The notes below the pieces were generated by a model that worked only from the letters and a program-made list of their open reading frames with translations, searched no databases and had not been told where the DNA came from. Shown here piece by piece: positions 1-64,000 of a stretch of DNA of 64,000 nt. The stretch comes from an uncultured Alphaproteobacteria bacterium (GTDB lineage: Bacteria; Pseudomonadota; Alphaproteobacteria; Rhizobiales; Rhodomicrobiaceae). The DNA lies in the NCBI GenBank assembly GCA_963766815.1, contig CAVYBZ010000025.1:12883-76882 (forward strand), in the 5' to 3' direction. Each line of letters opens with the position of its first letter. Within the stretch, counting starts at the first letter, position 1. The translations under genes were made by a program, and so were the position numbers.

Positions 1-17
1 GAGCGGGGTATAGAGCT

Positions 18-1802
18 ATGATTCCGGGATCCGCGGAGGTCTGCCTTTCCGCGTTATTCGTCGATTTCGACAACGTGTATCTATCCTTGCGCCGTCAGAG
101 CGAGGATGCCGCGGGACGTTTTGCGCGGAATCCTGCTGAATGGATGAGCAGGATCGCGACGGGCGGACTTGTCCGCTTCAAGTCGCACCAGGATTATGTG
201 CGCCGCCGTTTCGCGGTGGCGCGCTGTTATGGCAATCCAGGCCGCCTGCTCGTAAGCCGCGGCGGCCCTCACGATCCTCACAATTTTGCCTCCGTGCGTA
301 CGAATTTCATGATCGCGGGGCTTGAGGTCGTGGACTGTCAGCCCCTTTCCTCGCAATTCAAGAACGGCACCGACATCAAGATCGCCTGCGATATCCGCGA
401 CTTTCTTGAACATCCGACCCGGTTCGGCGAATTCATCATCCTTTCGGGCGACGCGGACTTCACGCCGGTGCTTCACCACCTGCGCTCGCACGACCGGCGG
501 ACAGTGGTGTACGCCAACGACAGCACGGCAGATATTTATAAAGCTTTCAGCGATGGCTGGATCGAGGAACGGGAAATGATCTCATTCCTTCTCGATGAAA
601 CAGGCCCAGCGCTGATGATTCCTCAAGACCGCCCGGCACAACCGCGCGCGGAGCTTTCCTACGATGGGGCGCGCTCTTATAGCCAGAGCGTAGCCGCGCA
701 GCAGCCCGCCGTCCGGGCGCTCCCAGCACAAGCGGCGCCGGCGGCTCAGTCCGATTTCGCCCCAGCTTATGCTCAGCCACAGGATGCAGCAAAGAGAAGG
801 CAGCCTCCCGGCCACGTTAATTCCGCGGTGCAATCGCTTATCGAGGATTTCCAGGCGATCGGCGCCGAGATCCTCAATCTTGTCATCGAGGTCGTCCGGT
901 CTTCCGAAAAGCCTGTTCCGATCGCCTATCTGGCTGATCGCGCCCAAAAGATTTTGGGTCATGCAAAGACGCTCGGCACCAATTGGGCAGGCTCCGGGGG
1001 GTTTCTGAACTTTTTGAACGCCACGCTGCCCGAGGGCATCCGCCTGACCGATAAGCCGCCTCATTTCGTTTACGATCCCCAACGGCATCGGCTTGAGGAG
1101 CGCCCCGAACCGCCGGCGCCCGCTCAAATTGCGCCGCAGAAGCTCAATCGCCAGCCCCCGCCAGAGTCGAGTTCGTCGAAACTTGCGGAACTGCAAAATT
1201 CCATCACACGTATTTACGACGCTTGCAAAGCACCGCCGCTTCCGCCGAGCGAATATCAGCTTCTGTTCACGCTTATCGCCACCGAAGTGCACGAACGCGG
1301 CTTTGCGCCCGTCAAGACTGCGCAGGCGGTGGTCGCTCGCGCCAACCAGGAAGGCTTGCGCGTCGCGATGAAGGACGTATCGTTCGTGCTCGACGCGGTG
1401 GATGAAATCGATCCTTGGCTCGAACACACCCGGTCGCCCGCTGCGGTGGCGCGCGCCTATCGCGATTTCGTCCTCGCAAAGTGCCGGCATGCCGGCGTCC
1501 AACTCACCGAGGACGAATATCAACTCGTTCAAGTCTGGTTCGGAGCGAGCCAATGGTCCGCGGTCGGGCAGAACAGTTTGAACGGCGCATCGCCGCTTCC
1601 GGGCGGCAACCAGCAGCGAGGTGGCGGTGGCCATGGCTCCCCGCTTAATCGCGATGTGAGAAGCTACTTGGCCGAACCCGCTCTGCCTGCTCCTGACCCG
1701 CGAAGCGACGTTCCTCTGCCACCGGATTTCGGCTTCGACCGCGACCTAGAGGCGGAGCAAAGCGCCAAAGTCGCTAGCCAGCGTTTCAGTTTCAAGCATT
1801 AG
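18..1802 (+). CDS. NYN domain protein (LabA/DUF88, PIN-like fold) with low-complexity linker and OST-HTH/LOTUS-like C-terminal region
   Basis: 594-aa ORF with NYN motifs LFVDFDNVY, KNGTDIKIACD and LSGDADFTPVL; Pro/Ala/Gln-rich linker; later segment (PVPIAYLADRAQKILG...WAGSGGFLNFL) resembles OST-HTH modules fused to NYN domains. Confidence 0.8.
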   Translation: MIPGSAEVCLSALFVDFDNVYLSLRRQSEDAAGRFARNPAEWMSRIATGGLVRFKSHQDYVRRRFAVARCYGNPGRLLVSRGGPHDPHNFASVRTNFMIAGLEVVDCQPLSSQFKNGTDIKIACDIRDFLEHPTRFGEFIILSGDADFTPVLHHLRSHDRRTVVYANDSTADIYKAFSDGWIEEREMISFLLDETGPALMIPQDRPAQPRAELSYDGARSYSQSVAAQQPAVRALPAQAAPAAQSDFAPAYAQPQDAAKRRQPPGHVNSAVQSLIEDFQAIGAEILNLVIEVVRSSEKPVPIAYLADRAQKILGHAKTLGTNWAGSGGFLNFLNATLPEGIRLTDKPPHFVYDPQRHRLEERPEPPAPAQIAPQKLNRQPPPESSSSKLAELQNSITRIYDACKAPPLPPSEYQLLFTLIATEVHERGFAPVKTAQAVVARANQEGLRVAMKDVSFVLDAVDEIDPWLEHTRSPAAVARAYRDFVLAKCRHAGVQLTEDEYQLVQVWFGASQWSAVGQNSLNGASPLPGGNQQRGGGGHGSPLNRDVRSYLAEPALPAPDPRSDVPLPPDFGFDRDLEAEQSAKVASQRFSFKH

Positions 1803-1986
1803 GACGGTTTCATTTGATGCGAAGTCGCCAAGCGCCGTGCCTGCGCCTTTGATCTGGCCGGACTTGATTCGCTACGGTGGCTCCTTTACGCGGAGCGTGA
1901 CCAGGGACAGGGTTTGGAGCGGCGGGTCATGGCCGCTCTCGCAATGCTGCTTGCCGCAATTGCTGATATTTGGCGCAAGCTAGAGA

Positions 1987-2613
1987 TTAATCGGCTGTAG
2001 GACCGCACCATCCGGGAAGGTAATCGGCGTCGGTTTTTTTTGAGAGCTCGTAGGCAGTCTGAAGCGCCGCCGCGAAATCCTTCTCCACGTCCTTGCGGTT
2101 CAAAAGGCGTCTGAGGTAATCTGCCCAGAGGAACTCGCTGAATGGCGTCGTGTCCTTCGCATATCCGCCCTTGCGGCGAAGCGCGCCCGCCAAACTCCTG
2201 AACGGATCGTCCACCATGTCCTCAATTTTCTTTGGGATATCCGAGTAGGCCTGCCGCTTTCCATGCTCATCGAAGGGGTGAACCAAGCCTCGATTGTCCA
2301 TGAAAACCCAAAACGCGTCCTTGTCCAAGCGCTGCAAATCCAACACCGCTGTCACAAGCACCTGCGTCGAGCCTGCCAACAGAAGCGCCCGGCAGAGATG
2401 GTGGTGATCGATGACGTAGAACCGGTCCTTCGGCCCCTTCACGACGGGAATAATGTTTTTACGCTGCAGCTTGGCTCCGTCCTCCTGCGCCAGCTTCTTT
2501 AGTTTGGCCGCACGGCTCTCGACCTCTATCAATCCTATGGTAATTTGAGTTGGACGCAGATCGTCGATGTCGACGGGGTGCGAGACGGGGGCGCGGACTG
2601 TTTGCATGATCAT
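1987..2613 (-). CDS. ParB-like nuclease-domain protein (ParBc_2 type)
   Basis: Motifs LRPTQITIG, YVIDHHHLCRAL, DDPFRSLAG and PFSEFLWADYLR are typical of the stand-alone ParB/Srx-like family. Confidence 0.8.
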   Translation of the reverse strand: MIMQTVRAPVSHPVDIDDLRPTQITIGLIEVESRAAKLKKLAQEDGAKLQRKNIIPVVKGPKDRFYVIDHHHLCRALLLAGSTQVLVTAVLDLQRLDKDAFWVFMDNRGLVHPFDEHGKRQAYSDIPKKIEDMVDDPFRSLAGALRRKGGYAKDTTPFSEFLWADYLRRLLNRKDVEKDFAAALQTAYELSKKTDADYLPGWCGPTAD

Positions 2614-2834
2614 GATAGCGTTTCCCGGAGAATAGAGCTGCGTGTCAGCGTTTCAACGAATGCGCAGGAGAACCCGTGCGAAGCCAATTCAGCCCATCGC
2701 AAGCCCAATTTCTGGGCCGCATCGTTCATGATCCCCAAAGCGCGCCCGTATAGCAAGGTGCAGAGACACATTGACGTGCAGCGCCGAAAATCGCAAACAG
2801 GCTCGCGCGAAGAGATTGATTAAGGGTGGCAGTC

Positions 2835-3533
2835 ATGGGGAAGTCACGGGGCCGGAGCTGGTACAACCCGATGGCGCTCATGCAGTCGGTTGCGATGCGG
2901 CCGAGATTTTACGGCGCCGTCCTTGTCAGCGCTCTGGCGCTCGCCTTTCTGCCTCACAGCTGGCCCCCCATGGTTCGCGCCTCCGCCGCCTGGGATCTGG
3001 GCGGGATCACGTATTTGCTATTTGCATTCCGGCTCATCCTAACCTGCGGCGCCGGGCGGATCAAAGCGCGAGCGGCGCGCCGCGACGATAGCCGCCTGGT
3101 GATACTGACGATCATTCTGCTCGCGAATGCCGCAAGCTTCGCCGCGATTGCGGGCCTCATCGGGGAGGCGAAGCTTCCGGCGACAGAGCCGCCCGAAAAG
3201 CTTGCATTGGCTGGCCTCGCAGTTCTTACCATCATGATCTCATGGTCCGTGACGCAGGTGGCCTTCGCGCTTCACTATGCGCACGACTTCTACCGTCCCG
3301 ACGCAGGCAGCGACACAGGCGGCGGCCTTGTTTTTCCTGGATGCGATCAGCCCGACTACTGGGATTTTCTCTATTTTGCGACCTCGATCGGCGCGACCTC
3401 TCAAACGTCGGATACCTCCATCCGGTCTCGTGCTTTGCGCCGCCTCGTCACGCTGCACGCAGCTGTATCATTCTTCTTCAATACCGCGGTCCTGGCCCTG
3501 ACGGTCAACATCGCCGCAAGCCTCGCTGGATAA
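2835..3533 (+). CDS. DUF1345 family membrane protein
   Basis: Several TM helices; [24 protein letters not shown] and SFFFNT motifs. ATG at 2835 chosen over the upstream GTG at 2826. Confidence 0.8.
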
Positions 3534-4217
3534 ATGGAAACAATGGACAAGCCAATCATTACAGACGCCGATCACGGAGAAGGCCTCAACACAGGGCGCA
3601 CAGCCCTAAGTTACGCCCTCCTCATCGCCCTCGTTGTGCTGAGCTATTTCTTCCTCGACCGCCAGCTTGCCGAAGCGCTGCGCCCATATACCCATGATGT
3701 GCGCTCCTTCGCTTGGCTCACATATATCGTGCATCCTCTCGCGCCGCTGGCTTCGCTCGCCGCCGCATTCATTGGAGTAAGAGCGCTCCTACGCGGTTCG
3801 CTTAGCCCCACCGAATCCGCGATCTTACGCCTGAGTTGCGCCGTGCTGATAGCCTACGTTCTTAAAGAGGAGTTGAAATATCTTTTTGGCCGGACATGGC
3901 CGGAAACCTGGGTCAACAAGAATCCCTCATTTTTCGGCGATGGAACCTATGGGTTCTTTCCGTTACACGGCGGTCCTGGATACGCATCTTTCCCGTCCGG
4001 CCATACGACGGCTGTGGCCGCCGTGGCCGGGGCGCTTTGGTCGCTTTGGCCGAGACTGCGCTGGCTCGGCATAGCGCTCGTGATAGCGGTGGCCGCCGGG
4101 CTACTCGGCGCGGACTTCCACTGGCTTAGCGATATCATAGCTGGGGGGATCCTTGGGGGGACCACCGGAATCGTGGCAGCGCAAATCGGCCGAGGCGGCG
4201 ATTTAGGATCGGCCTGA
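3534..4217 (+). CDS. PAP2 family membrane phosphatase
   Basis: SFPSGHT and HWLSDIIAG motifs, hydrophobic helices; start abuts the DUF1345 stop. Confidence 0.85.
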   Translation: METMDKPIITDADHGEGLNTGRTALSYALLIALVVLSYFFLDRQLAEALRPYTHDVRSFAWLTYIVHPLAPLASLAAAFIGVRALLRGSLSPTESAILRLSCAVLIAYVLKEELKYLFGRTWPETWVNKNPSFFGDGTYGFFPLHGGPGYASFPSGHTTAVAAVAGALWSLWPRLRWLGIALVIAVAAGLLGADFHWLSDIIAGGILGGTTGIVAAQIGRGGDLGSA

Positions 4218-4611
4218 ATGCCTCACTTGGCGCTAATTTCGAAGACAACGAGATACGCGATGACAACCAGCGCGAGGCTAATTCCGAGTATATGAAGCAC
4301 GTGCCGCCCCGAAAGCCGCGCCGAGTCTCAAGGGCGCTTTTCTCGATCGGTTTGGCGTTATTCCACCGCTGGTTGAGGACGATCGTTCCGAATCAGGGCG
4401 CATCGCGTTCACCATCGTGGACCTCGGTTTCTGAGTGCAACGCCGGCGCCTCTTGGCTTTTCCCGCTTTCGCCAAGGCGCCATTTCGTAAACGAGCGTTT
4501 GAAGAGCTTGCGTTTTTCCCCGACCGAGATTTTGCTGAGATACGAACTTCTACTTAACTGCAACAGTAAATCAACATTGTTCAAACTGCCGAAAATAAGA
4601 CAAATTTGAGC

Positions 4612-4640
4612 TTGACGGGGCAGGTCGCGCAACCTATTTT
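4612..4640 (+). promoter_or_regulatory. Putative sigma70 promoter of the str operon
   Basis: TTGACG (4612-4617), 17-nt spacer, TATTTT (4635-4640), about 200 nt upstream of rpsL. Confidence 0.6.
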
Positions 4641-4739
4641 GCGCTCACTCTGGTGGCAGGTCGTAAGCAGGTTTGCGCGCGCTGGCGTGCTTTTTTTCGC
4701 TTAAACACTGCCGCGAAGACACCGGACAAACATATATCC

Positions 4740-4812
4740 GAGATGAGAGGCTCAGGCCTCAGGCATCTCAGTTGTCTCCATTGGACCGGGTAACGGGTTT
4801 TCCGCCGGTCCA
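4740..4812 (+). promoter_or_regulatory. Structured rpsL leader (two hairpins)
   Basis: GAGATG/CATCTC stem (4740-4769) and TGGACCGG/CCGGTCCA stem (4782-4812) in the 5' UTR of rpsL. Confidence 0.45.
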
Positions 4813-4838
4813 TCCGCCTTTTTGATTTGGAAGCGTTG

Positions 4839-5210
4839 ATGCCAACGATACAGCAATTGATCCGCAAGCCGCGCGTCGCGCCGGTTAAGCGAAACAAAGT
4901 GCCGGCAATGACGGAATGCCCGCAAAAGCGGGGCGTCTGCACGCGCGTCTACACGACGACGCCGAAAAAGCCGAACTCGGCTTTGCGGAAAGTGGCGCGC
5001 GTCCGTCTTACCAACGGCTTCGAGGTCACAAGCTACATTCCGGGCGAAGGCCACAATTTGCAGGAGCACTCCGTTGTTCTGATTCGCGGCGGCCGCGTGA
5101 AGGACCTTCCAGGCGTCCGCTATCACATCATTCGCGGCGTGCTCGATACGCAGGGCGTGGCGAAACGTAAGCAGCGCCGTTCGAAATATGGCGCGAAGCG
5201 GCCAAAGTGA
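4839..5210 (+). CDS. rpsL: 30S ribosomal protein S12
   Basis: [12 protein letters not shown]...[13 protein letters not shown]...[10 protein letters not shown]; ATG at 4839. Confidence 0.99.
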
Positions 5211-5240
5211 CCACCGTTAACGGCGAAGATTTGATTTTGA

Positions 5241-5762
<522 letters not shown>

Positions 5763-5787
5763 GTTTTAGGATGGCGAGGGCTTAGTC

Positions 5788-7863
5788 ATGGCACGTCAGA
5801 CCCCGATCGAAGACTATCGTAATATCGGCATCATGGCTCACATCGATGCTGGTAAGACGACCACGACTGAGCGCATCTTGTACTACACCGGTAAGAGCCA
5901 CAAGATCGGCGAGGTGCATGACGGCGCCGCGACGATGGATTGGATGGAGCAGGAGCAGGAGCGCGGCATTACGATTACCTCGGCTGCGACCACCGCTTAC
6001 TGGAAAGGCAAGCGCGTCAACATTATTGACACGCCTGGCCACGTTGATTTCACGATCGAGGTGGAACGCAGCCTGCGCGTGCTTGATGGCGCGGTCGCCC
6101 TTCTCGATGCAAACCAAGGCGTGGAGCCGCAAACCGAAACTGTTTGGCGTCAAGGCGATAAATATAACGTTCCGCGGATGATCTTCGTCAACAAGATGGA
6201 CAAGATCGGCGCCGATTTTTATGCCTGCGTTCAATCCGTGATCGACCGTCTCGGCGCGAAGCCGCTTGTGGTTCAGCTTCCGATTGGCGTTGAAAGTGAC
6301 TTCAAAGGCATCGTTGATCTCGTTCGCATGAAGGGCGTGATATGGGACGAGGATACGCTTGGCGCGAGCTTCCGCGACGTCGAAATCCCCGAAGACCTAG
6401 CTGAGAAGGCGAAGGAATATCACAACAAGCTCGTCGAGACGGTTGTCGAACTCGATGACGAGGTGATCCACGCTTACCTTGAAGGGCATCATCCCGATGA
6501 GGCGACGCTGAAGCGGCTCATTCGCAAGGGCACTATAGTCAGCCAATTCTATCCCGTGTTCTGCGGCTCCGCATTTAAGAACAAAGGCGTGCAGCCGCTG
6601 CTCGACGGCGTACTCGATTTTCTGCCATCGCCGGTCGACATCCCGCCCATCAAGGCGATCGATGTGAAGACGGGTGAAGAGACGGTGCGTAGGTCATCCG
6701 ACGATGAGCCGCTCGCGCTGCTTGCTTTCAAGATCATGAATGACCCGTTTGTCGGCTCGCTTACTTTCTGCCGCATTTACTCCGGCAAGGTCGAAACCGG
6801 CATGCAGCTCATCAATACCGTCAAGGACAAGAAAGAGCGCATCGGCCGCATGCTTCTTATGCATGCGAATAGCCGCGAAGACATCAAGGAAGCTTTCGCC
6901 GGCGACATCGTGGCTATTGCTTCTCTGAAGGATACCATTACTGGGGATACGCTTTGCGATCCGAACAAGCCCGTGATTTTGGAGCGCATGGAGTTCCCAA
7001 ATCCGGTGATCGAAGTCGCTGTCGAGCCTAAGACGAAGGCCGATCAGGAAAAGATGGGCATGGCGCTCAACCGGCTGGCGCAGGAAGACCCGTCTTTCCG
7101 CGTGTCTACCGATCAGGAAAGCGGCCAGACCATCATCAAGGGAATGGGCGAACTCCACCTTGAAATTATCGTGGATCGCATGCGCCGTGAATTTAAGGTG
7201 GAAGCCACCGTCGGCGCGCCTCAAGTCGCCTATCGCGAAACTATCACCCGGAAGCAGGAAGTTGACTACACGCACAAAAAGCAAACCGGCGGTACGGGTC
7301 AGTTTGCGCGCGTGAAACTTGTGCTCGAGCCGCAAGAGCAGGGGGCTGGATTTGTCTTTGAGAGCAAGATTGTCGGTGGCGCGGTTCCGAGAGAATACGT
7401 TCCGGGCGTCGAAAAGGGCGTCCGTAGCGTGCTCGACAACGGCGTCTTGGCTGGCTTTCCAATGCTTGACCTCAAGGTATCGCTGATCGACGGCGCCTAC
7501 CACGAAGTTGACTCAAGTGCGCTTGCGTTCGAGATTGCGTCGCGCGCCGCTTTCCGCGAAGGCGCTCAGAAGGCTGGCCCGAAGCTTCTTGAGCCCATCA
7601 TGAAGGTCGAGGTCGTCTCACCCGAGGATTATGTGGGCGGCGTGATTGGCGACCTTACGAGCCGCCGCGGCCAGATCCTGGGACAAGAAATGCGGGGGAA
7701 CGCCACGGTTATTAACTCCATGGTGCCCCTTGCGAATATGTTTGGTTATGTGAATACGCTGCGCTCGATGAGCCAGGGACGTGCGCAGTTTACTATGCAG
7801 TTCGATCACTATGCGCAGGTTCCGCAGAACGTGGCAGAAGAGGTTCAGGCGAAATTCGCTTGA
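5788..7863 (+). CDS. fusA: Elongation factor G
   Basis: [31 protein letters not shown]; 691 aa. Confidence 0.99.
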
Positions 7864-7941
7864 GCGAGAGAAAAGAGTCAGTCAGGAGCTTTTTCCGGCT
7901 AGTCACTAGACCGGCATGAAAGAGGAAGAACGGAGAGCCAA

Positions 7942-9132
7942 ATGGCCAAGGCAAAATTCGCGCGCACCAAGCCCCATTTGAATATCGGGACCATCGGTCA
8001 CGTCGACCATGGCAAGACTTCCCTGACGGCTGCGATCACGAAGGTGCTGGCTGAAACAGGCGGCGCGACCTTCACCGCCTACGATCAGATCGACAAAGCT
8101 CCGGAAGAGAAAGCACGCGGCATCACGATTTCGACCTCGCACGTTGAATATGAGACGGCTAACCGTCACTATGCGCACGTCGATTGTCCCGGTCACGCAG
8201 ACTATGTGAAGAACATGATTACCGGCGCCGCACAGATGGATGGCGCAATCCTGGTGGTTTCCGCGGCCGATGGCCCGATGCCGCAAACGCGCGAGCATAT
8301 TCTTCTTGCGCGCCAGGTCGGCGTGCCGGCGCTGGTTGTCTATATGAACAAGGTTGACCTTCTTGACGATCCAGAGTTGCTCGAACTTGTCGAACTCGAG
8401 ATCCGCGAGCTGCTTTCGAAGTACGAGTTCCCCGGCGACGATATCCCTATCGTGAAAGGATCGGCAAAGCTGGCGCTTGACGGCGATAAGGGAGAGCTTG
8501 GCAGGGAGTCCATCCTCAAATTGATGGAAGCCGTCGACGCCTACATTCCGCTACCGGAGCGTCCGCGGGACCAGCCCTTCCTGATGCCCATCGAAGACGT
8601 GTTCTCGATATCCGGACGCGGCACTGTCGTAACCGGCCGTATCGAGCGCGGCGTCATCAAGGTTGGCGAGGAAGTTGAGATCGTCGGTATTAAGCCGACC
8701 GTGAAGTCGGTTGTCACCGGCGTTGAAATGTTCCGCAAGCTGCTCGATCAGGGCGAGGCTGGCGACAATGTGGGTTGCCTTCTTCGCGGTATCGATCGCG
8801 AAGCGGTTGAGCGCGGTCAGGTTCTCTGCAAGCCCGGTTCTGTAACGCCGCATACGAGGTTTAAGGCCGAAGCCTATATTCTGACGAAGGAAGAGGGTGG
8901 CCGTCATACGCCGTTCTTTGGAAACTATCGTCCGCAGTTCTATTTCCGCACGACGGACGTGACGGGCGTGGTTCATCTTCCCGAGGGCACCGAGATGGTG
9001 ATGCCGGGAGATAACATATCGATGGAGGTCGAGCTTATCGTGCCGATCGCCATGGAAGAGAAGCTTCGTTTCGCGATCCGCGAGGGCGGCCGCACAGTTG
9101 GCGCCGGCGTCGTCGCAAGCATCATAAAGTAG
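7942..9132 (+). CDS. tuf: Elongation factor Tu
   Basis: [23 protein letters not shown]; 396 aa. Confidence 0.99.
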
Positions 9133-9190
9133 CTACGGGAATGAGGAGCGGGCGTCTCAATGCGGGCGCCTCTTCTTTTGGGAGTGACAC

Positions 9191-9499
9191 ATGGCAGGCC
9201 AAACAATCCGCATTCGGCTTAAGGCGTTCGATCACCGCGTGCTCGACACCTCCACCAAGGAGATTGTCAACACGGCGAAGCGGACTGGCGCGGATGTGCG
9301 GGGGCCGATCCCGCTGCCAACACGTATCGAGCGCTATACAGTAAACCGCTCTCCGCACATCGATAAGAAGAGCCGCGAGCAGTTCGAGATGCGCACTCAC
9401 AAGCGGCTGATCGACATTGTCGATCCGACGCCGCAAACCGTGGATGCGCTCATGAAGCTCGATCTCGCGGCTGGCGTTGACGTCGAGATCAAGCTTTAG
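9191..9499 (+). CDS. rpsJ: 30S ribosomal protein S10
   Basis: [14 protein letters not shown]...[14 protein letters not shown]. Confidence 0.99.
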
Positions 9500-9613
9500 G
9501 GGCTTAATATCGCCAGCGTAACGGCTGCGCGAATAAAAAGTAAGAGTCGATTTGCCCGTGGCGCCAATCGTGGCCGCGGCGAGGGAAGATTTTACGGAAA
9601 CTGAGGCAGACCG

Positions 9614-10333
9614 ATGCGATCGGGATTGTTGGCACAAAAGGTTGGCATGACGAGGATCTTCACCGAAGCGGGCGAGCATGTGCCGGTGACGGTGTTGAAA
9701 CTCGATCAATGCCAAGTAGTCGCGCATCGGACGCAAGAGGCGAACGGCTACACAGCGCTTCAACTCGGCGCAGGCACGCGCAAGGTGAAGAATGTGACGC
9801 GTGCTCAGCGCGGACACTTTGCCAAGGCGCAGGTCGAGCCGAAGGCCAAGGTGGTTGAATTTCGCGTTTCACCTGAGAATTTCATTGAGGTTGGGGCAGA
9901 ACTGACGGCGGATCACTTTGTTCCCGGGCAGTTCGTCGATGTGACCGGAACCAGCATTGGCAAGGGCTTCGCCGGCGCCATGAAGCGCTGGAATTTCGGC
10001 GGCTTGCGCGCGACGCATGGCGTCTCGATCTCGCACCGCAGCCATGGTTCGACCGGCAACCGGCAAGACCCCGGCAAGACCTTCAAAGGCAAGAAAATGG
10101 CCGGGCATTATGGCGTCGAGCGCATCACCACGCAGAATTTGAGGGTAGTCCGCACGGATGCCGAGCGCGGTCTGATCCTTATCCACGGGGCGATACCCGG
10201 CGCAAAGGGCGGCTGGGTCATGTTGCGGGACGCGGTCAAACGTCCCCTCCCGAAAGAGGCGCCAATACCCGGCGCCTTCCGCAAACTAAACAACGACAAC
10301 GCCGATGCAGGCTCGGAAGCGGGGGCGAAATGA
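9614..10333 (+). CDS. rplC: 50S ribosomal protein L3
   Basis: KVGMTRIF...[15 protein letters not shown]...GKKMAGHYG. Confidence 0.99.
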
Positions 10334-10950
10334 AGGCGGATGTGATCACCCTCGATGCCTCCTCCGCGGGAAGCATCGAACTGAGCGATGATGTGTTCGC
10401 ACTTGAGCCGCGCGCAGACATTTTGCAGCGTATGGTCCGTTATCAGCTTTCAAAGAGGCAGGCTGGCACCCACAAGGCAAAGCAGCGCAGCGAAGTAAAC
10501 GGACCGAACAAGAAGATCTATAAGCAAAAAGGCACCGGGCAGGCGCGCCACGGCAACGACAAGCCACCTCAGTTTCGCGGAGGCGGACGCGCATTTGGTC
10601 CCGTTCCGCGCAGCCATGCGCACGACCTGCCAAAAAAGGTCCGCGCGCTCGCTTTGAAGCATGCGCTTTCTTCCAAGGCCAAGTTGAACGCCATCCTGGT
10701 GCTCGACAAGGCGGAGGTATCTGAACCAAAAACGGCGCATCTTCGCGGCAAGTTCGACGGCTTGGGCCTGACGAATGCGCTCATCATCGATGGGGCTTTG
10801 CTGCAGGATAATTTCGCGCTCGCCGCGCGCAACATCCCGAATGTGGATGTGCTGCCGGTCCAGGGCATCAATGTTTACGACATTCTGCGCCGGGATAAGC
10901 TCGTGCTTACCCGGGCGGCGCTCGAAGCGCTGGAGGAGCGGTTCAAATGA
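10330..10950 (+). CDS. rplD: 50S ribosomal protein L4
   Basis: RQAGTHKAK...[10 protein letters not shown]...[10 protein letters not shown]. Confidence 0.99.
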
Positions 10951-11240
10951 GGGAAGAAGAACTTTACGACGTTATCCGGGCTCCGCTTGTGACCGAGAAA
11001 TCGACCATGGTGTCGGAAAACAATCAGGTGATGTTCAAGGTTGCGATCAACGCCACGAAGCCGGATATCAAGGAAGCCGTTGAGCGGCTTTTCAACGTCA
11101 AGGTGTTGGCCGTTAACACACTGATCCGCAAAGGTAAGATTAAGCGGTTCAGGGGCGTGAAGGGCCAGCAAAGCGATTTCAAGAAGGCGATCGTTACGCT
11201 CGAGGAAGGGCAAACGATTGACATAACTTCAAGGCTGTAA
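10947..11240 (+). CDS. rplW: 50S ribosomal protein L23
   Basis: PLVTEKST...[16 protein letters not shown]...KKAIVTL. Confidence 0.98.
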
Positions 11241-11268
11241 GGCAGACTTCGGTAAGGGCGCATTCGCC

Positions 11269-12102
11269 ATGGCATTGAGATCTTATAACCCCATAACGCC
11301 GGGCCTTCGACAGCTGGTGCTGGTCGATCGCTCGCAGCTGTGGAAGGGCAAGCCGGTGAAGGCGCTGACCGAAGGTCGCTCCGAAAGCGCCGGACGGAAC
11401 GTGCACGGCCACATCACGGCGCGGCGGCGTGGCGGCGGCCACAAGCGCACCTACCGGCTCGTCGACTTCAAGCGGCGCAAATTTGACGTGCCCGCCACCG
11501 TCGAGCGCCTCGAATACGATCCGAACCGCACGGCGTTCATCGCGCTCATCAAGTATGAGGACGGTGAGCTATCTTATATACTTGCTCCGCAGCGACTGAA
11601 CGTCGGCGACAAGGTTGTGTCCGGCAAGAAAGTCGACGTGAAGCCGGGGAACGCCATGCCCATGGCGAACATGCCGATCGGCACAATTATCCATAATGTG
11701 GAGATGAAGCTTGGCAAAGGCGGCCAGATTGCGCGTTCGGCGGGCTGCTATGCGCAACTCGTGGGCCGCGACCAGGGAATGGCGATTTTGCGCCTGAATT
11801 CGGGCGAGATGCGCATGGTGCAGGCCGACTGCATGGCCACCGTTGGCGCGGTGTCCAACCCGGATAATTCGAACCAAAACCTCGGCAAGGCCGGACGCAA
11901 CCGCTGGCTCGGAAAAAGGCCCAGCGTGCGCGGCGTCGCAATGAACCCGATCGACCATCCGCATGGCGGCGGCGAAGGCCGCACCTCGGGCGGCCGTCAT
12001 CCCGTCACCCCGTGGGGCAAGGGCACCAAAGGCACCCGCACCCGCAAGAACGTGCGCACGGATAAATACATCATCCGGGCCCGGCACGTGAAGAAGAAGT
12101 AG
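11269..12102 (+). CDS. rplB: 50S ribosomal protein L2
   Basis: [12 protein letters not shown]...[17 protein letters not shown]. Confidence 0.99.
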
Positions 12103-12110
12103 AGGCAGCG

Positions 12111-12389
12111 ATGACACGCTCAGTTTGGAAAGGGCCGTTTGTCGACGGCTATGTGATCGCGAAGGCTGACGCCGCGCGCGATAAAAAGTCGAACGCGCCG
12201 ATCAAGATCTGGAGCCGGCGCTCGACAATATTGCCTCAGTTCGTGGGGCTAACGTTCGCCGTGCACAACGGACAGAAGCACATTCCAGTGCTCGTCTCGG
12301 AGGACATGGTCGGGCACAAATTCGGTGAGTTTGCGCCAACCCGCACCTATTACGGCCACTCCGCCGATAAGAAGGCGAAAAGGAAGTAG
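12111..12389 (+). CDS. rpsS: 30S ribosomal protein S19
   Basis: [12 protein letters not shown]...WSRRSTILP...[11 protein letters not shown]. Confidence 0.99.
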
Positions 12390-12391
12390 CC

Positions 12392-12772
12392 ATGTCGAAA
12401 CCGAAATTCGAGCGGCGGCTCAAGGACAACGAGGCTCAGGCGGTGGCGCGCTCGCTGCGCGTAAGCCCTCAAAAGCTGAATCTGGTCGCCCAGCTTATTC
12501 GCGGCAAAAAGGTCGACAAGGCGCTGGCCGAGCTGACTTTTTCGCACAAGCGCATCGCCAAGGATGTAAAAAAGACGTTGCAATCGGCGATAGCGAACGC
12601 AGAGAACAACCACAGCCTCGACGTCGATCAGCTCGTCGTCGCGGAAGCTTATGTGGGCAAGAATTTGGTTATGAAGCGCTTCCACACCCGCGCTCGCGGC
12701 CGTATGGGGAAAATCCTAAAGCCGTTTTCGCAACTCACCGTAGTTGTGAGAGAAGTTCAGGAGCAGGCCTAA
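12392..12772 (+). CDS. rplV: 50S ribosomal protein L22
   Basis: [16 protein letters not shown]...[10 protein letters not shown]...RARGR. Confidence 0.99.
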
Positions 12773-13551
12773 TGGGGCAGAAAGTCAACCCGATCGGGCT
12801 TCGGCTCGGAATTAACCGGACGTGGGACAGCCGCTGGTACGCCGATAAGGGCGAATACGGCAAGCTGCTTCACGAAGACTTCCGGATACGCGAGTTCATC
12901 CTCAAGCAGCGCCGTCAGGCCGGGATCTCCAAGGTGGTGATCGAGCGGCCGCACAAGAAATGCCGGGTGACTGTGCACACGGCAAGGCCAGGCATCCTGA
13001 TCGGCAAGAAGGGCGCGGACATCGAGAAACTGCGCACGCAGCTTGCGAAATTCACATCGTCGGAAGTCTATTTGAACATCGTCGAAGTCCGGAAGCCGGA
13101 ACTCGACGCAACACTTGCTGCCGAAGGTATCGCTCAGCAGCTTGAACGCCGCGTCGCTTTCCGCCGCGCCATGAAGCGGGCGACCCAGTCCGCGCTTCGG
13201 CTCGGCGCTCAGGGCGTCCGCATCTATGTTTCGGGCCGCCTCGGCGGCGCTGAAATTGCCCGGATGGAATGGTATTTGGATGGCCGCGTGCCGCTGCACA
13301 CGCTTCGCGCCAACATCGACTATGGCACGGCGGTGGCTGAGACCGCTTATGGCGTCATCGGCGTCAAGGTTTGGATCTTCAAGGGCGAGATCCTCGAGCA
13401 CGATCCTATGGCGCAAGAGCGGCTCTCGATGGAGAACCAGGAAGGCGGCGGTGGCGGACGTCCCGACGGGCGTCCACAGCGGCGCGATCGGGACCGTGAC
13501 CGGGGTGACCGCGGCGGCCGTGACAGGGACCGCGAAAGAGAAAAGGCGTAG
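12772..13551 (+). CDS. rpsC: 30S ribosomal protein S3
   Basis: [13 protein letters not shown] starts at ATG 12772 inside the 408-aa ORF; [17 protein letters not shown]; Arg/Asp-rich tail. Confidence 0.98.
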
Positions 13552-13595
13552 CCGCTTCGCCGGAATAGGCGCGGCTAAGGAACATGGTGTGAGCG

Positions 13596-14027
13596 ATGCT
13601 GCAACCGAAAAAAACAAAATTCAGGAAGGCCTTCAAGGGCCGGATGAATGGAAATGCCAAGGGCGGCACTGCGCTTAACTTTGGCAGCTTTGGCCTTAAG
13701 GCTTTGGAGCCTGAGCGCGTGACCGCGCGCCAGATCGAGGCTGCCCGTCGCGCGATCACCCGCCAAATGAAGCGCGCGGGCCGCGTGTGGATCCGGATTT
13801 TCCCGGATCTGCCAGTGTCCAAGAAGCCGACCGAAGTGCGCATGGGTAAAGGCAAGGGCTCGCCAGAATTTTGGGCCGCCCGCGTCAAGCCCGGCAAGAT
13901 CATGTTCGAGATCGATGGCGTCGGGGAAGATACAGCGCGCGAGGCGCTTCGGCTCGGGGCCGCGAAGCTGCCGATCCGCACCCGCGTCGTGACCCGTCTC
14001 GGCGAAGTCGCTGCGGCGAAAGAATAA
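13596..14027 (+). CDS. rplP: 50S ribosomal protein L16
   Basis: [11 protein letters not shown]...[12 protein letters not shown]. Confidence 0.99.
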
Positions 14028-14038
14028 GCGGGGCGGCC

Positions 14039-14242
14039 ATGAACATAGAAGATATTCGCAATTATACGCTGGACCAGCTCGAGGACGAACTCATCAAGCT
14101 CAAGCGCGAGCAGTTCAATTTGCGGTTCCAGAAAGCGACCTCGCAGTTGACCAATACAGCGCGGGTCCGCGAAGTCCGGCGTACGATTGCGCGCATTAAA
14201 ACGGTCGAACGCGAGAAGCGTGTGGCCGAGCCGCAGAGCTAA
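14039..14242 (+). CDS. rpmC: 50S ribosomal protein L29
   Basis: MNIEDIRN...[11 protein letters not shown]...[10 protein letters not shown]; ATG at 14039 within ORF 13871-14242. Confidence 0.97.
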
Positions 14243-14253
14243 GGAAGACGAAA

Positions 14254-14508
14254 ATGCCAAAGCGCGTTTTGCAGGGTGTGGTTGTCTCGGACAAGAACGA
14301 CAAGACGGTTGTTGTTCAGGTCGAGCGCCGTCTCACGCACCCGGTTCTGAAAAAGACCGTGCGCCGGACAAAGAAATATCATGCGCATGACGAGGGGAAT
14401 GCATTCCACGAGGGCGATATTGTTCGCATTCAGGAGTGTCCTCCGATCTCGAAGAATAAACGGTGGGTGGTTTTGGATCCGGTGTCTTCGCAGGCATCGT
14501 CCGAGTGA
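14254..14508 (+). CDS. rpsQ: 30S ribosomal protein S17
   Basis: [14 protein letters not shown]...KKYHAHDE...PISKNKRW. Confidence 0.99.
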
Positions 14509-14554
14509 ATGAACGCGAGGCGGCCTCAAGCTGCTTCGCCTGAAAGGAACTACA

Positions 14555-14923
14555 ATGATACAGATGCAAACTAATCTGGATGTCGCCGACAATTCCGGCG
14601 CGCGCCGGGTCATGTGCATCAAGGTGCTTGGAGGCTCCATGCGCCGCACTGCAACCATTGGCGACGTGATCGTCGTCAGCGTGAAGGAAGCCATCCCCAA
14701 GGGCCGCGTGAAGAAGGGTCAGGTGATGAAGGCGGTTATCGTCCGCACCTCGTTTCCAGTGCGCCGCCCGGATGGCAGCGTGATCCGCTTCGACAGCAAT
14801 GCCGCCGTCCTCATCAACAATCAGCGCGAGCCGATCGGCACACGTATCTTTGGCCCTGTTCCACGTGAGCTCCGCGCCAAGCAGCACATGAAGATCATCT
14901 CGCTGGCGCCCGAGGTGCTGTGA
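14555..14923 (+). CDS. rplN: 50S ribosomal protein L14
   Basis: [16 protein letters not shown]...GTRIFGPV...SLAPEVL. Confidence 0.99.
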
Positions 14924-15249
14924 TGACGCAGCCGAAGCTCAAGGTCAAAAAAGGCGACCGCGTCGTCGTGCTCACCGGCCGCGATAAGGGAAAGCGTGGC
15001 GAAATTCTGCAGGTGATCCCCACTGAAAACCGGGCGCTGGTGCAGGGCGTGAATATCGTGCGCCGGCATCAAAAGCAGACCGGGCAGCAAGAGGGCGGCA
15101 TCATCGCGAAAGAGGCGCCAATTCACATTTCAAATATCGCGGTGGAAGACCCGGCGGATGGGTCGCCGTCGCGGGTCGGATATAAATTCACAGATGATGG
15201 GCGCAAGGTCAGGTTCGCAAAGCGCTCAGGCGAGACGATCGATGACTAA
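14923..15249 (+). CDS. rplX: 50S ribosomal protein L24
   Basis: [20 protein letters not shown]...KEAPIHISN. Confidence 0.98.
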
Positions 15250-15815
15250 GACAGCGCAAAGCTCAAATGGCTACGTGCCCCGCCTCAAGACCCGGTATCT
15301 TGAGGTTGTGCGGCCCGCGATGCTGAAGGAATTCAAGTACTCCAACCCGATGCGGGTTCCGGAGATCGAGAAGGTCGTGCTCAACATGGGCATCGGTGAG
15401 GCCACAGCTGACCGCAAGAAGGTCGAGCAGGCGGCGCGCGATATGACGTCTGATCGCCGGGCAGAAACCTGTCATGACGAAAGCCCGCAAATCGATCGCC
15501 GGATTCAAGCTGCGCGACAACATGGCGATCGGCTGCAAGGTTACGCTTCGCAAGGCGCGCATGTACGAGTTTCTCGACCGGCTTGTAACAATTGCTTTGC
15601 CGCGCGTGAAAGACTTTCGCGGCCTGAACCCAAAAAGCTTCGATGGCCGCGGCAACTACGCGCTTGGCATCAAGGAGCACATCATTTTCCCCGAGATCGA
15701 CTACGACAAGGTCGAGCAAATCTGGGGCATGGACATCATCGTATGCACGTCGGCCAAAACGGATGACGAGGCTCGCGCGCTTTTGAAACAATTCAACTTC
15801 CCCTTCCGGCAATAG
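15242..15815 (+). CDS. rplE: 50S ribosomal protein L5 (apparent +1 frameshift near 15449, probably a sequencing error)
   Basis: N-half (PRLKTRY...KVVLNMGIG) and C-half ([13 protein letters not shown]...DFRGL) lie in different frames; removing one base at 15448-15450 restores ...[17 protein letters not shown] and a 190-aa L5. Confidence 0.95.
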
Positions 15816-15835
15816 GGCGAGGCGGAGGAGAGACT

Positions 15836-16141
15836 ATGGCCAAGACAGGCATGATCGAGCGGAATAACAAGCGGCGGCGGCTTAGCGCCAGAGACGCCGA
15901 GAAACGCTCGGCGCTGAAAGAGACCGCGAACAATAAAGATCTGCCCATGGAAGAGCGCTTTGCGGCTCGCCTCAAGCTCGCGCAGCTTCCGAGGAATGGG
16001 TCGCCAACTCGCGTTCGCAACCGCTGCGAGGTTACGGGCCGTCCACGGGGCTTTTACCGCAAGATGAAGATGTCGCGGATCGCGCTTCGCGAGTTGGGCA
16101 ATCAGGGGCTTATCCCCGGTTTGGTGAAATCGAGCTGGTAG
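15836..16141 (+). CDS. rpsN: 30S ribosomal protein S14 (101-aa zinc-independent type)
   Basis: [22 protein letters not shown]...IPGLVKSSW. Confidence 0.98.
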
Positions 16142-16153
16142 GGATCACAAATC

Positions 16154-16552
16154 ATGACGTTGTCCGATCCACTGGGCGATATGCTGACACGGATTCGTAA
16201 TGCGCAGATGCGCAACCGGTCTAAGGTTTCAACGCCGGCCTCAAAACTGCGCGCTCGCGTCCTCGATGTTCTGAGAGAAGAGGGCTACATTCGCGGATAT
16301 GCGGAAATCGAGTATGGCGGCGGCAAGACCGAGTTTGAAATCGAACTCAAATATTATGACGGCTCGCCCGTTATCCGCGATATCAAGCGCGTTTCTACGC
16401 CGGGACGCCGGGTTTATTCGAGCGTCCAGGATCTGCCGACCATCGCCAACGGTCTTGGCGTCGCCATTCTGTCCACGCCGAAAGGCGTGATGTCGGATAC
16501 GCGCGCCCGGGCCGAGAACGTCGGCGGCGAAATTTTATGCAGCGTGTTCTAG
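16154..16552 (+). CDS. rpsH: 30S ribosomal protein S8
   Basis: [13 protein letters not shown]...[10 protein letters not shown]...LSTPKGVM. Confidence 0.99.
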
Positions 16553-16636
16553 GCTAGTTCGAGGCGCGCCGCTTTGTTTTCTTGGATGGCTGCAACGCGG
16601 CCATCGCAGCAGGAATGAAGAAGAAGGTTTTGGACG

Positions 16637-17170
16637 ATGTCCCGAATTGGCAAGAAACCGATACCTGTGCCGAAAAACGTGACGGCGGCGGTTGACGGAC
16701 AAAAAGTGACGGTGAAAGGCCCGAAGGGCCAGCTTTCACTCACCCTCATCGATGATGTGGAGGTGAAGCTCGAAGATGGAGCGATCACAGTGATGCCGCG
16801 CACCGACACGAAACGCGCGCGCTCCATGTGGGGCATGTCGCGTTCGCTGGTCGAGAATCTGGTGAAGGGAACGACGAACGGGTTTACCCGCACGCTCGAA
16901 ATCACCGGCGTCGGTTATCGCGCCGCTATGGACGGGAAGTCGCTGAAGCTGCAGCTCGGCTATAGCCACGATGTATTCTATCCGGTGCCGGATGGCATCT
17001 CGATTGTGGTGCCGAAGCCGACGGAAATCACGATTTCCGGTATCGAGAAGGACAAGGTTGGACAGGTTGCTGCGGAAATACGCGGATTTCGCGGACCGGA
17101 GCCTTACAAGGGCAAGGGCATCCGCTATCAAGGCGAATACATCCAGCGCAAAGAAGGCAAGAAAAAGTAG
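16637..17170 (+). CDS. rplF: 50S ribosomal protein L6
   Basis: MSRIGKKPI...GVGYRA...[11 protein letters not shown]. Confidence 0.99.
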
Positions 17171-17179
17171 GGACGAACA

Positions 17180-17542
17180 ATGGCCTCCACGCTCTCCAGT
17201 TTCGATCGCCGCAAGGCGCGTGTGCGCCGGAGTTTGCGGCGCGCGCAGGGCGACCGCCCGCGGTTGTCTGTATTTCGCTCGTCGAAGCATATCTACGCCC
17301 AGATCATCGACGACGCCAAAGGCTATACGGTTGCGGCGGCTTCGAGCATCGATACCGAGCTGAAGGGCAGCCTTGCGAAGGGGACGGATGTCGCCGCTGC
17401 TGCGCAAGTCGGTAAACTTCTCGCCGAACGGGCGCAGAAGGCCGGCATCAAGGATGTGGTCTTCGATCGCGGAGGCTATATCTATCACGGACGCATCAAG
17501 GCGCTCGCCGATGCGGCGCGCGAAGCAGGTTTAAATTTTTAA
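17180..17542 (+). CDS. rplR: 50S ribosomal protein L18
   Basis: [20 protein letters not shown]...[16 protein letters not shown]. Confidence 0.99.
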
Positions 17543-17587
17543 GGGACGGCTCAGGCTCGGGCTTGAGAAGAAGGAAAGGGTAGGCTC

Positions 17588-18171
17588 GTGGCTCGAGAAC
17601 CACATAGCAGAGGCAGGGAACGGGACCGCGACGATCGCGACAGCGAGTTCGTCGACAAACTCGTTCACATCAACCGCGTCGCCAAAGTGGTGAAGGGCGG
17701 CCGCCGCTTCGGGTTTGCGGCGCTTGTCGTTGTCGGCGATCAGAAGGGCCGGGTCGGCTTTGGCCATGGTAAGGCGCGCGAAGTGCCGGATGCGATCAAG
17801 AAAGCTACAGATTCGGCGAAACGCAATCTGATCCGCGTTCCCCTGCGCGAAGGCCGCACGCTCCATCACGATGTCCACGGCCATCATGGCGCGGGTAAGG
17901 TATTTTTGCGCGCGGCTCCTCCCGGAACGGGGATCATTGCGGGAGGTCCAATGCGCGCGGTGTTCGAGACGCTTGGCGTGCAGGATGTCGTCGCGAAGTC
18001 TATCGGCACCTCGAATCCCTACAATATGGTGCGCGCAACATTTGACGCGCTTAAGCACGAGGATAGCCCGCGGGGCGTCGCTGCGCGCCGTGGCAAAAAA
18101 GTGAGCGAGATCGTAACCCGCCGGCGCGATGGCGCCAGGGCGCCGCGGCCGCCCAGCCGGCCGAAGCGTAA
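17588..18171 (+). CDS. rpsE: 30S ribosomal protein S5 (apparent -1 indel near 18136; probable true stop TAA 18169-18171)
   Basis: [16 protein letters not shown]...GTGIIAGG; adding one base in GCCAGGG gives ...DGA(Q/E)[10 protein letters not shown] and removes the overlap with rpmD. Confidence 0.93.
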
Positions 18172-18186
18172 GGGAGCGAAGAAGCG

Positions 18187-18413
18187 ATGCCGAAGAATCG
18201 ACCAAGAAGACGCTCACCATTGAACAGGTCGGCAGCCCGATCCGCAGGCCTTACGACCAGCGCGAGACGTTGATCGGACTCGGCTTGAACAAAATGCACC
18301 GCCGCAAAGTGGTGGCCGACAATCCGGCCATTCGCGGCATGATCAACAAAATTCCGCATCTCGTCCGCGTCGTCGAAGAAAACGGCGTTCCGGTGGATGT
18401 TAAGAAACGATAA
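18187..18413 (+). CDS. rpmD: 50S ribosomal protein L30 (start codon out of frame by one missing G)
   Basis: [14 protein letters not shown]...LIGLGLNKM...[10 protein letters not shown]; AGGGAG RBS at 18171-18176 and ATG at 18187; ATG(G)CC would give MAEESTKK. Confidence 0.93.
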
Positions 18414-18446
18414 GGGAAGCGCTCGGCGCGGCCCGGGGACGAAATC

Positions 18447-18998
18447 ATGAAGCTGAATGACTTGAGAGATAATCCAGGCGCAACGAAAGACCGCATTCGT
18501 GTCGGCCGGGGTATCGGATCCGGCAAGGGGAAGACAGCGGGCCGAGGCGTAAAGGGTCAGAAAGCGCGCTCGGGCGTCGCCATCAAAGGCTTCGAGGGCG
18601 GCCAGATGCCGATCCACATGCGCCTTCCGAAACGCGGCTTCAATAATCCGCTGCGGCTGAATTTTGTGCACATCAATCTCGACCGCGTTCAGGATGCCAT
18701 CAACTCCGGCAAGCTCGATGCGGCGGCGGTGATCGATGCGAAGGCCCTTGTCGCTTCCGGCGCGCTTCGGCGCGAGCGGGACGGCGTCCGGCTCCTCGCC
18801 CGTGGCGCCGTGAAAGCAAAGCTGAATTTCAAGGTGGCGAAGGCTTCCGAGGCGGCGGTCAAGGCGATCGAGGCTGCCGGCGGCGCCGTTGAGATTCTGC
18901 TGCCGCGAGAGGATCGCTTGGCAGGCGACGGGAAACGCGCCGTCCGCCGCCGCGCGGCTCAAGCCAAGCGCGAAAGCCGCCAGCCAAAAGCCGAATAA
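18447..18998 (+). CDS. rplO: 50S ribosomal protein L15
   Basis: [24 protein letters not shown]...FEGGQMP...LPKRGF. Confidence 0.99.
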
Positions 18999-19127
18999 CG
19001 GGGGATCCATGGGGCCGCACCTTTTTGGGCCGTTGAGTTTATAGTACGATAACTACCGAGGCACACCCGCCCAGACGCTCCCGCCGCCCACCGGGCCGGA
19101 ACAGCGCCGCAGACCGGAGTCGCAGTC

Positions 19128-20450
19128 ATGGTTTCCGCAGCGGAACAGTTAGCCGCTAATCTCAAATTCTCAACGTTCGCGAAGGCTGACGAGCTCAAGC
19201 AGCGCCTTCTGTTTACGCTTGGCGCTTTGCTGATTTACCGGCTTGGCACGTTCATTCCGATTCCGGGGATCGACACGGCGAACCTTGCGAAGTTGTTCGC
19301 GGGAAATCCGAATTCTGTTTTCGGAATGTTGAACGTCTTTTCCGGCGGCGCGCTGTCACGCTCCGCGATCTTCCTTCTGAACATCATGCCGTACATCACG
19401 GCGTCCATTATAATTCAGCTTTTGACGTCTGTGGTGCCCACGCTTGAGACACTGCGGAAAGAGGGGGAGTTGGGCCGGAAGCAGTTGAACCAATATACGC
19501 GGTATCTCACAGTGGCGATCGCCACTGTGCAGTCGACGCTGACTGCGCAAGGGTTGAACAGTTCCGCCGTGGAACCCGGCTGGTTCTTCCAGCTTACGAC
19601 CGTGATTTCGCTCGTCGGTGGCACGATGTTCCTGGTTTGGCTTGGCGAGCAGATCACGGCGCGCGGCATTGGCAACGGCTCGTCCCTTATTATCTTCGCC
19701 GGCATCGTCGCGGAAATGCCGACGGCTCTTTACCGCATCTTGGAGCAGGGACGCAGCGGCGTGCTTTCGCCAGCCGTCATTCTCGGGCTGTTCGTGATGA
19801 TGATTGCGGTCATTACCGTCGTGGTGTTTTTCGAGCGGGCGCAGCGGCGGCTTACTATTCAATATCCGAAGCGCCAAGTTGGCAATCGCCTATTCCAGGG
19901 CGACAGCTCACACCTTCCGCTCAAGCTTAATGCTTCGGGCGTCATTCCGCCCATCTTTGCATCGACGCTCTTATATCTTCCGGCGACAGTCCAGCAGTTT
20001 GTCGGAAGAGGATCCGACCAGCTGACCAGCGTGCTTGCGCTTTTGGGGCCGGGGCAGCCTCTGCATGTTCTCTTCTACATCGCGCTGATCGTGTTTTTCT
20101 GCTTCTTTTATACCCCTATCGTGATCAATCCGCAGGAGACGGCGGATAACCTCAAGAAGTATGGCGGCTTTATTCCAGGCATCAGGCCTGGACCGCGCAC
20201 TGCAGAATATATCGAATATATTCTGAATAGAATCACCTTGATCGGCGCGGCCTACGTCTCCGTCGTTTGCATACTCCCGGAAATCTTGTCATATCAGATG
20301 CAGGCCCCCTTCTATTTTGGCGGCACTTCGCTTCTCATCGTTGTGAGCGTGACGATGGACACCGTGGCTCAAGTGCAAAGTCACCTGCTTGCGCATCAAT
20401 ATGAGGGGCTGATCAAAAAAGCGAAGTTGAGGGGAGCGAAGCGCCGATGA
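19128..20450 (+). CDS. secY: Preprotein translocase subunit SecY
   Basis: IMPYITASIIIQLL, GIGNGSSLIIF, FIPGIRPG, FGGTSLLIVV. Confidence 0.99.
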   Translation: MVSAAEQLAANLKFSTFAKADELKQRLLFTLGALLIYRLGTFIPIPGIDTANLAKLFAGNPNSVFGMLNVFSGGALSRSAIFLLNIMPYITASIIIQLLTSVVPTLETLRKEGELGRKQLNQYTRYLTVAIATVQSTLTAQGLNSSAVEPGWFFQLTTVISLVGGTMFLVWLGEQITARGIGNGSSLIIFAGIVAEMPTALYRILEQGRSGVLSPAVILGLFVMMIAVITVVVFFERAQRRLTIQYPKRQVGNRLFQGDSSHLPLKLNASGVIPPIFASTLLYLPATVQQFVGRGSDQLTSVLALLGPGQPLHVLFYIALIVFFCFFYTPIVINPQETADNLKKYGGFIPGIRPGPRTAEYIEYILNRITLIGAAYVSVVCILPEILSYQMQAPFYFGGTSLLIVVSVTMDTVAQVQSHLLAHQYEGLIKKAKLRGAKRR

Positions 20451-21103
20451 ACATCATTCTGTTGGGGCCGCCCGGTGCTGGAAAAGGCACTCAGTCCAAG
20501 CACCTGGAAGATCGATTCCACCTCAAGCAACTCTCCTCGGGCGACATGCTCCGTCACGCGGTTGCGATAGGCAGCGAGGTTGGCCTTGTCGCTAAGTCTT
20601 ATATGGAGAGTGGTCAGCTCGTTCCCGATGATGTGGTGGTTGGGGTGGTGTTCGAGACAATCGACGCTCTGCCCGATGATTTACCGGGCTTTGTTTTGGA
20701 CGGCTTCCCCCGGACGGTTCAGCAGGCGACCGAGCTTGATGACCTTTTGAAAAGTCATGAGAAAAGCATCGGCGCTGTGATCGTCGTTGAAGTTAACGAT
20801 GATAAGCTCATCAAACGCATCGCCGGACGTTTTACCTGCGCGAATTGCGGGGAGAGCTATAACGATTTCTTCCGGCTTCCCAAGGTTGAAGGCGTTTGCG
20901 AGCGTTGTGGGAGCACGGCGTTCAAACGGCGGTCCGACGACAATCCCGAAACGGTTAGCGCCCGTCTCGATGTCTACCATCAACAAACGAAGCCTTTGGC
21001 CGATTATTATCGGTCCAAGGGTAAGCTCCATGTCATTGACGGCGAGCTTTCTATCGAAGAGGTAACGCGTCATATCGACGATATTGTGGAAGGGAAACGC
21101 TGA
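20447..21103 (+). CDS. adk: Adenylate kinase (long type, four-Cys LID)
   Basis: GPPGAGKGTQ, LDGFPRT, RSDDNPE; LID with CANC...CERC. Confidence 0.98.
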   Translation: MNIILLGPPGAGKGTQSKHLEDRFHLKQLSSGDMLRHAVAIGSEVGLVAKSYMESGQLVPDDVVVGVVFETIDALPDDLPGFVLDGFPRTVQQATELDDLLKSHEKSIGAVIVVEVNDDKLIKRIAGRFTCANCGESYNDFFRLPKVEGVCERCGSTAFKRRSDDNPETVSARLDVYHQQTKPLADYYRSKGKLHVIDGELSIEEVTRHIDDIVEGKR

Positions 21104-21171
21104 GCTGCGGCTTCCTGGCATCCATCGAGAGCTTAATGACGGCTGCACTGTGGCCGTTTGTAGAACGCGGC

Positions 21172-21200
21172 TGGACTTATCTGCAAAGGGTGATTATATA
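21172..21200 (+). promoter_or_regulatory. Putative sigma70 promoter of the alpha operon
   Basis: TGGACT (21172-21177), 17-nt spacer, TATATA (21195-21200), upstream of rpsM. Confidence 0.5.
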
Positions 21201-21317
21201 CCGCCTTTAGCTCATGATCTGCGGCGGTCCGGAGGGAAAAGCCTCCCGGAGGCCGTTGTTTTATTTTGGTGTGAGCGGGCACTCGCTCCAACTTAGCTTA
21301 AACACGACGAGGACCAC

Positions 21318-21686
21318 GTGGCACGTATAGCGGGTGTGAACATCCCTTCTAATAAGCGCGTTGAGATCGGCCTTCGCTACATTCACGGGATAGGCCCGCG
21401 TTTCGCGAAAGAAATCTGCGAAAAGGTCAATATTCCAACGGCTCGGCGAGTCAACGAGCTGACGGATGCTGAAGTTCTGCAGATACGCGAAGTTATCGAC
21501 CGTGACTATGCGGTGGAAGGCGACCTTCGCCGCGAAGTTGCGATGAACATCAAACGGCTGATGGATTTGGGCTGCTATCGCGGACTTCGGCATCGCCGCG
21601 GGCTCCCGGTTCGCGGCCAGCGGACGCATACAAATGCACGGACTCGGAAAGGCCCGGCCAAGCCTATCGCCGGTAAGAAGAAATAG
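21318..21686 (+). CDS. rpsM: 30S ribosomal protein S13
   Basis: ARIAGVNIP...[27 protein letters not shown]. Confidence 0.99.
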
Positions 21687-21724
21687 AGCGTGGCTCTTTA
21701 GCGTCGAGATTTAGGATTTAGACG

Positions 21725-22114
21725 ATGGCGAAGGAAAAGGCGCGCGTTAAGCGCCGCGAAAAGAAGAACATTGCATCCGGCGTTGCGCATGTGAATGCGA
21801 GCTTCAACAACACGATGATCACCATCACGGATGCCCAGGGCAACGCGATCTCGTGGTCGTCTTCCGGCGCGATGGGCTTCAAGGGCTCAAGAAAATCGAC
21901 TCCGTACGCCGCTCAGGTTGCGGCTGAGGACGCTGGGCGCAAAGCGCAGGAACATGGCATGCGCACCATAGAAATCGAAGTGAGCGGTCCGGGCTCCGGG
22001 CGCGAATCTGCTCTGCGCGCATTGCAAGCCTGCGGTTTTCAAGTGACTTCGATCCGCGATGTCACCCCCATCCCGCACAATGGCTGCCGCCCGCGGAAGC
22101 GGCGCCGGGTCTAA
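21725..22114 (+). CDS. rpsK: 30S ribosomal protein S11
   Basis: [12 protein letters not shown]...RKSTPYAAQ...[12 protein letters not shown]. Confidence 0.99.
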
Positions 22115-22252
22115 AGAGAAACTCGCTATCTGGGATGTGGAAACAAGAAGCTGCAACTTTTTGTATTCCCAATGGGCCGGCCGCAAGGCCGGTGACGAAA
22201 TAAGCAGACATTCCTTGGCTAGCCGACGAATGCCAGCTTAGTGTCTTTTGTT

Positions 22253-22304
22253 TTCGCAGAGTTTTCCCCAAGACCGGATCGGCGCCTTTGGGAACTCTGC
22301 TTAG
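22253..22304. repeat. Short palindromic intergenic repeat, family B, copy 1
   Basis: GCAGAGTTTTCCCCA...GATCGGCGCC...TGGGAACTCTGCTTAG; GCAGAGTT/AACTCTGC arms; related copy at 54239-54318. Confidence 0.55.
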
Positions 22305-22382
22305 GGGGGCTCGAAGCAAGCCTCCGGCGTTATCAAGCGATCGCGGCGACCTGCATATACGCCGCCGTATAAGGAAAGAAAA

Positions 22383-23399
22383 GTGCTTAACAAGAATTGG
22401 CAGGATCTGATTAAGCCGGGAAAGATTAACGTTCTCACCGGCGCTAATCCGAAATATATCGCGTCCATTGTGGCCGAGCCGCTAGAGCGTGGGTTCGGGC
22501 TTACGCTGGGCAATGCGCTGCGCCGCGTTCTGCTTTCCTCTCTTCAGGGCGGAGCCGTCACAACGGTACACATCGACGGCGTCCTTCACGAGTTCTCGTC
22601 CATTCCGGGCGTGCGCGAGGATGTGACGGACATCGTTCTCAATATCAAGGATATCGCGCTGCGGATTCATTCGGACGGCGTGAAGCGCATGGTGCTTCGA
22701 AAAGAAGGGCCGGGAGTCGCTCGCGCCCGCGATATCGACGCTGGACCGGATGTTGAAATTCTTAATCCGGACTTGGTGATTTGCACGCTCGACGAGGGCG
22801 CCACCGTGCGCATGGAGCTGACGGCGACCATCGGCAAGGGCTATGTCCCCGCCGAGCGGAACCGCCCCGACGACGCTCCGATCGGGCTTATTCCCGTGGA
22901 TAGCCTTTACAGTCCGGTCAAGAAGGTCTCCTACAAAATCGCCAATACGCGCGAAGGCCAAATCCTTGACTATGACAAGCTGACGCTTGAGGTTGAGACA
23001 AACGGCGCCGTCTCGCCCGAGGATTCGGTCGCGCTTGCTGCGCGCATCATTCAAGATCAGCTTTCGATCTTCGTCAACTTTGAAGAGCCGCGCAAGGAAG
23101 TCTCCGAGGAGCGTATTCCCCAACTTGAGTTCAATGCGGCGCTGCTTAAAAAGGTCGACGAGCTTGAACTGTCGGTGCGCTCGGCCAACTGCCTTAAGAA
23201 CGACAATATCGTCTATATCGGCGATCTCATTCAGAAGACTGAGGCGGAGATGTTGCGCACTCCGAATTTCGGGCGTAAGTCGCTGAACGAAATTAAAGAG
23301 GTGCTGGCTGGTATGGGGCTGCATCTTGGCATGGAAGTCCCGAATTGGCCGCCAGAGAACATCGAAGAGCTGGCGAAGCAATTCGAGGACCATTATTGA
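22383..23399 (+). CDS. rpoA: RNA polymerase alpha subunit
   Basis: [47 protein letters not shown]. Confidence 0.99.
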
Positions 23400-23456
23400 T
23401 TGAGGTTTGAATTCCCGCGGCGCTCAATGGGCGCAGCGGCCTTTGAGGGCGAGACA

Positions 23457-23873
23457 ATGCGTCACCGTAGATCCGGCCGTAAGTTCAACCGCACGGCAAG
23501 CCATCGCCAGGCCATGTTCGCGAACATGGCCGCCGCGCTCGTCAAGCACGAGCAAATCGTCACAACCCTTCCCAAGGCGAAAGATCTGCGGGGCGTGGTC
23601 GAAGCTCTCATTACCCTCGCCAAGCGTGGCGATCTCCATGCCCGCCGCGTAGTCGCGTCGCGCCTCCGCGATGACGCAACCGTTGCGAAGCTTTTCGAAA
23701 CGCTAGGCCCCCGCTATCATGACCGGCCCGGCGGCTATACCCGCGTCCTCAAGGCGGGCTTCCGCTATGGCGACAACGCGCCTCTCGCCGTGATCGAACT
23801 CGTGGATCGCGATGAAACCGCCAAGGGCCGGGATTCCGGTCCAGTCGAAGACGAGGCAAGTGCTGCGGCTTAG
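23457..23873 (+). CDS. rplQ: 50S ribosomal protein L17
   Basis: [20 protein letters not shown]...[10 protein letters not shown]; ATG at 23457. Confidence 0.99.
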
Positions 23874-24493
23874 TCCTGCGTAGCCGGAAGTTCTCTTTTC
23901 GCATGCCTTCGGCTTCGCGCTTTGTCCTGCCCGCGCGGCTTGGCGCCGCAAGGGAACGCGGCTCCCCCCTTCGCGGTGCGGGCTTACAACGCCGGACCTA
24001 ATAATCCAGGCGATCGGGAAGGCGTTTCGCAGCCTCTTTACTGGAAGACGCGTTTTTGAATCTCCGGCGCCGCCCTCGAAAACAGAGAGGGCCACGGGGC
24101 AGCCGAGCCCTCGCGTTAAGAAGGAGGCGAGGTCTTCGCGCGAATGACAGACCTCCCGGCTCCGTCGGCGATGAGCCGAAGCTTGCTTCCAGTGTTCAGG
24201 CGCGGGCGTCCAAGGCCGGGATGGGGTCGAAGGCTGGCTGAACGCCGCCGTTCCGGCCAGCGTCTGAGAAAGGTCAGTCATGCGGCACTCCCAAGTAATG
24301 GTCGATGCCGATGATTTTCGGGATGGGCTGGGCTTCACAGCCTTTCTTTCGGCGATCCGCCTTATGAACCAACCTCCCCGTAAGCCTAATTGGTAACGGT
24401 TAGGGTTCCACAACCTTTCGAATCTGTTAACGTCGACGCAAGCCTAAGGGGTGGAGAGGTCTAGATTTTCGCCATCGACGCGGACTGCACGCC

Positions 24494-25486
24494 ATGATGA
24501 CAAAGGGAAATCCCGTGCGCTTGCCGCAAGCCAATCCTGGATGCCTCCAGGTCATTGCCCCTGCCGGATTGGCCGCCGCCTACATCGCGGCGCAAAGGGA
24601 AGGGTGCACCAGGACGGACGCATGCGCGGCTCTTTCAGACTTCTTCGAAGCCGGACCAGTTTTTGAGGAAGCGGTGAAAGTTGCGCTGATCGGGGAGCGC
24701 GATGGCTTGCTTCACGCGGCGGCGCCGAGCGCCAACGGAGCAGGGCATCGGGCCGCAAGCTGGGCCGACGCAAAGCGAGATTTCGCCTTCCGCGCCCTTG
24801 GGTTCGAACCCGCCGCTGCAAAGGAAATCCGCGCGCCGAGAGATTTGCCGGCGGCCGCGCTGCGTCAGCTGTTCGGCTTGGATAGTCTTCCGCCTTCGGC
24901 CTCGCGAGCGGAGGTCCGTTGCGAGCTTCTCCGCCGCATCTTCGCTTCTTTCGGAGATCCGCTAGTAGCGCACGTTTCAAAACCGGCGAAGGCCTTCACC
25001 TTCGATCCGATGAGCCGCGGCATCTATCTCGCCTTCGCCGGGCTCAGCTCAGGCACGGTGCTCGACGCCGACGCCGCCCTGTTGTCGTCCGCCTTTGGCG
25101 GCCCCGCAGCGACCGTCGCCGAGCTTAGCGCGACTGTCATCCGCGCCGCGCTGAAAGCGAAAGGGGCGGCGGCGGAGAAAAAAGAGGAGGCTTTTAACTT
25201 GGACGGATTCGCTGAATCGGTCAGGAAGCTTGCCCGCAGGCTCGAAACCAAACCTTATGCCGGGCGCGTCGCGATCGCTCAAGTCTACGACGCCGGGCTT
25301 GCGGCAGGCTTGGAGCTTGGCACGCTCGACGAGTTCAAGCTGCAGCTTGCCGAAGCCGCTCGCGAAGGGCTTCTCGACCTCGAACGCTACGACATTACCG
25401 GCCCATTCGATGCAGGCCTGAAAGAGCGTTCGCGTTTGCGTCTTGGGCGCGATGAGCGTCACTTCATCGTCAACCAATGGATTTAG
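24494..25486 (+). CDS. Uncharacterised helical protein (possible C-terminal winged-helix-like domain), partner of the downstream ATPase
   Basis: 330-aa Ala-rich ORF with coding-like sequence; its stop overlaps the next start by 10 nt; no family recognised with certainty. Confidence 0.7.
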   Translation: MMTKGNPVRLPQANPGCLQVIAPAGLAAAYIAAQREGCTRTDACAALSDFFEAGPVFEEAVKVALIGERDGLLHAAAPSANGAGHRAASWADAKRDFAFRALGFEPAAAKEIRAPRDLPAAALRQLFGLDSLPPSASRAEVRCELLRRIFASFGDPLVAHVSKPAKAFTFDPMSRGIYLAFAGLSSGTVLDADAALLSSAFGGPAATVAELSATVIRAALKAKGAAAEKKEEAFNLDGFAESVRKLARRLETKPYAGRVAIAQVYDAGLAAGLELGTLDEFKLQLAEAAREGLLDLERYDITGPFDAGLKERSRLRLGRDERHFIVNQWI

Positions 25487-28400
25487 CGCCCAAAATCATG
25501 GATCTCCGCCTCCAGGCTTTCATCGGTCCTGAATTCGACCGCGTTTTCGGCGCCGTGGCTTCGCTCGCAGGCGCGGCGGACGAGGAGCGCGTCGACGTGC
25601 CTGAGATCGAGGCCGAGGCCAGCGACGCCATCGCCATGATCGCGTCTCAGGCGCGCGGATTGAATCCCGACCCGGCGTCCCGCATCCTTCTCATCAAGGG
25701 CGCGACCGGAACGGGAAAAACGCACACGCTTCTGACCGCCATCCGGCGCATGCACCAGGAGGGCGGGGTCTATGCGGCGCTGTTTCCGATGGTCGATCTC
25801 GTCGCCGAAAAGGATCTCGACGCTTGGCTGTTGCGCGCGCTTGTCTCGCGCCTGCAGGAGCGCTACCTCGTGGCGTCGGGGACGCCCTCGCCTCTGGCGC
25901 GGCTTGCGGAGGCCGTCCTTCACCGGGGACAGCCGGATTTGGCGTCGGCATTCCGGCGCGACGTGTTGGGCGATGGCGGCGACGTTCGCGACTTCGATCT
26001 GCGGCCGCTGATCGTCTCGATACGGACCAAGCTTCAGAAGCTCTCACATCTTCCCGTGCCCTCCGAGGCGTTCATGACGGCGCTGCTTGGAGCGGCGGCA
26101 GGAGACGACGATTCCTTCGCCTACCTTCGCGGTCAGCCGCTGAATGTGAGCATTGGCGGGGTACGCCTCACACAGTTCGCCGAGGACCACATCGCGCGCG
26201 CGCATATCGACGCGCTTGCGAACGTAATCGGCGCAACCGGCGGCGCTCTCTTTCTCGCCTTCGACCAGCTTGAGCAGAGCCGCGTGCAAGGGTGGGAGCA
26301 GCGGTTGCGGCACCTGTTCAGCAGAGGCGCGCTACTTGCGGAAACGCTGCCCCCGCTGTGTGTCGCGTATGCCGTGCTGCCCGCGCTCTACGATACCATT
26401 TCCGCAGGAATTGACGGTTCCATCCGCGACCGCATCGAGCGTTTCGGCGCGCTTCCCGTGCGATTGAGGCCGCTGGCCCGGCGTCAGGTCGAGGCGCTGC
26501 TGAAGCGCAGGCTCGCCGAGCTTTTCGAACGCTGCGGCGCCAAGGCCGACCCGGCCGAGCCCCTCTATCCTTTTCCGGCCTGGATGCTCGCTGAGCTTGG
26601 CGGGCAAACGTCACGCTATGTTTTTGAGCTCATCCAGCAATTCCGGCGCATCTATATGGCCACGGGCGCGCTGCCTGCGCTGGAGGACATGCCGCCTCCG
26701 CCTATCGTATCGAGCGACGCCCCCGCCCCCATCCCGGTTGTTGCGGCCACGACGAATTTCGACGACAAATGGCATGGCGAGCTGACCTCCAGAACAGTTC
26801 AGCCGTCGGTCGGCAACGGCATCCAGCAAGCCGAGATCCTCGAATGGGCCGTGCAGGCGTCGGCCGTGGAGATCGATGGCGTGACGGCCATCAAGACGCG
26901 GCGCAGCGTGCGGGGCCGCGCTGGCACCGTAGTGATCGAGGCCGATTTCCAGAACAATGGGCAGAGCGTCGAGCGCCGGGAAATCGCGCTCTGCAACGAG
27001 GCTCGCGGCGCGCCCCTTGCCGAGGAAATCCGGCTGTTTCTGCGCAGCGTGAACGGCGCGCGGCCCGTCATTGTGCGCCCGCGCGGCGGACGGCTTCCGC
27101 GCTCGGGCCGGTTCATCGCGCCGCTTATCAGGGACGCGGAGGAGATGCAATCGATCATCGTTCCGCAATTCGAGATGCTGTCTTGGGAGCGCCTCGATTC
27201 CGCGCGCCACTTCTTCAGGAATTTCAAGGACGCCGCCGGCTTCGAGGCTTGGCAGCGCGACGCCCGCCCGCTGACGAAAACGGCGGCGCTCTCGGATATC
27301 GTCCAGTATCCCTATATCAAAGCCGCCGATGACGAGGAGGCCGAGGAGGAGGCGCCCGAGCAGGCCGCGCCGCCTCCGCCGCCCGAGCCTCGCCGTAAGG
27401 CGCCCGCCGCACAGTCGGTCATGCTGGGCGTGCATGAGGATGGCGGGCAGGTGCATTGGGCGCCGTTCGAGACCGAGGCGAAGCTCCTGAATTTCGGCAT
27501 CCTGATCACGGGCGATCCAGGCTCGGGCAAAACGCAGACGCTGAATGTCTTGATCGACGGCGTCGCGGGGATGGGCTTCCCGGTCTGCATTTTCGACTTC
27601 AAGAACGACTATTCGGAGCGCGGTTTCGTGCAGCGGATCGGGCTCAAGGTGCACGATGTGCGCCGCTATGGCATCCCCTTCAATCCGCTGATGCCAAGCG
27701 CCAGCGACGATGGCCAGGCTCAGCCCATCGAGCATATTTTCACCATCACGGGCGTGCTGAAGCGCGTGTTCGGCTTGGGCGACCGGCAAACGGCGACTTT
27801 GCGCGACGCCATGAAGGAAGCGTTCGAGAGGCGCGGCGTCAATCCGCAAAAGTGGGTTCACGCGGACAGCCTGCGGCCTCCGAGCTTCGACGACGTGGTC
27901 GCCATCCTGGAGGAGCAAAAGGAGGCGCGGCATCCGCAGGCGATCAGCCTGCTCGACCGCATCGCGCCGCTGTTCGAGCTGGGCCTGTTCCCGAAGTCGG
28001 ACGAGTTGCCGGTGCCTTTCGAGGCCATGCTGGACGAGCGGATGGTGCTGTCGCTGTTCGCGCTTCCGACCGACGAGATCAAGGCGGCGCTCGCCGAGCT
28101 GATCATCATCCGGCTCCACGGCGTTCTCCTGCGCCGGGTGCAGCCCCGCAAGCTCACGCGGCTGCTCGTGGTGGATGAAGCGTGGCGCGTCGCCAGCAGC
28201 GCGCATCTTGAGAGCCTGGCCCGTGAAGGCCGCGCCTTCGGAGCCGGTATCGCCATCGGCACGCAATATCCAGGCGACTTGCCGGCCGATCTATCGGGCG
28301 CGCTGGACACCAAGATCTATCTCAAGAACCAGCAGCCGGATCACAAAAAGGCGGTTGTGCGGGCGCTGTGCGGAGCGAATTCCGGTCCCGACGCGGCGCA

Positions 28401-28527
28401 TCTGCACGGCGTTTTGGAGCGCCTGACCCAGTTCGAGGGGCTGATCCAGAACCAGCAATATCTCCCCTATGCGCGCTTCAAGCTGGTGCCCTATTTCGCC
28501 AGGGTCGAGCGGACGAAGGCCGCTTAG
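25477..28527 (+). CDS. Dual P-loop ATPase: N-terminal AAA+-like domain fused to a C-terminal HerA/FtsK-like (DUF87/DptH-like) ATPase
   Basis: Walker A GATGTGKT (25699-25722) with Walker B-like LAFDQLE; second Walker A GDPGSGKT (27511-27534), IFDFKNDY, Walker B LLVVDEAW and HerA-type AREGRAFG/GTQ motifs; acidic/Pro linker before the second domain. Confidence 0.85.
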   Translation: MDLAPKIMDLRLQAFIGPEFDRVFGAVASLAGAADEERVDVPEIEAEASDAIAMIASQARGLNPDPASRILLIKGATGTGKTHTLLTAIRRMHQEGGVYAALFPMVDLVAEKDLDAWLLRALVSRLQERYLVASGTPSPLARLAEAVLHRGQPDLASAFRRDVLGDGGDVRDFDLRPLIVSIRTKLQKLSHLPVPSEAFMTALLGAAAGDDDSFAYLRGQPLNVSIGGVRLTQFAEDHIARAHIDALANVIGATGGALFLAFDQLEQSRVQGWEQRLRHLFSRGALLAETLPPLCVAYAVLPALYDTISAGIDGSIRDRIERFGALPVRLRPLARRQVEALLKRRLAELFERCGAKADPAEPLYPFPAWMLAELGGQTSRYVFELIQQFRRIYMATGALPALEDMPPPPIVSSDAPAPIPVVAATTNFDDKWHGELTSRTVQPSVGNGIQQAEILEWAVQASAVEIDGVTAIKTRRSVRGRAGTVVIEADFQNNGQSVERREIALCNEARGAPLAEEIRLFLRSVNGARPVIVRPRGGRLPRSGRFIAPLIRDAEEMQSIIVPQFEMLSWERLDSARHFFRNFKDAAGFEAWQRDARPLTKTAALSDIVQYPYIKAADDEEAEEEAPEQAAPPPPPEPRRKAPAAQSVMLGVHEDGGQVHWAPFETEAKLLNFGILITGDPGSGKTQTLNVLIDGVAGMGFPVCIFDFKNDYSERGFVQRIGLKVHDVRRYGIPFNPLMPSASDDGQAQPIEHIFTITGVLKRVFGLGDRQTATLRDAMKEAFERRGVNPQKWVHADSLRPPSFDDVVAILEEQKEARHPQAISLLDRIAPLFELGLFPKSDELPVPFEAMLDERMVLSLFALPTDEIKAALAELIIIRLHGVLLRRVQPRKLTRLLVVDEAWRVASSAHLESLAREGRAFGAGIAIGTQYPGDLPADLSGALDTKIYLKNQQPDHKKAVVRALCGANSGPDAAHLHGVLERLTQFEGLIQNQQYLPYARFKLVPYFARVERTKAA

Positions 28528-29090
28528 TTCGTCCCTGGTTGCCGCCGCCTCTTAACCCGATGATAACCGCGATATTTTGCATTTGAAATCCGCTTTTAAA
28601 AATGGCCAGCTTCTCAATCGATGCGAGTAGGATAGCCGAAAGCCCCTTACCGAACCGTAACCTTAGGTTTTTCAGAGGCTTACAAGGTGGAGCGACGTCT
28701 TTGCATCAAGTTGTGGAAACCGGGCTCGCAACCCCAGGCTGGGATTTACGGTTAATCCGCGCAACTATCTATATTTAACGGACTTTTGCGAGTCCCTTTT
28801 TCGCGGGTTAAGCGCATTTTTCCCGCAAAATCGGGCAGGAAAGTATTGCCGCGCGCCGCCGTTAAGCATGATGATTTTAACCATGTTCCCGCTTGAGCGC
28901 GCATTTGGCCGGATTATGCTTCTCAATAGATATCGCCGATGACCCTGCCACGAAATCATCGGCCGGTTTTGTTATGAGGATGATGTCTCTGGCTTTAGCT
29001 TTTAGCGGGGTATCATGCAATGCGTTGACCGCAGCCCAGATAGAGCTATCTTTTCCCGACGCAACACCTTAGCCGGGCTGGCCTTCTTCC

Positions 29091-30281
29091 ATGGCGGACA
29101 TTTTCATCTCCTACGCGCGCTCCGACCGCGATACCGCAAGGCGGCTCGCGGCCTATCTCAAAGATTCCGGCCTCAGCGTCTGGTGGGACATGAGCCTCAA
29201 GCCGGGCGAGGTGTTCCGCGAGGAGATCGAGCGGCGCATCGGCGAGGCGCGGCACGTGATCGTGCTGTGGTCCGAGACTTCGGTGAAATCGCATTTCGTG
29301 CTGGACGAAGCGGGCGAGGCGGCGCGGCAGAATAAGCTCGTGCCGCTGCGCATCGACGGCTGCAAGCTGCCTTTGGGCTTCGGCCAGCATCATACGCATA
29401 CGGTGAGCGCTTGGCCCGGCGATCTGGCGCCCGTGCTGGCGGTTGTCGGCAGCGGCAAGGTGCCCGCCCAATCCGCATCGGCTTCGGTCCAAACCGCTCA
29501 AGATTTCTTCAAGAGCGCTTACGCCGCCAAAGATGCGGGAGATTTCGACCAAGCGATTTCCGACTACAGCGAAGCGATACGCCTGAAGCCGGATGACGCA
29601 ATCGCCTACAACAATCGCGGCAACGCCTTTCTTGCGAAAGGCGATAATGACCGGGCCATCGCCGATTACGATCAAGCGATACGCCTGAAGCCGGATGACG
29701 CAATCGCCTACAACAATCGCGGCAACGCCTTTCTTGCGAAAGGCGATAATGACCGGGCCATCGCCGATTACGATCAAGCGATACGCCTGAAGCCGGATTA
29801 CGCGGACGCCTACTACAATCGCGGCAACGCCTATTACGCGAAAGGCGACAAGGACCGAGCCATCGCCGATTACGATCAAGCGATACGCCTGAAGCCGGAT
29901 GACGCAAGGCCCTACAACAATCGCGGCAACGCCTATCACGCGAAAGGCGACCATGACAGCGCCATCGCCGATTACGATCAAGCGATCCGACTACAGCCGG
30001 ATTACGCACCCGCCTACTGCAATCGCGGCAACGCCTATCACGCGAAAGGCGACCATGACAGCGCCATCGCCGATTACGATCAAGCGATCCGCCTGAAACC
30101 GGATGATGCAGACGCCTACAACGGGCGCGGCCTCTCCTATTACCGCAAAGGGGATTATGCGCGAGCGATCAGCGATTATGATCGGGCGCTCGGGATCGAT
30201 CCCAATCACAAGCTGGTCGCAGAGAATAAGGCGCTTGCGGAGAAGAAGCTTGCGAAGGCCAAGAAGAAGGGTTGGTTTTAG
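29091..30281 (+). CDS. TIR domain protein with seven C-terminal TPRs
   Basis: N-terminal DIFISYARSD...VWWD...IVLWSETSVKSHFVLDEA (TIR_2-type, catalytic-position Glu retained); seven 34-aa repeats of type AYNNRGNA..AKGD.D.AIADYDQAIRLKPD. Confidence 0.9.
   Translation: MADIFISYARSDRDTARRLAAYLKDSGLSVWWDMSLKPGEVFREEIERRIGEARHVIVLWSETSVKSHFVLDEAGEAARQNKLVPLRIDGCKLPLGFGQHHTHTVSAWPGDLAPVLAVVGSGKVPAQSASASVQTAQDFFKSAYAAKDAGDFDQAISDYSEAIRLKPDDAIAYNNRGNAFLAKGDNDRAIADYDQAIRLKPDDAIAYNNRGNAFLAKGDNDRAIADYDQAIRLKPDYADAYYNRGNAYYAKGDKDRAIADYDQAIRLKPDDARPYNNRGNAYHAKGDHDSAIADYDQAIRLQPDYAPAYCNRGNAYHAKGDHDSAIADYDQAIRLKPDDADAYNGRGLSYYRKGDYARAISDYDRALGIDPNHKLVAENKALAEKKLAKAKKKGWF
29496..30209 (+). repeat. Coding tandem repeat, 7 x 102 nt (TPR units)
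   Basis: 102-nt periodicity; 29572-29798 is a perfect period-102 duplication. Confidence 0.9.
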
Positions 30282-30345
30282 GGCGCGGGCTTGCCGCCGC
30301 TTGCTCAATCGCTTTTCCAAGCGCCCCGTGCTAGAACACTATACA

Positions 30346-30594
30346 ATGACAGACCTCTTGCAAAACGCCTTCGAAACCGTGCGCCGCCTGCCGCCAGAGG
30401 CGCAGGATCAGATCGCGGAAGCCATATTGGCGCTGGCCACCGGAGGGGCGGCGCCGGATCGCGCGTTGTTCCAGGTCTGCCCCGAGGTGGATGCCGAGTT
30501 TCTTGCGCGCCTCGACGAGCCGCAGCAGCCCAATGAGCGTTTACGAAAAACCATGCAGGCGTCCATTCATATCTATCTATTGAAAAGGAATAGC
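30346..30594 (+). pseudogene. Chimeric antitoxin-like remnants (small helical antitoxin-like N-terminus plus DUF1778/TacA-like C-terminal fragment)
   Basis: MTDLLQNAFETVRRLPPEAQDQIAEAILALA followed in frame by LFQVCPEVDAEFLARLDEPQQPNERLRKTMQ, which resembles the DUF1778 C-terminus; reads through into the CopG gene. Confidence 0.45.
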
Positions 30595-30870
30595 ATGGCA
30601 GGCCCCGACACCGCAGAGCTGACGGCACATGTGCCCTTGGCGCTGGCCGAGAAAATCGACCGGCTCGCGGAACGGGATGAACGCTCGCGCGCCTCGATCG
30701 TCAAGGAAGCGCTGATCGCCTGGGTCGAGCAGGAAGAAGAGCGCGACCGGCTGACCCGCGAGGCCCTGGCCGATGTGGACGCCGGGCGGTTAATCGATCA
30801 TCGGGACGTGCAATCATGGGCCGATAGCCTCGGCGCCGGGGAGCCGAAGCCGCTTCCGGCCGCCCGGTGA
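30595..30870 (+). CDS. CopG/ribbon-helix-helix antitoxin (ParD-like)
   Basis: AAAAGGAA RBS then ATG 30595; LTAHVPLALAEKIDRLAERDERSRASIVKEAL...EALADVDAGRLIDH; its TGA overlaps the toxin ATG. Confidence 0.8.
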   Translation: MAGPDTAELTAHVPLALAEKIDRLAERDERSRASIVKEALIAWVEQEEERDRLTREALADVDAGRLIDHRDVQSWADSLGAGEPKPLPAAR

Positions 30871-31123
30871 TGGATGTCCAGTGGACAAGCGAGGGCACGA
30901 TTTTCTGGCGCCGGTAAACAAGCTTGCGGCGGCGCGCGTCGCGCAATCGCTGACGGCGGCGGCGTCCAAGCTCCCCGCCAACCCTCGTATCGGCAGGAAG
31001 CTGGAGCAGTTCGAACCGCGCGAGGTTCGCCGCATCTTCGCCGGCGATTACGAAATGCGCTATGAAATCGCGGGATCGACGATCTACGTGCTCAGAATTT
31101 GGCATACGAAAGAAAATCGCTGA
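30870..31123 (+). pseudogene. RelE/ParE family toxin with a frameshifting deletion near the N-terminus
   Basis: ATG 30870 gives MDVQWTSE; the rest (HDFLAPVNK...NPRIGRKLE...EMRYEI...VLRIWHTKENR) is in another frame, and the usual helix between them appears to be missing. Confidence 0.75.
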
Positions 31124-31224
31124 GCTGCGGGCAGTCTCAGTGCAGCCGTCGCGAACCGGCGGCCGCCGTTGATTTGCCGTATCCGCCAGCATAATGTGAC
31201 TGCGACATGGCTGGGAGCGCTCGC

Positions 31225-31560
31225 ATGGACGTTGCAGCTCAAATCGCCGATCTCACGCGCCGCGTCGCCGCGCTCGAAGCGGAAGCCGAAGGGCAGCAGC
31301 GTTACAATGCGCGAATTCTCCGGATGCTTACCGAATTGCGCGACGACGTGGCTATCCTGCGCACGCATGCCGTTGGACTCGGCCAAAGGTTCGATGCGCT
31401 GGAGGCCAAGGTCGAAAGGCTGGACGCCAAGTTCGATGGGCTGGAGGCGAAGGCCGGATCGCTGGAGGCCAAGGTCTCGGCGGAGATTGGCGGCCTTCGC
31501 CGCGATCTGCCTGGCATCATCGCCGAGACCATGCGCGAGGTGCTGCGGGAACGGAAATAG
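31225..31560 (+). CDS. Small coiled-coil hypothetical protein
   Basis: GGGAG RBS before ATG 31225 (alternative start 31207); heptad repeats LEAKVERLDAKFDGLEAKAGSLEAKV. Confidence 0.65.
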   Translation: MDVAAQIADLTRRVAALEAEAEGQQRYNARILRMLTELRDDVAILRTHAVGLGQRFDALEAKVERLDAKFDGLEAKAGSLEAKVSAEIGGLRRDLPGIIAETMREVLRERK

Positions 31561-31847
31561 GCCTTTCCGCGCCATCTAGCACACCTCAATGGATACCACC
31601 CTCAGACTCCCCTCTGACTAAGTCTCTATTGGCAGGCGGGGGGCTCGTTGTAATTGATCTGGCGCCGCGGCTGAATGTTATCCGGATAGCCAGAAAAAGG
31701 CCGCATAACTTGTGCGGAATAGTGTTTTCCCTGTGGTTATCGCGCCACGTTCGTCAAAATTTGGCCATCTTCTGCAAAATCCAAGCAAAAGTGATTTTTT
31801 TGTAACAAAACTCACGCGAAATCAGACATCCTGACAAAGGTAAATAC

Positions 31848-31862
31848 GTTCAATGGTTGTCC
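31848..31862 (+). promoter_or_regulatory. Possible alphaproteobacterial LexA (SOS) box
   Basis: GTTC-N7-GTCC, one mismatch to GTTC-N7-GTTC, upstream of a DNA-repair-associated gene; one-mismatch hits are common by chance. Confidence 0.3.
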
Positions 31863-31938
31863 GTTGTGAGCTGTTAGTCCGGACAGAGTGCGGTTCACGG
31901 CTTGAGTATATCGCCGGTCCGCCTGAAGGGCAGACATT

Positions 31939-32673
31939 ATGCTTGCTACAACGCTTCAGCGTGATACATCGGCGCTTCTTCACGATGCAGGGGCTTCACG
32001 GGTCCTTATTTGCGGTAAGTCTTTTATCGCCGATCCGACAGGCGCCCTTTTTCGGCCGGCTGAGAACACGCTTATTGTCGCCGACCTGCAACTTTCGAAG
32101 TGCTCCTATCTCGAAGGGGAGGACGTGGTCCTTCCTCCCTACGATACGGCATCGGCTTTCGAGAAACTTGAGGACGCGCTCGACCGCTACGATCCTCTCC
32201 GCGTCATCGCGCTCGGCAACAGTTTTGCCGGGTTCACTTCGGACGGCCTTAGCCATCATCAGAGCGACTGGCTTCAGGATATGATGGAGGGGCGTGAGTG
32301 GTATTGGGTGGCGTCGGATCTTTGCCCGCCGCCTGACGGGATCGGTGGCACGGCCGTGCCGCAGATGATGCTCGGCGGCATCAAGTTTCGTGCGGAGCCG
32401 GTTCGCGCGCCTGTCGCCAATGAGATTGCCGGGGGCTTGCATCCGGTGGCGCAGGTCTCGCATTACGGCCACCTCGTTCGCGGGCGCTGCTTCGTCTCGA
32501 ACGGCATGCGGATGATCCTGCCGTCGCTCGGCAATTACTCCTCCGGAACCAATGTGCTAAGTTCGGCCTTCGATCCTCTTCTCGGCCAGGGCGGCTTGTT
32601 CGTATGGTTCATCTCTCAAGAGCGGGTGTCTTCGGTGGCGTCTCCCCAGCTCATGGAAGACCGCGCCGCTTAG
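31939..32673 (+). CDS. PdeM-like (ligase-associated DNA damage response) metallophosphoesterase homologue with degenerate active site
   Basis: Overall match to the PdeM pattern (ADPTGAL..P...LIVADL, LPPYDT, IALG.SF, FR.EP, LHP, R.RCF, ILPSLG.Y..G.NV), but most metal ligands are substituted. Confidence 0.75.
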   Translation: MLATTLQRDTSALLHDAGASRVLICGKSFIADPTGALFRPAENTLIVADLQLSKCSYLEGEDVVLPPYDTASAFEKLEDALDRYDPLRVIALGNSFAGFTSDGLSHHQSDWLQDMMEGREWYWVASDLCPPPDGIGGTAVPQMMLGGIKFRAEPVRAPVANEIAGGLHPVAQVSHYGHLVRGRCFVSNGMRMILPSLGNYSSGTNVLSSAFDPLLGQGGLFVWFISQERVSSVASPQLMEDRAA

Positions 32674-32704
32674 TGGTTAGTCGCTGTCCCGCCGGCGCGC
32701 CCGC

Positions 32705-33513
32705 TTAAACGCGCCGAAAGACAATCGAGGCGCCTCCGCCGACGGCGGCGGCGATCACGACCGCCAGCACGCCATAGAGCCAAGGGTGGTCTGTCGCCGC
32801 CGAGGATAGCTGCGCCTCGATGCCGATCTTATTCAATCGAATGTGGGCGCTTGCCTGCCCCATGACCTTACCGTTTTGCAGCACAAAAAACTCGGCCCGG
32901 TAGAGGCCCGCTCCAGCAGCGGGCGGCAGGAAAACCCTCGCCCGGAACAGCCTGGCGCCAAAGAACTAAATCGCCGTCTGGCTATCTTCGATGAAAAGGC
33001 CGCTCGTCTGCTTCAATTTGATCAACGCATCTTGAAATTCCTGAGGCGCGCTGGCTGACGCCTCTGCCGCTTCTTCCGCCTTCAAAGGAAGATTTAGAAC
33101 ATCGATGCCGATCTCATAGGCCTTGCGTTCCTCTGGCGGAGCAATCCCGGCGAGCGGTTTTGTCGAGAGGGCCGCGTAGTAATTGGGCGCCCCTCGAAGG
33201 TGAGGCTTTGCGTATTGACCCACAAGCCCAATCGCCGGTTCTTCTTCCAGACCGTAACCGGCTTGATCGGGCCGCGGATCGTGACCACGACATCGAAGGG
33301 CTGATCGTTTAGCCGGCCCGGGTCGACGGACCCAAACAGGGCAATACTTGTCCCGTCGTAGCTCGGCTCGATATAGAAATGGTTCTGAGAGGCGCCCGCT
33401 TCGATCACGTCAGGTTCCGAAGCCAGCGCCTGAAACGCAAAAAGCCCGAGCAGCGGCAATATAATGGCGACGCGGACAAGGCGCGACGCATTGGAATGCC
33501 GCGCCATCATCAA
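32705..33513 (-). CDS. TIGR02186 family transmembrane protein (one frameshift at 33190-33193 and one in-frame TAG at 32966-32968; probably sequencing errors)
   Basis: Signal peptide; TIRGP...VTVWKKNRRLGLWVN; PNYYA; LFRARVFLP; C-terminal TM PWLYGVLAVVIA; directly follows a TauE gene as is usual for this family. Confidence 0.75.
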
Positions 33514-34424
33514 GCCCCAGCGCGGGTAAGGCTGAAAATCTCGGGCGGCGCGAACAGCCCCACGGTAAGGCGCAACCCCACTGACAGAACCAAAATCGCA
33601 AGCAGGAGACGCAACTGCTCGGCGCGAAGATGCTGGCCCGCCGCCGCCCCGGCCTGGGCGCCGATCACTCCACCCACCATCAAAATAAGCGCGAGCGCAA
33701 TGTCTACAGTCTGGTTGGCCGCCGCCTGCAACACGGTCGTGATCGCGCTTACAAAAATCACCTGAAACAGCGAGGTGCCAATCGCGACATTGGTCGGAAC
33801 GCGAAGGAGATAAATCAGGATCGGAACCATGACGAAGCCGCCCCCAACGCCCATCACGCCCGACATGAGCCCGACAAGCGCGCCTAGCGCTATCGCGGGC
33901 ATCGCGCTGATGTAAAGCTTCGACGCCTTGAAGCGTGTTTTGAAGGGCAGCCGATGAATCCAGTTGTGGTGAGCGGAGCGGCGCGCGGCAGGCTGGCCCT
34001 GGCGCACCTTACGAAGCGCGCGAATGCTTTCCACAAACATCATGCCGCCCACGGCGCTCATGAAAACGACGTAGAGGAGGGCTATGGACAGGTCGATCTG
34101 CCCGGTCTGGCGCAAATATTTCACAATCTGAACGCCGATAAGCGCGCCAAACGCGCCTCCAGCGAGAAGATACATGCCGAGCTTGACGTCCACATTTTTG
34201 CGGCGGTACTGAGCGATCGTGCCCGTGATCGATGAAGCGATCAGCGGATTAGCCCCTGTGGCGACAGCGACCGCGCTCGGCACGCCGGCAAAGATCAACA
34301 TGGGCGTCATAAGAAAACCGCCGCCGACGCCGAACATACCTGAGAGGAACCCTACCGCGCCGCCAAGCGCGAGCATCACCAGCGCATTCACCGGCAGTTC
34401 GGCAATTGGCAAATAAACCAGCAT
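33510..34424 (-). CDS. Sulfite exporter TauE/SafE family protein
   Basis: MLVYLPIAEL...GFLSGMFGVGGGFLMTP; second repeat GVMGVGGGFVMVP...AIGTSLFQ. Confidence 0.9.
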   Translation of the reverse strand: MLVYLPIAELPVNALVMLALGGAVGFLSGMFGVGGGFLMTPMLIFAGVPSAVAVATGANPLIASSITGTIAQYRRKNVDVKLGMYLLAGGAFGALIGVQIVKYLRQTGQIDLSIALLYVVFMSAVGGMMFVESIRALRKVRQGQPAARRSAHHNWIHRLPFKTRFKASKLYISAMPAIALGALVGLMSGVMGVGGGFVMVPILIYLLRVPTNVAIGTSLFQVIFVSAITTVLQAAANQTVDIALALILMVGGVIGAQAGAAAGQHLRAEQLRLLLAILVLSVGLRLTVGLFAPPEIFSLTRAGA

Positions 34425-34538
34425 GGCTGCTGTCAACCAAACGATGCGAGGATTTGGGGTGGATTGCGTTTGTTTTTTGCGCGGTTGTAGCCTAAAGCGA
34501 AACTGGGGTCACGTGAAAACGGTCTTGGGCGCAAATCC

Positions 34539-34623
34539 TGAAGCACATCGGGAAAAGCGCGGGAGCGGTTTTCCGGTAAAGACGCACGATAAAACAGAAA
34601 GCTGGCCCCGCCCTGATTCCATC
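34539..34623. repeat. RIME/BRU-RS-like intergenic palindromic element, family A
   Basis: GGGAAAAGCGCGGGAGCGGTTTTCCGGTAAAGACGCACGA; similar to copies at 40119-40422, 42467-42564 and 47002-47035. Confidence 0.6.
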
Positions 34624-35007
34624 GGCGGATAAGCCAAGTTTGCGGCCGCCACGAGTGCTTGCGCTTCCCTTTGCGCTTCGAAGCGGATGGGGCAAGAGAG
34701 GAGTGCGGCGAGTTTTCGGAGCTGGAACGCCTGCGGATTAGCAATCGTGGCCGCCAAAGAGGAAGCCAGCCCGGCCTAGGCCTTGCACTATAAGACCGGA
34801 CTACGCGCGCGTGTTCCTTCTCTTTCGCGCCAGGGAAGCCGTTGCCGGGTTATAGATTAGGTCCGTTGATATATCGCGTCGCAGCGCCACGTTTGCGGAT
34901 AGGAGGGGCCCCGACGCCGGTTTCTTTCCCCACTTCGCATCCGCAAGCGAATATGGTGCGGTGAAATCCTTCGTAGGCGAGGGCATGCTATACTGCTAAG
35001 CGCCGGC

Positions 35008-37170
35008 TTAACCGCGAGCGTCGCTGGCGCCGGCCAGGCGAGGCAGTTGCTCCACAGTTGGACGCCAGGCGCCGGCCTGTTCATCCGCGGCCTGCGTCTC
35101 AGCCTCGGGCAGCCCGTGCTTGAGCCGCTCCGCGTGCCGCGTGGCTTCCTTATCCCCTGCCAATGAAGCCACCTGATACCAGAAGTAGGCTTTCCCGCTG
35201 TTCTGCTGCACGCCAAGGCCGCGCTCGTAGAGTAGGGCGAGGTTGAATTGGCTGTCGGTCAAGCCGGCCGTTGCAGCGGTCGTGAACCAGCCCGCAGCCT
35301 CCTGGTAGTCCTGCGGCGTCTCTTGGGTGGAGAGCAGAACGCCGAGATTATGCATCGCCCGGATATGTCCTGCGCTTGCAGCTTTCCGATACAGGTCCCG
35401 CGCCTGGTTTTCATCTTTCGGAACGCCGGCGCCTCGCTCATACAACGAAGCCAGAATGAACTGCGATTCTGTGTGGCCCTGATCGGCCGCCCTCGTCAGC
35501 CAGCGCGCCGCGGTTGCTGGGTCGCCTTGCGGCGTGCCGTCATTCAGGAAACGGGCGCCAATGCGAAACTGCGCTTCCCGGTCGCCCCGGCTGGCGGCGC
35601 TCGTCAGCATCTGCAGGTCCTCGCCAGAATCCGGCTGAAGCCTGGACGGCGAAGCATGGTTTTGATCGGCCGCGGTGAAGAGCGCGGGACCTCCTTTAGG
35701 CTCTGTGGTCAAGAGCCTCTCAGGTCCATCGTCCTCGATCCTCCAATTCCGCGGTGCGCTGCCCTCCGGCGAAACCCTCGCTGCCTGCACATCCGGCAGC
35801 ACGCTCAAGTGGAATGGGGGGAGCTCAGCCTTTGAATGAAGGTAGTAGAGCGCGGCGCTGGCAATCAGAAGGACGACAGCGACAATTCCGAGCCCAAAGA
35901 GGGGCAGAGCCTTATCTTCCTCGCGAAACAGCGGCCCAGCCAAGAAGGATGGGGGCGATGGACGTTGGGTCTGAGCGGCTTCTTGTTCCTGTTTCAAGGA
36001 GCCCGAGCTCCTGGAAGTAAGCCGTTGGCCCGCTTCCTCCAGCGCCCTGATCAGATTTGGGTCGTGGGGCGGCGGTGTGCGGAGCGTAATCGTGTCGAGC
36101 TGCGGCTTTCGCGCGGGCGCAGACCCGAAATCCGCGTCCGGCCTGGAGTAGGCGGGCGCGCCGGCCGCTATCGGCATATGAACTCCGGCACGTTTCTTGG
36201 GAGCAGCGGCGCTGGCCCGGTCTGCGCTGCCCCTTTCGAGGAAAATGCGCAAAGTTTCGTGAACGCGCTCAAGCGCCGCAGTGGTGCGTTCGCTGCTTTC
36301 GCGGGAAAGAACGTTGAGTGCGCGAAGCTCGCTCTCCACGCGGCCGAGGCTGGAACTCTCGGCGGACTGATGCAGGGCGGCGGCGATATGCTCGGCGGTG
36401 ACTGCGGCCGCGCGTGAGGCCGCGACGACAACGGTTTGCCCGAGTTCCCTCACTGTGTGGCGCGCTGCGGTCTCGAAACCGGCCCGGGCCTCGCCGGCGC
36501 GCTCCGTGGCGGCAAGAATTTCCTTGGCCGCGCGCGCGATCCGGCTGGCGTCGGTTGAGCTTTGCTCGCGCGTAACTTCGAGGGAGCGCGATAGCTCTGC
36601 GAGTTGGATTTCCACTGCCGCCATGGTTCTCTCGCCGGGCATGACCGCCGATAGTTTGTCGACGCGGCCGATGATTTCCGCCAGCTTTGCGTTGATGGAT
36701 AAGATCTCGCCTTTGTCAGCCTCCTGGCGGGTGAGAAGTCCCTTCAACTCCAAGAATCTCTCTTCGAACCAGGCGAGGTCGCCTCCCCGGCGCGGCTCCG
36801 GGGAGGAAGGCTGCGATTGATGGGCTGGAGCTTCTCTCGCCGGGTCCTTAAAGACTTCGGTATAATGAAGAGGGGGGCTGAATTCATTCAGGCGCGCGGA
36901 CAAAGCGTCGAGGGGAGGAAAACCTTTCGATTTCGGGCTCTTGGCGCGATCCAGATAAGCATAAAGCTGAGCATCCGCATCTGTCTCGCTGTCCAATGCC
37001 GATAATGGCGGATCCGGGGACGGGAAGGGCTGAGGCATTTGCGGAAGGGGGGGAATCTCGGGCACGCCGTCGAGCGCGCGCTCAAGCGGACTCCGCTGCT
37101 CGCGGGCGCCGTCGCCATTAAGGTCGCCGCTGATCAAGCGCCCTGTTTTCACGTTACTCAGTCCCGCCAT
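35008..37170 (-). CDS. PodJ-like polarity protein: coiled-coil region, single TM helix, Sel1-like repeats
   Basis: TM LPLFGLGIVAVVLLIASAALYYL; Sel1 repeats (AQFRIGARFL, SQFILASLYERG, AMHNLGVLL, SQFNLALLYERG); adjacent to TauE/TIGR02186 as for podJ in other Rhizobiales; start uncertain (37170 or 37227). Confidence 0.7.
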   Translation of the reverse strand: MAGLSNVKTGRLISGDLNGDGAREQRSPLERALDGVPEIPPLPQMPQPFPSPDPPLSALDSETDADAQLYAYLDRAKSPKSKGFPPLDALSARLNEFSPPLHYTEVFKDPAREAPAHQSQPSSPEPRRGGDLAWFEERFLELKGLLTRQEADKGEILSINAKLAEIIGRVDKLSAVMPGERTMAAVEIQLAELSRSLEVTREQSSTDASRIARAAKEILAATERAGEARAGFETAARHTVRELGQTVVVAASRAAAVTAEHIAAALHQSAESSSLGRVESELRALNVLSRESSERTTAALERVHETLRIFLERGSADRASAAAPKKRAGVHMPIAAGAPAYSRPDADFGSAPARKPQLDTITLRTPPPHDPNLIRALEEAGQRLTSRSSGSLKQEQEAAQTQRPSPPSFLAGPLFREEDKALPLFGLGIVAVVLLIASAALYYLHSKAELPPFHLSVLPDVQAARVSPEGSAPRNWRIEDDGPERLLTTEPKGGPALFTAADQNHASPSRLQPDSGEDLQMLTSAASRGDREAQFRIGARFLNDGTPQGDPATAARWLTRAADQGHTESQFILASLYERGAGVPKDENQARDLYRKAASAGHIRAMHNLGVLLSTQETPQDYQEAAGWFTTAATAGLTDSQFNLALLYERGLGVQQNSGKAYFWYQVASLAGDKEATRHAERLKHGLPEAETQAADEQAGAWRPTVEQLPRLAGASDARG

Positions 37171-37325
37171 ATCAATTGAAGCGCGCCGCCGTTCCGGGGG
37201 TCGAACTTTCCCGGACAACCGGCACACAGGGTGTTCAAGGGCCTATGCGGTTGTTATCTTTGCCTTGTATGTGCAAACATGACGTAAACAGCGGGTAAAA
37301 TTCCTATCTTTTTTTAGGGTCCTCG

Positions 37326-37772
37326 ATGAGCACATCCAAAACCATCATCGGCCACAGCAGCGCCGCCGTTACCATCGAAACCACGGGGCAAGGCTTTTAC
37401 CGCCTGGGAAACGAGCTTTCGCGCCGGCTCAAAGAAATGAGGGCGGTAAACGGCCTCATGAACATTTTTTGCACCCACACTTCGGCGTCGTTGTGCGTGC
37501 AGGAAAATGCGGACCCCGCCGTGCTCGCGGATCTCACCGGCGCTTTGAAGCGCCTTGCTCCGGAGGGGGCGCATTACCGGCATCGCAGCGAGGGGCCGGA
37601 CGATATGCCGGCGCACATCAAGACGCTGTTGACGGCGACGTCGCTTTCGTTGCCCGTCAGGGAGGGAAAGCTTGCGCTCGGAATCTGGCAGGAGGTTTAC
37701 TTGATCGAGCATCGGGCAGGCGCGCATGAGCGAAGGCTCGAATTGGATTTTATCGGAGGCAGCAAAGCTTAG
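37326..37772 (+). CDS. yjbQ: YjbQ/UPF0047 family protein
   Basis: HTSASLCVQENADPAV, YRHRSEGPDDMPAHIK, LGIWQEVYLIEHR. Confidence 0.9.
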   Translation: MSTSKTIIGHSSAAVTIETTGQGFYRLGNELSRRLKEMRAVNGLMNIFCTHTSASLCVQENADPAVLADLTGALKRLAPEGAHYRHRSEGPDDMPAHIKTLLTATSLSLPVREGKLALGIWQEVYLIEHRAGAHERRLELDFIGGSKA

Positions 37773-37965
37773 CGATTCCTCAAAATCGTGCAAAAGCCAG
37801 AACTTAGCCCGATCCTGTGCGGGGTAAGGTTAAAACAAGCTTGAGCCTCGAATTTGCCCCAAGATGCTATAAAGCTGATCCGGTCAAGGCGCCGCTGCCT
37901 CGATGGAGGCGCCGGACGCCGTCCCGCGATGGCTTTTTCAGTTTGTTGCTTGCGAGTAAACGAAA

Positions 37966-38325
37966 ATGCATACGATTCTGCTTGCAGAAGATGACGACTC
38001 CATGCGCCGGTTTCTCGCGAGGGCGCTTGAGCGCGCAGGCTATGACGTGGTTTCTTATGGTAATGGCGCCGAAGCGCTGGCGGGCTTACGGGAAAAGCCA
38101 ATTACGCTTTTGCTCACCGATATCGTGATGCCGGAAATGGATGGCATCGAGCTTGCGAAAAGAGCAGCCGAGCTCAACCCGGAAATGAAAATCATGTTCA
38201 TCACAGGTTTTGCGGCGGTTGCGCTGCAGGAATATTCGGAGACGCCACGCCGGGCGCGGGTTCTGTCAAAACCGATTCATCTCAAGGATCTTGTCCGTGA
38301 AGTTGACAGAATGCTCGCCGCGTAA
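37966..38325 (+). CDS. cpdR: Single-domain response regulator CpdR
   Basis: ILLAEDDDSMRRFLARAL...LLLTDIVMPEMDGIELA...MFITGFAAVAL...LSKPIHLKDLV. Confidence 0.9.
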   Translation: MHTILLAEDDDSMRRFLARALERAGYDVVSYGNGAEALAGLREKPITLLLTDIVMPEMDGIELAKRAAELNPEMKIMFITGFAAVALQEYSETPRRARVLSKPIHLKDLVREVDRMLAA

Positions 38326-38500
38326 GCAAGCTTTCCTGGTTTGCCAATGAATGCCCGGGAGCCTGTTAGGGTCGCAAGCGGCTGTGGCGGGTTTTTGGCG
38401 ATCCCACCCGCGCCGGCGCCGCTCCCGGATCCGAAAGGGATCTTCGTCGAAAAGCTTCATCCTAAAAAACGGCGGGTGCGGCGCTGAAACGCCCACCATT

Positions 38501-38545
38501 GTCATGGCCGGGCTTGACCCGGCCATCTCAAAGCCCCGCCATGAC
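38501..38545. repeat. REP-like palindrome (GTCATGGCCGGGCTTGACCCGGCCATC type)
   Basis: GTCATGGCCGGGCTTGACCCGGCCATC followed by GCCATGAC; related element at 40209-40286. Confidence 0.75.
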
Positions 38546-38691
38546 GAGGCGTGCGGCTCACCCGGAGGGCGCCGCCATAAATACGCAAAGCACGCTGTTC
38601 CCGCTCAAGTTTTCCGGTACGGCATAAGTTCAACTGCCGGATTTAGGTTGATAGAATGCCGCCTGCCCGATGCAGACGGCTTCACCCCCGG

Positions 38692-39885
38692 CTAATTCAA
38701 GCTGTAGTGAGGCAGTTTCATACTGTCCGAGATATCGCGTCCGATCGTCAATTTGGCGAGACCGGGAATCCGCAGTAGCTTGACGACCTGGTTACGGACG
38801 AACAAACCAAACCCTGTCTTGGGTGCGAATGAACTCGCGAACAGCTTCGCCGCCGCCTGCTTTTTCGAAATGAATGGCCGCAGCAAATTTTCATATTGTC
38901 TAAACGCCTGGACGTAATCTCCTTTTGCCTTGGCCAATTCGCCCGCAAGCACATAAGCGGAAAGCATGGCAAGCGCCGACCCTTGCCCCGCGAGCAATGA
39001 CACACAGAATGCTGCGTCGCCAATCAGGGCGATCCTGCCCTTGGACCAGCCCTCCATCTGAATCTGGCTGACGCGATCGAAATAAAGTTCATCCGTCCGG
39101 CCGAGATCGGAAAGGATCGCCCCGCATTCCCAGCCACCATTTCTGAATGTCTCTGTTACGATCGCTTTCTGAGCGGTGATATCAGACTGATCTGGAGCAG
39201 CATCATAATCGCCAACGAAAACGAACAGAAAGAGCGTGCGGTCCTCATGGAGCGCGAAGCGAGCCAGCATCCGGCCAGGCTTACTGTAAATCACATAAAC
39301 GTCCTCGTCGCGAGGCCGGTAACCTGAGACCTCGAACGCCGCGGCGGTGTAGCCGAGAGGGCGTTCAAATGAGGCTTGAGCGCCGAACGCCAGCCTGCGT
39401 ATTTTGGAATGAAGGCCGTCGGCGCCAATCACGAGATGGAAGCGGCGTTGCATCCCACTCGCGAACGTGACTTCTACGCCCTGTCCATCCTCACAAATGT
39501 CTGTGACCTCATCGCCGAAGACGATTTCGCTCGAATTCTTAGTCTTATCGAAAATCAATCTCGACAAATCGCTCCGCGCCAGCGTGATGAAGCGCCCGCC
39601 CGTGAGCTCGCTGAAAACCTGCGTCCCAAACCCGGCAACGCGTTGGCCGCTCTCATTAACGATACGCAACTCTTGCACGTGATAGCCGGCGCTTTCGATT
39701 TGAGGTAGAAGACCCATTAGCCCAGCGATATCGTAACCCAACCCCCAGAAATCGATCACATAGCCGCCGCTCCGCAGGGCAGGGGCTATTTCAACCAGCG
39801 TCGTGGCGAAGCCATAACGGTTCAACCAATAGGCCAAAGCCGGACCGGCAACGCCCGCACCCGAAATGAGAACTGAAAGCGCCAT
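38692..39885 (-). CDS. FAD-dependent monooxygenase
   Basis: ISGAGVAG (GxGxxG), IGADGLHS (DG motif), LIGDAAFCVSLLAGQG (GD motif). Confidence 0.9.
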   Translation of the reverse strand: MALSVLISGAGVAGPALAYWLNRYGFATTLVEIAPALRSGGYVIDFWGLGYDIAGLMGLLPQIESAGYHVQELRIVNESGQRVAGFGTQVFSELTGGRFITLARSDLSRLIFDKTKNSSEIVFGDEVTDICEDGQGVEVTFASGMQRRFHLVIGADGLHSKIRRLAFGAQASFERPLGYTAAAFEVSGYRPRDEDVYVIYSKPGRMLARFALHEDRTLFLFVFVGDYDAAPDQSDITAQKAIVTETFRNGGWECGAILSDLGRTDELYFDRVSQIQMEGWSKGRIALIGDAAFCVSLLAGQGSALAMLSAYVLAGELAKAKGDYVQAFRQYENLLRPFISKKQAAAKLFASSFAPKTGFGLFVRNQVVKLLRIPGLAKLTIGRDISDSMKLPHYSLN

Positions 39886-40153
39886 TGATGAACAACAGCG
39901 GATAGGGCAAAGAGTTTGACTCATCCAGAAACAAAACTGGAAACCTCCAGAGTTGGGTTCTGGCCCACTGCGTTGGTTAGCGGCGCTGGCGGAATCGGCG
40001 CTTCGAGATCTAAAAGCCGCCGTGCTTGGGCCGTGGTTTTTGAAGTGTGCCGAGCCCGCAAACGGGCCTGATGCACTAATTCAGCCCGATGGCTGCGAAC
40101 CTGCCGCCTGATCAAATTATGCGTCCGGAAAAGCACGAAGCGGTTTTCCGGTA

Positions 40154-40355
40154 TTTGATTACCCCCGATGTTTCCGCCAATTCCGTCGTCATGACCGCAC
40201 CGCTTCTTGTCATGGCCGGGCTCCGGCGCGGCCATCCAGATGCTTCAGTTGCGAAGCTGGATAGCCGGGTCAAGCCCGGCCGTCACAGTGGGGGCCAAAA
40301 TTCCCCCAATGTTTTCAAGGCTTCTTCCGCCAGCGGAAACATCGGGGTAATCAAG
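40154..40355. mobile_element. Non-autonomous MITE (202 bp) with about 23-bp terminal inverted repeats and 8-bp target-site duplication; contains a REP-like palindrome
   Basis: Left TIR TTGATTACCCCCGATGTTTCCGC (40155-40177), right TIR GCGGAAACATCGGGGTAATCAA (40333-40354); TTCCGGTA directly repeated at 40146-40153 and 40356-40363. Confidence 0.8.
40209..40286. repeat. REP-like inverted pair inside the MITE
   Basis: GTCATGGCCGGGCTCCGGCGCGGCCATCCAG...CTGGATAGCCGGGTCAAGCCCGGCCGTCAC. Confidence 0.75.
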
Positions 40356-40418
40356 TTCCGGTAAGACGCACGAGAAGAGCTGGAGCGCGCTTTTGATTCT
40401 ATCAAAAGCGAATACGCT

Positions 40419-41573
40419 CTAGGCCGCGGGCTCCGCGGGCAGGGCTTCGGAGGGAGTAGCAAGTTCCTCCCGCACAGTGATGTAATTCATGAAATTGGTC
40501 TCGGACACGGTGCCAACAAGCGCATTGCCTTCCAGCACCGCGAGATGGCGGATGCCGTTGGACTGAAGCTTGCGCAGAGCCTCGATGGCGGATGCGGCGG
40601 GAGAGACCACCGTGTCATGGGTAAAGCGCTCGGCTATCGTGCGCACAAAAGTATCGCGCCACTGCGATTGCAAAACGCGCTTGATCTGATCCGGCACGAT
40701 ATAGCCGAAAGCCTTCCCGTCCTCGGCGACGATGACGAATTTGCGGTTCAGCCCGTAGATGAAATCCTTAACCAGCATCTCGACCGTGATATCGGGAGCG
40801 ACCGACAAAGGCGAACGGTCCATCAGATCCGACACCGAGACGCCCCTCAGATTTTCAGCCGCATTGGTTTGATTGCGCGCCTGAGAGGCGGCGGCGGCGA
40901 GGAAAATTCCGATGAGAAGCTGCCAGGTCCCGCCAAGCGTATTTCCGTTGACGATCTGGACCATCCCGGTGACGACCAGGAAGGCGCCAAAAATCGAGCC
41001 GGACATCGAGGCGATGCGCGTCGCGCGGCGCAAATTGCCGGTGCGCCACCAGATGATCGAGCGCAGGATCCGGCCTCCGTCGAGGGGAAACGCCGGCGCC
41101 AGGTTAAAGAGCGCCAGTACGGTGTTCGTCATCGCCAACAAGTCCAGTATTCCGGTTATCGCTGGCAGCTCCGACGAGGATGAGATCAGCGCTGCGCCAT
41201 GGCAAGCCGCCGCTATGACGACGCTCGCGACCGGTCCGACGATCGCGACCCAGAATTCCGAACGCGGCGTTTTCGGCTCCTGCTTCAGCTCTGCTACGCC
41301 GCCAAAAATGAAAAGGGTGATGCCGCCTATGGGCAAACCGAACTTGCGCGCCATAACGGCATGAGCCAGCTCGTGCAGAATAATGGAAGCGAAAAGCCCC
41401 AGAGCGCCGGTTATTCCCATGGTGATATAGGTGTAAGTGTTCTGATGCGGCACAACGGCCGGGAAATAGCGGGTAAGGCTCACCACGAGGTAGAACGCCA
41501 GGAAAAACCACGAAATATCGATGCTGACGTGAAAGCCCAGCAGGGAAAACAAGCGAAAACGGGCCGGGAACAT
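40419..41573 (-). CDS. Site-2 protease (M50, SpoIVFB-like) with CBS domains
   Basis: HELAH (HExxH), NLAPAFPLDGGR, C-terminal CBS pair; GGAGG RBS before ATG 41573. Confidence 0.92.
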   Translation of the reverse strand: MFPARFRLFSLLGFHVSIDISWFFLAFYLVVSLTRYFPAVVPHQNTYTYITMGITGALGLFASIILHELAHAVMARKFGLPIGGITLFIFGGVAELKQEPKTPRSEFWVAIVGPVASVVIAAACHGAALISSSSELPAITGILDLLAMTNTVLALFNLAPAFPLDGGRILRSIIWWRTGNLRRATRIASMSGSIFGAFLVVTGMVQIVNGNTLGGTWQLLIGIFLAAAASQARNQTNAAENLRGVSVSDLMDRSPLSVAPDITVEMLVKDFIYGLNRKFVIVAEDGKAFGYIVPDQIKRVLQSQWRDTFVRTIAERFTHDTVVSPAASAIEALRKLQSNGIRHLAVLEGNALVGTVSETNFMNYITVREELATPSEALPAEPAA

Positions 41574-41786
41574 GCGGTTCCTCCAAAGCGGTCTCGGCGC
41601 GAACAGATGTGCCGTCCCGCCCCCGATTATGTGAAACGATGCGGGACGAAGTTCAAGCGGTCCCATGGGCGCAGGCTCCGGCGTCAACAAGCCGTGAACA
41701 AGCCGCCGGGGATCGAGGCAGCGGGGAAGGGCGGAAAGCGTCCCCCTGGAGGAGAATGCGCATGCGATTAAACCATGGAAATCGCG

Positions 41787-42437
41787 CTAAGATTTGCAGT
41801 GGATCGTGACGCGCTCCGCGAATCTCGAGCCGAGATTTGCGGATGGATCGATGTTCTCTCCGAGTTGAGACAAGGTTTCTTCCTTGCCCACCGGCCGGTC
41901 TCCGACATGCGCGGTGCAGGGCACGGGCTTCGCCGACGCGATCTTCACCGGCGACTTGCCCTCGAAGGCGAGCGACACATACATGCCGGGATCGTAGACA
42001 GCAAAGCTGAAGTCTGTGATCTTTGCGTAGGGAACCGGGGTTACAAGCGGCAGGGTGAAGTAAAGCGTCAGAAGCTTGTTCTTGTATTCGATGCGGTAAT
42101 CCGCCGGTTCTTTCAACGGAACTTTGGTCTTCCCGATGAAAGGAAATGTGAAGTAATCGAACTCCTTCAGCGCCTCCACATTCGTTTGCGCGAGCGGCCT
42201 AAGCTCCTCCTCGCTGTAAACGCCGTCGCCGTTCGTATCGAGCCCTTCGATCGCGAAGCTCGTGTACATCTCGTCGAACGTCCATTTGTGCTTGAAGCCA
42301 ACGATCTCTTTATTCGGGCCGAGGTCGACCTCGGTTTCCATCGTGACCCACACATGCGGGTGCGCGCAGGCGAGCCCGGCCGGCAGAGCGGCAAAAACAA
42401 CGATCAGGCCTAACCTTAGGAGCTGAAACAGTCTCAT
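41787..42437 (-). CDS. DUF1007 family periplasmic protein
   Basis: Signal peptide then AHPHVWV...WTFDEMYT...LYFTLPL...YDP. Confidence 0.85.
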   Translation of the reverse strand: MRLFQLLRLGLIVVFAALPAGLACAHPHVWVTMETEVDLGPNKEIVGFKHKWTFDEMYTSFAIEGLDTNGDGVYSEEELRPLAQTNVEALKEFDYFTFPFIGKTKVPLKEPADYRIEYKNKLLTLYFTLPLVTPVPYAKITDFSFAVYDPGMYVSLAFEGKSPVKIASAKPVPCTAHVGDRPVGKEETLSQLGENIDPSANLGSRFAERVTIHCKS

Positions 42438-42466
42438 GAGCCTTTTGTAGCCGGCGGGGCGGGAGT

Positions 42467-42564
42467 GCGTCCAGAAAAGCGTGAAGTGGTTTTTCGAAAA
42501 GACGCGCGATTAAACAAAAACTTAAATCCCGCTTTTTATTCCATCAAAAGCGGATACGCTCTAG
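42467..42564. repeat. Family A RIME/BRU-RS-like element (uninterrupted copy)
   Basis: GCGTCCAGAAAAGCGTGAAGTGGTTTTTCGAAAAGACGCGCG...GCTTTTTATTCCATCAAAAGCGGATACGCTCTAG. Confidence 0.7.
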
Positions 42565-42637
42565 CGCAAGACAAGGCTGCAATTCGGGCTTTTTTCCGCC
42601 TCGCCTTTAGCGGGTGGCGGCCCTGATTGCGCAACGT

Positions 42638-44287
42638 TTACTGCGAGACGGTCAACTCGATGAAGGCGGCGGCGGCTTTGGCGTTCACAAGGCCGTAGCC
42701 GAACAGGTCGTTTCTGCCTTCGCTTGAGACGCTGGCGGCCGTATTTTGCAGCGCCGCGCGAATTTCGGCCGGCGTCGCTTTCGGCCGTATTTCGACGAGC
42801 AGCGCAGCAATGCCGCTGACAGTCGCGGCGGCGAATGAGGTGCCGGAATCGGCGCCATACGCGTTATGGACATGCGCCACGATCACATCGACGCCGCGCG
42901 CCGAAACGGCGATGTGGGAGCCCCGATTCGCGGCGCCATAAAGCTCGCGCCTGGCGTCCGTCGCCGTAACAGCGATCACTTCAGGATAAGCGGCGGGATA
43001 AAGCGGGCCGGAGGAGGGGCCGGCATTTCCCGCGGCGCCGACAAGCACCAATCCATTCGTATAGGCTGCCTGGATCGCACGCTCGATCAAAGGATCGCTC
43101 GGGCCAGCGAAGCTTAAGTTCGCGACGCGCGCGCCTTGCCTTGCGGCCCAGTTCAGCGCGAGCGCAATCTCCCTGCTGGTCGCGACAGTCTCCTTCTCCT
43201 CTTCTGTCACAACGAAAGCGCGCGCCGAGATGATGGCCGCCGCCGCCGCCGAACCGTGGATATTTTCGTGGCCGCCGATCAAGCTGGCGACGGCGGTGCC
43301 GTGATTTTCCGCCTCGCAGCTTGCCGACCCCGAGGGCGTCGCGTCGAATACGGTCTGCACCGAGCCTTGCAGTTCCGAATGGTCGCGGTCGACACAGGTG
43401 TCAATGATGGCGACCTTGATGCCTTCTCCCCTTGGCAGGGCGCCATCCGGGGTGCTCGGCAAGGCGGCCTTGCTGTAGCCCGCGGCGCTGCGCCCCGCGT
43501 CGCCCTGCACGGGGGCGTAAACGTAATTAGGCTGTGCGCTGATGACGCGGCTGTCTTGAAGGAGTTGCTGCAAGACCGCGCCGAGGTCCTGTCCGCGGAT
43601 CAGCGTCAGATGCCAGATGCGAGCGTTGATGAGTTCGATCACGCCAAGCTCGCGCACCTCGGCGCCATACTCGTTGGCCAGAGCCTGCTTCAACTCGTCC
43701 GCGCTGTCGTTTGGAACTTCGATAAGAAGCTCCCGGGCGCGATGGCGCTTATTATTGAGAAGGGCTGCTGCGGCTGCGGACGGCGACTGGCCCTGGTCGC
43801 GCAAAAAACGTGGCGCTATCGGCGGACGCCCTCCGCCTGCGATAGCGAGCGGGAGTGCGCCAACGCCGCCAATGGCGACGATGGGCGCCGGAGGCGTAGG
43901 TTTGCGGATGGGCCACCATATCTGGCCGGGGGGTGGAGGCGTAGGTTCGCGGCGCTGCCATCCTGCCTGGGAGGGTGGAGGCGTAGGCTCACGGCGCGGC
44001 CACCTTGCATGGGTGGACGGTAAAGGCGTTGGCTTGCGGAACCGCCACCTATTCGAGGAGGCCCGTTGATCGCGGCTAGCCCTGGAAGGCCGGGCGCGCA
44101 ATCGGGCTCGCCCGAAATAGCCGCTCTGCCGGCGCCCGCTATGCCTTCCGAAACTGCCGCCGCCGTGGCCTCCTCCGAAGCCATGAAAGCCACGGGAGTA
44201 ACTGGGAGCGCTCGGCGCCGCGCACACAAACAGCAACGCGGCGAGAAATAAGATGACGGCCCAGCCATGCCCATGGCTCAGTTTCAT
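42638..44287 (-). CDS. Secreted S8 (subtilisin-like) serine peptidase with Gly-rich and Pro-rich N-terminal region
   Basis: Catalytic triad AIIDT, NHGTAVA, GTSFAA; oxyanion Asn in AAGNAG; signal peptide; four W-x-R-(K/E)PTP-P repeats. Confidence 0.9.
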   Translation of the reverse strand: MKLSHGHGWAVILFLAALLFVCAAPSAPSYSRGFHGFGGGHGGGSFGRHSGRRQSGYFGRARLRARPSRASRDQRASSNRWRFRKPTPLPSTHARWPRREPTPPPSQAGWQRREPTPPPPGQIWWPIRKPTPPAPIVAIGGVGALPLAIAGGGRPPIAPRFLRDQGQSPSAAAAALLNNKRHRARELLIEVPNDSADELKQALANEYGAEVRELGVIELINARIWHLTLIRGQDLGAVLQQLLQDSRVISAQPNYVYAPVQGDAGRSAAGYSKAALPSTPDGALPRGEGIKVAIIDTCVDRDHSELQGSVQTVFDATPSGSASCEAENHGTAVASLIGGHENIHGSAAAAAIISARAFVVTEEEKETVATSREIALALNWAARQGARVANLSFAGPSDPLIERAIQAAYTNGLVLVGAAGNAGPSSGPLYPAAYPEVIAVTATDARRELYGAANRGSHIAVSARGVDVIVAHVHNAYGADSGTSFAAATVSGIAALLVEIRPKATPAEIRAALQNTAASVSSEGRNDLFGYGLVNAKAAAAFIELTVSQ

Positions 44288-44311
44288 GACCCGTACCTCC
44301 CAGGAAATTCG

Positions 44312-45007
44312 CTATTTCTCCGGCAGCACAAGCTTTACAACTGCCGAAGATCGCAATTTCTTGTAAGCGCCTTCTTTGGATTCGACATTATCATCGCGCA
44401 GGCTGAGGTGGTAGACCATATCGGCGTTCGGTCCATCGGCGATAGTTAAGCCGGCGCCGTCGAGAAGCGCGTTAACCTCACCCATCGTGGCTGTTTGCGA
44501 GAACGAGACGATGAATGCCGGCTTTATGGCCGCAACCTTCTTCGGCCCTGAAGCCGTGCCATATTTTGCCGGTTCGCCGCCGCTATTGGCCAGATAGGCG
44601 ATGGCGCCCGCCTGAATGATGCAAACGGCCACAGCCGCCGCGGCGACGCCTTGCCATTGCGGCGCCGAAAGGCCGGCGAAAAAGCCTGAGAGCGAGGTCT
44701 TCACTCCTTCGATGAAACCTGCCCGGCGGACGCTCGCTTGCACGCGCTTTTCGTTTTCGATGGACCGCTCAATGCGCTCCCACACAGCGGGCGAAGGCTT
44801 GCCCAAAGCTTCGTTCACGGCGGTGGCGGCTTCCGCCTCGCGTTTCGCCTCCTCGATCAGGAGGGCGAATTCCGGATCTTCTTTCGCAAGCTCCTCCAAC
44901 TCGCGAGATTCCGCTTCACCGAGATTGCCGGCCGCATACCAGGGCGCAAGGAGATGTGCTTCGCTCATGTCCGGCGGACCGCCTTTATTTTCCGTAGCCG
45001 AAGGCAT
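44312..45007 (-). CDS. Putative single-pass anti-sigma factor
   Basis: N-terminal ASD-like LAPWYAAGNL motif, TM WQGVAAAAVAVCIIQAGAIAYL, small periplasmic domain; overlaps the end of the ECF sigma gene. Confidence 0.75.
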   Translation of the reverse strand: MPSATENKGGPPDMSEAHLLAPWYAAGNLGEAESRELEELAKEDPEFALLIEEAKREAEAATAVNEALGKPSPAVWERIERSIENEKRVQASVRRAGFIEGVKTSLSGFFAGLSAPQWQGVAAAAVAVCIIQAGAIAYLANSGGEPAKYGTASGPKKVAAIKPAFIVSFSQTATMGEVNALLDGAGLTIADGPNADMVYHLSLRDDNVESKEGAYKKLRSSAVVKLVLPEK

Positions 45008-45548
45008 TTGTCTGATCTCCCAATGCTAGAAGCATCTCTTTCAATTTCTTGCGGGCGTAGAACATCCGCGTCTTGACCGTCGCCTCGGGGATGTCGAGGA
45101 TCTCGCTCACCTCTTTCACGGATTTATCGTGATAGTAGACGAGGTCGATAATCTCCCGGTGCTCCTGAGAAAGAGCTGTCAAACACTCCCGCATATAGTC
45201 GCTCGAACTGGCCTTTATTACAGTAGCCTCGGGGCTCGGCTCTGCGCGCGCGGGCAAGTCGTGCTCGGTCAGCGTTCTTTGCTTCCGTCTCGAATCGAGA
45301 GCCTTGTACCTTGCTATGGACAAGATCCAGGTCGCCACCGAAGACCGGGCTTCGAACCGCTTTGCGCTATTCCAAACCTCCAGGAATACATCGTGTGTCA
45401 GATCCTCCGCGGCGGATCTGTTTGCCGTGAGCCTCAACAGAAACTTGAATGTCCGGCCGCTATGCCGGGTGTAAAGCGTTTCGAGCCCGCGCTTGTCGCC
45501 ATCGGCGACTCGCTTGAGCAAATCGATGTCAGAGAGCGGCTCGGACAT
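44985..45548 (-). CDS. ECF sigma-70 factor
   Basis: 187 aa; region 2 AEDLTHDVFLEVW...WILSIARYKALD; region 4 LSQEHREIIDLVYY...TVKTRMFYARKKL. Confidence 0.93.
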   Translation of the reverse strand: MSEPLSDIDLLKRVADGDKRGLETLYTRHSGRTFKFLLRLTANRSAAEDLTHDVFLEVWNSAKRFEARSSVATWILSIARYKALDSRRKQRTLTEHDLPARAEPSPEATVIKASSSDYMRECLTALSQEHREIIDLVYYHDKSVKEVSEILDIPEATVKTRMFYARKKLKEMLLALGDQTNAFGYGK

Positions 45549-45570
45549 TCAACTTCCCCGTCTCAAAGGA

Positions 45571-45597
45571 TTAGTGGGGCGGCGAGCAAAAAGGTTC
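45571..45597 (-). promoter_or_regulatory. Putative ECF-type autoregulatory promoter
   Basis: On the minus strand GAACCT-N16-ACTAA, just upstream of the sigma ATG; resembles the RpoE-type GAACTT-N16-TCTAA consensus. Confidence 0.45.
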
Positions 45598-45804
45598 AAA
45601 CGATTTTGCCGTGCGCTCTGGACTTCATGCGCAGTTCGCGACAGATGCACATTTATATATCCGGGAAGATACCGGAAAAGCAAAAGCGCCAAAGCGAAAA
45701 GAATGGCACGCAGCGGCTCTATCAGTAACGGCGTTAATGAACGTTACCTGGCTTTCTTCTATTGTGAAAAGTGCTAGACAGAGAATCGAAGTAAGCTGGA
45801 CGCG

Positions 45805-46311
45805 ATGGAGACGGCAATGACCGGGAACTTTCGTAAAGCCATAATCATCGCCGCCGCAGCTTGCGCGGCGGCCGCTGTCTCCGCTGCGAGCGCTCAGGAC
45901 GCCATCGAGGCCGGGCAATTGACCTGCGGCGTCAAAGGCGGGGTGGGCTTTATCTTCGGCTCCACAAAAGAGTTGCGCTGCCTTTTTCGCTCGACGCCCA
46001 ATGACCCGGGCGAGCGCTATGAAGGGAAAATCGAAAAATTCGGCCTCGATGTCGGCATCACTGACAATGCGCTTTTGACCTGGACAGTGCTTGCCCCGAC
46101 AAATCGCATCGCCGCTGGGGCCTTGGCCGGCAGGTATGCAGGCGTTGCGGCTGACGCGTCGATTGGCGTGGGCGGCGGCGCGAATGTGCTTGTGGGCGGG
46201 TCGAGCAACACCGTCTCGCTGCAGCCTGTCAGCGTTCAAGGTCAAACCGGGCTAAATGCGGCTCTGGGCGTCGCCTCGGTCGAACTGCTGCCGTTCTACG
46301 AGGACAAATGA
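45805..46311 (+). CDS. DUF992 family secreted protein
   Basis: Signal peptide; GQLTC...GFIFGS.KEL.C.F...YEGKIEKFGLDVG...GGGANVLVGGS..TVSLQPVSVQGQTGLN. Confidence 0.88.
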   Translation: METAMTGNFRKAIIIAAAACAAAAVSAASAQDAIEAGQLTCGVKGGVGFIFGSTKELRCLFRSTPNDPGERYEGKIEKFGLDVGITDNALLTWTVLAPTNRIAAGALAGRYAGVAADASIGVGGGANVLVGGSSNTVSLQPVSVQGQTGLNAALGVASVELLPFYEDK

Positions 46312-46619
46312 TGGAGCGCCTGAAAACCCGCCCGATGCGAAACACAAGAGCCGCCGCCTGTCTCGTCGCGATGTGCGGTCTCATCGGTCAGGCGGCAGGC
46401 TTTTCGGAATGCGCCGATAGCCGATGCGCTCAAATCCGTCGCATTCCGCCGCCGCAAACCCACAAGGGAAGCCATAATGCGCGCGGGCAAGCTTACGGCT
46501 GCGAGGCGCCTCCCGGATGGGGATGGTATCGCCGTCAAAAACTCTATCACGATTGCAGCCAGCCTCTCGTCGTTCTCGACGAACTTGGCGAGGCCGTCTC
46601 CGTCAACCGGAACTGGTGA
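46308..46619 (+). CDS. Small Cys-containing hypothetical protein, possibly secreted
   Basis: Overlaps the DUF992 stop; hydrophobic N-terminal stretch; no family recognised. Confidence 0.4.
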   Translation: MMERLKTRPMRNTRAAACLVAMCGLIGQAAGFSECADSRCAQIRRIPPPQTHKGSHNARGQAYGCEAPPGWGWYRRQKLYHDCSQPLVVLDELGEAVSVNRNW

Positions 46620-46656
46620 AGGCCTCGGCCGGATCGTCAAGTTTTATTAGGCGGGC

Positions 46657-46848
46657 CTACTCGGCGGCGGTCGCAAGGTTCGCCGAGGGATTTCGCGTAT
46701 CTCCGCGCTTATTCTGACGCCTGACATAGGTCAAGGTTAAATCCGGCTGCTGTGTCTTGGCCTTCAGCGCGGCGATAAGCGCGTCCTCGGCGCAGACAGT
46801 AAGGTGGCCGCTTTTACCCCTGAGCTTAAACCCAACGATATACTGCAT
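46657..46848 (-). CDS. Small hypothetical protein (63 aa)
   Basis: AGGAG RBS before ATG 46848; MQYIVGFKLRGKSGHLTV.AEDALIAALKAK. Confidence 0.6.
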   Translation of the reverse strand: MQYIVGFKLRGKSGHLTVCAEDALIAALKAKTQQPDLTLTYVRRQNKRGDTRNPSANLATAAE

Positions 46849-46947
46849 GAGCGCTCCTCTCTTTCCCCCAACTCTAGAGTGTAGCAAGCCTTCCAGGATG
46901 CTCTAAGCGTAAAAACCTGGTATTTTGAATACAACACCTAGAATTGC

Positions 46948-47040
46948 TGTTATAATGGTGGAGGTGACGCTCCCGTACCCCCGCAACGGGGGCGTCACGC
47001 CCTTGAGCGAATGCGCTTTTGATGGAATCAAAAGCCGGCT
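46948..47040 (+). ncRNA. Candidate small RNA
   Basis: Perfect extended -10 TGTTATAAT (46948-46956) followed by a 13-bp hairpin GTGACGCTCCCGT/ACGGGGGCGTCAC (46964-46998); no convincing ORF follows. Confidence 0.35.
47002..47035. repeat. Partial family A element (terminal palindrome, inverted)
   Basis: GAGCGAATGCGCTTTTGATGGAATCAAAAGC matches the reverse complement of the element end at 40390-40422 and 42530-42564. Confidence 0.6.
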
Positions 47041-47112
47041 CCTGATGAACTGGCCTAATTATGTTTGGAGCGATTGCGCGATTGGCGTCCCTTCTCCGAG
47101 CCAGCTGCAATT

Positions 47113-48675
47113 TCACAAGCTTTGGGGCAGGTGTTTCCTGAGCTCGGACCGCTTCACCTTCCCGTTCGCGGTTTTCGGCAGGCTTTGGACAAAAACATAT
47201 TCTTTGGGGCGCTTGTAGGCGGCAAGCGTCGTGCTAGCGAATGCCGCGAGATCCGCCCCGACGCCGCTCTTGTTTCCATCGTGCGCCACAATGAACGCCG
47301 CGATGATCGAGACGCCATCGCGGACAGCGACCTCGGCCACAGCGGCTTCGGCCACGTTGGGATGTTTCGCAAGCTCCTGTTCGACTTCGGCGGGTGAAAC
47401 GCGGTACCCTCCGGCGTTCATCAGGTCGTTGTGCCGGCCGAGATGGGTTACATAGCCTTCCTCGTCCATGACGCCTGCGTCGCCGCCAAGAAACCACTCG
47501 CCGCGCAACACCTCCGCCTCCTCCTCCGGCCTGCGCCAATAGCCGAGCATCAAGCCTGGATCGCTTCGATGAACCGCGATCAGCCCTTCCACGCCTGCTG
47601 GAAGCGGCTCCTCGCCGCCATTCTCGTCCAAAATCGCGATTGAACGGCCCGGCTGCGGCCGTCCGGCAGTTCCGGGCTTCCTCGGCACGGCGGGCGCGCT
47701 CGACAGGAAGGTCGATATCTCGCTCTGGCCGAGAGCTTCGTAGAGCCGCGTGCGAGCTTTATCTTGCCATTCTTCCGCGACCGCGTTCGGGAGAGCTTCG
47801 CCTGCCGTGAGGCCATGGCGCAGAGATGGAAGCTTGGCGCGCCCAAGATTGCCGTATTTCAATATTTGCCGGTAAACGCCTGGGACGGCAGCGAAGATGG
47901 TGACATCGAAAGACCGCATAAGTTGCGGCCAGACGCCTGGGTCTTTTTCTCCCGTGTAGACGATGGAGGTCGCCCCATTCGCCCAAGGGTCGGTAAGCCC
48001 CGTGCCCATCGTATAGGTCCAGTTGAAGCTTCCTGCGTGCATCAGCCTGTCATGCGGGTTTATGCCATACCAACCCTGATACATGGGCCGCCGCCCCCAG
48101 GCGCTGCGATGGGCATGCAGCACGCCTTTTGGGTTCGCCGTCGTGCCGGAGGTGTAAATCAGGAACGCAGGATCGTCGGCGCCGGTGTGGGCGTATTGCG
48201 CCATCGGTCCGGTCTCGATGACGACCGCAAAAGCCTTTTCAGGGATGATGACAAGACCGGGAGGGAAGGAGCCGTGGGGCAAGCTGTCATCGAGGACGAT
48301 GGCCGCGGCTTCGCTGTCCTCCAGCATGAAGCTCAGCTCGCGCTCTGTGAGGTCCGGAGATGCGGGGACCGGAACGAAGCCGCCCGCGATGGCGCCGAAA
48401 AACGCGAGAGCGTAGCTGGTTCGATTGCGCAACCGGATGAGAATCCGGCAGCCGGCATGCAATTTGTATTTGGCCCGGAAAGCGCAAGCCGCCCGGAGCA
48501 CCGATTGCTCTAAGGCGCAGTATCTCCAAGCTTCCACATCGCGCCCGCCTGGATCGTGGACCACAAGCAGGGCCGGCTTGTGCCCTGCCGGACGCGCGGC
48601 GCGGAGGCAATATCGCGCCATGTTGAATGCTTGCGCCGGACGCTCGCCGGAATATGCAAATTTACCGTTGTTCAC
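47113..48675 (-). CDS. AMP-binding acyl-CoA synthetase family protein
   Basis: LIYTSGTTANPKG, YEALGQSE, GDAG, GYRVSPAEVE, LPKTANGK; start uncertain (GTG 48675 or ATG 48621). Confidence 0.9.
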   Translation of the reverse strand: MNNGKFAYSGERPAQAFNMARYCLRAARPAGHKPALLVVHDPGGRDVEAWRYCALEQSVLRAACAFRAKYKLHAGCRILIRLRNRTSYALAFFGAIAGGFVPVPASPDLTERELSFMLEDSEAAAIVLDDSLPHGSFPPGLVIIPEKAFAVVIETGPMAQYAHTGADDPAFLIYTSGTTANPKGVLHAHRSAWGRRPMYQGWYGINPHDRLMHAGSFNWTYTMGTGLTDPWANGATSIVYTGEKDPGVWPQLMRSFDVTIFAAVPGVYRQILKYGNLGRAKLPSLRHGLTAGEALPNAVAEEWQDKARTRLYEALGQSEISTFLSSAPAVPRKPGTAGRPQPGRSIAILDENGGEEPLPAGVEGLIAVHRSDPGLMLGYWRRPEEEAEVLRGEWFLGGDAGVMDEEGYVTHLGRHNDLMNAGGYRVSPAEVEQELAKHPNVAEAAVAEVAVRDGVSIIAAFIVAHDGNKSGVGADLAAFASTTLAAYKRPKEYVFVQSLPKTANGKVKRSELRKHLPQSL

Positions 48676-50680
48676 TGCCTTCCTTGAGACCTTGTGATGC
48701 GGCGCTTTTTGCGTTGTCCACCCACCAAGTTTCAATTCTCGCGCCGTAAAGCGTCGATAATGGCGGCTGGCGCAGAAAGGACCACGCTGCGATCCACTGC
48801 TTAGGCGCATGATATAACGGAATGCCGTAACGGCCCGAGAGCAAAATCCGATCCAGCGCGCGCACGGCGGAGACAAAGCCTGCCCGTGTCCTCGCTGAAA
48901 GCAAGGCGGCGATCATTGTGTCTGCGCCAGCGCTCTGAACTCCGGCGTAATTGAAGCTTCCCTCCTGAGAGGCCGATTCACGAGACCACCGAAAACTTTG
49001 CTCATTGCCGGGCGAAAGCGAGGAGCCCCAATTCGCTTGCATCATATCGAAGTCGAAAGTCGTGCTTCGCCTCTGAAACTGCGCCGAGTCGATGAATTTG
49101 ACCTGCGCCGTGACGCCAATCTGAGCAAGAAATCGGGAATAGGCGAGCATCAGGCGCTCTTGCTCGTGAGATACGCAGATCATCTCGAACGTAAAGGGCT
49201 GCCCAGTCGCCTTGCTGGTCATGACGCCCGCTCTAAGCTCGAAGCCGGCTTCTTCCAGGAGAGCGATCGCGCGCTTGCGGCCGTCCCGGTTGGTTCCGGA
49301 ACCGTCGGTCACAGGCTGGCTGAACTCCCCTTCCATAACCCCGGGCGCGAGTTCCTTTGCGAAAGGCTCAAGAAGCGCCCGCTCCCGTCCATCGGCGGCG
49401 CGTCCATGCGATGAAAGTTCGGAACGGTCGAAAAAGCTCTCGGTGCGGGCATAAAGTCCGCGAAATAGCGTCTTATTCAGCCATTCGAAGTCGAAAGCCA
49501 GCGTCAGGGCTTCTCGCACGCGCTCATCGGAAAACGGCGGCCGCCTGGTATTGAACACGAGCGCCGACATGGGCGCTGGCACGCCAACGTCGAATTCGAG
49601 CTTCCGGACAAGACCTTCGCGCACGGCGGGGAAATCATACGCATCCGCCCACTTCACGGCGTCGATGGGATCGCTGTCGCCTTCAAGATCGAAGAGCCCC
49701 TTGCGGAAGGCCTCCATCATGGCCGTTCTGTCACGATAGTAATCGATGCGGATAGCGTCGAAATTGAATTGTCCGCGCATGATCGGGAGATCGCGGCCCC
49801 AATAACCCGGGTTCCGGCGAAATGTAATGCTTGCGCCAGGATCGACCTCCCCGACAACGTAGGGGCCGCTCGCGACCGGCTTCTCGAAGCTCGTCTTATC
49901 GAAATTATCCGCAGTCATCGCATGCCGGGGCAAAACCGGCATAAGACCCATAATGAGGGGCATTTCACGGTCGCCGGCTTCTTCGAACGTAAACTTCACG
50001 CCGCGTTCGCCCACCTTTTCCGCAGTGGCGACTTTGCCATAATAGAGGCGGTGGTTGGGGCGGCCTTTGCTTTTCAACAGCGACCAGGAAAAAAGCACAT
50101 CCTCTGGCGTGATTGGCGTCCCATCGGCGAAGCGCGCCTCGGAGCGAAGCTGGAAGCTCACCCAGCTGCGGTCTTCGGGCGCCTCAACGCTCTCCGCGAC
50201 AAGTCCATAAAGCGAAAAGGGCTCATCGTAGCTGCGGGCGAGAAGCGTCTCGTAGACGTAGTCCCTCATGCCCGCGACAGGGGCGCCTTTCACGATGAAC
50301 GGATTGAGGCTGTCGAACGAGCCAAGCACCGCAAGACGTAAGGTCCCGCCCTTCGGCGCATTCGGGTTAACATAATTTAAGTGTGGAAAGGCTGCCCCAT
50401 ATTTGGGCTCGCCGTGCATGGCGATGCCGGCCTGCGGGGACGCGCCGGCCGCCGATCCCATCGAAAGCGCGCCTATGATCGCGATCTTGGCCAAAATGCC
50501 CAATCGGTTCCCCGATCTCGCCTTCAGAGCCAAAAGCTTCAATGATCCACACGCCAAACGAGCGAGCCCTTTCTCTTTCTTCCGATGCCGGAACTCCGCT
50601 CTAAGCCCGGAAACCCTCAAAATGATGGCGAGCGGGCAACTCGTCACCAAGAAAGGTTGGCGGCTATCCGAGTGTTTCAC
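48662..50680 (-). CDS. ABC transporter extracellular solute-binding protein, family 5 (YejA-like)
   Basis: GIAMHGEPKY...YVNPNAPKGG...SFDSLNPFI...PVASGPY; the true start is probably downstream of 50680. Confidence 0.88.
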   Translation of the reverse strand: MKHSDSRQPFLVTSCPLAIILRVSGLRAEFRHRKKEKGLARLACGSLKLLALKARSGNRLGILAKIAIIGALSMGSAAGASPQAGIAMHGEPKYGAAFPHLNYVNPNAPKGGTLRLAVLGSFDSLNPFIVKGAPVAGMRDYVYETLLARSYDEPFSLYGLVAESVEAPEDRSWVSFQLRSEARFADGTPITPEDVLFSWSLLKSKGRPNHRLYYGKVATAEKVGERGVKFTFEEAGDREMPLIMGLMPVLPRHAMTADNFDKTSFEKPVASGPYVVGEVDPGASITFRRNPGYWGRDLPIMRGQFNFDAIRIDYYRDRTAMMEAFRKGLFDLEGDSDPIDAVKWADAYDFPAVREGLVRKLEFDVGVPAPMSALVFNTRRPPFSDERVREALTLAFDFEWLNKTLFRGLYARTESFFDRSELSSHGRAADGRERALLEPFAKELAPGVMEGEFSQPVTDGSGTNRDGRKRAIALLEEAGFELRAGVMTSKATGQPFTFEMICVSHEQERLMLAYSRFLAQIGVTAQVKFIDSAQFQRRSTTFDFDMMQANWGSSLSPGNEQSFRWSRESASQEGSFNYAGVQSAGADTMIAALLSARTRAGFVSAVRALDRILLSGRYGIPLYHAPKQWIAAWSFLRQPPLSTLYGARIETWWVDNAKSAASQGLKEGSEQR

Positions 50681-50801
50681 AACCTTGTGAAACTGTCACG
50701 GGAAAGCCGCAATTCCGAGTATGCAAGCAGTGGTGACGGTCCTAAGCAGAGGGCCAGAGGAATTAGGACGGCCAACGCGATTCGGTGAAAGGTTCGGTTT
50801 A

Positions 50802-51578
50802 ATGGTTTTCACAAAGCTTGTGAAAGCGGCAGCTTTTGGGCTCGCCGCAACGTTTGCGCTTACGCTCGGCGTGACCGGTAGTATCGCGCAAACCAAGGAT
50901 AAAGGCGCCAAGGCTCCCGCCGCGCCGGCTGCGCCCGCAGCACAACAGCAGGCTTCCGCTTGCGAGCAGAATTGGTACAAGATTTGTCTCGATCTGCCCG
51001 TGCCCGAGCCTACAAAACCGGGTGAGCCGCCAAAGCAGCAGAAGCCCGAGGAAATGAAGAAGGTTAACGTTTGCTTGACGCAGATCGACCTTCGCGAGCA
51101 GCAAACTTGCTACCCTGTTAGCAAGATTGCCCTCCGCCAGGTTCAGGGACAAGATAAGCCCCAGGTTCTCGCAATGCTGCCGCTTGGCGCGGCTCTTCCG
51201 GCAGGCGCGCTTGTGAGGGTCGATGAGAAGGAGCCGATCAAGCTCGCTTATACGCACTGCGATCAAGCGGGTTGCTACGCCGAGGCGAACATCGAGCCCG
51301 CCGTCGTCGATGCGATGAAGACCGGCAAGAATATCGAGTATCGCGGCATCGATATCGTGGGTCGCGTGCCAGCGGCGCGGGTGCCGCTGGAAGGGTTCGC
51401 CCAAGCGCTCGCCGGGCCGCCAGTCCCTGTGGAGAAGTTCAACGAGGAGCAGCGCAGGATCGGCGAAGTTATCCGCCAGCGCGTCACCGAGTTACGCAAG
51501 CAGCAGGAAGACGCCGCAAAGGCGGCTCAAGCTGCGGGCACGGCTCCAGCGGCGAAACCGGCTGACAAGAAGAAGTAA
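50802..51578 (+). CDS. Invasion-associated locus B (IalB) family protein
   Basis: Signal peptide; W.K.C, LPLG.ALPAG..V.VD, Y..CDQAGCYA pattern; divergent from the YejA-like gene. Confidence 0.8.
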   Translation: MVFTKLVKAAAFGLAATFALTLGVTGSIAQTKDKGAKAPAAPAAPAAQQQASACEQNWYKICLDLPVPEPTKPGEPPKQQKPEEMKKVNVCLTQIDLREQQTCYPVSKIALRQVQGQDKPQVLAMLPLGAALPAGALVRVDEKEPIKLAYTHCDQAGCYAEANIEPAVVDAMKTGKNIEYRGIDIVGRVPAARVPLEGFAQALAGPPVPVEKFNEEQRRIGEVIRQRVTELRKQQEDAAKAAQAAGTAPAAKPADKKK

Positions 51579-51633
51579 GACAGCCGTTCAAATACATTTC
51601 AAGCCGCCATTCCGGCGGCTCGCACCTGAAAAG

Positions 51634-51659
51634 AAGCTTCCGCGCTAGCGGGAGCTTTT
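51634..51659 (+). terminator. Probable intrinsic terminator after the IalB-family gene
   Basis: AAGCTTCCGC-GCTA-GCGGGAGCTT stem followed by T residues. Confidence 0.55.
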
Positions 51660-51690
51660 GATTCTATGCGTTTGACAAGGAAGCACGGCC

Positions 51691-51716
51691 ACCCCTCTCA
51701 ATGAGAGAGGGGTTTC
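51691..51716. terminator. Second hairpin, possible terminator between convergent genes
   Basis: ACCCCTCTC-AATGA-GAGAGGGGT perfect 9-bp stem followed by TTC. Confidence 0.45.
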
Positions 51717-51729
51717 TTCGCGATTTCAT

Positions 51730-52453
51730 TCAAACGGATTGAGCGAGAGGCAATGCCTTTGAGCGCGTGCGTTCGAACGGGCTGGCGCTTGGCCGGTTAA
51801 CGAGAAGCGTCTTCGCGGGGCGGCCGCCCTTATTATTGGTTTCGCGCCCGCCCCGGCGCCGTCCTATCTCTTTTAAGATGCTAAAGCTAAGCAATTTGAG
51901 TTTTTGCCTCAGCCTTGCTGGCAGAGTGTTTTTACGGACGGAAGGGGCGGCCTTTTTGCGCCTCGCGGTGAGACCCACGCAAACCGCCGCCTGAGTAGCT
52001 GTAACGGTTGGCGCTAAAGCGGCATGCCACAGCGACAGCCACACGAGCGAGGCATGCCGCCAATAGGCAGCCGTGGTTGTGTCGAAGATATAGGTCCAGT
52101 GCGCGGTATTGTGCAGCAGTTCATTTACGCTGCGAAGGTAGCTTTCCGCGGCTTCATTATTGGAAACACGGTTAAGGAGATCCTCAACCGCGCGTTCAGT
52201 TCTTTCGTCGAAAGACAACCAAGGCGAAACGTCGTTTAAGTTTTTTTGGCTGGCCCTTGCGTCGGCGCCTCTCCAGCATTTGCGCGCAAGCCTGCTCAAG
52301 CCTGCCCCATGTCGGGGCGTCCGGGCGCATCGCCGCGACTTCGTGAAAAGCTTGGCGCAACCCGCTGGCGTGGGCCTCGGCAAGTCGCAACATCGCTTCC
52401 GCGAATTTAGGCGGTTTTTGCGGATGGAAAGAAGAATAGGGGTCGCTGCTCAT
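51730..52453 (-). CDS. Hypothetical protein, possibly split by an indel in the T7 run at 52241-52247
   Basis: RBS-like GGGGTG before ATG 52453; two overlapping ORFs join if one A is removed on the coding strand; no homology recognised. Confidence 0.3.
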
Positions 52454-52817
52454 GATATCACCCCTTGGTTCGCATATCGCCAGGGACGCCGAACGATCCG
52501 TTCCTTCTTGAAATGATTCGACGCAAAACTGGCGGCGCGTTGAGGGATTTTACACAACTTTAGGTTGCAATGAGTTGTGAGCGTTTGGTCAAGAGTATCT
52601 TAGTCTTAAGCTGGTCATTCAGATGGCGTTGACAGGGTAAGAGAAAACGAACCTGGAACTAGCATATTGTGCAGGCAAAGCTCTCGGGAAATAAGCCAAA
52701 ATCCGCTCGCCCGGTGAAGACTTTGAGCACCTTCCGGTTTTCAACCGCCCTTTTGGATGGCGGCGAGGACTGCGGCGCAGCGTATTGAAAGTAACTATTA
52801 CGGAATGGACGGCGTAG

Positions 52818-54092
52818 ATGTTGGACTTTCCTGTCCCCTCGAACGAAAACAAACGCCTCGCGGAATTGCAGAGGCTGCGCTCTAACGAATGGGGTGTGTG
52901 CGCCGCACTTAATGAGCTTTGCAAAATAGCCTCACGGATACTGGGAACGCCCATGGCCCAGGTTTCGCTCGTTGGGGAAGAAGAACAGATTTTCGTGGGC
53001 AAAGCCGGCCTCGACTCCGACCGGACTTCGAGAGAGGTCGCGTTCTGCGCCCACACGATTATGACATCGCGGCCTTTAATCGTCGAAGACGCCGAAAGCG
53101 ATCCACGTTTTTGCAAAAATCCGCTCGTGACGGGCGAGTTAGGGATCAAATCCTATTTGGGGATTCCGCTTGAGACCTCGCCGGGCCTTCGCATCGGCGC
53201 CCTGTGCGTCGTCGATAAGGAGCCGCGAAGATTCAAAGAAAGCGATGTGCAAACCCTCACGGGCCTTGCCCAGATTGTTGTGTCGGTCATCAACAGCTAT
53301 CACGCGGCCTTGGAATTAGATGACCAGCTGACGCACGCCATCGCCCTCCAGAATGGCATGCTTCCAAGCGCGGCGCTGTTAGCGCAGATCCAAGCTCATT
53401 GTCCTTTGGAGCTGTCGAGCTTTTACAAGGCCCGCGATGGGATTGGCGGAGATATTTGGGGCATCGAACACGTCGGCCCTCAGTGCATTATGATCTATGT
53501 CGCCGATTTCATCGGCCATGGCGTCGCCGCTGCTCTCAACACGGCCCGTTTTCATTCCTTTGTTCATATATTTTCGCAAAGGACGGCAAAGCCTGGATCG
53601 TTGCTGAGAAGACTGAATAGGAGGCTGCACGAAGTCCTGCCAGTCAGCCAGTTCGCAACCATGTTTTGCGCAATGATCGATTTCAAGGCGCAAATCATCG
53701 AATACGCTTCGGCTGGCGCGCCTCCTCAGCTCTATCGCAGGTCGCGCGAAGACCCATTTGAGATCATTTCCCAGCCGAGTTTACCGCTCGGCATTGTCCA
53801 CGACGTGGCCTATGAGAGCGAAACAGTTCCTTTCCTGCCGGGCGGGGTTCTTGTACTTTACACCGACGGCTTGGTTGAGACGCCCAAGCCGCCCCGAAAT
53901 TACCTAACGACCGAATCCATGAGAGAGCATCTCAATAAGACAGGACACAGCAAGAATTCATACGAGATGCGCGAGAGTTTAGTAAGCGAGGTTTTTCCTG
54001 AACCGGCATTGAAAGCAGACGACGATATCACCCTCATAATCGCTCAGCACACCGTCATGGCGATGGAGCCGATCGTTGATTATGAAATTTGA
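52818..54092 (+). CDS. GAF-sensor PP2C/SpoIIE (RsbU-like) serine phosphatase
   Basis: GAF motifs FCAHTI, D.RF..NPLV, SYLGIPL, GALCVVD; PP2C motifs GGD, ADFIGHG, YTDGLVE, DDITL. Confidence 0.9.
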   Translation: MLDFPVPSNENKRLAELQRLRSNEWGVCAALNELCKIASRILGTPMAQVSLVGEEEQIFVGKAGLDSDRTSREVAFCAHTIMTSRPLIVEDAESDPRFCKNPLVTGELGIKSYLGIPLETSPGLRIGALCVVDKEPRRFKESDVQTLTGLAQIVVSVINSYHAALELDDQLTHAIALQNGMLPSAALLAQIQAHCPLELSSFYKARDGIGGDIWGIEHVGPQCIMIYVADFIGHGVAAALNTARFHSFVHIFSQRTAKPGSLLRRLNRRLHEVLPVSQFATMFCAMIDFKAQIIEYASAGAPPQLYRRSREDPFEIISQPSLPLGIVHDVAYESETVPFLPGGVLVLYTDGLVETPKPPRNYLTTESMREHLNKTGHSKNSYEMRESLVSEVFPEPALKADDDITLIIAQHTVMAMEPIVDYEI

Positions 54093-54238
54093 CGCGTCCA
54101 TCTTCTGTGAGACGCCGGCGGCGATACCGATTTACCGTCTCGTTATGGGCGCCTTTTGCGTTTCTGAGCAACGGCGTCCGTGCTACACAATCCCACCTGA
54201 GCGGACATTCCCGGCGAGTGTCTGCTTAAAGAATTTTC

Positions 54239-54318
54239 TTTCGCAGAACTTTTCCCAATTCCGGGACGGTCCTTCTCAGATCGGCGCCGAGAGCATGCTT
54301 TTGGGAACTCTGCTTTAG
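54239..54318. repeat. Short palindromic intergenic repeat, family B, copy 2
   Basis: TTCGCAGAACTTTTCCCAA...GATCGGCGCC...TTTGGGAACTCTGCTTTAG; shares blocks with 22253-22304. Confidence 0.55.
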
Positions 54319-54333
54319 CGACTGGAGGGAAAT

Positions 54334-54897
54334 ATGGATGCCTATGAAGCGCTTGTAAAGCGCGTCAGCCCGACAGAGCTTGTCGATCCCGCGCCGGATG
54401 TTGAAACCGAGCGCAAGATCGTGGCGGCGGGGCTGCGCGCGCCGGATCACGGCAGGCTGCGCCCCTGGCGCTTTCTTTCCATACGCGGCGAGGGCAGGCA
54501 GCGCCTTGGCGACGTTTTCGCCTCCGCTCTTCAACGCCGCGATCCCAATGCCTTGCCCGAGCTTCTGGAGCGCGAGCGGCAAAAGCCTCTGCGCGGACCT
54601 CTGCTCCTTGTCGTCGTGGCCCGCACCGCCGAGTCCTCCAAAATCCCTGCGGTCGAGCAGCTTTTATCGGCAGGGGCGGCGGCGCAGAATATCATGCTCG
54701 CGAGCCATGCGCTCGGCTTCGGGGCGATGTGGAAAACGGGCGACGCGACCTACGATGCAAACGTGAAAGCAGCGCTCGGCCTGGAAGCCTTCGAAACGAT
54801 TGCCGGCCTACTCTACATCGGAACGCCGAAGGCGATGCCGAAACCTCCAGCGCCGCTCGATCCGGCGGACTTTGTGCAGAGCTGGCCGGCATCCTGA
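54334..54897 (+). CDS. Nitroreductase family protein (YdjA-like)
   Basis: KRVS, RAPDHGRLRPWRF, AAQNIMLASHALGFGAMWKTG. Confidence 0.92.
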   Translation: MDAYEALVKRVSPTELVDPAPDVETERKIVAAGLRAPDHGRLRPWRFLSIRGEGRQRLGDVFASALQRRDPNALPELLERERQKPLRGPLLLVVVARTAESSKIPAVEQLLSAGAAAQNIMLASHALGFGAMWKTGDATYDANVKAALGLEAFETIAGLLYIGTPKAMPKPPAPLDPADFVQSWPAS

Positions 54898-55185
54898 CCG
54901 GCGCAGCGCCTGCGGATTTCCTGAAGAGATTGCGGCGCAATTCCGGCTACGCCTGCGGCGTTGCTCCCGGAGCCTATACAGCGCTCGGCCCGGCGATTGC
55001 AGAAACGAGCACGGTCACGTTGCTCGCGCGGCTTAATCCTCGATCTCGGCTTGCAGCTCGCGCCGCGCGACCTCCAGATACCTCAATGGCGCGTCGCTGA
55101 GGCCGCTTGAGGAACGCGGTGATGGACAGCCTGCCCAGTTATTTTAGCTGCCGCAGCCTATTAAATTAAAGAGTAGCGGTTTCAC

Positions 55186-55905
55186 TCATGTTTTTGGCTC
55201 CAAGCTGACGGTATCGCCGAGTTGTTCCGCCGCCGCCTGGTCGGCGATTACCAAGGCCGTGTCCCGGCGCAATCTTCCAGCAGGGATCGAGGCGTCGCCG
55301 TCGCGCAGGCGAACGAGCATCCCCGCCTTCCCGGCCCCGGTCACCAGCCAGAGAATGCTGCGGGAACGGTTGAGAATTGGATAGGTCAAGGTCATGCGGC
55401 GCCGGCCCTGATAGGCTCCGGTCGCGGCCACATCCTCACCGGCGATCTCGAGGGCCGGATCGCCCGGCACGAGCGAAGCCGTGTGTCCATCGGGTCCGAG
55501 TCCAAGATGGACGAGGTCGAGAACTGGCGGTGAGCCGGCTATGCTCTGGAGCGTTCGGGCGTACTGAGCGGCGGCTGCGATGAGATCGGGCTCTTCCACC
55601 GGCATTGCATGGACATGATCGGCACGCAGCGGCGCATGATCGAGCAGGCTTTCGCGCAAATGTGTTAGATTTCTATCGCGGTCGCCCGCGGGCGCCACTC
55701 GCTCGTCCACTTGGACAATGTGAACCTTACCCCAGGGCGTTTCTTCATCCGCCAATGCCCGCAGCATCAGCCACGGCGTACTCCCGCCGCTGAAAGCCAT
55801 GACAAATTGTCCGCGCGCTGCAACAGCTTCCCGAGCGCCGGCGGCAATAATTTTTGCAGCCTCGCGAGCTGCAATTCCGGGGTCGGCAAACACGTCGATT
55901 TTCAT
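55186..55905 (-). CDS. pgl: 6-phosphogluconolactonase
   Basis: AFSGGSTP, VDERVAP, LGLGPDGHTASL, RMTLT. Confidence 0.92.
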   Translation of the reverse strand: MKIDVFADPGIAAREAAKIIAAGAREAVAARGQFVMAFSGGSTPWLMLRALADEETPWGKVHIVQVDERVAPAGDRDRNLTHLRESLLDHAPLRADHVHAMPVEEPDLIAAAAQYARTLQSIAGSPPVLDLVHLGLGPDGHTASLVPGDPALEIAGEDVAATGAYQGRRRMTLTYPILNRSRSILWLVTGAGKAGMLVRLRDGDASIPAGRLRRDTALVIADQAAAEQLGDTVSLEPKT

Positions 55906-56254
55906 GTGACCAGCTCCGATTAAAAAAGGATCCCAACAGAAAACAGTTTGCCGGAGAAGTAGGCTTCACCGCACGGCCTGAAACTCTGAAGCAGCGAGGA
56001 ATCAACTTTCCGCGCTCAATCAGAATCTGATTAAAGCGGGCTGATCGCGCGCCAGCAAAGGCTCAGTTTGGCCGTCGCCGCGCAGCAAAATGCTGCCGCA
56101 GCCGGGCGTGCGCTTTTAAGCCGCGCGGCCGATTGCTCCTAAAATCGGGCTGAGAAGCCACTTCGATTGAAGATACGCATAGTTAACCGTTGCCGCGCGC
56201 CCCTCCTTAATGACATAAAGAGCGCTCGGGATGGAGGCGCAACAAAGGGAAAAA

Positions 56255-58357
56255 ATGCCCAAGCTCAACATCAACGGCAAGGAGATCGAGGTCGAGGACG
56301 GCATTACGCTGCTCCAGGCTTGCGAGGAGGCTGGAGCGGAGATTCCCCGCTTTTGCTATCACGAGCGCTTGTCCATCGCGGGGAACTGCCGCATGTGTCT
56401 CGTCGAGATCGTGGGCATCCCAAAGCCGATGGCCTCCTGCGCCATGAATGTGAGCGATTTGAGACCAAATCGTGATGGCACGCCGCCTATCATTCACACG
56501 GATACGCCGCTCGTAAGGAAGGCGCGCGAAGGGGTGATGGAGTTCCTGCTCATCAATCACCCGCTCGATTGCCCGATCTGCGACCAGGGCGGCGAGTGCG
56601 ATCTTCAAGATCAATCGATGTATTATGGCTTCGATGGCAGCCGCTACCGCGAGAATAAGCGCGCCGTCGAAGAGAAGTATCTGGGGCCGCTGATCAAGAC
56701 CTTCATGACGCGCTGCATCCAATGCACGCGCTGCGTTCGTTTCATGACCGAGGTCGCGGGCGTCCAGGAACTCGGCGCCATCAGCCGCGGCGAGGATATG
56801 GAGATCACCACCTATCTGGAGCGCGGCCTGCAATCGGAGATGTCCGGCAATATCGTCGATCTCTGTCCTGTCGGAGCGCTGACCTCGAAGCCTTACTCCT
56901 TCATCGCGCGCCCTTGGGAGTTGCGGAAAACTGAGTCCATCGATGTGATGGACGGTATAGGATCGAACATCCGCGTCGATAGCCGGGGCCGCGAGGTTAT
57001 GCGGATTTTGCCGCGCAACCATGACGGGGTGAACGAGGAGTGGATTTCGGATAAGACGCGCGCCGTGTCGGATGGCCTTAAGAAAAAGCGCTTGGACCGC
57101 CCCTATATGCGGCGCGGCGGCAAGCTTGAGGAAGTCTCGTGGTACGAGGCGTTCAACGAGATTGCAGCGCGGGTCAAGAAAGCTGGGCCCCGGAAAATCG
57201 GCGCGATCGCGGGCGATCTCTGCGCCGTGGAGGAAATGTTCGCGCTGAAGACGCTGCTTGATGGACTCGGCTCGCCGCATCGCGATTGCAGGCAGCTCGG
57301 AGCCAAGCTGCATCCGGGGAATGGCCGCGCAAGCTATCTTTTCAATTCCACCATTGCAGGTGTGGACCACGCCGATGCGGTGCTCCTTATCGGCACGAAT
57401 CCCCGAAAAGAAGCGGCGGTTCTCAATACGCGCATCAGGAAGACATGGCTGCAGCATCGCGCCAAGGTCGCCTTGATCGGGCCCGCAGCCGATTTGACCT
57501 ACCCCTACGATTGGCTCGGAAACTCATTAAAGACGATCGATGACGTCTCGCGCGATGAGAGCCCTTTCCTCAAAGTATTGCGCGATGCATCCCATCCGCT
57601 GGTGATCGTGGGGCAGGCCGCGATCAATCACGCGGAGGGCGAGACTGTCTTGCACAGGGCCGCGGAAATCGCCGCCAAGGCCATGCAAGGGAAAGATGCT
57701 TCGGCCTGGCATCCCCTCAGCATCCTTCATTCGAGCGCGGCGCTGGTTGGCGGCCTCGATATCGATTTCCTGCCGGGGCAAGGCGGATTGGACGTTGCCG
57801 GGATACTGGAAGGCGCGGCGAGCGGCGACATCGAGGTGCTTTACCTTCTCGGCGCCGATGAATTCGATGTCAGCCGGACAGGCGACGCCTTCGTCATCTA
57901 TCAGGGGTCGCATGGCGACAGCGGGGCGCGCATCGCCGATATCGTTTTGCCCGGAGCGGCTTACACTGAGAAGAATGGGACTTACGTCAATACCGAAGGC
58001 CGCGTTCAGCTCGGCGAGCGAGCCGTCTTTCCGCCGGGCGACGCACGCGAGGATTGGACGATTATCAGGGCGCTCTCGGAGCATCTCGGCGCGAAGCTGC
58101 CCTTCGACAGCCTGAAAGCGTTGCGGACGGCGCTTTACAAGGCTTATCCTCATCTTGCCGCAGTTGATGCGCTAGAGCCGGAGAGATACGTAGAGCCGCA
58201 GCCGGGCGCCCTGCCGCCGCTTCCCGATAAACCTCTGCCTGAGCTTGTCGAGGATTACTATCAATCGAACCCAATTGCGCGGGCGTCATCCGTGTTGGCC
58301 GAGCTTTCGGCCTTGAATCAGTCAATGGAGCACGGGGCGGCGGACGCGCATGGTTGA
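56255..58357 (+). CDS. nuoG: NADH-quinone oxidoreductase subunit G
   Basis: [58 protein letters not shown]; ATG 56255. Confidence 0.98.
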
Positions 58358-59381
58358 ATTGAGCACATTCTGGGGGAAATACGGGTTCCCAACGGCGCTC
58401 ATCGTGGGCCAGAGCCTTCTGACTCTCGTCGCCCTTCTCCTGTTCATCGCCTACATTCTTTTGGCGGACCGGAAGATTTGGGCTGCGGTTCAGTTGCGGC
58501 GCGGTCCGAATGTCGTTGGCGCCTTCGGCCTGCTTCAGTCATTCGCGGACTTCATTAAATTCGTTCTCAAGGAGCCCATCATCCCGGCAGGCTCGGACAA
58601 GACCGTGTTTCTGCTCGCGCCCGTGGTCACTGCGGTTCTGGCCCTTTCAAGCTGGGCCGTGATCCCCGTGGCGGATGGATGGGCCGTCTCCGACCTCAAT
58701 GTCGGGATCCTCTATATTTTCGCCATTTCCTCGCTCGGCGTCTATGGCGTCATCATGGGCGGCTGGGCGTCGAACTCAAAATATCCGTTCCTCGGATCGC
58801 TCCGATCGGCGGCGCAGATGGTCTCCTACGAGGTGTCCATTGGCTTTGTGATGATCACCGTGCTTCTCTGCGCGGGGTCGCTTAACCTGACCGACATCGT
58901 GAATGCTCAGCGCGGGCCTTATGGCGTTTTCAGCTGGTACTGGCTGCCGCTGTTTCCGATGTTCATCATCTTCTTCATATCGGCGCTGGCGGAAACCAAC
59001 CGGCCCCCGTTCGATCTGCCCGAGGCGGAATCGGAACTCGTCGCCGGCTTCATGGTGGAATATTCGTCGACGCCGTACCTGCTCTTCATGCTGGGCGAGT
59101 ATGTGGCGATCACCGTCATGTGCGCGCTGACGACCATTCTTTTCCTCGGCGGCTGGCTGCCGCCGGTCAATATCGTTCCCTTCACTTGGGTCCCAGGCAT
59201 CTTCTGGTTCATCCTCAAGTTTTGCTTCGTCTTCTTCATGTTCGCGATGGTGAAGGCGATCGTGCCACGCTACCGTTACGATCAGCTGATGCGGCTCGGC
59301 TGGAAGATCTTTCTTCCAACGTCACTGGCGATGGTGGTGATAGTAGCGGCGGTTCTTCAATTCGGAGGCTTGGCGCGATAG
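58350..59381 (+). CDS. nuoH: NADH-quinone oxidoreductase subunit H
   Basis: [41 protein letters not shown]. Confidence 0.98.
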
Positions 59382-59411
59382 CGCGGGCCTTTTCGTCAAG
59401 GAGTTGCATTT

Positions 59412-59903
59412 ATGGGAGGCTTCGCACAGTCTCTTCGATCGGCGGTTTTATGGGAGTTCGTCGCCGCGTTCTGGCTTGGGATGAAGTATTTCTTCAAGCC
59501 GAAAGCGACGATCAACTACCCTTACGAGAAAAACCCCGTCAGTCCGCGCTTTCGCGGGGAGCATGCCTTGCGCCGCTATCCCAATGGGATGGAGCGCTGC
59601 ATCGCGTGTAAGCTTTGCGAAGCGATTTGCCCGGCTCAGGCGATTACGATCGAAGCGGGTCCGCGCCGCAATGACGGGACGCGGCGCACAACGCGCTACG
59701 ACATTGATATGGTCAAATGCATCTATTGCGGCTATTGCCAGGAGGCTTGCCCGGTGGACGCCATCGTCGAGGGACCGAATTTCGAATTCGCGACCGAGAC
59801 GCGGGAGGAACTGCTGTACGATAAGGAGAAACTGCTGGCGAACGGCGACCGCTGGGAGCGCATCCTTGCAAAAAACCTTGAACTTGACGCGCCGTATCGC
59901 TAA
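59412..59903 (+). CDS. nuoI: NADH-quinone oxidoreductase subunit I
   Basis: [31 protein letters not shown]. Confidence 0.98.
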
Positions 59904-60203
59904 CCGCTTGCTTAAGTAGCCCAAACAGTCCGCTTGAATGCCGTTCATCCCGATTGCCGCAGGGCGGCCGTTACGGGTGCGCAATGGGTAAGATGTGCTC
60001 TACACTGACGAGGGGTAGTGTAGAATAAAAGCGCCAGCTCAATCGAGCGGCAAATCATTCCCTTCGCCGAAATGCCGATCCGAAAGGAACCGGGGGACCA
60101 GCATCCCTCCCTTAAAGAAAGGCGCATAAGAGGTTCCGCCTAACAACGACGCCGCTTCAGTTCTTCAACGGATTAAGCCGCATAAAATCGAGATCGGCCG
60201 CGC

Positions 60204-60806
60204 ATGACAATTGCAGGGTTCTTCTTCTACCTTTTTTCAATTGTGCTCCTCTCGTCGGGCGCGATGGTCATAACCGCGCGCAGTCCGGTCCATTCCGTTC
60301 TTTTCCTGATCCTCGCCTTCTTTAACGCGGCGGGACTTTTCGTGCTCCTCGGCGCCGAGTTTCTGGCGATGATCCTGGTCATCGTTTACGTGGGCGCGGT
60401 GGCGGTTCTTTTCCTTTTCGTTGTCATGACGCTCGACATCGATTTCACCGAGTTGCGCGCCGGAACCGGCCGCTACCTGCCGATTGGTCTTGGCATCGGC
60501 CTCATTCTCCTCGCCGAGCTGATCTTCGTTGTCACCGGTTTCGCGGTGGCGCCGGGCGCGGTGCAGCCGATCCCGGCGGAGCAGGTGACGAATGCGGCGG
60601 CGATTGGGCGCGTCCTCTACACGAAGTATGTATATTTCTTCGAGCTTTCCGGCGGTGTTCTGCTCGTCGCGATGATCGGGACGATCGTGCTCACGCTGCG
60701 CCATCGCGTTGGAGCGAAGCGGCAGAAGGTCGCCGAGCAAGTGGGCCGGCGGCGCGAGGACGCCATCGAAGTGGTTAAAGTCGAAACAGGGAAAGGGATT
60801 TCCTGA
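60204..60806 (+). CDS. nuoJ: NADH-quinone oxidoreductase subunit J
   Basis: [33 protein letters not shown]. Confidence 0.97.
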
Positions 60807-60811
60807 CCGCC

Positions 60812-61153
60812 ATGCCAAACACGATCTCTCCCATCGAGGCCGCAACCGGCATCGCGCTCCAGCAATATCTGACGGTGGCGGCCATTCTGTTCACGCTTGG
60901 CGCGTTCGGAATCTTCCTCAACCGCAAGAACGTGATCATCATTTTGATGTCGATCGAGCTCATGCTGCTCGCCGTCAACATCAATCTTGTGGCTTTCTCG
61001 GCCTATCTGAATGACATCACAGGGCAGATTTACGCGCTGATCGTGCTGACGGTCGCGGCGGCCGAGGCGGCCATCGGGCTCGCCATTATCGTGATTTACT
61101 ACCGGAACCGCGGCTCCATCGCCGTTGACGACATCAACTCGATGAGAGGGTGA
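60812..61153 (+). CDS. nuoK: NADH-quinone oxidoreductase subunit K
   Basis: [31 protein letters not shown]. Confidence 0.97.
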
Positions 61154-61162
61154 GGCGCGCGA

Positions 61163-63111
61163 ATGTATCCAGCCATTGTCTTCTTGCCCCTGGCGGGCGC
61201 GCTCCTCGCGGGGTTTTTCGGACGCACCCTTGGCGACAAATCTTCCGGCTTTTTAACGAGCCTGTTCCTCGTCGCCGCGGCGGGCCTCTCCTGGGTTGCT
61301 TTCTATCACGTCGGCTTCCTCGGCGAGGAGGCGCGCGTCCCTCTTTTCCCTTGGATCGGCGTCGGCGATCTTCAGACCTCCTGGTCTTTGCGCATCGATA
61401 CGCTGACAGCCGTGATGCTCGTGGTGGTGACCACGGTTTCGGCTCTCGTCCACATTTACTCCGTAGGCTACATGTCCGAGGACGACCGGCAGCCGCTCTT
61501 TTTTGCGGAGCTGTCGCTTTTCACCTTCGCCATGCTGGCGCTCGTCACAGCCGACAACTTCATCCAGCTCTTTTTCGGCTGGGAGGGCGTGGGGCTTGCA
61601 TCCTACCTTTTGATCGGGTTCTGGTATCACCGGCCTTCGGCGAACTCGGCCGCGATTAAGGCATTTGTCGTCAATCGCGTGGGCGATTTCGGATTCTGCG
61701 CTCGGCGTCTTCGCGATCTATTACATTTTCCGCGACGTCAATTTCGACACAGTCTTCGCCGCCGCTCGTGAGAAGCAGGCGGTTCTCATGCCCGTCTTCG
61801 GATACCAAGTGGACGCGCTCACCGTGATCTGCCTGCTTCTGTTCATGGGCGCGATGGGTAAGTCGGCGCAGTTTCTACTGCACACCTGGTTGCCCGACGC
61901 GATGGAAGGCCCGACGCCGGTCTCCGCGCTCATCCATGCGGCGACGATGGTGACCGCTGGCGTGTTCATGGTTGCGCGCCTTTCGCCTCTGTTCGAGCTT
62001 TCTTCAACGGCGTTGACCGTGGTTATGAGCATCGGAGCCATAACGGCGTTTTTCGCGGCCACCGTTGGCGTCGCCCAGAACGACATCAAGCGCGTGATCG
62101 CCTACTCGACCTGCTCACAGCTCGGTTATATGTTCGTCGCGCTCGGTCTTCGCGCCTACAGCGCCGGCATTTTCCACCTTTTCACGCACGCCTTCTTCAA
62201 AGCGCTGCTCTTTCTCGGGGCAGGCTCGGTCATCCACGCGCTGCATGGCGAGCAGGACTTGCGGAAAATGGGGGGCTTGCGCGGGCCGATACCCTTCACT
62301 TTCGCCATGATGGTGGTGGGTACGCTTTCGCTGACAGGCTTTCCGTACACCTCGGGCTTTTTCTCAAAGGACGCCATCATCGACGTGGCCGGGGCCTCGA
62401 ACGCGCCGGGCGCCCATTATGCCTACTACCTGCTGATCATCGCTGCGTTCTTGACGTCGTTTTATTCGTGGCGGCTGCTTTTCATGGCGTTCTTCGGAAA
62501 GCCGAAAGACGAGCACGCGTTCGAGCATGCTCATGAGTCGCCGCCCGTCATGACGGGTCCGCTCCTCGTCCTTGCCATTGGCGCGCTTGGGGCGGGATTC
62601 TGTCTTTGCCAACTACTTCGTCGAGCATGGCTATGCTGAGTTCTGGCGTGGCGCAATTTTCACGCTCGCAGATCACTCGATCCTGCAAGCTGCCGAGCAG
62701 GTGGAATCGCCCCTGATCAAGTGGCTGCCGACAATCATGATGGCCAGCGGGTTCCTGCTTGCTTACACAGCATATATCGCAGCGCCATGGCTGCCCGCTT
62801 GGACGGTCCGGAATTTCAAGCCCATCCACGCCTTCCTCTATAACAAGTGGTACTTCGACGAGCTGTACCATTGGATTTTCGTACGGCCCACGGCTTGGCT
62901 CGCACGCTTCCTTTGGATTTACGGCGATGGCGCGATCATCGATGGGCTCGGTCCCGACGGGATTTCGGCCCGCGTGATCGCTATTACCAAGCGCGCGGTA
63001 CGTTTTCAGACGGGCTTTGTCTACCAATACGCTTTCGTCATGCTCCTCGGCGTGGCGGTTCTCGTCAGCTATTTCGCCTATCTTTTCCGCGGGGCATTGT
63101 TCAAGATATGA
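61163..63111 (+). CDS. nuoL: NADH-quinone oxidoreductase subunit L (two apparent +1 frameshifts at 61697 and 62601, probably sequencing errors)
   Basis: [23 protein letters not shown]...[30 protein letters not shown]; removing two bases gives a continuous 648-aa ORF. Confidence 0.95.
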
Positions 63112-64000
63112 AAGATTGGCCCATTCTCACCACGATCATCCTGCTGCCGGTCGTAGGCGCTTTTTTGCTCGCGGTCCTTCGGGGAAACGACGAAACCGCG
63201 CTTAAGAATGCGCGCTGGATCGCGCTTTGGACAACGCTGATCACCTTCGCGCTCTCCTTGGTGCTTCTCGTGCAATTCGATCCGCTTCGCAGCGGCTTTC
63301 AATTCGTCGAGCACCGGCCGTGGCTGAGCAGCACGATTTCCTACTACGTCGGCGTCGATGGCCTTTCGCTGCCCTTCGTGATCCTCACGACGTTGTTGAT
63401 GCCCATCTCGATCCTCGCAAGCTGGACCTCCATCACCGAGCGTGTGAAGGAGTATATGATCGCGTTCCTGCTGCTCGAATCCCTCATGATCGGCGTGTTC
63501 TGCTCGCTCGATCTCGTGCTCTTCTATCTGTTCTTCGAGGGCGGCCTGATCCCGATGTTCATTATCATCGGCGTGTGGGGCGGCGCGCGGCGCGTATATG
63601 CGAGCTTCAAGTTCTTTCTGTACACGCTGCTTGGCTCGCTGCTCATGCTGCTCGCGATCCTTGCAATGTACGGCCAAGCGGGCACGACCGAGATCCCAAC
63701 GCTGCTCAAATATCATTTCCCGGTCAGCCTTCAGACCTGGCTATGGTTCGCGTTCCTCGCGTCTTTCGCGGTGAAGCTGCCGATGTGGCCCGTGCATACC
63801 TGGCTGCCCGACGCGCATGTCGAGGCGCCCACGGCCGGCTCGGTCATCCTGGCCGCGATCCTCCTGAAAATGGGCGGGTACGGCTTCCTGCGGTTCTCGC
63901 TTCCCATGTTCCCCGAGGCGTCGGTTAGCTACGCGCCGCTGATGTTCACGCTGGGCGTGGCGGCCATCATCTACACCTCGCTCGTCGCCTTCGCGCAGAA
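63108..64000 (+). CDS. nuoM: NADH-quinone oxidoreductase subunit M (partial, runs off the window)
   Basis: ATG overlaps the nuoL TGA; [45 protein letters not shown]. Confidence 0.96.

Follow-up and report, generated by a model that had tools for sequence, protein, structure and literature searches.

Genes A and B, which occupy positions 24494 to 28527 of the window (the whole 64,000-nucleotide stretch of uncultured alphaproteobacterial DNA analyzed here), may represent a variant with two genes and no nuclease among the ORC/Cdc6-iREase-wHTH-HerA/FtsK capture systems, and we judge the chances of this to be about even. Capture systems were defined in silico by Rakesh, Aravind, and Krishnan (NAR 2024, PMC10853773), with invading or mobile DNA as their predicted target. 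The same domain combination is described there and mentioned again in PMC12839542, so that the architecture is not new, although the original prediction had named the pair as its top candidate for an undescribed system.

Both open reading frames of that prediction are present where it had placed them.

24494..25486, plus strand: gene A, 330 aa, predicted non-catalytic, mostly helical partner.
25477..28527, plus strand: gene B, 1016 aa counted from the ATG at 25477; the conserved start is the ATG at 25498.

A and B are genuine coding genes rather than chance frames in high-GC DNA, as is evident from the number of homologues (200 for A and 113 full-length for B, the latter with 52% to 91% identity), dN/dS ratios of 0.07 to 0.30 across every region of the module, and two Walker sets in B that are invariant in relatives down to 28% identity. 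They are also tightly linked. Of 57 full-length loci, 56 have an A homologue as the gene immediately before B, and at the remaining locus the contig starts inside B; the co-occurrence proposed as a check on the module thus holds wherever it could be examined. The 10-nt overlap from which translational coupling had been suggested exists only if B begins at its first ATG (25477), whereas the conserved start, Met8 (ATG 25498), leaves an 11-nt gap after A. Gene calls in relatives also show gaps, of 3 to 22 nt (about 100 nt in locus L071), and overlap-based coupling is not established. A 551-aa antisense frame within B (26611-28266) most likely arose by chance from the high GC content, because the plus strand there is a conserved, selected frame. 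The GC3 of B is 0.81, compared with 0.69 to 0.73 for neighboring genes.

The product of B consists, in order, of an ORC/Cdc6-like AAA+ module, a predicted REase-like domain, a helical and probably winged-helix region, a Pro/Ala/Glu linker, and a HerA/FtsK ATPase of the DndH(DptH) type. The two distinct ATPase modules that had been proposed are both recovered, and all of the motifs cited for them occur in the translation: GATGTGKT (residues 75-82, nt 25699-25722), LAFDQLE (260-266), GDPGSGKT (679-686, nt 27511-27534), DFKNDY (707-712), VVDEAW (898-903), and REGRAFG (916-922). The features N-terminal to the HerA/FtsK motor are as follows.

25609..26676, plus strand: B residues 45-400, ORC/Cdc6-like AAA+ ATPase (Pfam, Foldseek, invariant residues).
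25699-25722, plus strand: AAA+ Walker A, GATGTGKT.
26254-26274, plus strand: AAA+ Walker B, LAFDQLE.
26419-26439, plus strand: conserved arginine of the AAA+ module, SIRDRIE.
26809..27111, plus strand: B residues 445-545, REase-like domain, predicted inactive (iREase; AF2 topology).
27112..27312, plus strand: B residues 546-612, helical, probably winged-helix region (AF2 helices 548-609, conservation).
27313..27441, plus strand: B residues 613-655, Pro/Ala/Glu-rich flexible linker (low pLDDT, variable length).

The N-terminal module matches AAA_22, AAA_16, and NPHP3_N in Pfam, and its best Foldseek matches are Cdc6 (7jgr_G) and Orc1/Cdc6 (2qby_A; E 9e-3, probability 1.0), followed by RdrA and BrxC. 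Invariant residues include G80, K81, D263, Q264, E266, and R319. Residues 448-533 were modeled with an alpha-beta-beta-beta-alpha-beta topology (pLDDT 82-91) followed by helices, suggesting a REase-like domain that we predict to be catalytically inactive, as E465 is its sole invariant residue, the catalytic D/ExK is not conserved, and R or W occupies the catalytic Lys position expected from strand order. This domain had no sequence or profile match. The following helical region, with invariant W570 and W592, probably adopts a winged-helix fold. Omega is 0.07 to 0.12 in all domains of B, including the putatively inactive one (0.09), and 0.24 in the linker, the length of which varies across the alignment.

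27442..28524, plus strand: B residues 656-1016, HerA/FtsK ATPase of DndH/DptH type (PADLOC, PDB, Foldseek, Pfam).
27511-27534, plus strand: HerA/FtsK Walker A, GDPGSGKT.
27724-27978, plus strand: HerA/FtsK four-helix insert (AF2 helices 750-834).
28168-28185, plus strand: HerA/FtsK Walker B, VVDEAW.
28222-28242, plus strand: HerA/FtsK Arg-finger region, REGRAFG.
28264-28266, plus strand: HerA/FtsK sensor-1, Q930 (REGRAFG...IGTQ930).

The motor is modeled poorly by AF2, and its assignment comes from PADLOC matches to DndH (3.5e-29, confined to residues 615-930) and mad8 (1.5e-20), similarity to the C-domain of DptH (PDB 7es4, 2.4e-12), Foldseek matches to 7es4 (best) and VirB4, and Pfam matches to HerA_C, TrwB, and DUF87. 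Elsewhere, the N-termini fused to motors of this clade are DptH-like, dynamin-like, or REase-containing. Mobile-element motors 76% to 81% identical to that of B adjoin PrimPol and VapE genes in the same MAGs, and in the phylogenetic tree they nest between two A-B clades.

Gene A has no match in Pfam, NCBIfam, PADLOC, or PDB sequences; its lack of similarity to any PADLOC model extends to DndG/SspB only if the library holds such entries. Its AF2 model (pLDDT 74.7) is mostly helical with no catalytic domain apparent, in keeping with the helical, non-catalytic partner originally proposed.

24560..24718, plus strand: A residues 23-75, predicted winged helix (H-H-H-strand-strand in AF2 secondary structure).
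25199..25483, plus strand: A residues 236-330, near-invariant C-terminal module, predicted winged-helix-like (conservation, AF2).

The predicted winged helix sits inside an N-terminal part that has the highest dN (0.46) and omega (0.30) of the module and a rate of evolution four to eight times that of B; Foldseek returned weak local winged-helix matches only, none of them significant. The C-terminal 95 residues are almost invariant among 30 sequences (omega 0.07), and they are the part of A still alignable to more distant A-like proteins (see below). This module is a probable docking surface for B.

Upstream of A, nucleotide homology to relatives begins abruptly, delimiting a conserved leader.

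24403..24493, plus strand: conserved leader upstream of A (homology starts sharply at about 24402).
24417-24431, plus strand: leader motif TTCGAATCTGTTAAC, candidate promoter or operator (at least 80% conserved in an alignment of 35 leaders).

The motif includes both GANTC and a TTAAC half-site. The A-B pair persists across about 55 species-level genomes, labeled Rhodomicrobium, Rhodomicrobiaceae, or Hyphomicrobiales where named, and a word-limited search returned no full-length homologues outside these groups. Rhodomicrobiaceae are budding, filament-forming bacteria. The pair is usually single copy, with two copies in one MAG (L044 and L050), and is present in the complete genome of a cultured type strain, R. 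vannielii ATCC 17100 (Rvan_0171/0172). Its neighbors are housekeeping genes in R. vannielii, L071, and L072, and rplQ and a TIR-TPR gene in the window. A downstream flank is common to 20 loci, the next gene downstream in the genus clade is PdeM-like, and B identity tracks that of its syntenic neighbors. The upstream flanks vary greatly, and the junction downstream of B is a cargo hotspot with TIR-TPR and RHH/ParE-like genes. Chromosomal synteny, which had been named as evidence against a defense module, is therefore conserved in part within Rhodomicrobiaceae, which weakens a simple reading of the pair as defense island cargo.

More distant relatives are found in three-gene operons of Xanthobacter sp. 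V2C-8 (L073), an ICE of Rhodomicrobium sp. (L074), and a metagenome (L075). These share the gene order and tight linkage of A-B, A and B are each homologous to their counterparts from end to end, and B is 32% to 34% identical over its full length to cluster representatives of this clade, but the operons carry an additional upstream gene of 270 to 284 aa with a C-terminal DUF559 (Vsr/REase-like) domain. The homologue of A is the middle one of the three genes (E 1e-13 to 6e-25). On the conjugative plasmid pXAUT01, an A-like gene accompanies an IS-truncated B-like gene, and residues 236-330 of A align to the A-like proteins of both the operons and the plasmid. L074 sits within a defense island of a conjugative element and adjoins GajB (3e-51), a caspase, and a Trb type IV secretion system. 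In support of the link to defense made in the original prediction, the wider family occurs in defense or mobile contexts, such as those of L074 and pXAUT01. The accompanying expectation that HerA motors work with a nuclease agrees with the DUF559 gene of the distant relatives but not with the clade of the window, as a tblastn search of the window and L001-L072 found no nuclease, DUF559 or other.

Our reading of A-B as a nuclease-less capture variant rests on the domain order and identity of B, which match PMC10853773, on A as an obligate neighbor, and on the mobile and defense contexts of relatives. Further support comes from the fast A N-terminus, the mobile motor paralogues, the fusions in the motor clade, the cargo hotspot, the duplicate in one MAG, and the GC3 of B. 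Against it stand the lack of a PADLOC v2 model and, as far as we could find, of any reported phenotype, the absence of a nuclease or effector from the window's clade, the derivation of the REase-fold and winged-helix assignments from AF2 topology only, and the poor HerA model. Retention, single copy, partial synteny, housekeeping neighbors, and strong purifying selection are also atypical for patchy defense cargo. Much of this favors the main rival, in which the nuclease of a former conflict system disappeared and the rest became fixed in Rhodomicrobiaceae to serve a host DNA transaction, for example in handling, segregating, or repairing the chromosome: the pair occurs in about 55 species-level genomes, mostly singly, among shared flanks (20 loci with a common downstream flank) and housekeeping genes; B diverges in step with its syntenic neighbors; even the 'inactive' domain is constrained (omega 0.07 to 0.12 in all B domains); DUF559 is absent; and the leader motif with its GANTC and TTAAC sites and the downstream PdeM-like gene also fit a cellular role. 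Arguments against a domesticated function are the rapidly evolving A N-terminus, variable upstream flanks, TIR and toxin-antitoxin cargo at the downstream junction, a duplicated pair, close motor paralogues on mobile elements, relatives on an ICE and a plasmid, and the restriction of full-length homologues to these groups in the word-limited search, and we regard it as rather unlikely.

The pair could alternatively be a mobile element's own DNA-transfer, coupling, or partition machinery, given weak TrwB, TraC, VirB4, and TraD matches (Pfam, NCBIfam) and the same motor clade beside PrimPol and VapE on mobile elements. This is improbable, as the pair keeps its place throughout a genus, its flanks are free of integrase, relaxase, type IV secretion, and replication genes for about 5 kb in both directions, the transfer-ATPase matches all fall far below family cut-offs, and no membrane-anchored coupling-protein N-terminus is among the reported matches. 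Very improbable is a sensor signaling to the adjacent TIR-TPR protein (29091-30281) for NAD-depleting abortive infection. That gene is immediately downstream of B in the window, L002, L004, and L015, its TIR domain resembles defense TIRs, and the literature ties ORC/Cdc6 proteins to TIR fusions, but it is missing at about 50 of 57 A-B loci, including R. vannielii, and in the window it occupies a variable insert 560 nt from B with its own promoter-like site. A decaying, functionless remnant, for which one could cite the nuclease lost relative to three-gene relatives and the IS-truncated copy on pXAUT01, is hardly credible with both frames intact, every ATPase motif invariant, and omega far below 1 across many species.

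If A-B is a capture variant, the conservation pattern of A suggests that it would use the invariant C-terminal module to bind B, and the fast-evolving N-terminal winged helix to contact DNA or an invader component. By analogy with ORC/Cdc6 and BrxC biology, the AAA+ module of B may act as an ATP-dependent switch that recognizes target DNA and loads onto it, for which the inactive REase-fold and helical/wHTH domains could provide DNA-binding surfaces. The flexible linker would let B place its HerA/FtsK ring on duplex DNA, which may then be pumped, as suggested by the activities of DndH and FtsK and the intact motifs of B. In the three-gene relatives, the DUF559 endonuclease presumably cuts the captured DNA. 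As the window's clade encodes no nuclease, interference there might involve translocation itself, competition or co-assembly with the very similar HerA/FtsK motors that resident PrimPol-VapE elements encode, or a nuclease supplied in trans. A further possibility, which we consider unlikely, is that a once restriction-type capture system of Rhodomicrobiaceae shed its nuclease and became fixed family-wide as a nuclease-free two-motor machine that either neutralizes resident PrimPol-VapE elements, by poisoning or mimicking their nearly identical HerA/FtsK motor, or was exapted for moving or guarding the chromosome; if true, either version would give HerA/FtsK-ORC fusions a mode of action that is new for them.

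ORC/Cdc6-HerA/FtsK fusions are so far a purely computational prediction; we found no experimental test of them in the literature, nor a phage, plasmid, or conjugation phenotype for any family member. The R. vannielii pair is a cultured type strain representative of the window's clade. Moreover, nature provides both a two-gene version with no nuclease and a three-gene version with DUF559, and this contrast makes it testable whether a HerA/FtsK pump and an ORC-like switch can block invading DNA without a nuclease, and whether capture systems become domesticated. In the close kinship of the B motor with co-resident mobile-element motors, the 'capture' of invader-like domains that has been proposed finds a concrete example.

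Among known systems, DptH and DndH (of DptFGH/DndFGH) share the C-terminal HerA/FtsK ATPase with B. DptH, however, is a protein of about 1700 aa with eight domains (including SNF2-C-like, beta-sandwich, TRD, inactive methylase, and active REase domains) and the partners DptF and DptG, none of which occur here. B matches DndH models only over residues 615-930 and its neighbors are rplQ and TIR-TPR, so membership was rejected. BREX BrxC/PglY and a BREX-related HerA/FtsK capture system likewise have an ORC/Cdc6-clade AAA+ followed by wHTH and alpha+beta domains, whereas AAA+ and HerA are joined in one polypeptide here and PglZ, PglX, BrxA, and BrxB are absent from the flanks; the B N-terminus resembles BrxC at fold level only, and we do not assign the pair to BREX. 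MADS mad8, Sir2-HerA, and DUF4297-HerA have in common with B a motor of the HerA/FtsK superfamily. MADS, a multi-gene locus that runs from mad1 to mad8 and includes a methyltransferase, was rejected because the mad8 match is confined to the ATPase domain and flanking frames have no methyltransferase or other mad-like genes (Pfam). Sir2-HerA and DUF4297-HerA were rejected because the HerA models score 6e-5 or worse and A has no Sir2 or DUF4297 signal. A type IV secretion coupling protein or VirB4 was rejected as well (TraC 38 bits against a cut-off of 567, VirB4 29 against 590, no T4SS genes nearby). PADLOC v2 has no system-level model for the ORC/Cdc6-HerA/FtsK pair. The closest counterparts are the capture systems of PMC10853773. 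Their core includes an active REase and their gene neighborhoods are mobile, whereas the window's clade encodes no active REase and appears chromosomally fixed and vertically retained. Their iREase separates the AAA+ core from the wHTH region, their DndH-related HerA/FtsK has a Q sensor-1 and an upstream Arg finger, with a variant that carries a four-helix insert and lacks the FtsK-alpha domain, and a subset has a rapidly evolving multi-wHTH partner related to DndG/SspB (PMC10853773). A-B corresponds in its Orc/CDC6-family AAA+ (Pfam, Foldseek, invariant motifs) and in a HerA/FtsK of the DndH-related clade with Q930, Arg finger, and four-helix insert. The putative REase fold of B, for which AF2 topology gives the expected place between AAA+ and helical region and which lacks a conserved catalytic triad, may correspond to the iREase, and A, with its fast-evolving N-terminus and the winged-helix-like modules predicted by AF2 at both ends, may correspond to the multi-wHTH partner.

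The predicted two-gene module, a 330-aa gene (A) followed by a 1016-aa gene (B), is present in the window, and all motifs originally quoted for it were found in the sequence and its translations:

24494-25486, plus strand: gene A, 330 aa
25477-28527, plus strand: gene B, 1016 aa from the first ATG

Full-length homologues were recovered for both B (n=113, at 52-91% identity) and A (n=200), pairwise dN/dS is 0.07-0.30 across all regions of the two genes, and both Walker A/B sets of B are unchanged in relatives as low as 28% identity. On these sequence comparisons, A and B are real genes. The conserved start of B is Met8 (ATG at 25498), 11 nt past the stop of A, and the spacing between the genes is 3-22 nt in the gene calls of relatives (about 100 nt in L071, one of the homologous loci in other genomes, to which we gave L numbers). 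A and B are tightly linked, but the 10-nt overlap that had suggested translational coupling needs the first ATG as start of B, which leaves such coupling as no more than a possibility. A 551-aa antisense ORF (26611-28266, minus strand) lies wholly within B and is most likely a high-GC artefact, not a gene. The A-B segment (24494-28527) has the highest G+C in the window (0.649 versus 0.593), with a third-position GC in B of 0.81 compared with 0.69-0.73 in rpoA, secY, TauE, and Sel1, possible signs of a foreign origin or of a codon usage of its own.

The product of B combines two ATPases with a middle region of restriction-endonuclease (REase) topology:

Residues 45-400: ORC/Cdc6-like AAA+ domain (Pfam AAA_22 and AAA_16; Foldseek)
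Residues 445-545: alpha-beta-beta-beta-alpha-beta order, the REase core topology (AF2, pLDDT 82-91)
Residues 546-612: helical region with invariant Trp residues
Residues 613-655: Pro/Ala/Glu linker
Residues 656-1016: HerA/FtsK ATPase of the DndH/DptH type (PADLOC DndH, 3.5e-29; PDB 7es4, 2.4e-12; Foldseek 7es4)

Foldseek matched the N-terminal AAA+ domain to Cdc6 (7jgr_G) and Orc1/Cdc6 (2qby_A), then to RdrA and BrxC. The HerA/FtsK domain carries an Arg-finger region, a Gln sensor-1, and a four-helix insert at 750-834; the AF2 model of this core is poor, so the assignment rests on sequence. The middle domain had no matches in Pfam, NCBIfam, PADLOC, or PDB-sequence searches. Its sole invariant residue is E465, and the position expected from strand order to hold the catalytic Lys is occupied by Arg or Trp, so the REase-like domain is predicted from the model to be catalytically inactive. 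Despite this predicted inactivity, it is strongly constrained (omega 0.09). Neither A nor any of its three sub-regions matched the Pfam, NCBIfam, PADLOC, or PDB-sequence libraries. In the AF2 model of A (pLDDT 74.7), helices in the middle join an N-terminal winged helix (residues 23-75) to a winged-helix-like module at the C-terminus, and a Foldseek search with this model gave nothing significant (top match JetABC complex chain E, E 1.2). The last 95 residues of A are almost invariant and the first 235 are variable, with dN of 0.46 at the N-terminus versus 0.08 at the C-terminus.

Scanning a single genome from each species gave 68 loci, 57 of which encode full-length B. The co-occurrence of the genes was borne out, with A directly upstream of B in 56 of these 57; the exception is a contig that starts inside B. 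The hosts are all Rhodomicrobium, Rhodomicrobiaceae, or Hyphomicrobiales genomes and MAGs, bar one probably mis-binned contig. They include R. vannielii ATCC 17100 (Rvan_0171/0172) and a MAG with two copies (L044 and L050). By its homologues, the window itself comes from Rhodomicrobium (Hyphomicrobiales). Metagenomes containing the locus come from moss, peat, and soil, and it was absent from the RNA runs searched.

In the window, A-B follows the ribosomal cluster secY-adk-rpsK-rpoA-rplQ. Similarity to relatives begins abruptly some 92 nt ahead of A. The leader contains a conserved motif (TTCGAATCTGTTAAC, 24417-24431) roughly 70 nt upstream of A, which is found in at least 80% of 35 relatives. 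Within the motif are a CcrM site (GANTC) and an element resembling a CtrA half-site (TTAAC), so cell-cycle regulation is possible. Between rplQ and this leader, the roughly 530-nt spacer (23874-24402) matches relatives solely at 24199-24292 (94 nt, the upstream region of locus L001). The rplQ-A junction is peculiar to the window genome, and an assembly artefact was rejected because independent unitigs tile across it. Upstream flanks of A-B loci form several clusters and many singletons, and the downstream flank of the window is common to 20 loci. In the window, a 3.4-kb insert follows B and precedes the PdeM-like gene, TauE, and a Sel1 protein; the genes of the insert and the PdeM-like gene are:

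29091-30281, plus strand: TIR-TPR protein (TIR_2 at the N-terminus, 1e-22; seven TPR repeats)
30340-31123, plus strand: RHH/TacA-like antitoxin region, then an 80-aa RelE/ParE-like ORF (30881-31123)
31939-32673, plus strand: PdeM-like protein, 243 aa (TIGR04123, 1.5e-34, under the family cut-off)

The cargo between B and the PdeM-like gene is variable: TIR-TPR homologues directly follow B in L002, L004, and L015 as in the window, and RHH genes are found in other loci. The TIR domain resembles those of defence proteins (SAVED-TIR, pAgo-associated TIR, PDC-S66, and ThsB), and the TPR repeats are encoded by near-identical DNA repeats. The genes at 30340-31123 look like a toxin-antitoxin pair within the variable insert; the putative toxin had no NCBIfam or PADLOC matches. 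PdeM is the ligase-associated DNA-damage-response phosphoesterase. The PdeM-like gene is kept directly after B across the Rhodomicrobium genus clade. Given its sub-cut-off score, metal-ligand motifs that appear degenerate by eye (ADLQLSK, LGNSF), and no homologue detected in the 57% clade, it was rejected as the missing nuclease and is treated as a neighbour, not a component.

An exhaustive profile search recovered about 15 clusters of full-length B at the 50% identity level. Three distant full-length members, from a Xanthobacter sp., a Rhodomicrobium sp., and a metagenome contig, lie in operons encoding a DUF559 endonuclease (270-284 aa), an A-like protein truly homologous to A (E 1e-13 to 6e-25), and a B-like protein. 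Flanking the Rhodomicrobium sp. copy are two Gabija-like genes that form a pair (GajB, 3e-51), a caspase gene, and genes for a Trb type IV secretion system. The window and L001-L072 all proved free of a DUF559 gene or its remnant, and the 620-nt rplQ-A spacer contains no decayed one. Plasmid and phage collections yielded no full-length members; the conjugative Xanthobacter plasmid pXAUT01 (L076, Xaut_4853-4855) has an A-like gene and a 455-aa N-terminal B-like fragment, with IS3-family transposase genes immediately downstream of the truncated gene and alkene monooxygenase genes adjoining. The same HerA/FtsK clade is also fused to DptH-like proteins (about 1500 and 1800 aa), dynamin-like proteins, and REase-containing N-termini. 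L062 resembles a hybrid of Druantia, Ssp, and Dpt-type loci. It has genes for a DruA+SspF-like fusion of 1290 aa, for an SspG-like protein, and for a DptH-like protein of 1519 aa with an ATPase 45-50% identical to that of B. L063 and L065 agree with it in ORF sizes and order, as compared by ORF layout alone. These three loci come from Myxococcales and Planctomycetaceae.

The MAGs that carry A-B also encode 647-682-aa proteins whose HerA/FtsK domain is 76-81% identical to that of B (L053, at 9482-13577, L054, and L057, in the same MAG as L015). These paralogues, on mobile elements, lie next to Prim-Pol and VapE genes, which in L053 come after the paralogue; in L053 and L057 it is preceded by an unknown 370-464-aa protein. 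Nearby genes are of the GcrA-like, Phd, CHAT-TPR, patatin, and transposase types. A neighbour-joining tree (without support values) places the mobile-element motors between the two A-B clades, which suggests that B and the elements have recently exchanged domains.

The best-supported reading, to which we give about an even chance, is that A-B is a nuclease-less, chromosomally fixed variant of a predicted anti-mobile-element capture system. A would serve as specificity adaptor, the ORC-like module of B as an ATP-gated DNA loader, and the HerA/FtsK domain as a pump. Lacking a nuclease, the module would interfere through translocation itself, by competing or co-assembling with the motors of resident PrimPol-VapE elements, which are nearly identical to its own, or by means of a nuclease acting in trans. 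The main rival, which we consider about half as probable, is domestication of A-B for a cellular DNA function. It is suggested by retention across the family, partly conserved synteny, neighbours with housekeeping roles, strong purifying selection, and loss of the effector. Context, distribution, and selection data disfavour three minor alternatives, namely that A-B serves a mobile element as its transfer ATPase, acts as sensor for the adjoining TIR-TPR protein, or is a dead remnant.

Capture systems of this kind have been predicted in silico. PMC10853773 (Rakesh, Aravind and Krishnan; 2024) describes neighbourhoods combining an Orc/CDC6 ATPase, inactive and active REases, HerA/FtsK, and wHTH, in which the inactive REase is inserted between the AAA+ core and its wHTH, one HerA/FtsK version has a four-helix insert, and a subset also has a rapidly evolving multi-wHTH protein. 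In its proposal, the ORC module positions the apparatus on DNA, and HerA/FtsK either intercepts DNA of the invader or pumps it to the nuclease, a theme restated in PMC12839542. We found no experimental study of Orc/CDC6-HerA/FtsK systems in the literature, and PADLOC v2 has no models for A, DUF559, or the N-terminus of B. DptFGH, MADS, Sir2-HerA, BREX, and a T4SS coupling protein were each rejected, as the match is confined to one shared ATPase domain and their partner genes are missing. The original observation is confirmed, and its reading as an undescribed defence or surveillance system is partly upheld: the module is genuine and conserved, but its architecture was already published, from computation alone. 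The module agrees with the capture systems of PMC10853773 in its ORC/Cdc6-like AAA+ and HerA/FtsK domains and, on the AF2 models, may do so in the inactive REase-like domain and the fast-evolving winged-helix partner; the one clear exception is the active nuclease, which is missing here. The new elements are a variant that has no nuclease and is retained vertically, and the close relation of this variant to the motors of co-resident mobile elements.

Follow-up and report, generated by a model that had tools for sequence, protein, structure and literature searches.

Is a TIR-TPR gene that lies directly downstream of a dual-ATPase gene a sensor-effector in its own right, or does it serve as the effector of its neighbour? 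This question is raised by a 64,000-nucleotide stretch of Rhodomicrobium DNA (contig CAVYBZ010000025.1; the whole stretch is hereafter referred to as the window), for which a first-pass annotation had put forward both readings. A literature search combining Rhodomicrobium and the TIR domain yielded no paper. The features of the locus are collected in Table 1.

Table 1. Features of the TIR-TPR locus, with positions in the window
Feature	Position	Strand	Basis or remark
P0003	24494-25486	+	First gene of the genus-conserved two-gene module 24494-28527
P0002, dual ATPase	25477-28527	+	Pfam and PADLOC
Non-coding spacer, ~500 bp	28528-29023	.	From the ATPase gene to the TIR-TPR leader
Conserved promoter-like leader, ~65 bp	29024-29090	+	Consensus scan and alignment of 11 loci
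TIR-TPR gene	29091-30281	+	ATG start, 396 aa; ORF and translation
TIR domain, residues 1-120	29091-29450	+	Pfam TIR_2, fold match, invariant residues
Catalytic-type Glu73 codon	29307-29309	+	Within the TIR domain
Ala/Ser/Pro-rich flexible linker, residues 121-135	29451-29495	+	Disordered in the model
Seven TPR repeats (136-369) and C-terminal capping helix (374-394)	29496-30272	+	Pfam and model
Tandem DNA repeat, unit 102 bp	29572-30122	+	Tandem Repeats Finder; encodes the central TPR units
Fused RHH/TacA-like antitoxin ORF	30343-30870	+	Pfam RHH_1 E 8e-7, TacA1 E 1e-5
Short ParE-like toxin ORF, GTG start	30881-31123	+	Pfam ParE_toxin E 2.8e-12, profile positions 16-88 of 89
Small coiled-coil ORF, DUF7310-like	31207-31560	+ (uncertain)	Pfam DUF7310 E 9e-6, below cut-off
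PdeM-like gene	31939-32673	+	NCBIfam TIGR04123, 119 bits (cut-off 150)

Architecture of the TIR-TPR protein

The TIR-TPR protein begins with a TIR_2 domain, continues with seven near-consensus TPRs and ends in a capping helix; it is a cytoplasmic, single-gene protein with neither a signal peptide nor a membrane segment. A Pfam search of the protein returned no match to a P-loop or STAND NTPase family between TIR and TPR. The window copy is fully intact and the longest among its orthologues, whose lengths of 221-396 aa imply that the number of TPR repeats varies from ~2 to 7 between strains. The AlphaFold2 model of the full-length protein has a mean pLDDT of 94.5, with the beta-alpha TIR core visible; because a fold search with this model returned TPR proteins only, a separate model of the TIR domain was built and searched.

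Residues 4-101 match Pfam TIR_2 (PF13676) at 81 bits (cut-off 28), and the 'ISY' and 'VLDEA' motifs that the first-pass annotation had noted in an N-terminal TIR domain are indeed located, at F5-I6-S7-Y8 and V70-A74, respectively. The catalytic glutamate, which the same annotation had described as retained, is E73: this residue, together with D33 and W60, is invariant among 120 homologues, and it pairs with a glutamate of 7uxr, the top match when solved structures were searched by sequence. The next matches, PdTIR (3h16) and AbTir (7uwg, 8g83), give alignments that end before residue 73. E73 provides the conserved helix alpha-C glutamate of catalytic (NADase) TIRs, at a position which we take to be that of AbTir E208 and SARM1 E642. 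Where the family consensus has Trp in 'SxWVxxE', the window protein has Phe69, and most of its orthologues have Phe as well; this change in the WxxxE motif can be regarded as conservative. Furthermore, a TIR-only AlphaFold2 model (pLDDT 82), which has the flavodoxin-like beta-alpha fold of TIRs, matches the SPARTA TIR-APAZ, AbTir and SARM1 TIRs with TM scores of 0.75-0.81 and a probability of 1.00.

Comparison of the window TIR with those of nine orthologues gives dN/dS values of 0.19-0.56, with a median of 0.31 over all 66 pairs, and the gene is under moderate purifying selection. At ~0.3, the dN/dS of TIR-TPR is looser than that of its flanking genes.

The TIR domain is joined to the TPRs by a linker that has no secondary structure in the AlphaFold2 model (residues 124-127 have a pLDDT <50), and whose sequence and length differ among orthologues. 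The seven TPRs counted in the first-pass annotation reappear as seven Pfam stretches (TPR_1 E 6.5e-71, TPR_11 E 5.7e-76) and as 14 paired helices plus cap in the model, with a pLDDT >95. Together the repeats form a rigid solenoid, for which Foldseek ranks highest designed TPR proteins of consensus sequence (41-42% identity) and the TPR superhelix of OGT. The underlying 102-bp DNA repeat is present in 5.4 copies with 89% matches, and in translation TPR repeats 2 and 3 differ by a single residue.

The dual-ATPase module and its co-occurrence with TIR-TPR

P0002 combines an AAA_22/AAA_16-type P-loop region (residues ~66-100) with a HerA/FtsK/DndH-type ATPase (~650-1010). It lies on the same strand as TIR-TPR, and the measured gap of 563 bp agrees with the ~560 bp of the first-pass annotation. 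Of 24 genomes from the same genus, Rhodomicrobium, 22 contain the P0003/P0002 pair, at 79-91% identity, compared with five that contain a TIR-TPR orthologue. Among 29 close P0002 loci, TIR-TPR occupies the slot behind P0002 in seven, has left remnants in two (~250 bp in L064 and 77 bp in L062), is displaced to another contig in one genome and is absent from 19; one orthologue (G023) carries a 1-bp deletion at codon 8. None of the 11 distant loci, which form a 57%-identity clade, has a TIR near P0002 (~7 kb downstream for most), nor was a TIR found in the downstream sequence, again ~7 kb for most, of homologues that correspond to the C-terminal part of P0002 only. TIR-TPR is thus not a conserved component of the P0002 neighbourhood (7/29 close and 0/11 distant loci; 22/24 versus 5/24 genomes), and the co-occurrence check that the first-pass annotation had suggested, in which TIR-TPR genes were sought beside dual-ATPase homologues, speaks against the proposed link.

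The distribution of TIR-TPR on the P0002 tree requires at least four gains or losses, the TIR-bearing loci falling into two P0002 subclades, and P0002 itself is strongly constrained (dN/dS ~0.10) with or without TIR-TPR alongside. Seen from the other side, TIR-TPR lies directly downstream of P0002 in at least 11 of the 13 contexts in which an orthologue was examined, the P0010 contig being probably a twelfth, and the distance from P0002 stop to TIR start is as little as 92-99 bp in other genomes. Since two subclades carry the gene, adjacency recurs and such short gaps occur, P0002 and TIR-TPR may be co-transcribed and may form a facultative partnership. No gene is conserved beside TIR-TPR in every orthologue context.

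The synonymous divergence of the TIR gene fails to track that of its flanks, and its genealogy is shallower than theirs, as judged from a sample of only ~100 codons. An ancestral insertion followed by vertical descent only is not the whole story, given that TIR dS is decoupled from flanking dS. Targeted re-insertion was not accepted either, since allelic recombination inside the gene gives the same pattern in this ~100-codon sample.

A variable slot with toxin-antitoxin genes

TIR-TPR has a history of gain and loss in a variable slot that also gathers toxin-antitoxin genes. In the window, the ORFs at 30343-31123 are toxin-antitoxin remnants sharing this slot, and in related contigs ParE, RHH and TacA genes come after TIR-TPR. 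The strand of the DUF7310-like ORF is uncertain because an antisense ORF (31084-31575) is equally open; the corresponding segment precedes TIR-TPR in L100 and L064 and follows it in the window, L054 and L102. In most same-genus genomes a PdeM-like gene is found 117-245 bp after P0002, usually at ~230 bp, and this gene is usually the immediate downstream neighbour of P0002 when the slot is empty.

A leader of its own

DNA similarity to every orthologous locus restarts at ~29024-29030, where a conserved leader begins. It contains TTGACC (29025-29030) and TATCTT (29047-29052), followed by a conserved 5' stretch, GCAACnC..AGnCCGGCTG. A consensus promoter scan places a site at 29025-29052; the region as a whole is not enriched for promoters and terminators relative to shuffled sequence, and this predicted promoter is given weight only because it is conserved across loci. 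An alignment of the sequence 5' of the gene at 11 loci shows the leader block in all of them, including L051 and L108, in which P0002 is not upstream. For example, in G010 (contig C5) and L108 other, unrelated genes (HIT, aminotransferase) lie upstream, yet the leader is kept and the TIR-TPR ORF is intact. On the best reading, TIR-TPR is probably an independently transcribed unit with its own promoter-like leader.

The spacer between P0002 and this leader is lower in GC, with values of 0.45-0.59 at each of the three codon positions. A blastn comparison with related loci gave no match to it, and it is specific to the window genome. An Rfam scan of the whole gap between P0002 and TIR-TPR returned no match.

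Other TIR proteins

The first-pass annotation had held that the adjacency would be incidental if the genome carried many unlinked TIR-TPR paralogues. Twenty TIR_2 loci were found, of which 19 are unlinked to the P0002 ATPase, and this bears the incidental reading out. The twenty include five TIR-STAND proteins and two further proteins that combine TIR with Pfam-detected TPRs and lack an NTPase; partners across the set are STAND, WD40, FGE-sulfatase, DUF4268 and Pycsar-type. The paralogues are 27-44% identical to the window protein in the TIR domain, and none is linked to the TIR-TPR gene.

TIR heads that are 72-74% identical to that of the window and carry other tails (NYN; a tail of 522 aa) sit in unrelated neighbourhoods, and in other bacteria TIRs of the clade to which the window TIR belongs have caspase, trypsin, FGE-sulfatase, Sel1, kinase, FHA and NYN domains as fusion partners. 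A protein search of a phage collection gave TPR-only matches, and one of plasmids gave four weak and uninformative TIR matches (31-38% identity) on alphaproteobacterial megaplasmids.

Proposed function and rival explanations

TIR-TPR is probably a TIR-II-like, single-gene NADase of the anti-phage type, in which the TPRs would sense or gate and which would act independently of P0002. The TPR solenoid would bind a trigger, for which a phage protein or peptide is the likeliest candidate, or would keep the TIR heads apart; the bound trigger would then allow the TIRs to self-associate and complete a composite active site around Glu73. NAD+ would be hydrolysed or cyclised by the assembled TIRs, and its depletion would halt the infected cell; less likely, the TIR product would be a signal for an unlinked receptor. 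The adjacency of P0002 and TIR-TPR would reflect a shared hotspot just past the P0002 stop codon and not an obligate pairing. Of the two readings in the first-pass annotation, that of a stand-alone sensor-effector fits a single intact gene under purifying selection, with its own leader everywhere examined and with a precedent in TIR-II (PMC11350192). The other, an effector for the upstream ATPase, finds no support, as the pair is near-universal in the genus and mostly without TIR-TPR, distant homologues have no TIR nearby, one lineage keeps an intact TIR-TPR split from the ATPase, and close relatives of the TIR head with other tails lie elsewhere.

That second idea survives in a weaker form, which we regard as unlikely: TIR-TPR might be a facultative effector arm of the P0003/P0002 capture module, whose ATPases would trap or detect invading DNA and activate or recruit TIR-TPR via its TPRs, so that it supplies NAD+ depletion to a module that here lacks an active nuclease. 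A HerA ATPase is paired with an NADase in Sir2-HerA-type systems, which provide a precedent. The gene lies on the same strand and directly 3' of P0002, the recurrent adjacency and the short gaps described above point the same way, as does the presence of TIR in two separate P0002 subclades, and the shallow TIR genealogy would be compatible with repeated re-entry to the same slot. Furthermore, Orc/Cdc6 relatives can be TIR-fused (PMC10853773). However, 19 of 29 close and all 11 distant P0002 loci are without TIR-TPR and P0002 is still intact and constrained in them; TIR-TPR has a conserved leader of its own and is intact though split from P0002 in G010 and L108; in the window a non-conserved 500-bp spacer parts the two genes; and the deletion remnants indicate repeated loss. 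The adjacency comes from one genus only and is therefore not independent evidence, and allele exchange by homologous recombination inside the gene explains the shallow genealogy without site targeting. A variant to which we give only a slim chance regards the position after the P0002 stop as a docking slot that takes interchangeable effector cassettes, with TIR-TPR as a plug-in NADase arm engaged via its TPRs. If so, TIR-TPR would spread from one Rhodomicrobium lineage to another together with its leader, and the locus would offer a pairing of HerA and NADase comparable to Sir2-HerA, though a modular and facultative one.

It is likewise improbable that TIR-TPR is a node in a network of TIR proteins, i.e., an adaptor, co-assembling amplifier or decoy that joins STAND-nucleated TIR filaments and has no sensing of its own. 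The twenty TIR_2 loci with their five NLR-like TIR-STAND proteins, and the many fusion partners of the same TIR clade in other bacteria, are consistent with such a network, and an effector/adaptor logic has been described for multicellular bacteria (PMC7159879, PMC8195603), but the paralogous TIRs are only 27-44% identical and unlinked, and the invariant glutamate points to catalysis over pure scaffolding. A non-immune role appears quite improbable too: here the protein would be a TPR scaffold in a budding, filament-forming bacterium, with the TIR as an interaction or nucleotide-binding module, or else the gene would be decaying. The near-consensus TPRs resemble those of housekeeping MamA, PilW, NlpI and Ycf3 (NCBIfam, all under cut-off), the dN/dS is relaxed relative to the flanks, and orthologues are being lost (the L064 and L062 remnants, and the 1-bp G023 deletion). 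Nevertheless, its patchy distribution, toxin-antitoxin company and variation in repeat number are what defence genes typically show, the catalytic glutamate is invariant, and the window copy is the longest and intact, with no signal peptide or membrane segment.

If TIR-TPR is indeed a TIR-II-like NADase, it would be an alphaproteobacterial and minimal (396 aa) addition to the one-gene TIR+TPR defence class. It would also offer a small model of how a solenoid gates the assembly of a TIR NADase without an NTPase switch, and of how TPR copy number (~2-7) tunes that gating. The tempting link to the ATPases is taken away, the usual neighbour of the module being the PdeM-like gene and not TIR-TPR. 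TIR biology as currently understood is unaltered.

Comparison with known systems

As the first-pass annotation had stated, neither ThsA nor another known partner is present: in a PADLOC search of the TIR-TPR gene and its neighbours, neither Thoeris nor any other complete system was matched strongly. Thoeris was rejected on the grounds that no neighbour fits ThsA or a further Thoeris model and that the ThsB models match weakly (E 4.6e-4 to 4.7e-3). In 'capture' systems, HerA/FtsK ATPases are coupled to Orc/Cdc6, and related Orc/Cdc6 ATPases are sometimes TIR-fused (Rakesh, Aravind and Krishnan, NAR 2024, PMC10853773). P0002 has the same architecture, but TIR-TPR is not conserved in its neighbourhood.

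A TPR array that regulates an NAD+-processing head in anti-phage defence has been reported for BcTir/BcTpr of Bacillus cereus (bioRxiv 10.1101/2023.05.26.542521) and, as that preprint cites Burroughs and Aravind (2020), for TPR-centred assemblies. In BcTir/BcTpr the reported NADase head on the TPR protein is not a TIR, the TIR being a separate protein, whereas in the window TIR and TPR are fused and there is no second conserved gene; membership of the BcTir/Tpr type was rejected for these reasons. The five TIR-STAND-TPR (NLR-like/Avs-type) proteins of the same genome likewise place a TIR effector at the N-terminus and a TPR sensor array at the C-terminus. STAND/Avs membership was rejected as well, as a 15-residue linker takes the place of the NTPase switch between TIR and TPR, and because no NTPase stands there, activation would have to work without nucleotide-dependent oligomerisation.

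Among solved bacterial TIRs, AbTir (7uwg, 7uxu, 8g83), PdTIR (3h16), 7uxr, BtpA/TcpB (4c7m, 4lzp, 4lqc) and the SPARTA TIR share the fold of the window TIR (TM 0.64-0.81) at only 23-30% identity, and the FISH/FISY beta-A motif is common to the window TIR and the solved stand-alone and SPARTA TIRs. Their partners are a coiled-coil, APAZ/Argonaute or none, in contrast to the TPR solenoid of the window TIR, and several of these proteins target host cells instead of phage.

[quoted passage not shown] Its members carry TIR and TPR in one protein or divided over two, and ~30% also have an ATPase domain (PMC11350192). The window protein differs in having no ATPase domain, in its alphaproteobacterial (Rhodomicrobium) origin, in near-consensus 34-residue TPRs that derive from a 102-bp repeat, and in Phe instead of the motif Trp. 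Compared by domain architecture only, it resembles TIR-II in being one polypeptide with TIR and TPR and no obligate partner gene, and, as read from its sequence, TIR-TPR falls within a type of one-gene bacterial immune protein that has been described before.

Architecture of the TIR-TPR protein

The ATG-start ORF under study encodes a 396-residue protein, and its frame is marked as coding by the GC content at third codon positions. Pfam places a TIR_2 domain at residues 4-101, with 81 bits against a cut-off of 28, and recognises seven stretches of TPR (TPR_1, E = 6.5e-71). The AlphaFold2 model (mean pLDDT 94.5) exhibits a TIR core of the beta-alpha type, then a disordered linker (residues 121-135) and, at residues 136-369, fourteen paired helices, i.e., seven TPRs, followed by a capping helix. 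A 102-bp tandem repeat in the DNA (5.4 copies, 89% matches) underlies the central TPRs, and orthologue lengths of 221 to 396 residues, the copy in the window being the longest, indicate that the TPR repeat number varies. A Foldseek search with the whole model returned TPR proteins only, the best being designed consensus TPRs (41-42% identity), followed by the OGT superhelix, and the TIR-only model matched the TIR domains of SPARTA TIR-APAZ, AbTir and SARM1 with TM values of 0.75-0.81. Sequence comparison with solved chains ranks 7uxr, PdTIR (3h16), AbTir and BtpA/TcpB as the nearest; a Glu of 7uxr is aligned with the catalytic-type Glu 73, and residue 73 lies beyond the end of the printed alignments for PdTIR and AbTir. 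Glu 73, Asp 33 and Trp 60 are invariant in an alignment of 120 homologues, and in this protein and most of its orthologues Phe 69 stands where the SxWVxxE motif usually has Trp. The Pfam matches, the model, the structural matches and the invariant Glu 73 thus agree in every particular with the first-pass annotation, which had described a TIR domain with a retained catalytic glutamate plus seven TPRs.

Genomic context and occupancy of the position behind P0002

Features of the TIR-TPR region (window coordinates)
Feature	Position	Strand	Description
rpoA-rplQ region	22383-24494		upstream, before P0003
P0003	24494-25486		330 aa; no family match
P0002	25477-28527		1016 aa; N-terminal AAA_22/AAA_16-type P-loop, C-terminal HerA/FtsK ATPase
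Spacer	28528-29023		500 bp; lower GC, non-coding
Sigma-70-like site	29025-29052		consensus scan
TIR-TPR gene	29091-30281	+	feature under study
RHH/TacA-like antitoxin ORF	within 30343-31123	+	fused
ParE-like toxin ORF	within 30343-31123	+	short
Small coiled-coil ORF			downstream of TIR-TPR
PdeM-like gene	31939-32673	+	TIGR04123, 119 bits (cut-off 150)
Alph_Pro_TM gene, TauE, Sel1-repeat gene			listed after the PdeM-like gene

The C-terminal ATPase of P0002 resembles the C-terminus of DndH (PADLOC, E = 3.5e-29), and the P0003/P0002 pair has been assigned to the 'capture' class (Orc/Cdc6-HerA/FtsK) that Rakesh et al. describe (PMC10853773). P0002 is present in 22 of 24 genomes of the same genus (79-91% identity), whereas only five of the 24, counting the window's own, have a TIR-TPR orthologue, defined by a TIR identity of 75% or more. 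The usual order is P0003, P0002, the PdeM-like gene 117-245 bp further on, Alph_Pro_TM, TauE and the Sel1 gene, and TIR-TPR therefore occupies a slot that is usually empty. The short distance to the PdeM-like gene in most Rhodomicrobium genomes suggests that the conserved unit may be the trio of P0003, P0002 and the PdeM-like gene, whose product, a possibly degenerate phosphoesterase, may represent the 'missing nuclease' of the capture-type module.

Among 29 non-redundant close P0002 loci, TIR-TPR is present in seven, reduced to deletion remnants in two (approximately 250 bp of the 5' end in L064; 77 bp in L062) and absent from 19, while in the remaining genome (G010) it is located on another contig along with the downstream genes. 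No TIR was found in the sequence fetched downstream (~7 kb for most) at any of the 11 loci of a P0002 clade of 57% identity, nor in that fetched downstream of C-terminal-only P0002 homologues in Methylobacterium, a myxobacterium and a planctomycete. These counts do not support the role of effector for the upstream ATPase module, one of the two that the first-pass annotation had proposed. Furthermore, the TIR-TPR carriers fall into two subclades of the P0002 tree, requiring at least four gains or losses, and purifying selection on P0002 is strong (dN/dS ~0.10) with or without TIR-TPR.

The genes upstream of P0003/P0002 differ by lineage, and the downstream block is widely shared. The location right after rpoA-rplQ is peculiar to the window's genome, these genes being absent from the 3-7 kb upstream of P0003/P0002 at every other locus. 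The RHH ORF bears an in-frame N-terminal TacA-like fragment, and the ParE-like ORF, which starts at GTG, spans profile positions 16-88 of 89; both have the look of toxin-antitoxin remnants. In related contigs their place is occupied by intact pairs, either ParE/RHH or TacA/acetyltransferase. In the CAWFNZ MAG, which also has a full-length P0002 gene (L064), three loci (L085, L086 and L087) match only P0002 residues ~643-1012, the HerA/FtsK part, with 76-81% identity, and may represent a duplicated or mobile P0002 fragment.

Leader, selection and history of the gene

Inter-locus DNA similarity ends at the P0002 stop codon and restarts at window 29024, approximately 65 bp ahead of the TIR-TPR start codon, with a promoter-like leader (TTGAAC-N17-GCTAnnTT) that is conserved in all contexts, including those without P0002 upstream. 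The 563 bp between the two genes appear non-coding by GC content per codon position, and the spacer that separates the leader from P0002 has no similar stretch at related loci and matches nothing in Rfam; in other genomes only ~25-30 bp lie between the P0002 stop and the leader. In the lineage of G010 and L108, unrelated genes precede an ORF that is still intact.

TIR heads of 72-74% identity with different tails occur in unrelated contexts, e.g., those of L104 and L106/L107, whose tails are a NYN domain (P0016) and a 522-residue tail without other recorded Pfam family (P0019). Ahead of the L104 copy stands a related leader, suggesting that the head plus leader may recombine onto different C-termini. 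A more distant TIR-TPR protein of Sphingomicrobium has no ATPase neighbour. Elsewhere in bacteria this TIR clade is fused to caspase, trypsin, FGE-sulfatase, Sel1, DUF805, kinase, FHA and NYN domains, a pattern described for conflict systems of multicellular bacteria by Kaur et al. (PMC8195603).

The TIR is under purifying selection, looser than that on the flanking genes (dN/dS 0.19-0.56 against orthologues; median 0.31 over all pairs). Its dS against the window, based on ~100 codons, is 0.15-0.36, i.e., about one third of that of P0002 in the same genome pairs (0.75-0.91) and far lower than in the PdeM-like, TauE and Sel1 genes (0.8-1.5); TIR and P0002 dS are uncorrelated (r = -0.10, 28 pairs), and GC3 is alike. 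The TIR-TPR genealogy is thus shallow and decoupled from its flanks, which may reflect either allele exchange between lineages by recombination or recent spread of the cassette.

Alternative explanations and comparison with known systems

P0002 lies directly upstream in at least 11 of 13 orthologue contexts examined (shortest stop-to-start gap 92-99 bp), and a probable twelfth is the contig of P0010, which breaks off inside the upstream gene. This adjacency would suit an effector arm used facultatively by the ATPase module. Such a role is improbable given the scattered occupancy of the slot and the leader retained without P0002. The window's genome holds 20 TIR_2 loci, and none of the other nineteen (L110-L128, e.g., C16:53837-54844, C27:143824-146118 and C23:49385-50800) is linked to the single-copy P0002, a finding that, by the first-pass annotation's own yardstick of many unlinked TIR-TPR paralogues, makes the adjacency incidental. 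The adjacency, put forward in the first-pass annotation as a possible functional link, is most likely positional. By Pfam these loci comprise five NLR-like TIR-STAND proteins (TPRs detected in three of them), a further two TIR-TPR proteins that lack an NTPase, one each of WD40-TIR, TIR-FGE-sulfatase and TIR-DUF4268, one double TIR (TIR_2 plus a CAP12/Pycsar-type TIR) and proteins, several of them short, with TIR as the sole Pfam domain found. One of the TIR-STAND proteins contains 13 near-identical TPR_12 units.

This abundance would also accommodate a node in a TIR-TIR network of the genome, a reading just as doubtful as the effector arm. Least expected is a non-immune or decaying gene, against which stands the invariant catalytic-type Glu. 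In its favour, the G023 orthologue (L054, G023:C19, ~10280-10320) has a 1-bp deletion at the Tyr 8 codon of the TIR domain, which marks either a pseudogene or an error of long-read sequencing or assembly.

Of the two roles proposed in the first-pass annotation, the one-protein architecture and the separate leader favour a stand-alone sensor-effector, and the link to P0002 finds no such support. In a stand-alone protein, the TPR solenoid would most likely bind a trigger or restrain the TIR heads; self-association of the TIRs, driven by the trigger, would then switch on NAD+ cleavage at Glu 73. A validated anti-phage precedent for TIR plus TPR in one protein is TIR-II of E. coli, in which defence depends on the TIR active-site residues and which is ranked the most widespread among the TIR systems of that study (PMC11350192). 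The TIR-TPR gene is grouped with E. coli TIR-II by architecture, the likeness being one of domain layout alone, and in this respect joins an already described class of single-gene TIR plus TPR proteins.

Follow-up and report, generated by a model that had tools for sequence, protein, structure and literature searches.

The window, a stretch of 64,000 nucleotides from a Rhodomicrobiaceae genome that is available as a draft of 38 contigs (91% complete), carries on its forward strand an open reading frame related to PdeM, referred to here as pseudo-PdeM, which is followed by three genes on the reverse strand:

31939..32673, + strand: pseudo-PdeM coding sequence, 244 aa plus stop; MPE fold with a degenerate active site
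32708-33513, - strand: Alph_Pro_TM protein (Pfam), with an apparent frameshift
33510-34436, - strand: TauE protein (Pfam), convergent with pseudo-PdeM
35008-37227, - strand: Sel1-repeat protein (Pfam), convergent with pseudo-PdeM

An intact PdeM-like reading frame had been proposed at this position in a first-pass annotation, and the family and fold assignments confirmed it. The sole family match of the protein was NCBIfam TIGR04123 (PdeM), with 119.2 bits and an E-value of 1.5e-34 in a profile search. TIGR04123 is a hypothetical equivalog with a curated cut-off of 150 bits; the window protein lies under this cut-off, and the orthologues of subclade B (described below) lie above it (154-156 bits). 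The Pfam Metallophos models (PF00149 / PF12850) matched none of the window protein, P0021 and P0111, although canonical PdeMs do match PF00149 in a Pfam search. The closest solved structure by sequence was the MPE of P. putida (6NVO/6NVP; E 4.5e-4). An AF2 model calculated from a 104-sequence alignment reached a pLDDT of 76 and a pTM of 0.81, with moderate confidence near residues 50-70, 155-180 and 200-210. When this model was submitted to Foldseek, the top match was MPE 6NVP (E 1.5e-11, TM 0.79) and the next best was 6NVO, while no match other than MPE reached E <= 0.001, all of these having E > 0.01. On the basis of the model, pseudo-PdeM is predicted to keep the MPE-type beta-sandwich fold without a capping domain.

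Active-site residues and their conservation in Rhodomicrobiaceae

In P. putida MPE, Mn1 is held by Asp33, His35, Asp78 and His158, and Mn2 by Asp78, which bridges the two metals, Asn112 and two more histidines; DNA cleavage needs His113 as the general acid as well as His81 (Ghosh et al., PMC7826289). The seven ligands of the binuclear site were taken as D33, H35, D78, N112, the motif-IV His and the two His of GHxH (PMC7826289), and pseudo-PdeM was aligned both to P. putida MPE 6NVO and to the canonical PdeM of its own genome. Over a nine-position signature, canonical PdeM reads DHDHNHHHH and the window protein DQNA(S)(D)AGH, in which the Asn112 and His113 positions are S/D and D/L, or a gap, according to the alignment. 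The remnants of the five motifs are as follows:

32080..32094, + strand: motif I remnant ADLQL (aa 48-52); D49, equivalent to MPE D33, is kept, and Q51 stands in place of the ligand His (H35)
32212..32232, + strand: motif II remnant LGNSFAG (aa 92-98); N94 in place of the metal-bridging Asp (D78), A97 in place of His81
32305..32328, + strand: motif III remnant WVASDLCP (aa 123-130), canonically W.W.SGNHDP; neither the Mn2 ligand Asn112 nor the general acid His113 is kept
32386..32400, + strand: motif IV remnant FRAEP (aa 150-154); A152 in place of an Mn2 ligand His
32428..32445, + strand: motif V remnant AGGLHP (aa 164-169); G166 in place of the first His of GHxH, H168 (Mn1 ligand) invariant

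All five strings on which the first-pass annotation had based its view of degenerate motifs (DLQ, GNSFAG, ASDLC, RAE and GGLHP) are therefore present, and five of the seven metal ligands are replaced in the window protein, with D49 and H168 alone kept. Both histidines essential for the nuclease are also replaced, His81 as listed and His113 by D127/L128 or a gap, depending on the alignment used.

A homologue search returned 355 relatives, of which the best 120 are 61-100% identical to the window protein, and the named relatives include several from Rhodomicrobium, among them Rvan_0173 of R. vannielii ATCC 17100. When species-representative genomes were scanned, 50 loci were recovered, all in Rhodomicrobiaceae-type genomes, and the degenerate pattern was found in at least 50 species-level genomes, including the complete isolate R. 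vannielii ATCC 17100. The frame was intact in all orthologues listed. Each of the 68 translated family loci is degenerate, which rules out strain-specific decay or sequencing error as the cause. Subclade A, to which the window protein belongs (at least 67% identity to it), has the signature D-[QKRHN]-[ND]-A-x-[DE]-A-G-H, and subclade B (57-67% identity to it) has D-H-D-C-P-[DE]-Y-R-H. No member of the pseudo clade retains the Mn2 site, the general-acid His or His81. Subclade B keeps all four Mn1 ligands (D, H, D, H), and the window's subclade A has in addition two of these four replaced (H->Q, D->N). At the position of MPE H35, subclade B has H and subclade A has Q, K, R, H or N, and this free drift argues against a functional metal site in subclade A.

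D49 and H168 are invariant across the clade. The GNHD(P) motif, which is conserved in 99-100% of 91 canonical representatives, is absent from it, and the most frequent residue at the His113 position is D/E. Many PdeM-specific motifs without a catalytic role are kept (LPPYD, W.W, GRCF, P195 and G198), the surviving PdeM-specific residues including W121/W123, R151, E162, H168-P169, C184-F185, R191, P195 and G198. Within the clade, hardly any variation is seen in two surface helices (aa 72-88 and 106-119) or in the C-terminal segment, which would fit a fixed interaction surface, in a comparison of helix conservation that is biased by the pseudo clade being narrower than the canonical set.

Using the codon model GY+F3X4+G4 in IQ-TREE, omega was 0.084 for subclade A, 0.041 for subclade B and 0.116 for the canonical pdeM of the family. 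These dN/dS values indicate strong purifying selection on pseudo-PdeM, which is stronger than that on canonical pdeM. Identity to the respective R. vannielii protein is 79% for pseudo-PdeM and 69% for the canonical copy. The pseudo type was present in 59 of 61 sampled Rhodomicrobiaceae genomes. Canonical pdeM was present in 48 of the 61, and four of these 48 copies look broken (one with two in-frame stops and three frame-split), so that the dead copy in 59 of 61 genomes stands against a canonical copy missing or broken in about 17, counts of absent and broken copies that are provisional because many of the genomes are MAGs.

It might be supposed that pseudo-PdeM is still an enzyme, with a mononuclear or rebuilt site (D49, N/D94, D/E127, H168) acting on another, probably small-molecule, phosphoester substrate. 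The invariance of D49 and H168 and the full Mn1 tetrad of subclade B, held there at an omega of 0.04, would perhaps allow a one-metal site and some chemistry; furthermore, the H->Q and D->N changes are conservative and near-isosteric, and metallophosphoesterases are noted for substrate promiscuity (Matange et al., 2015, as cited in PMC7826289). However, the three Mn2-specific ligands are lost in every member together with His113 and His81, the His35 position is unconstrained in subclade A, and motifs III and IV are highly variable at the corresponding positions, a pattern not expected of an active site. In MPE, the D78A mutation alone led to the loss of both activities (PMC7826289). We consider residual catalysis unlikely.

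Origin of the locus and relation to the Lhr repair genes

The order Lhr->PdeM, convergent with Alph_Pro_TM<-TauE<-Sel1, was found in nine of 13 other Hyphomicrobiales genomes (one per family, all outside Rhodomicrobiaceae) and in part in three more. In four of these genomes Exo and Lig lie close by, within the stretch fetched, and divergent from Lhr. The same Alph_Pro_TM-TauE-Sel1 trio lies downstream of the pseudo-PdeM orthologues, and marks the ancestral pdeM locus by synteny, without being inferred as a set of partners. Neither in the window nor at the orthologous loci does Lhr, ligase or exonuclease adjoin pseudo-PdeM. The locus is thus the ancestral Hyphomicrobiales pdeM position minus Lhr, and by position pseudo-PdeM is orthologous to the Lhr-coupled nuclease. 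Upstream, the gene content varies, with a defence/accessory island here and other genes in relatives; pseudo-PdeM is apparently monocistronic, and no conserved operon partner was found at the loci compared. Because the upstream side is variable and the downstream trio is older than the degeneration, the flanks name no partner.

The phylogeny agrees with this placement. The window protein is 32% identical to the canonical PdeM of its own genome and 36-43% identical to other canonical PdeMs of Hyphomicrobiales. The pseudo clade is monophyletic (support 100) and nests with the syntenic canonical PdeM of genome G004 and two other degenerate proteins (support 99), and the canonical copies of the family fall across a split with support 98. 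A clade uniting pseudo-PdeM with the family canonical copies was rejected by an AU test (dlnL 138, p 0.00085), the group having been named after the tree was seen. A recent in-family duplication of canonical pdeM is ruled out by the tree and this test. Consequently, the suggestion of a young paralogue of the genome's canonical pdeM had to be abandoned in favor of a positional orthologue of the Lhr-coupled PdeM, as given by synteny and tree, and the canonical pdeM of the window genome is of a different PdeM lineage. The stem branch of the pseudo clade is long (0.51) and its internal branches are short, a shape that would fit a burst of change followed by constraint.

In the window genome the canonical repair set is complete but dispersed over contigs. 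A canonical pdeM does exist elsewhere in this genome, on contig C27 (198 bits), where it lies beside ispE in an unrelated context; Lhr-core and Exo form a divergent pair on C24, and the ligase is on C32. The first-pass annotation was thus right that no ligase, Lhr or exonuclease gene adjoins pseudo-PdeM, but this absence is not diagnostic, since the canonical pdeM of the same genome is dispersed from them as well. Most family genomes hold Lhr-core, Exo, ligase and canonical PdeM. Two relatives, G304 and G308 (98% and 93% complete), are without Lhr-core, ligase, exonuclease and canonical PdeM and keep pseudo-PdeM; three others (G306, G310 and G347) have ligase and Exo, are without canonical PdeM and Lhr-core (none above the cut-off), and keep pseudo-PdeM as well. 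Retention of the gene in genomes without these four partners indicates a role that does not depend on them. Outside the family, a single degenerate PdeM-like gene was found in each of two genomes without Lhr-core, in G049 at the same ancestral locus without Lhr and in G069 at another locus. Lhr decoupling therefore goes with active-site degeneration in at least these lineages.

These data also bear on a role as a non-catalytic accessory of Lhr/ligase repair, in which pseudo-PdeM would sense ssDNA or DNA ends, or work together with Lhr or canonical PdeM, or regulate one of them. Descent from an Lhr-coupled nuclease and the retention of PdeM-specific non-catalytic motifs would suit such a role, as would the presence of the repair set in most family genomes, including this one. 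On the other hand, pseudo-PdeM is kept in the five genomes without all or part of that set, nowhere in the family does it adjoin repair genes, the residues that contact the phosphate are gone, and most members have an acidic residue at the His113 position. An accessory of this kind is accordingly judged rather improbable. The net charge of the protein was also considered as an argument against DNA binding and was downgraded: the pI is 4.5-5.9 for all 68 family proteins, but canonical PdeMs of the same acidity exist (pI 5.1-5.4), so that these values are at most suggestive.

Upstream region

The region before pseudo-PdeM contains the following elements:

31791..31825, + strand: promoter/operator-like element GTGATTTTTTTGTAAC-N12-AAATCAG, from the alignment of subclades A and B
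31848-31862, + strand: SOS-box-like string 1, GTTCAATGGTTGTCC (GTTC-N7-GTCC), judged non-functional
31858..31930, + strand: conserved 5' leader with two hairpins, from the orthologue alignment
31858-31885, + strand: leader hairpin 1, TGTCCG...CGGACA
31871-31886, + strand: SOS-box-like string 2, CTGTTAGTCCGGACAG (CTGT-N8-ACAG, E. coli-type), judged non-functional
31899-31907, + strand: GGCTTGAGT, invariant in subclade A and inside a GGC...GCC hairpin
31925-31930, + strand: Shine-Dalgarno sequence GAAGGG

The promoter-like element has the form TTTT(T/C)GTAAC-N~12-15-GAATCAG in common between subclades A and B, and in a regulon search the composite motif occurred a single time genome-wide. A sigma-70 consensus scan of the upstream region gave no match. 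The leader measures about 110 nt. Its stems differ between the subclades (GUCCG/CGGAC vs GCCYGC/GCGGGC) with pairing kept, for which covariation support is modest, and an Rfam search of the leader returned no family match even at E <= 10. The leader was also considered as a leftover of the 3' end of Lhr and this was rejected, as tblastn gave no significant match.

A possible SOS box had been noted upstream of the gene, which would make pseudo-PdeM a LexA-regulated gene, and two box-like strings do occur there (31848-31862 and 31871-31886). The alphaproteobacterial LexA site is the direct repeat GAAC-N7-GAAC / GTTC-N7-GTTC, and the lexA gene of the window genome is itself preceded by an exact GAAC-N7-GAAC, to which neither string corresponds. 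String 1 has a mismatch in the core, that form occurs 105 times genome-wide, and its GTTC half is unconserved in orthologues; string 2 is found in only one of 48 orthologous leaders, is absent at lexA and recA, and overlaps the conserved hairpin arm. Both candidates being poorly conserved, SOS control of pseudo-PdeM is highly improbable.

Proposed role and comparison with known systems

The reading of pseudo-PdeM as a decaying pseudogene, or as a product of strain-specific substitutions or sequencing errors, for which the draft state of the assembly and the apparently frameshifted Alph_Pro_TM neighbour might speak, is refuted by the intact frames of the orthologues listed, by the same degeneracy at 68 of 68 loci and in at least 50 species-level genomes, and by omega values of 0.04-0.08, so the earlier remark that the gene does not look like random decay holds.

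Considering all the above results, we propose that pseudo-PdeM evolved from PdeM/MPE, the Lhr-coupled ssDNA endonuclease, into a pseudoenzyme with a non-catalytic role in binding or regulation, a reading to which we assign a probability of about 0.68. With a degenerate site common to orthologues, purifying selection and a separate canonical pdeM in the genome, a catalytically dead but functional protein, as the first-pass annotation had supposed, is the best reading. Two-metal phosphodiester hydrolysis would no longer be possible, and the survival of the gene would be explained by recruitment of the fold to an Lhr-independent, non-catalytic role, possibly that of a scaffold or regulator. The remodelled former active-site face and the newly fixed surface helices would most likely bind a protein partner or ligand, in a manner that may resemble the use of the superfamily fold as a scaffold by Vps29. 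Pseudo-PdeM would form a transcription unit by itself, with a structured leader and a predicted promoter that is conserved and dedicated to it, outside the SOS regulon. Binding to nucleic-acid ends is mildly disfavoured, given the loss of phosphate-contacting metal and general-acid positions, the substitution of His113 by an acidic residue in most members and the persistence of the gene without repair partners; an acidic residue at this position and the loss of metal should both disfavour phosphodiester binding.

Pseudo-PdeM thus combines the loss of catalytic residues at all 68 loci with conservation under purifying selection across species (59 of the 61 genomes), and appears, with good support, to be a bacterial pseudoenzyme whose evolutionary origin is clear. 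It provides a clean example of how a pseudoenzyme may originate: Lhr has disappeared from the locus, most genomes of the family hold a second pdeM that is canonical, and a burst of sequence change appears to have given way to tight constraint. A family-wide, strongly selected derivative without an active site would represent a second use for the MPE fold, and could serve as a natural separation-of-function variant for studying binding by MPE-fold proteins. It also represents an annotation hazard: because subclade B passes the TIGR04123 cut-off, its members would receive the name 'DNA damage response endonuclease PdeM' despite missing the Mn2 site and the catalytic histidines, and repair-pathway inventories for these bacteria could be wrong. 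More tentatively, and with doubt prevailing, it may be speculated that Lhr-uncoupled PdeM/MPE has repeatedly given rise to a metal-poor non-catalytic protein, that its role in Rhodomicrobiaceae outranks the nuclease in indispensability, and that a new pseudoenzyme class is involved. If true, bacterial pseudoenzymes of the metallophosphoesterase fold would gain a new functional class, one with a promoter of its own and a structured leader.

A literature search, whose scope left out many subscription-journal papers, gave no description of a degenerate PdeM. Other degenerate PdeM homologues were numerous in the representative search. Examples of such proteins are G049 L144:5466-6356, G069 L145:5432-6190 and the representatives P0127-P0143; like pseudo-PdeM they have several ligand substitutions, but in different patterns, and they are 31-50% identical.

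Loss of the active site from a fold of this kind has parallels in eukaryotes. The B-subunits of replicative DNA polymerases contain a nuclease-type domain without metal ligands, serve as a structural/interaction subunit in DNA metabolism and are, as far as is known, always part of the polymerase holoenzyme. Aravind and Koonin are said to have described in 1998 that these eukaryotic B-subunits carry an inactivated calcineurin-like phosphoesterase domain. They belong to a different clade from pseudo-PdeM, for which no polymerase association was seen. VPS29 has a metallophosphoesterase fold and a scaffolding function (PMC5748213), and was a weak Foldseek match of the pseudo-PdeM model (rank 5, E 0.057). 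As a retromer subunit with a calcineurin-like phosphoesterase fold it may offer a functional analogy only, since unlike pseudo-PdeM it is eukaryotic, comes from another superfamily clade and has known partners (VPS35 and others).

Among repair nucleases, PdeM/MPE was characterised only recently. The P. putida protein (6NVO, 6NVP), which belongs to the Lhr-Core-MPE(-Exo-Lig) cluster, is an ssDNA endonuclease that depends on Mn. Pseudo-PdeM resembles it in lineage, in fold as judged by Foldseek, and in the motifs LPPYD, W.W and GRCF, and it holds the same chromosomal position as the Lhr-coupled pdeM of other Hyphomicrobiales. Unlike MPE, it has five of seven ligands, His113 and His81 replaced and a TIGR04123 score of 119 against 150 bits, has no adjoining Lhr, is uniformly acidic, and is retained in genomes without the whole repair set.

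Upstream region and neighbours of pseudo-PdeM

The non-coding region 5' of pseudo-PdeM, the PdeM relative with a degenerate active site, was strongly conserved among 47 orthologous loci (window 31791-31930), and no match for it was found in Rfam. Within it lie a promoter/operator-like element, TTTT(T/C)GTAAC-N~12-15-GAATCAG, which is conserved across the orthologous loci and occurs as a composite motif only once genome-wide, and a two-hairpin leader, the stem sequences of which vary by subclade with pairing retained. The surrounding features are as follows.

30343-31123: RHH/TacA-like antitoxin and ParE-family toxin (80 aa)
31207-31560: coiled-coil protein of 117 aa (DUF7310-like)
31701-31717: bidirectional terminator-like hairpin, between the variable island and the pseudo-PdeM promoter region
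32708-33513, minus strand: Alph_Pro_TM gene, convergent with pseudo-PdeM

The antitoxin, toxin and coiled-coil protein form part of a variable island just 5' of pseudo-PdeM. The R. vannielii orthologue of Alph_Pro_TM is intact; against it, the gene here is divided between two frames near 33169-33193, through a frameshift or else an indel introduced by assembly.

Degenerate and canonical copies within Rhodomicrobiaceae

The degenerate copy was intact in every Rhodomicrobiaceae genome where it was found. Canonical pdeM, the ligand-complete copy, apparently had in-frame stops or was split across frames in G349, G320, G322 and G309, where MAG errors are possible, and went undetected in 13 of the family's 61 genomes, a provisional count subject to the same possible errors. 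Degenerate proteins of subclade B, the group retaining only the Mn1 ligands, scored 154-156 bits against TIGR04123 (cut-off 150 bits); therefore, automatic annotation would label them as active endonuclease PdeM. These genes are located at:

G304:C9:55389-55976
G306:C11:81532-82086
G308:C10:24340-24900
G310:C17:244730-245284

Two genomes of the family without the ligase-associated Lhr-core carry instead a long Lhr-type ORF of about 1460-1480 aa (G306:C11:654334-656865; G347:C11:8641-11169), and the TIGR04121 scores of about 430-450 bits suggest full-length Lhr rather than Lhr-core.

The locus in other Hyphomicrobiales

Single degenerate PdeM-like genes were present in two further Hyphomicrobiales families, and no Lhr-core was found in either genome (residues at nine metal/catalytic positions; canonical DHDHNHHHH):

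G049, L144:5466-6356: DHDYHHYYR
G069, L145:5432-6190: DHGKEKHFN

The G049 copy is located at the ancestral pdeM locus, with an MCP gene in the expected place of Lhr. When 13 other Hyphomicrobiales genomes were compared, one per family, an architecture of Lig-Exo divergent from Lhr-PdeM, which in turn converges on Alph_Pro_TM-TauE-Sel1, was whole or partial in 12 (L141, L143, L147-L156). This gene order is a useful synteny anchor for the repair cluster.
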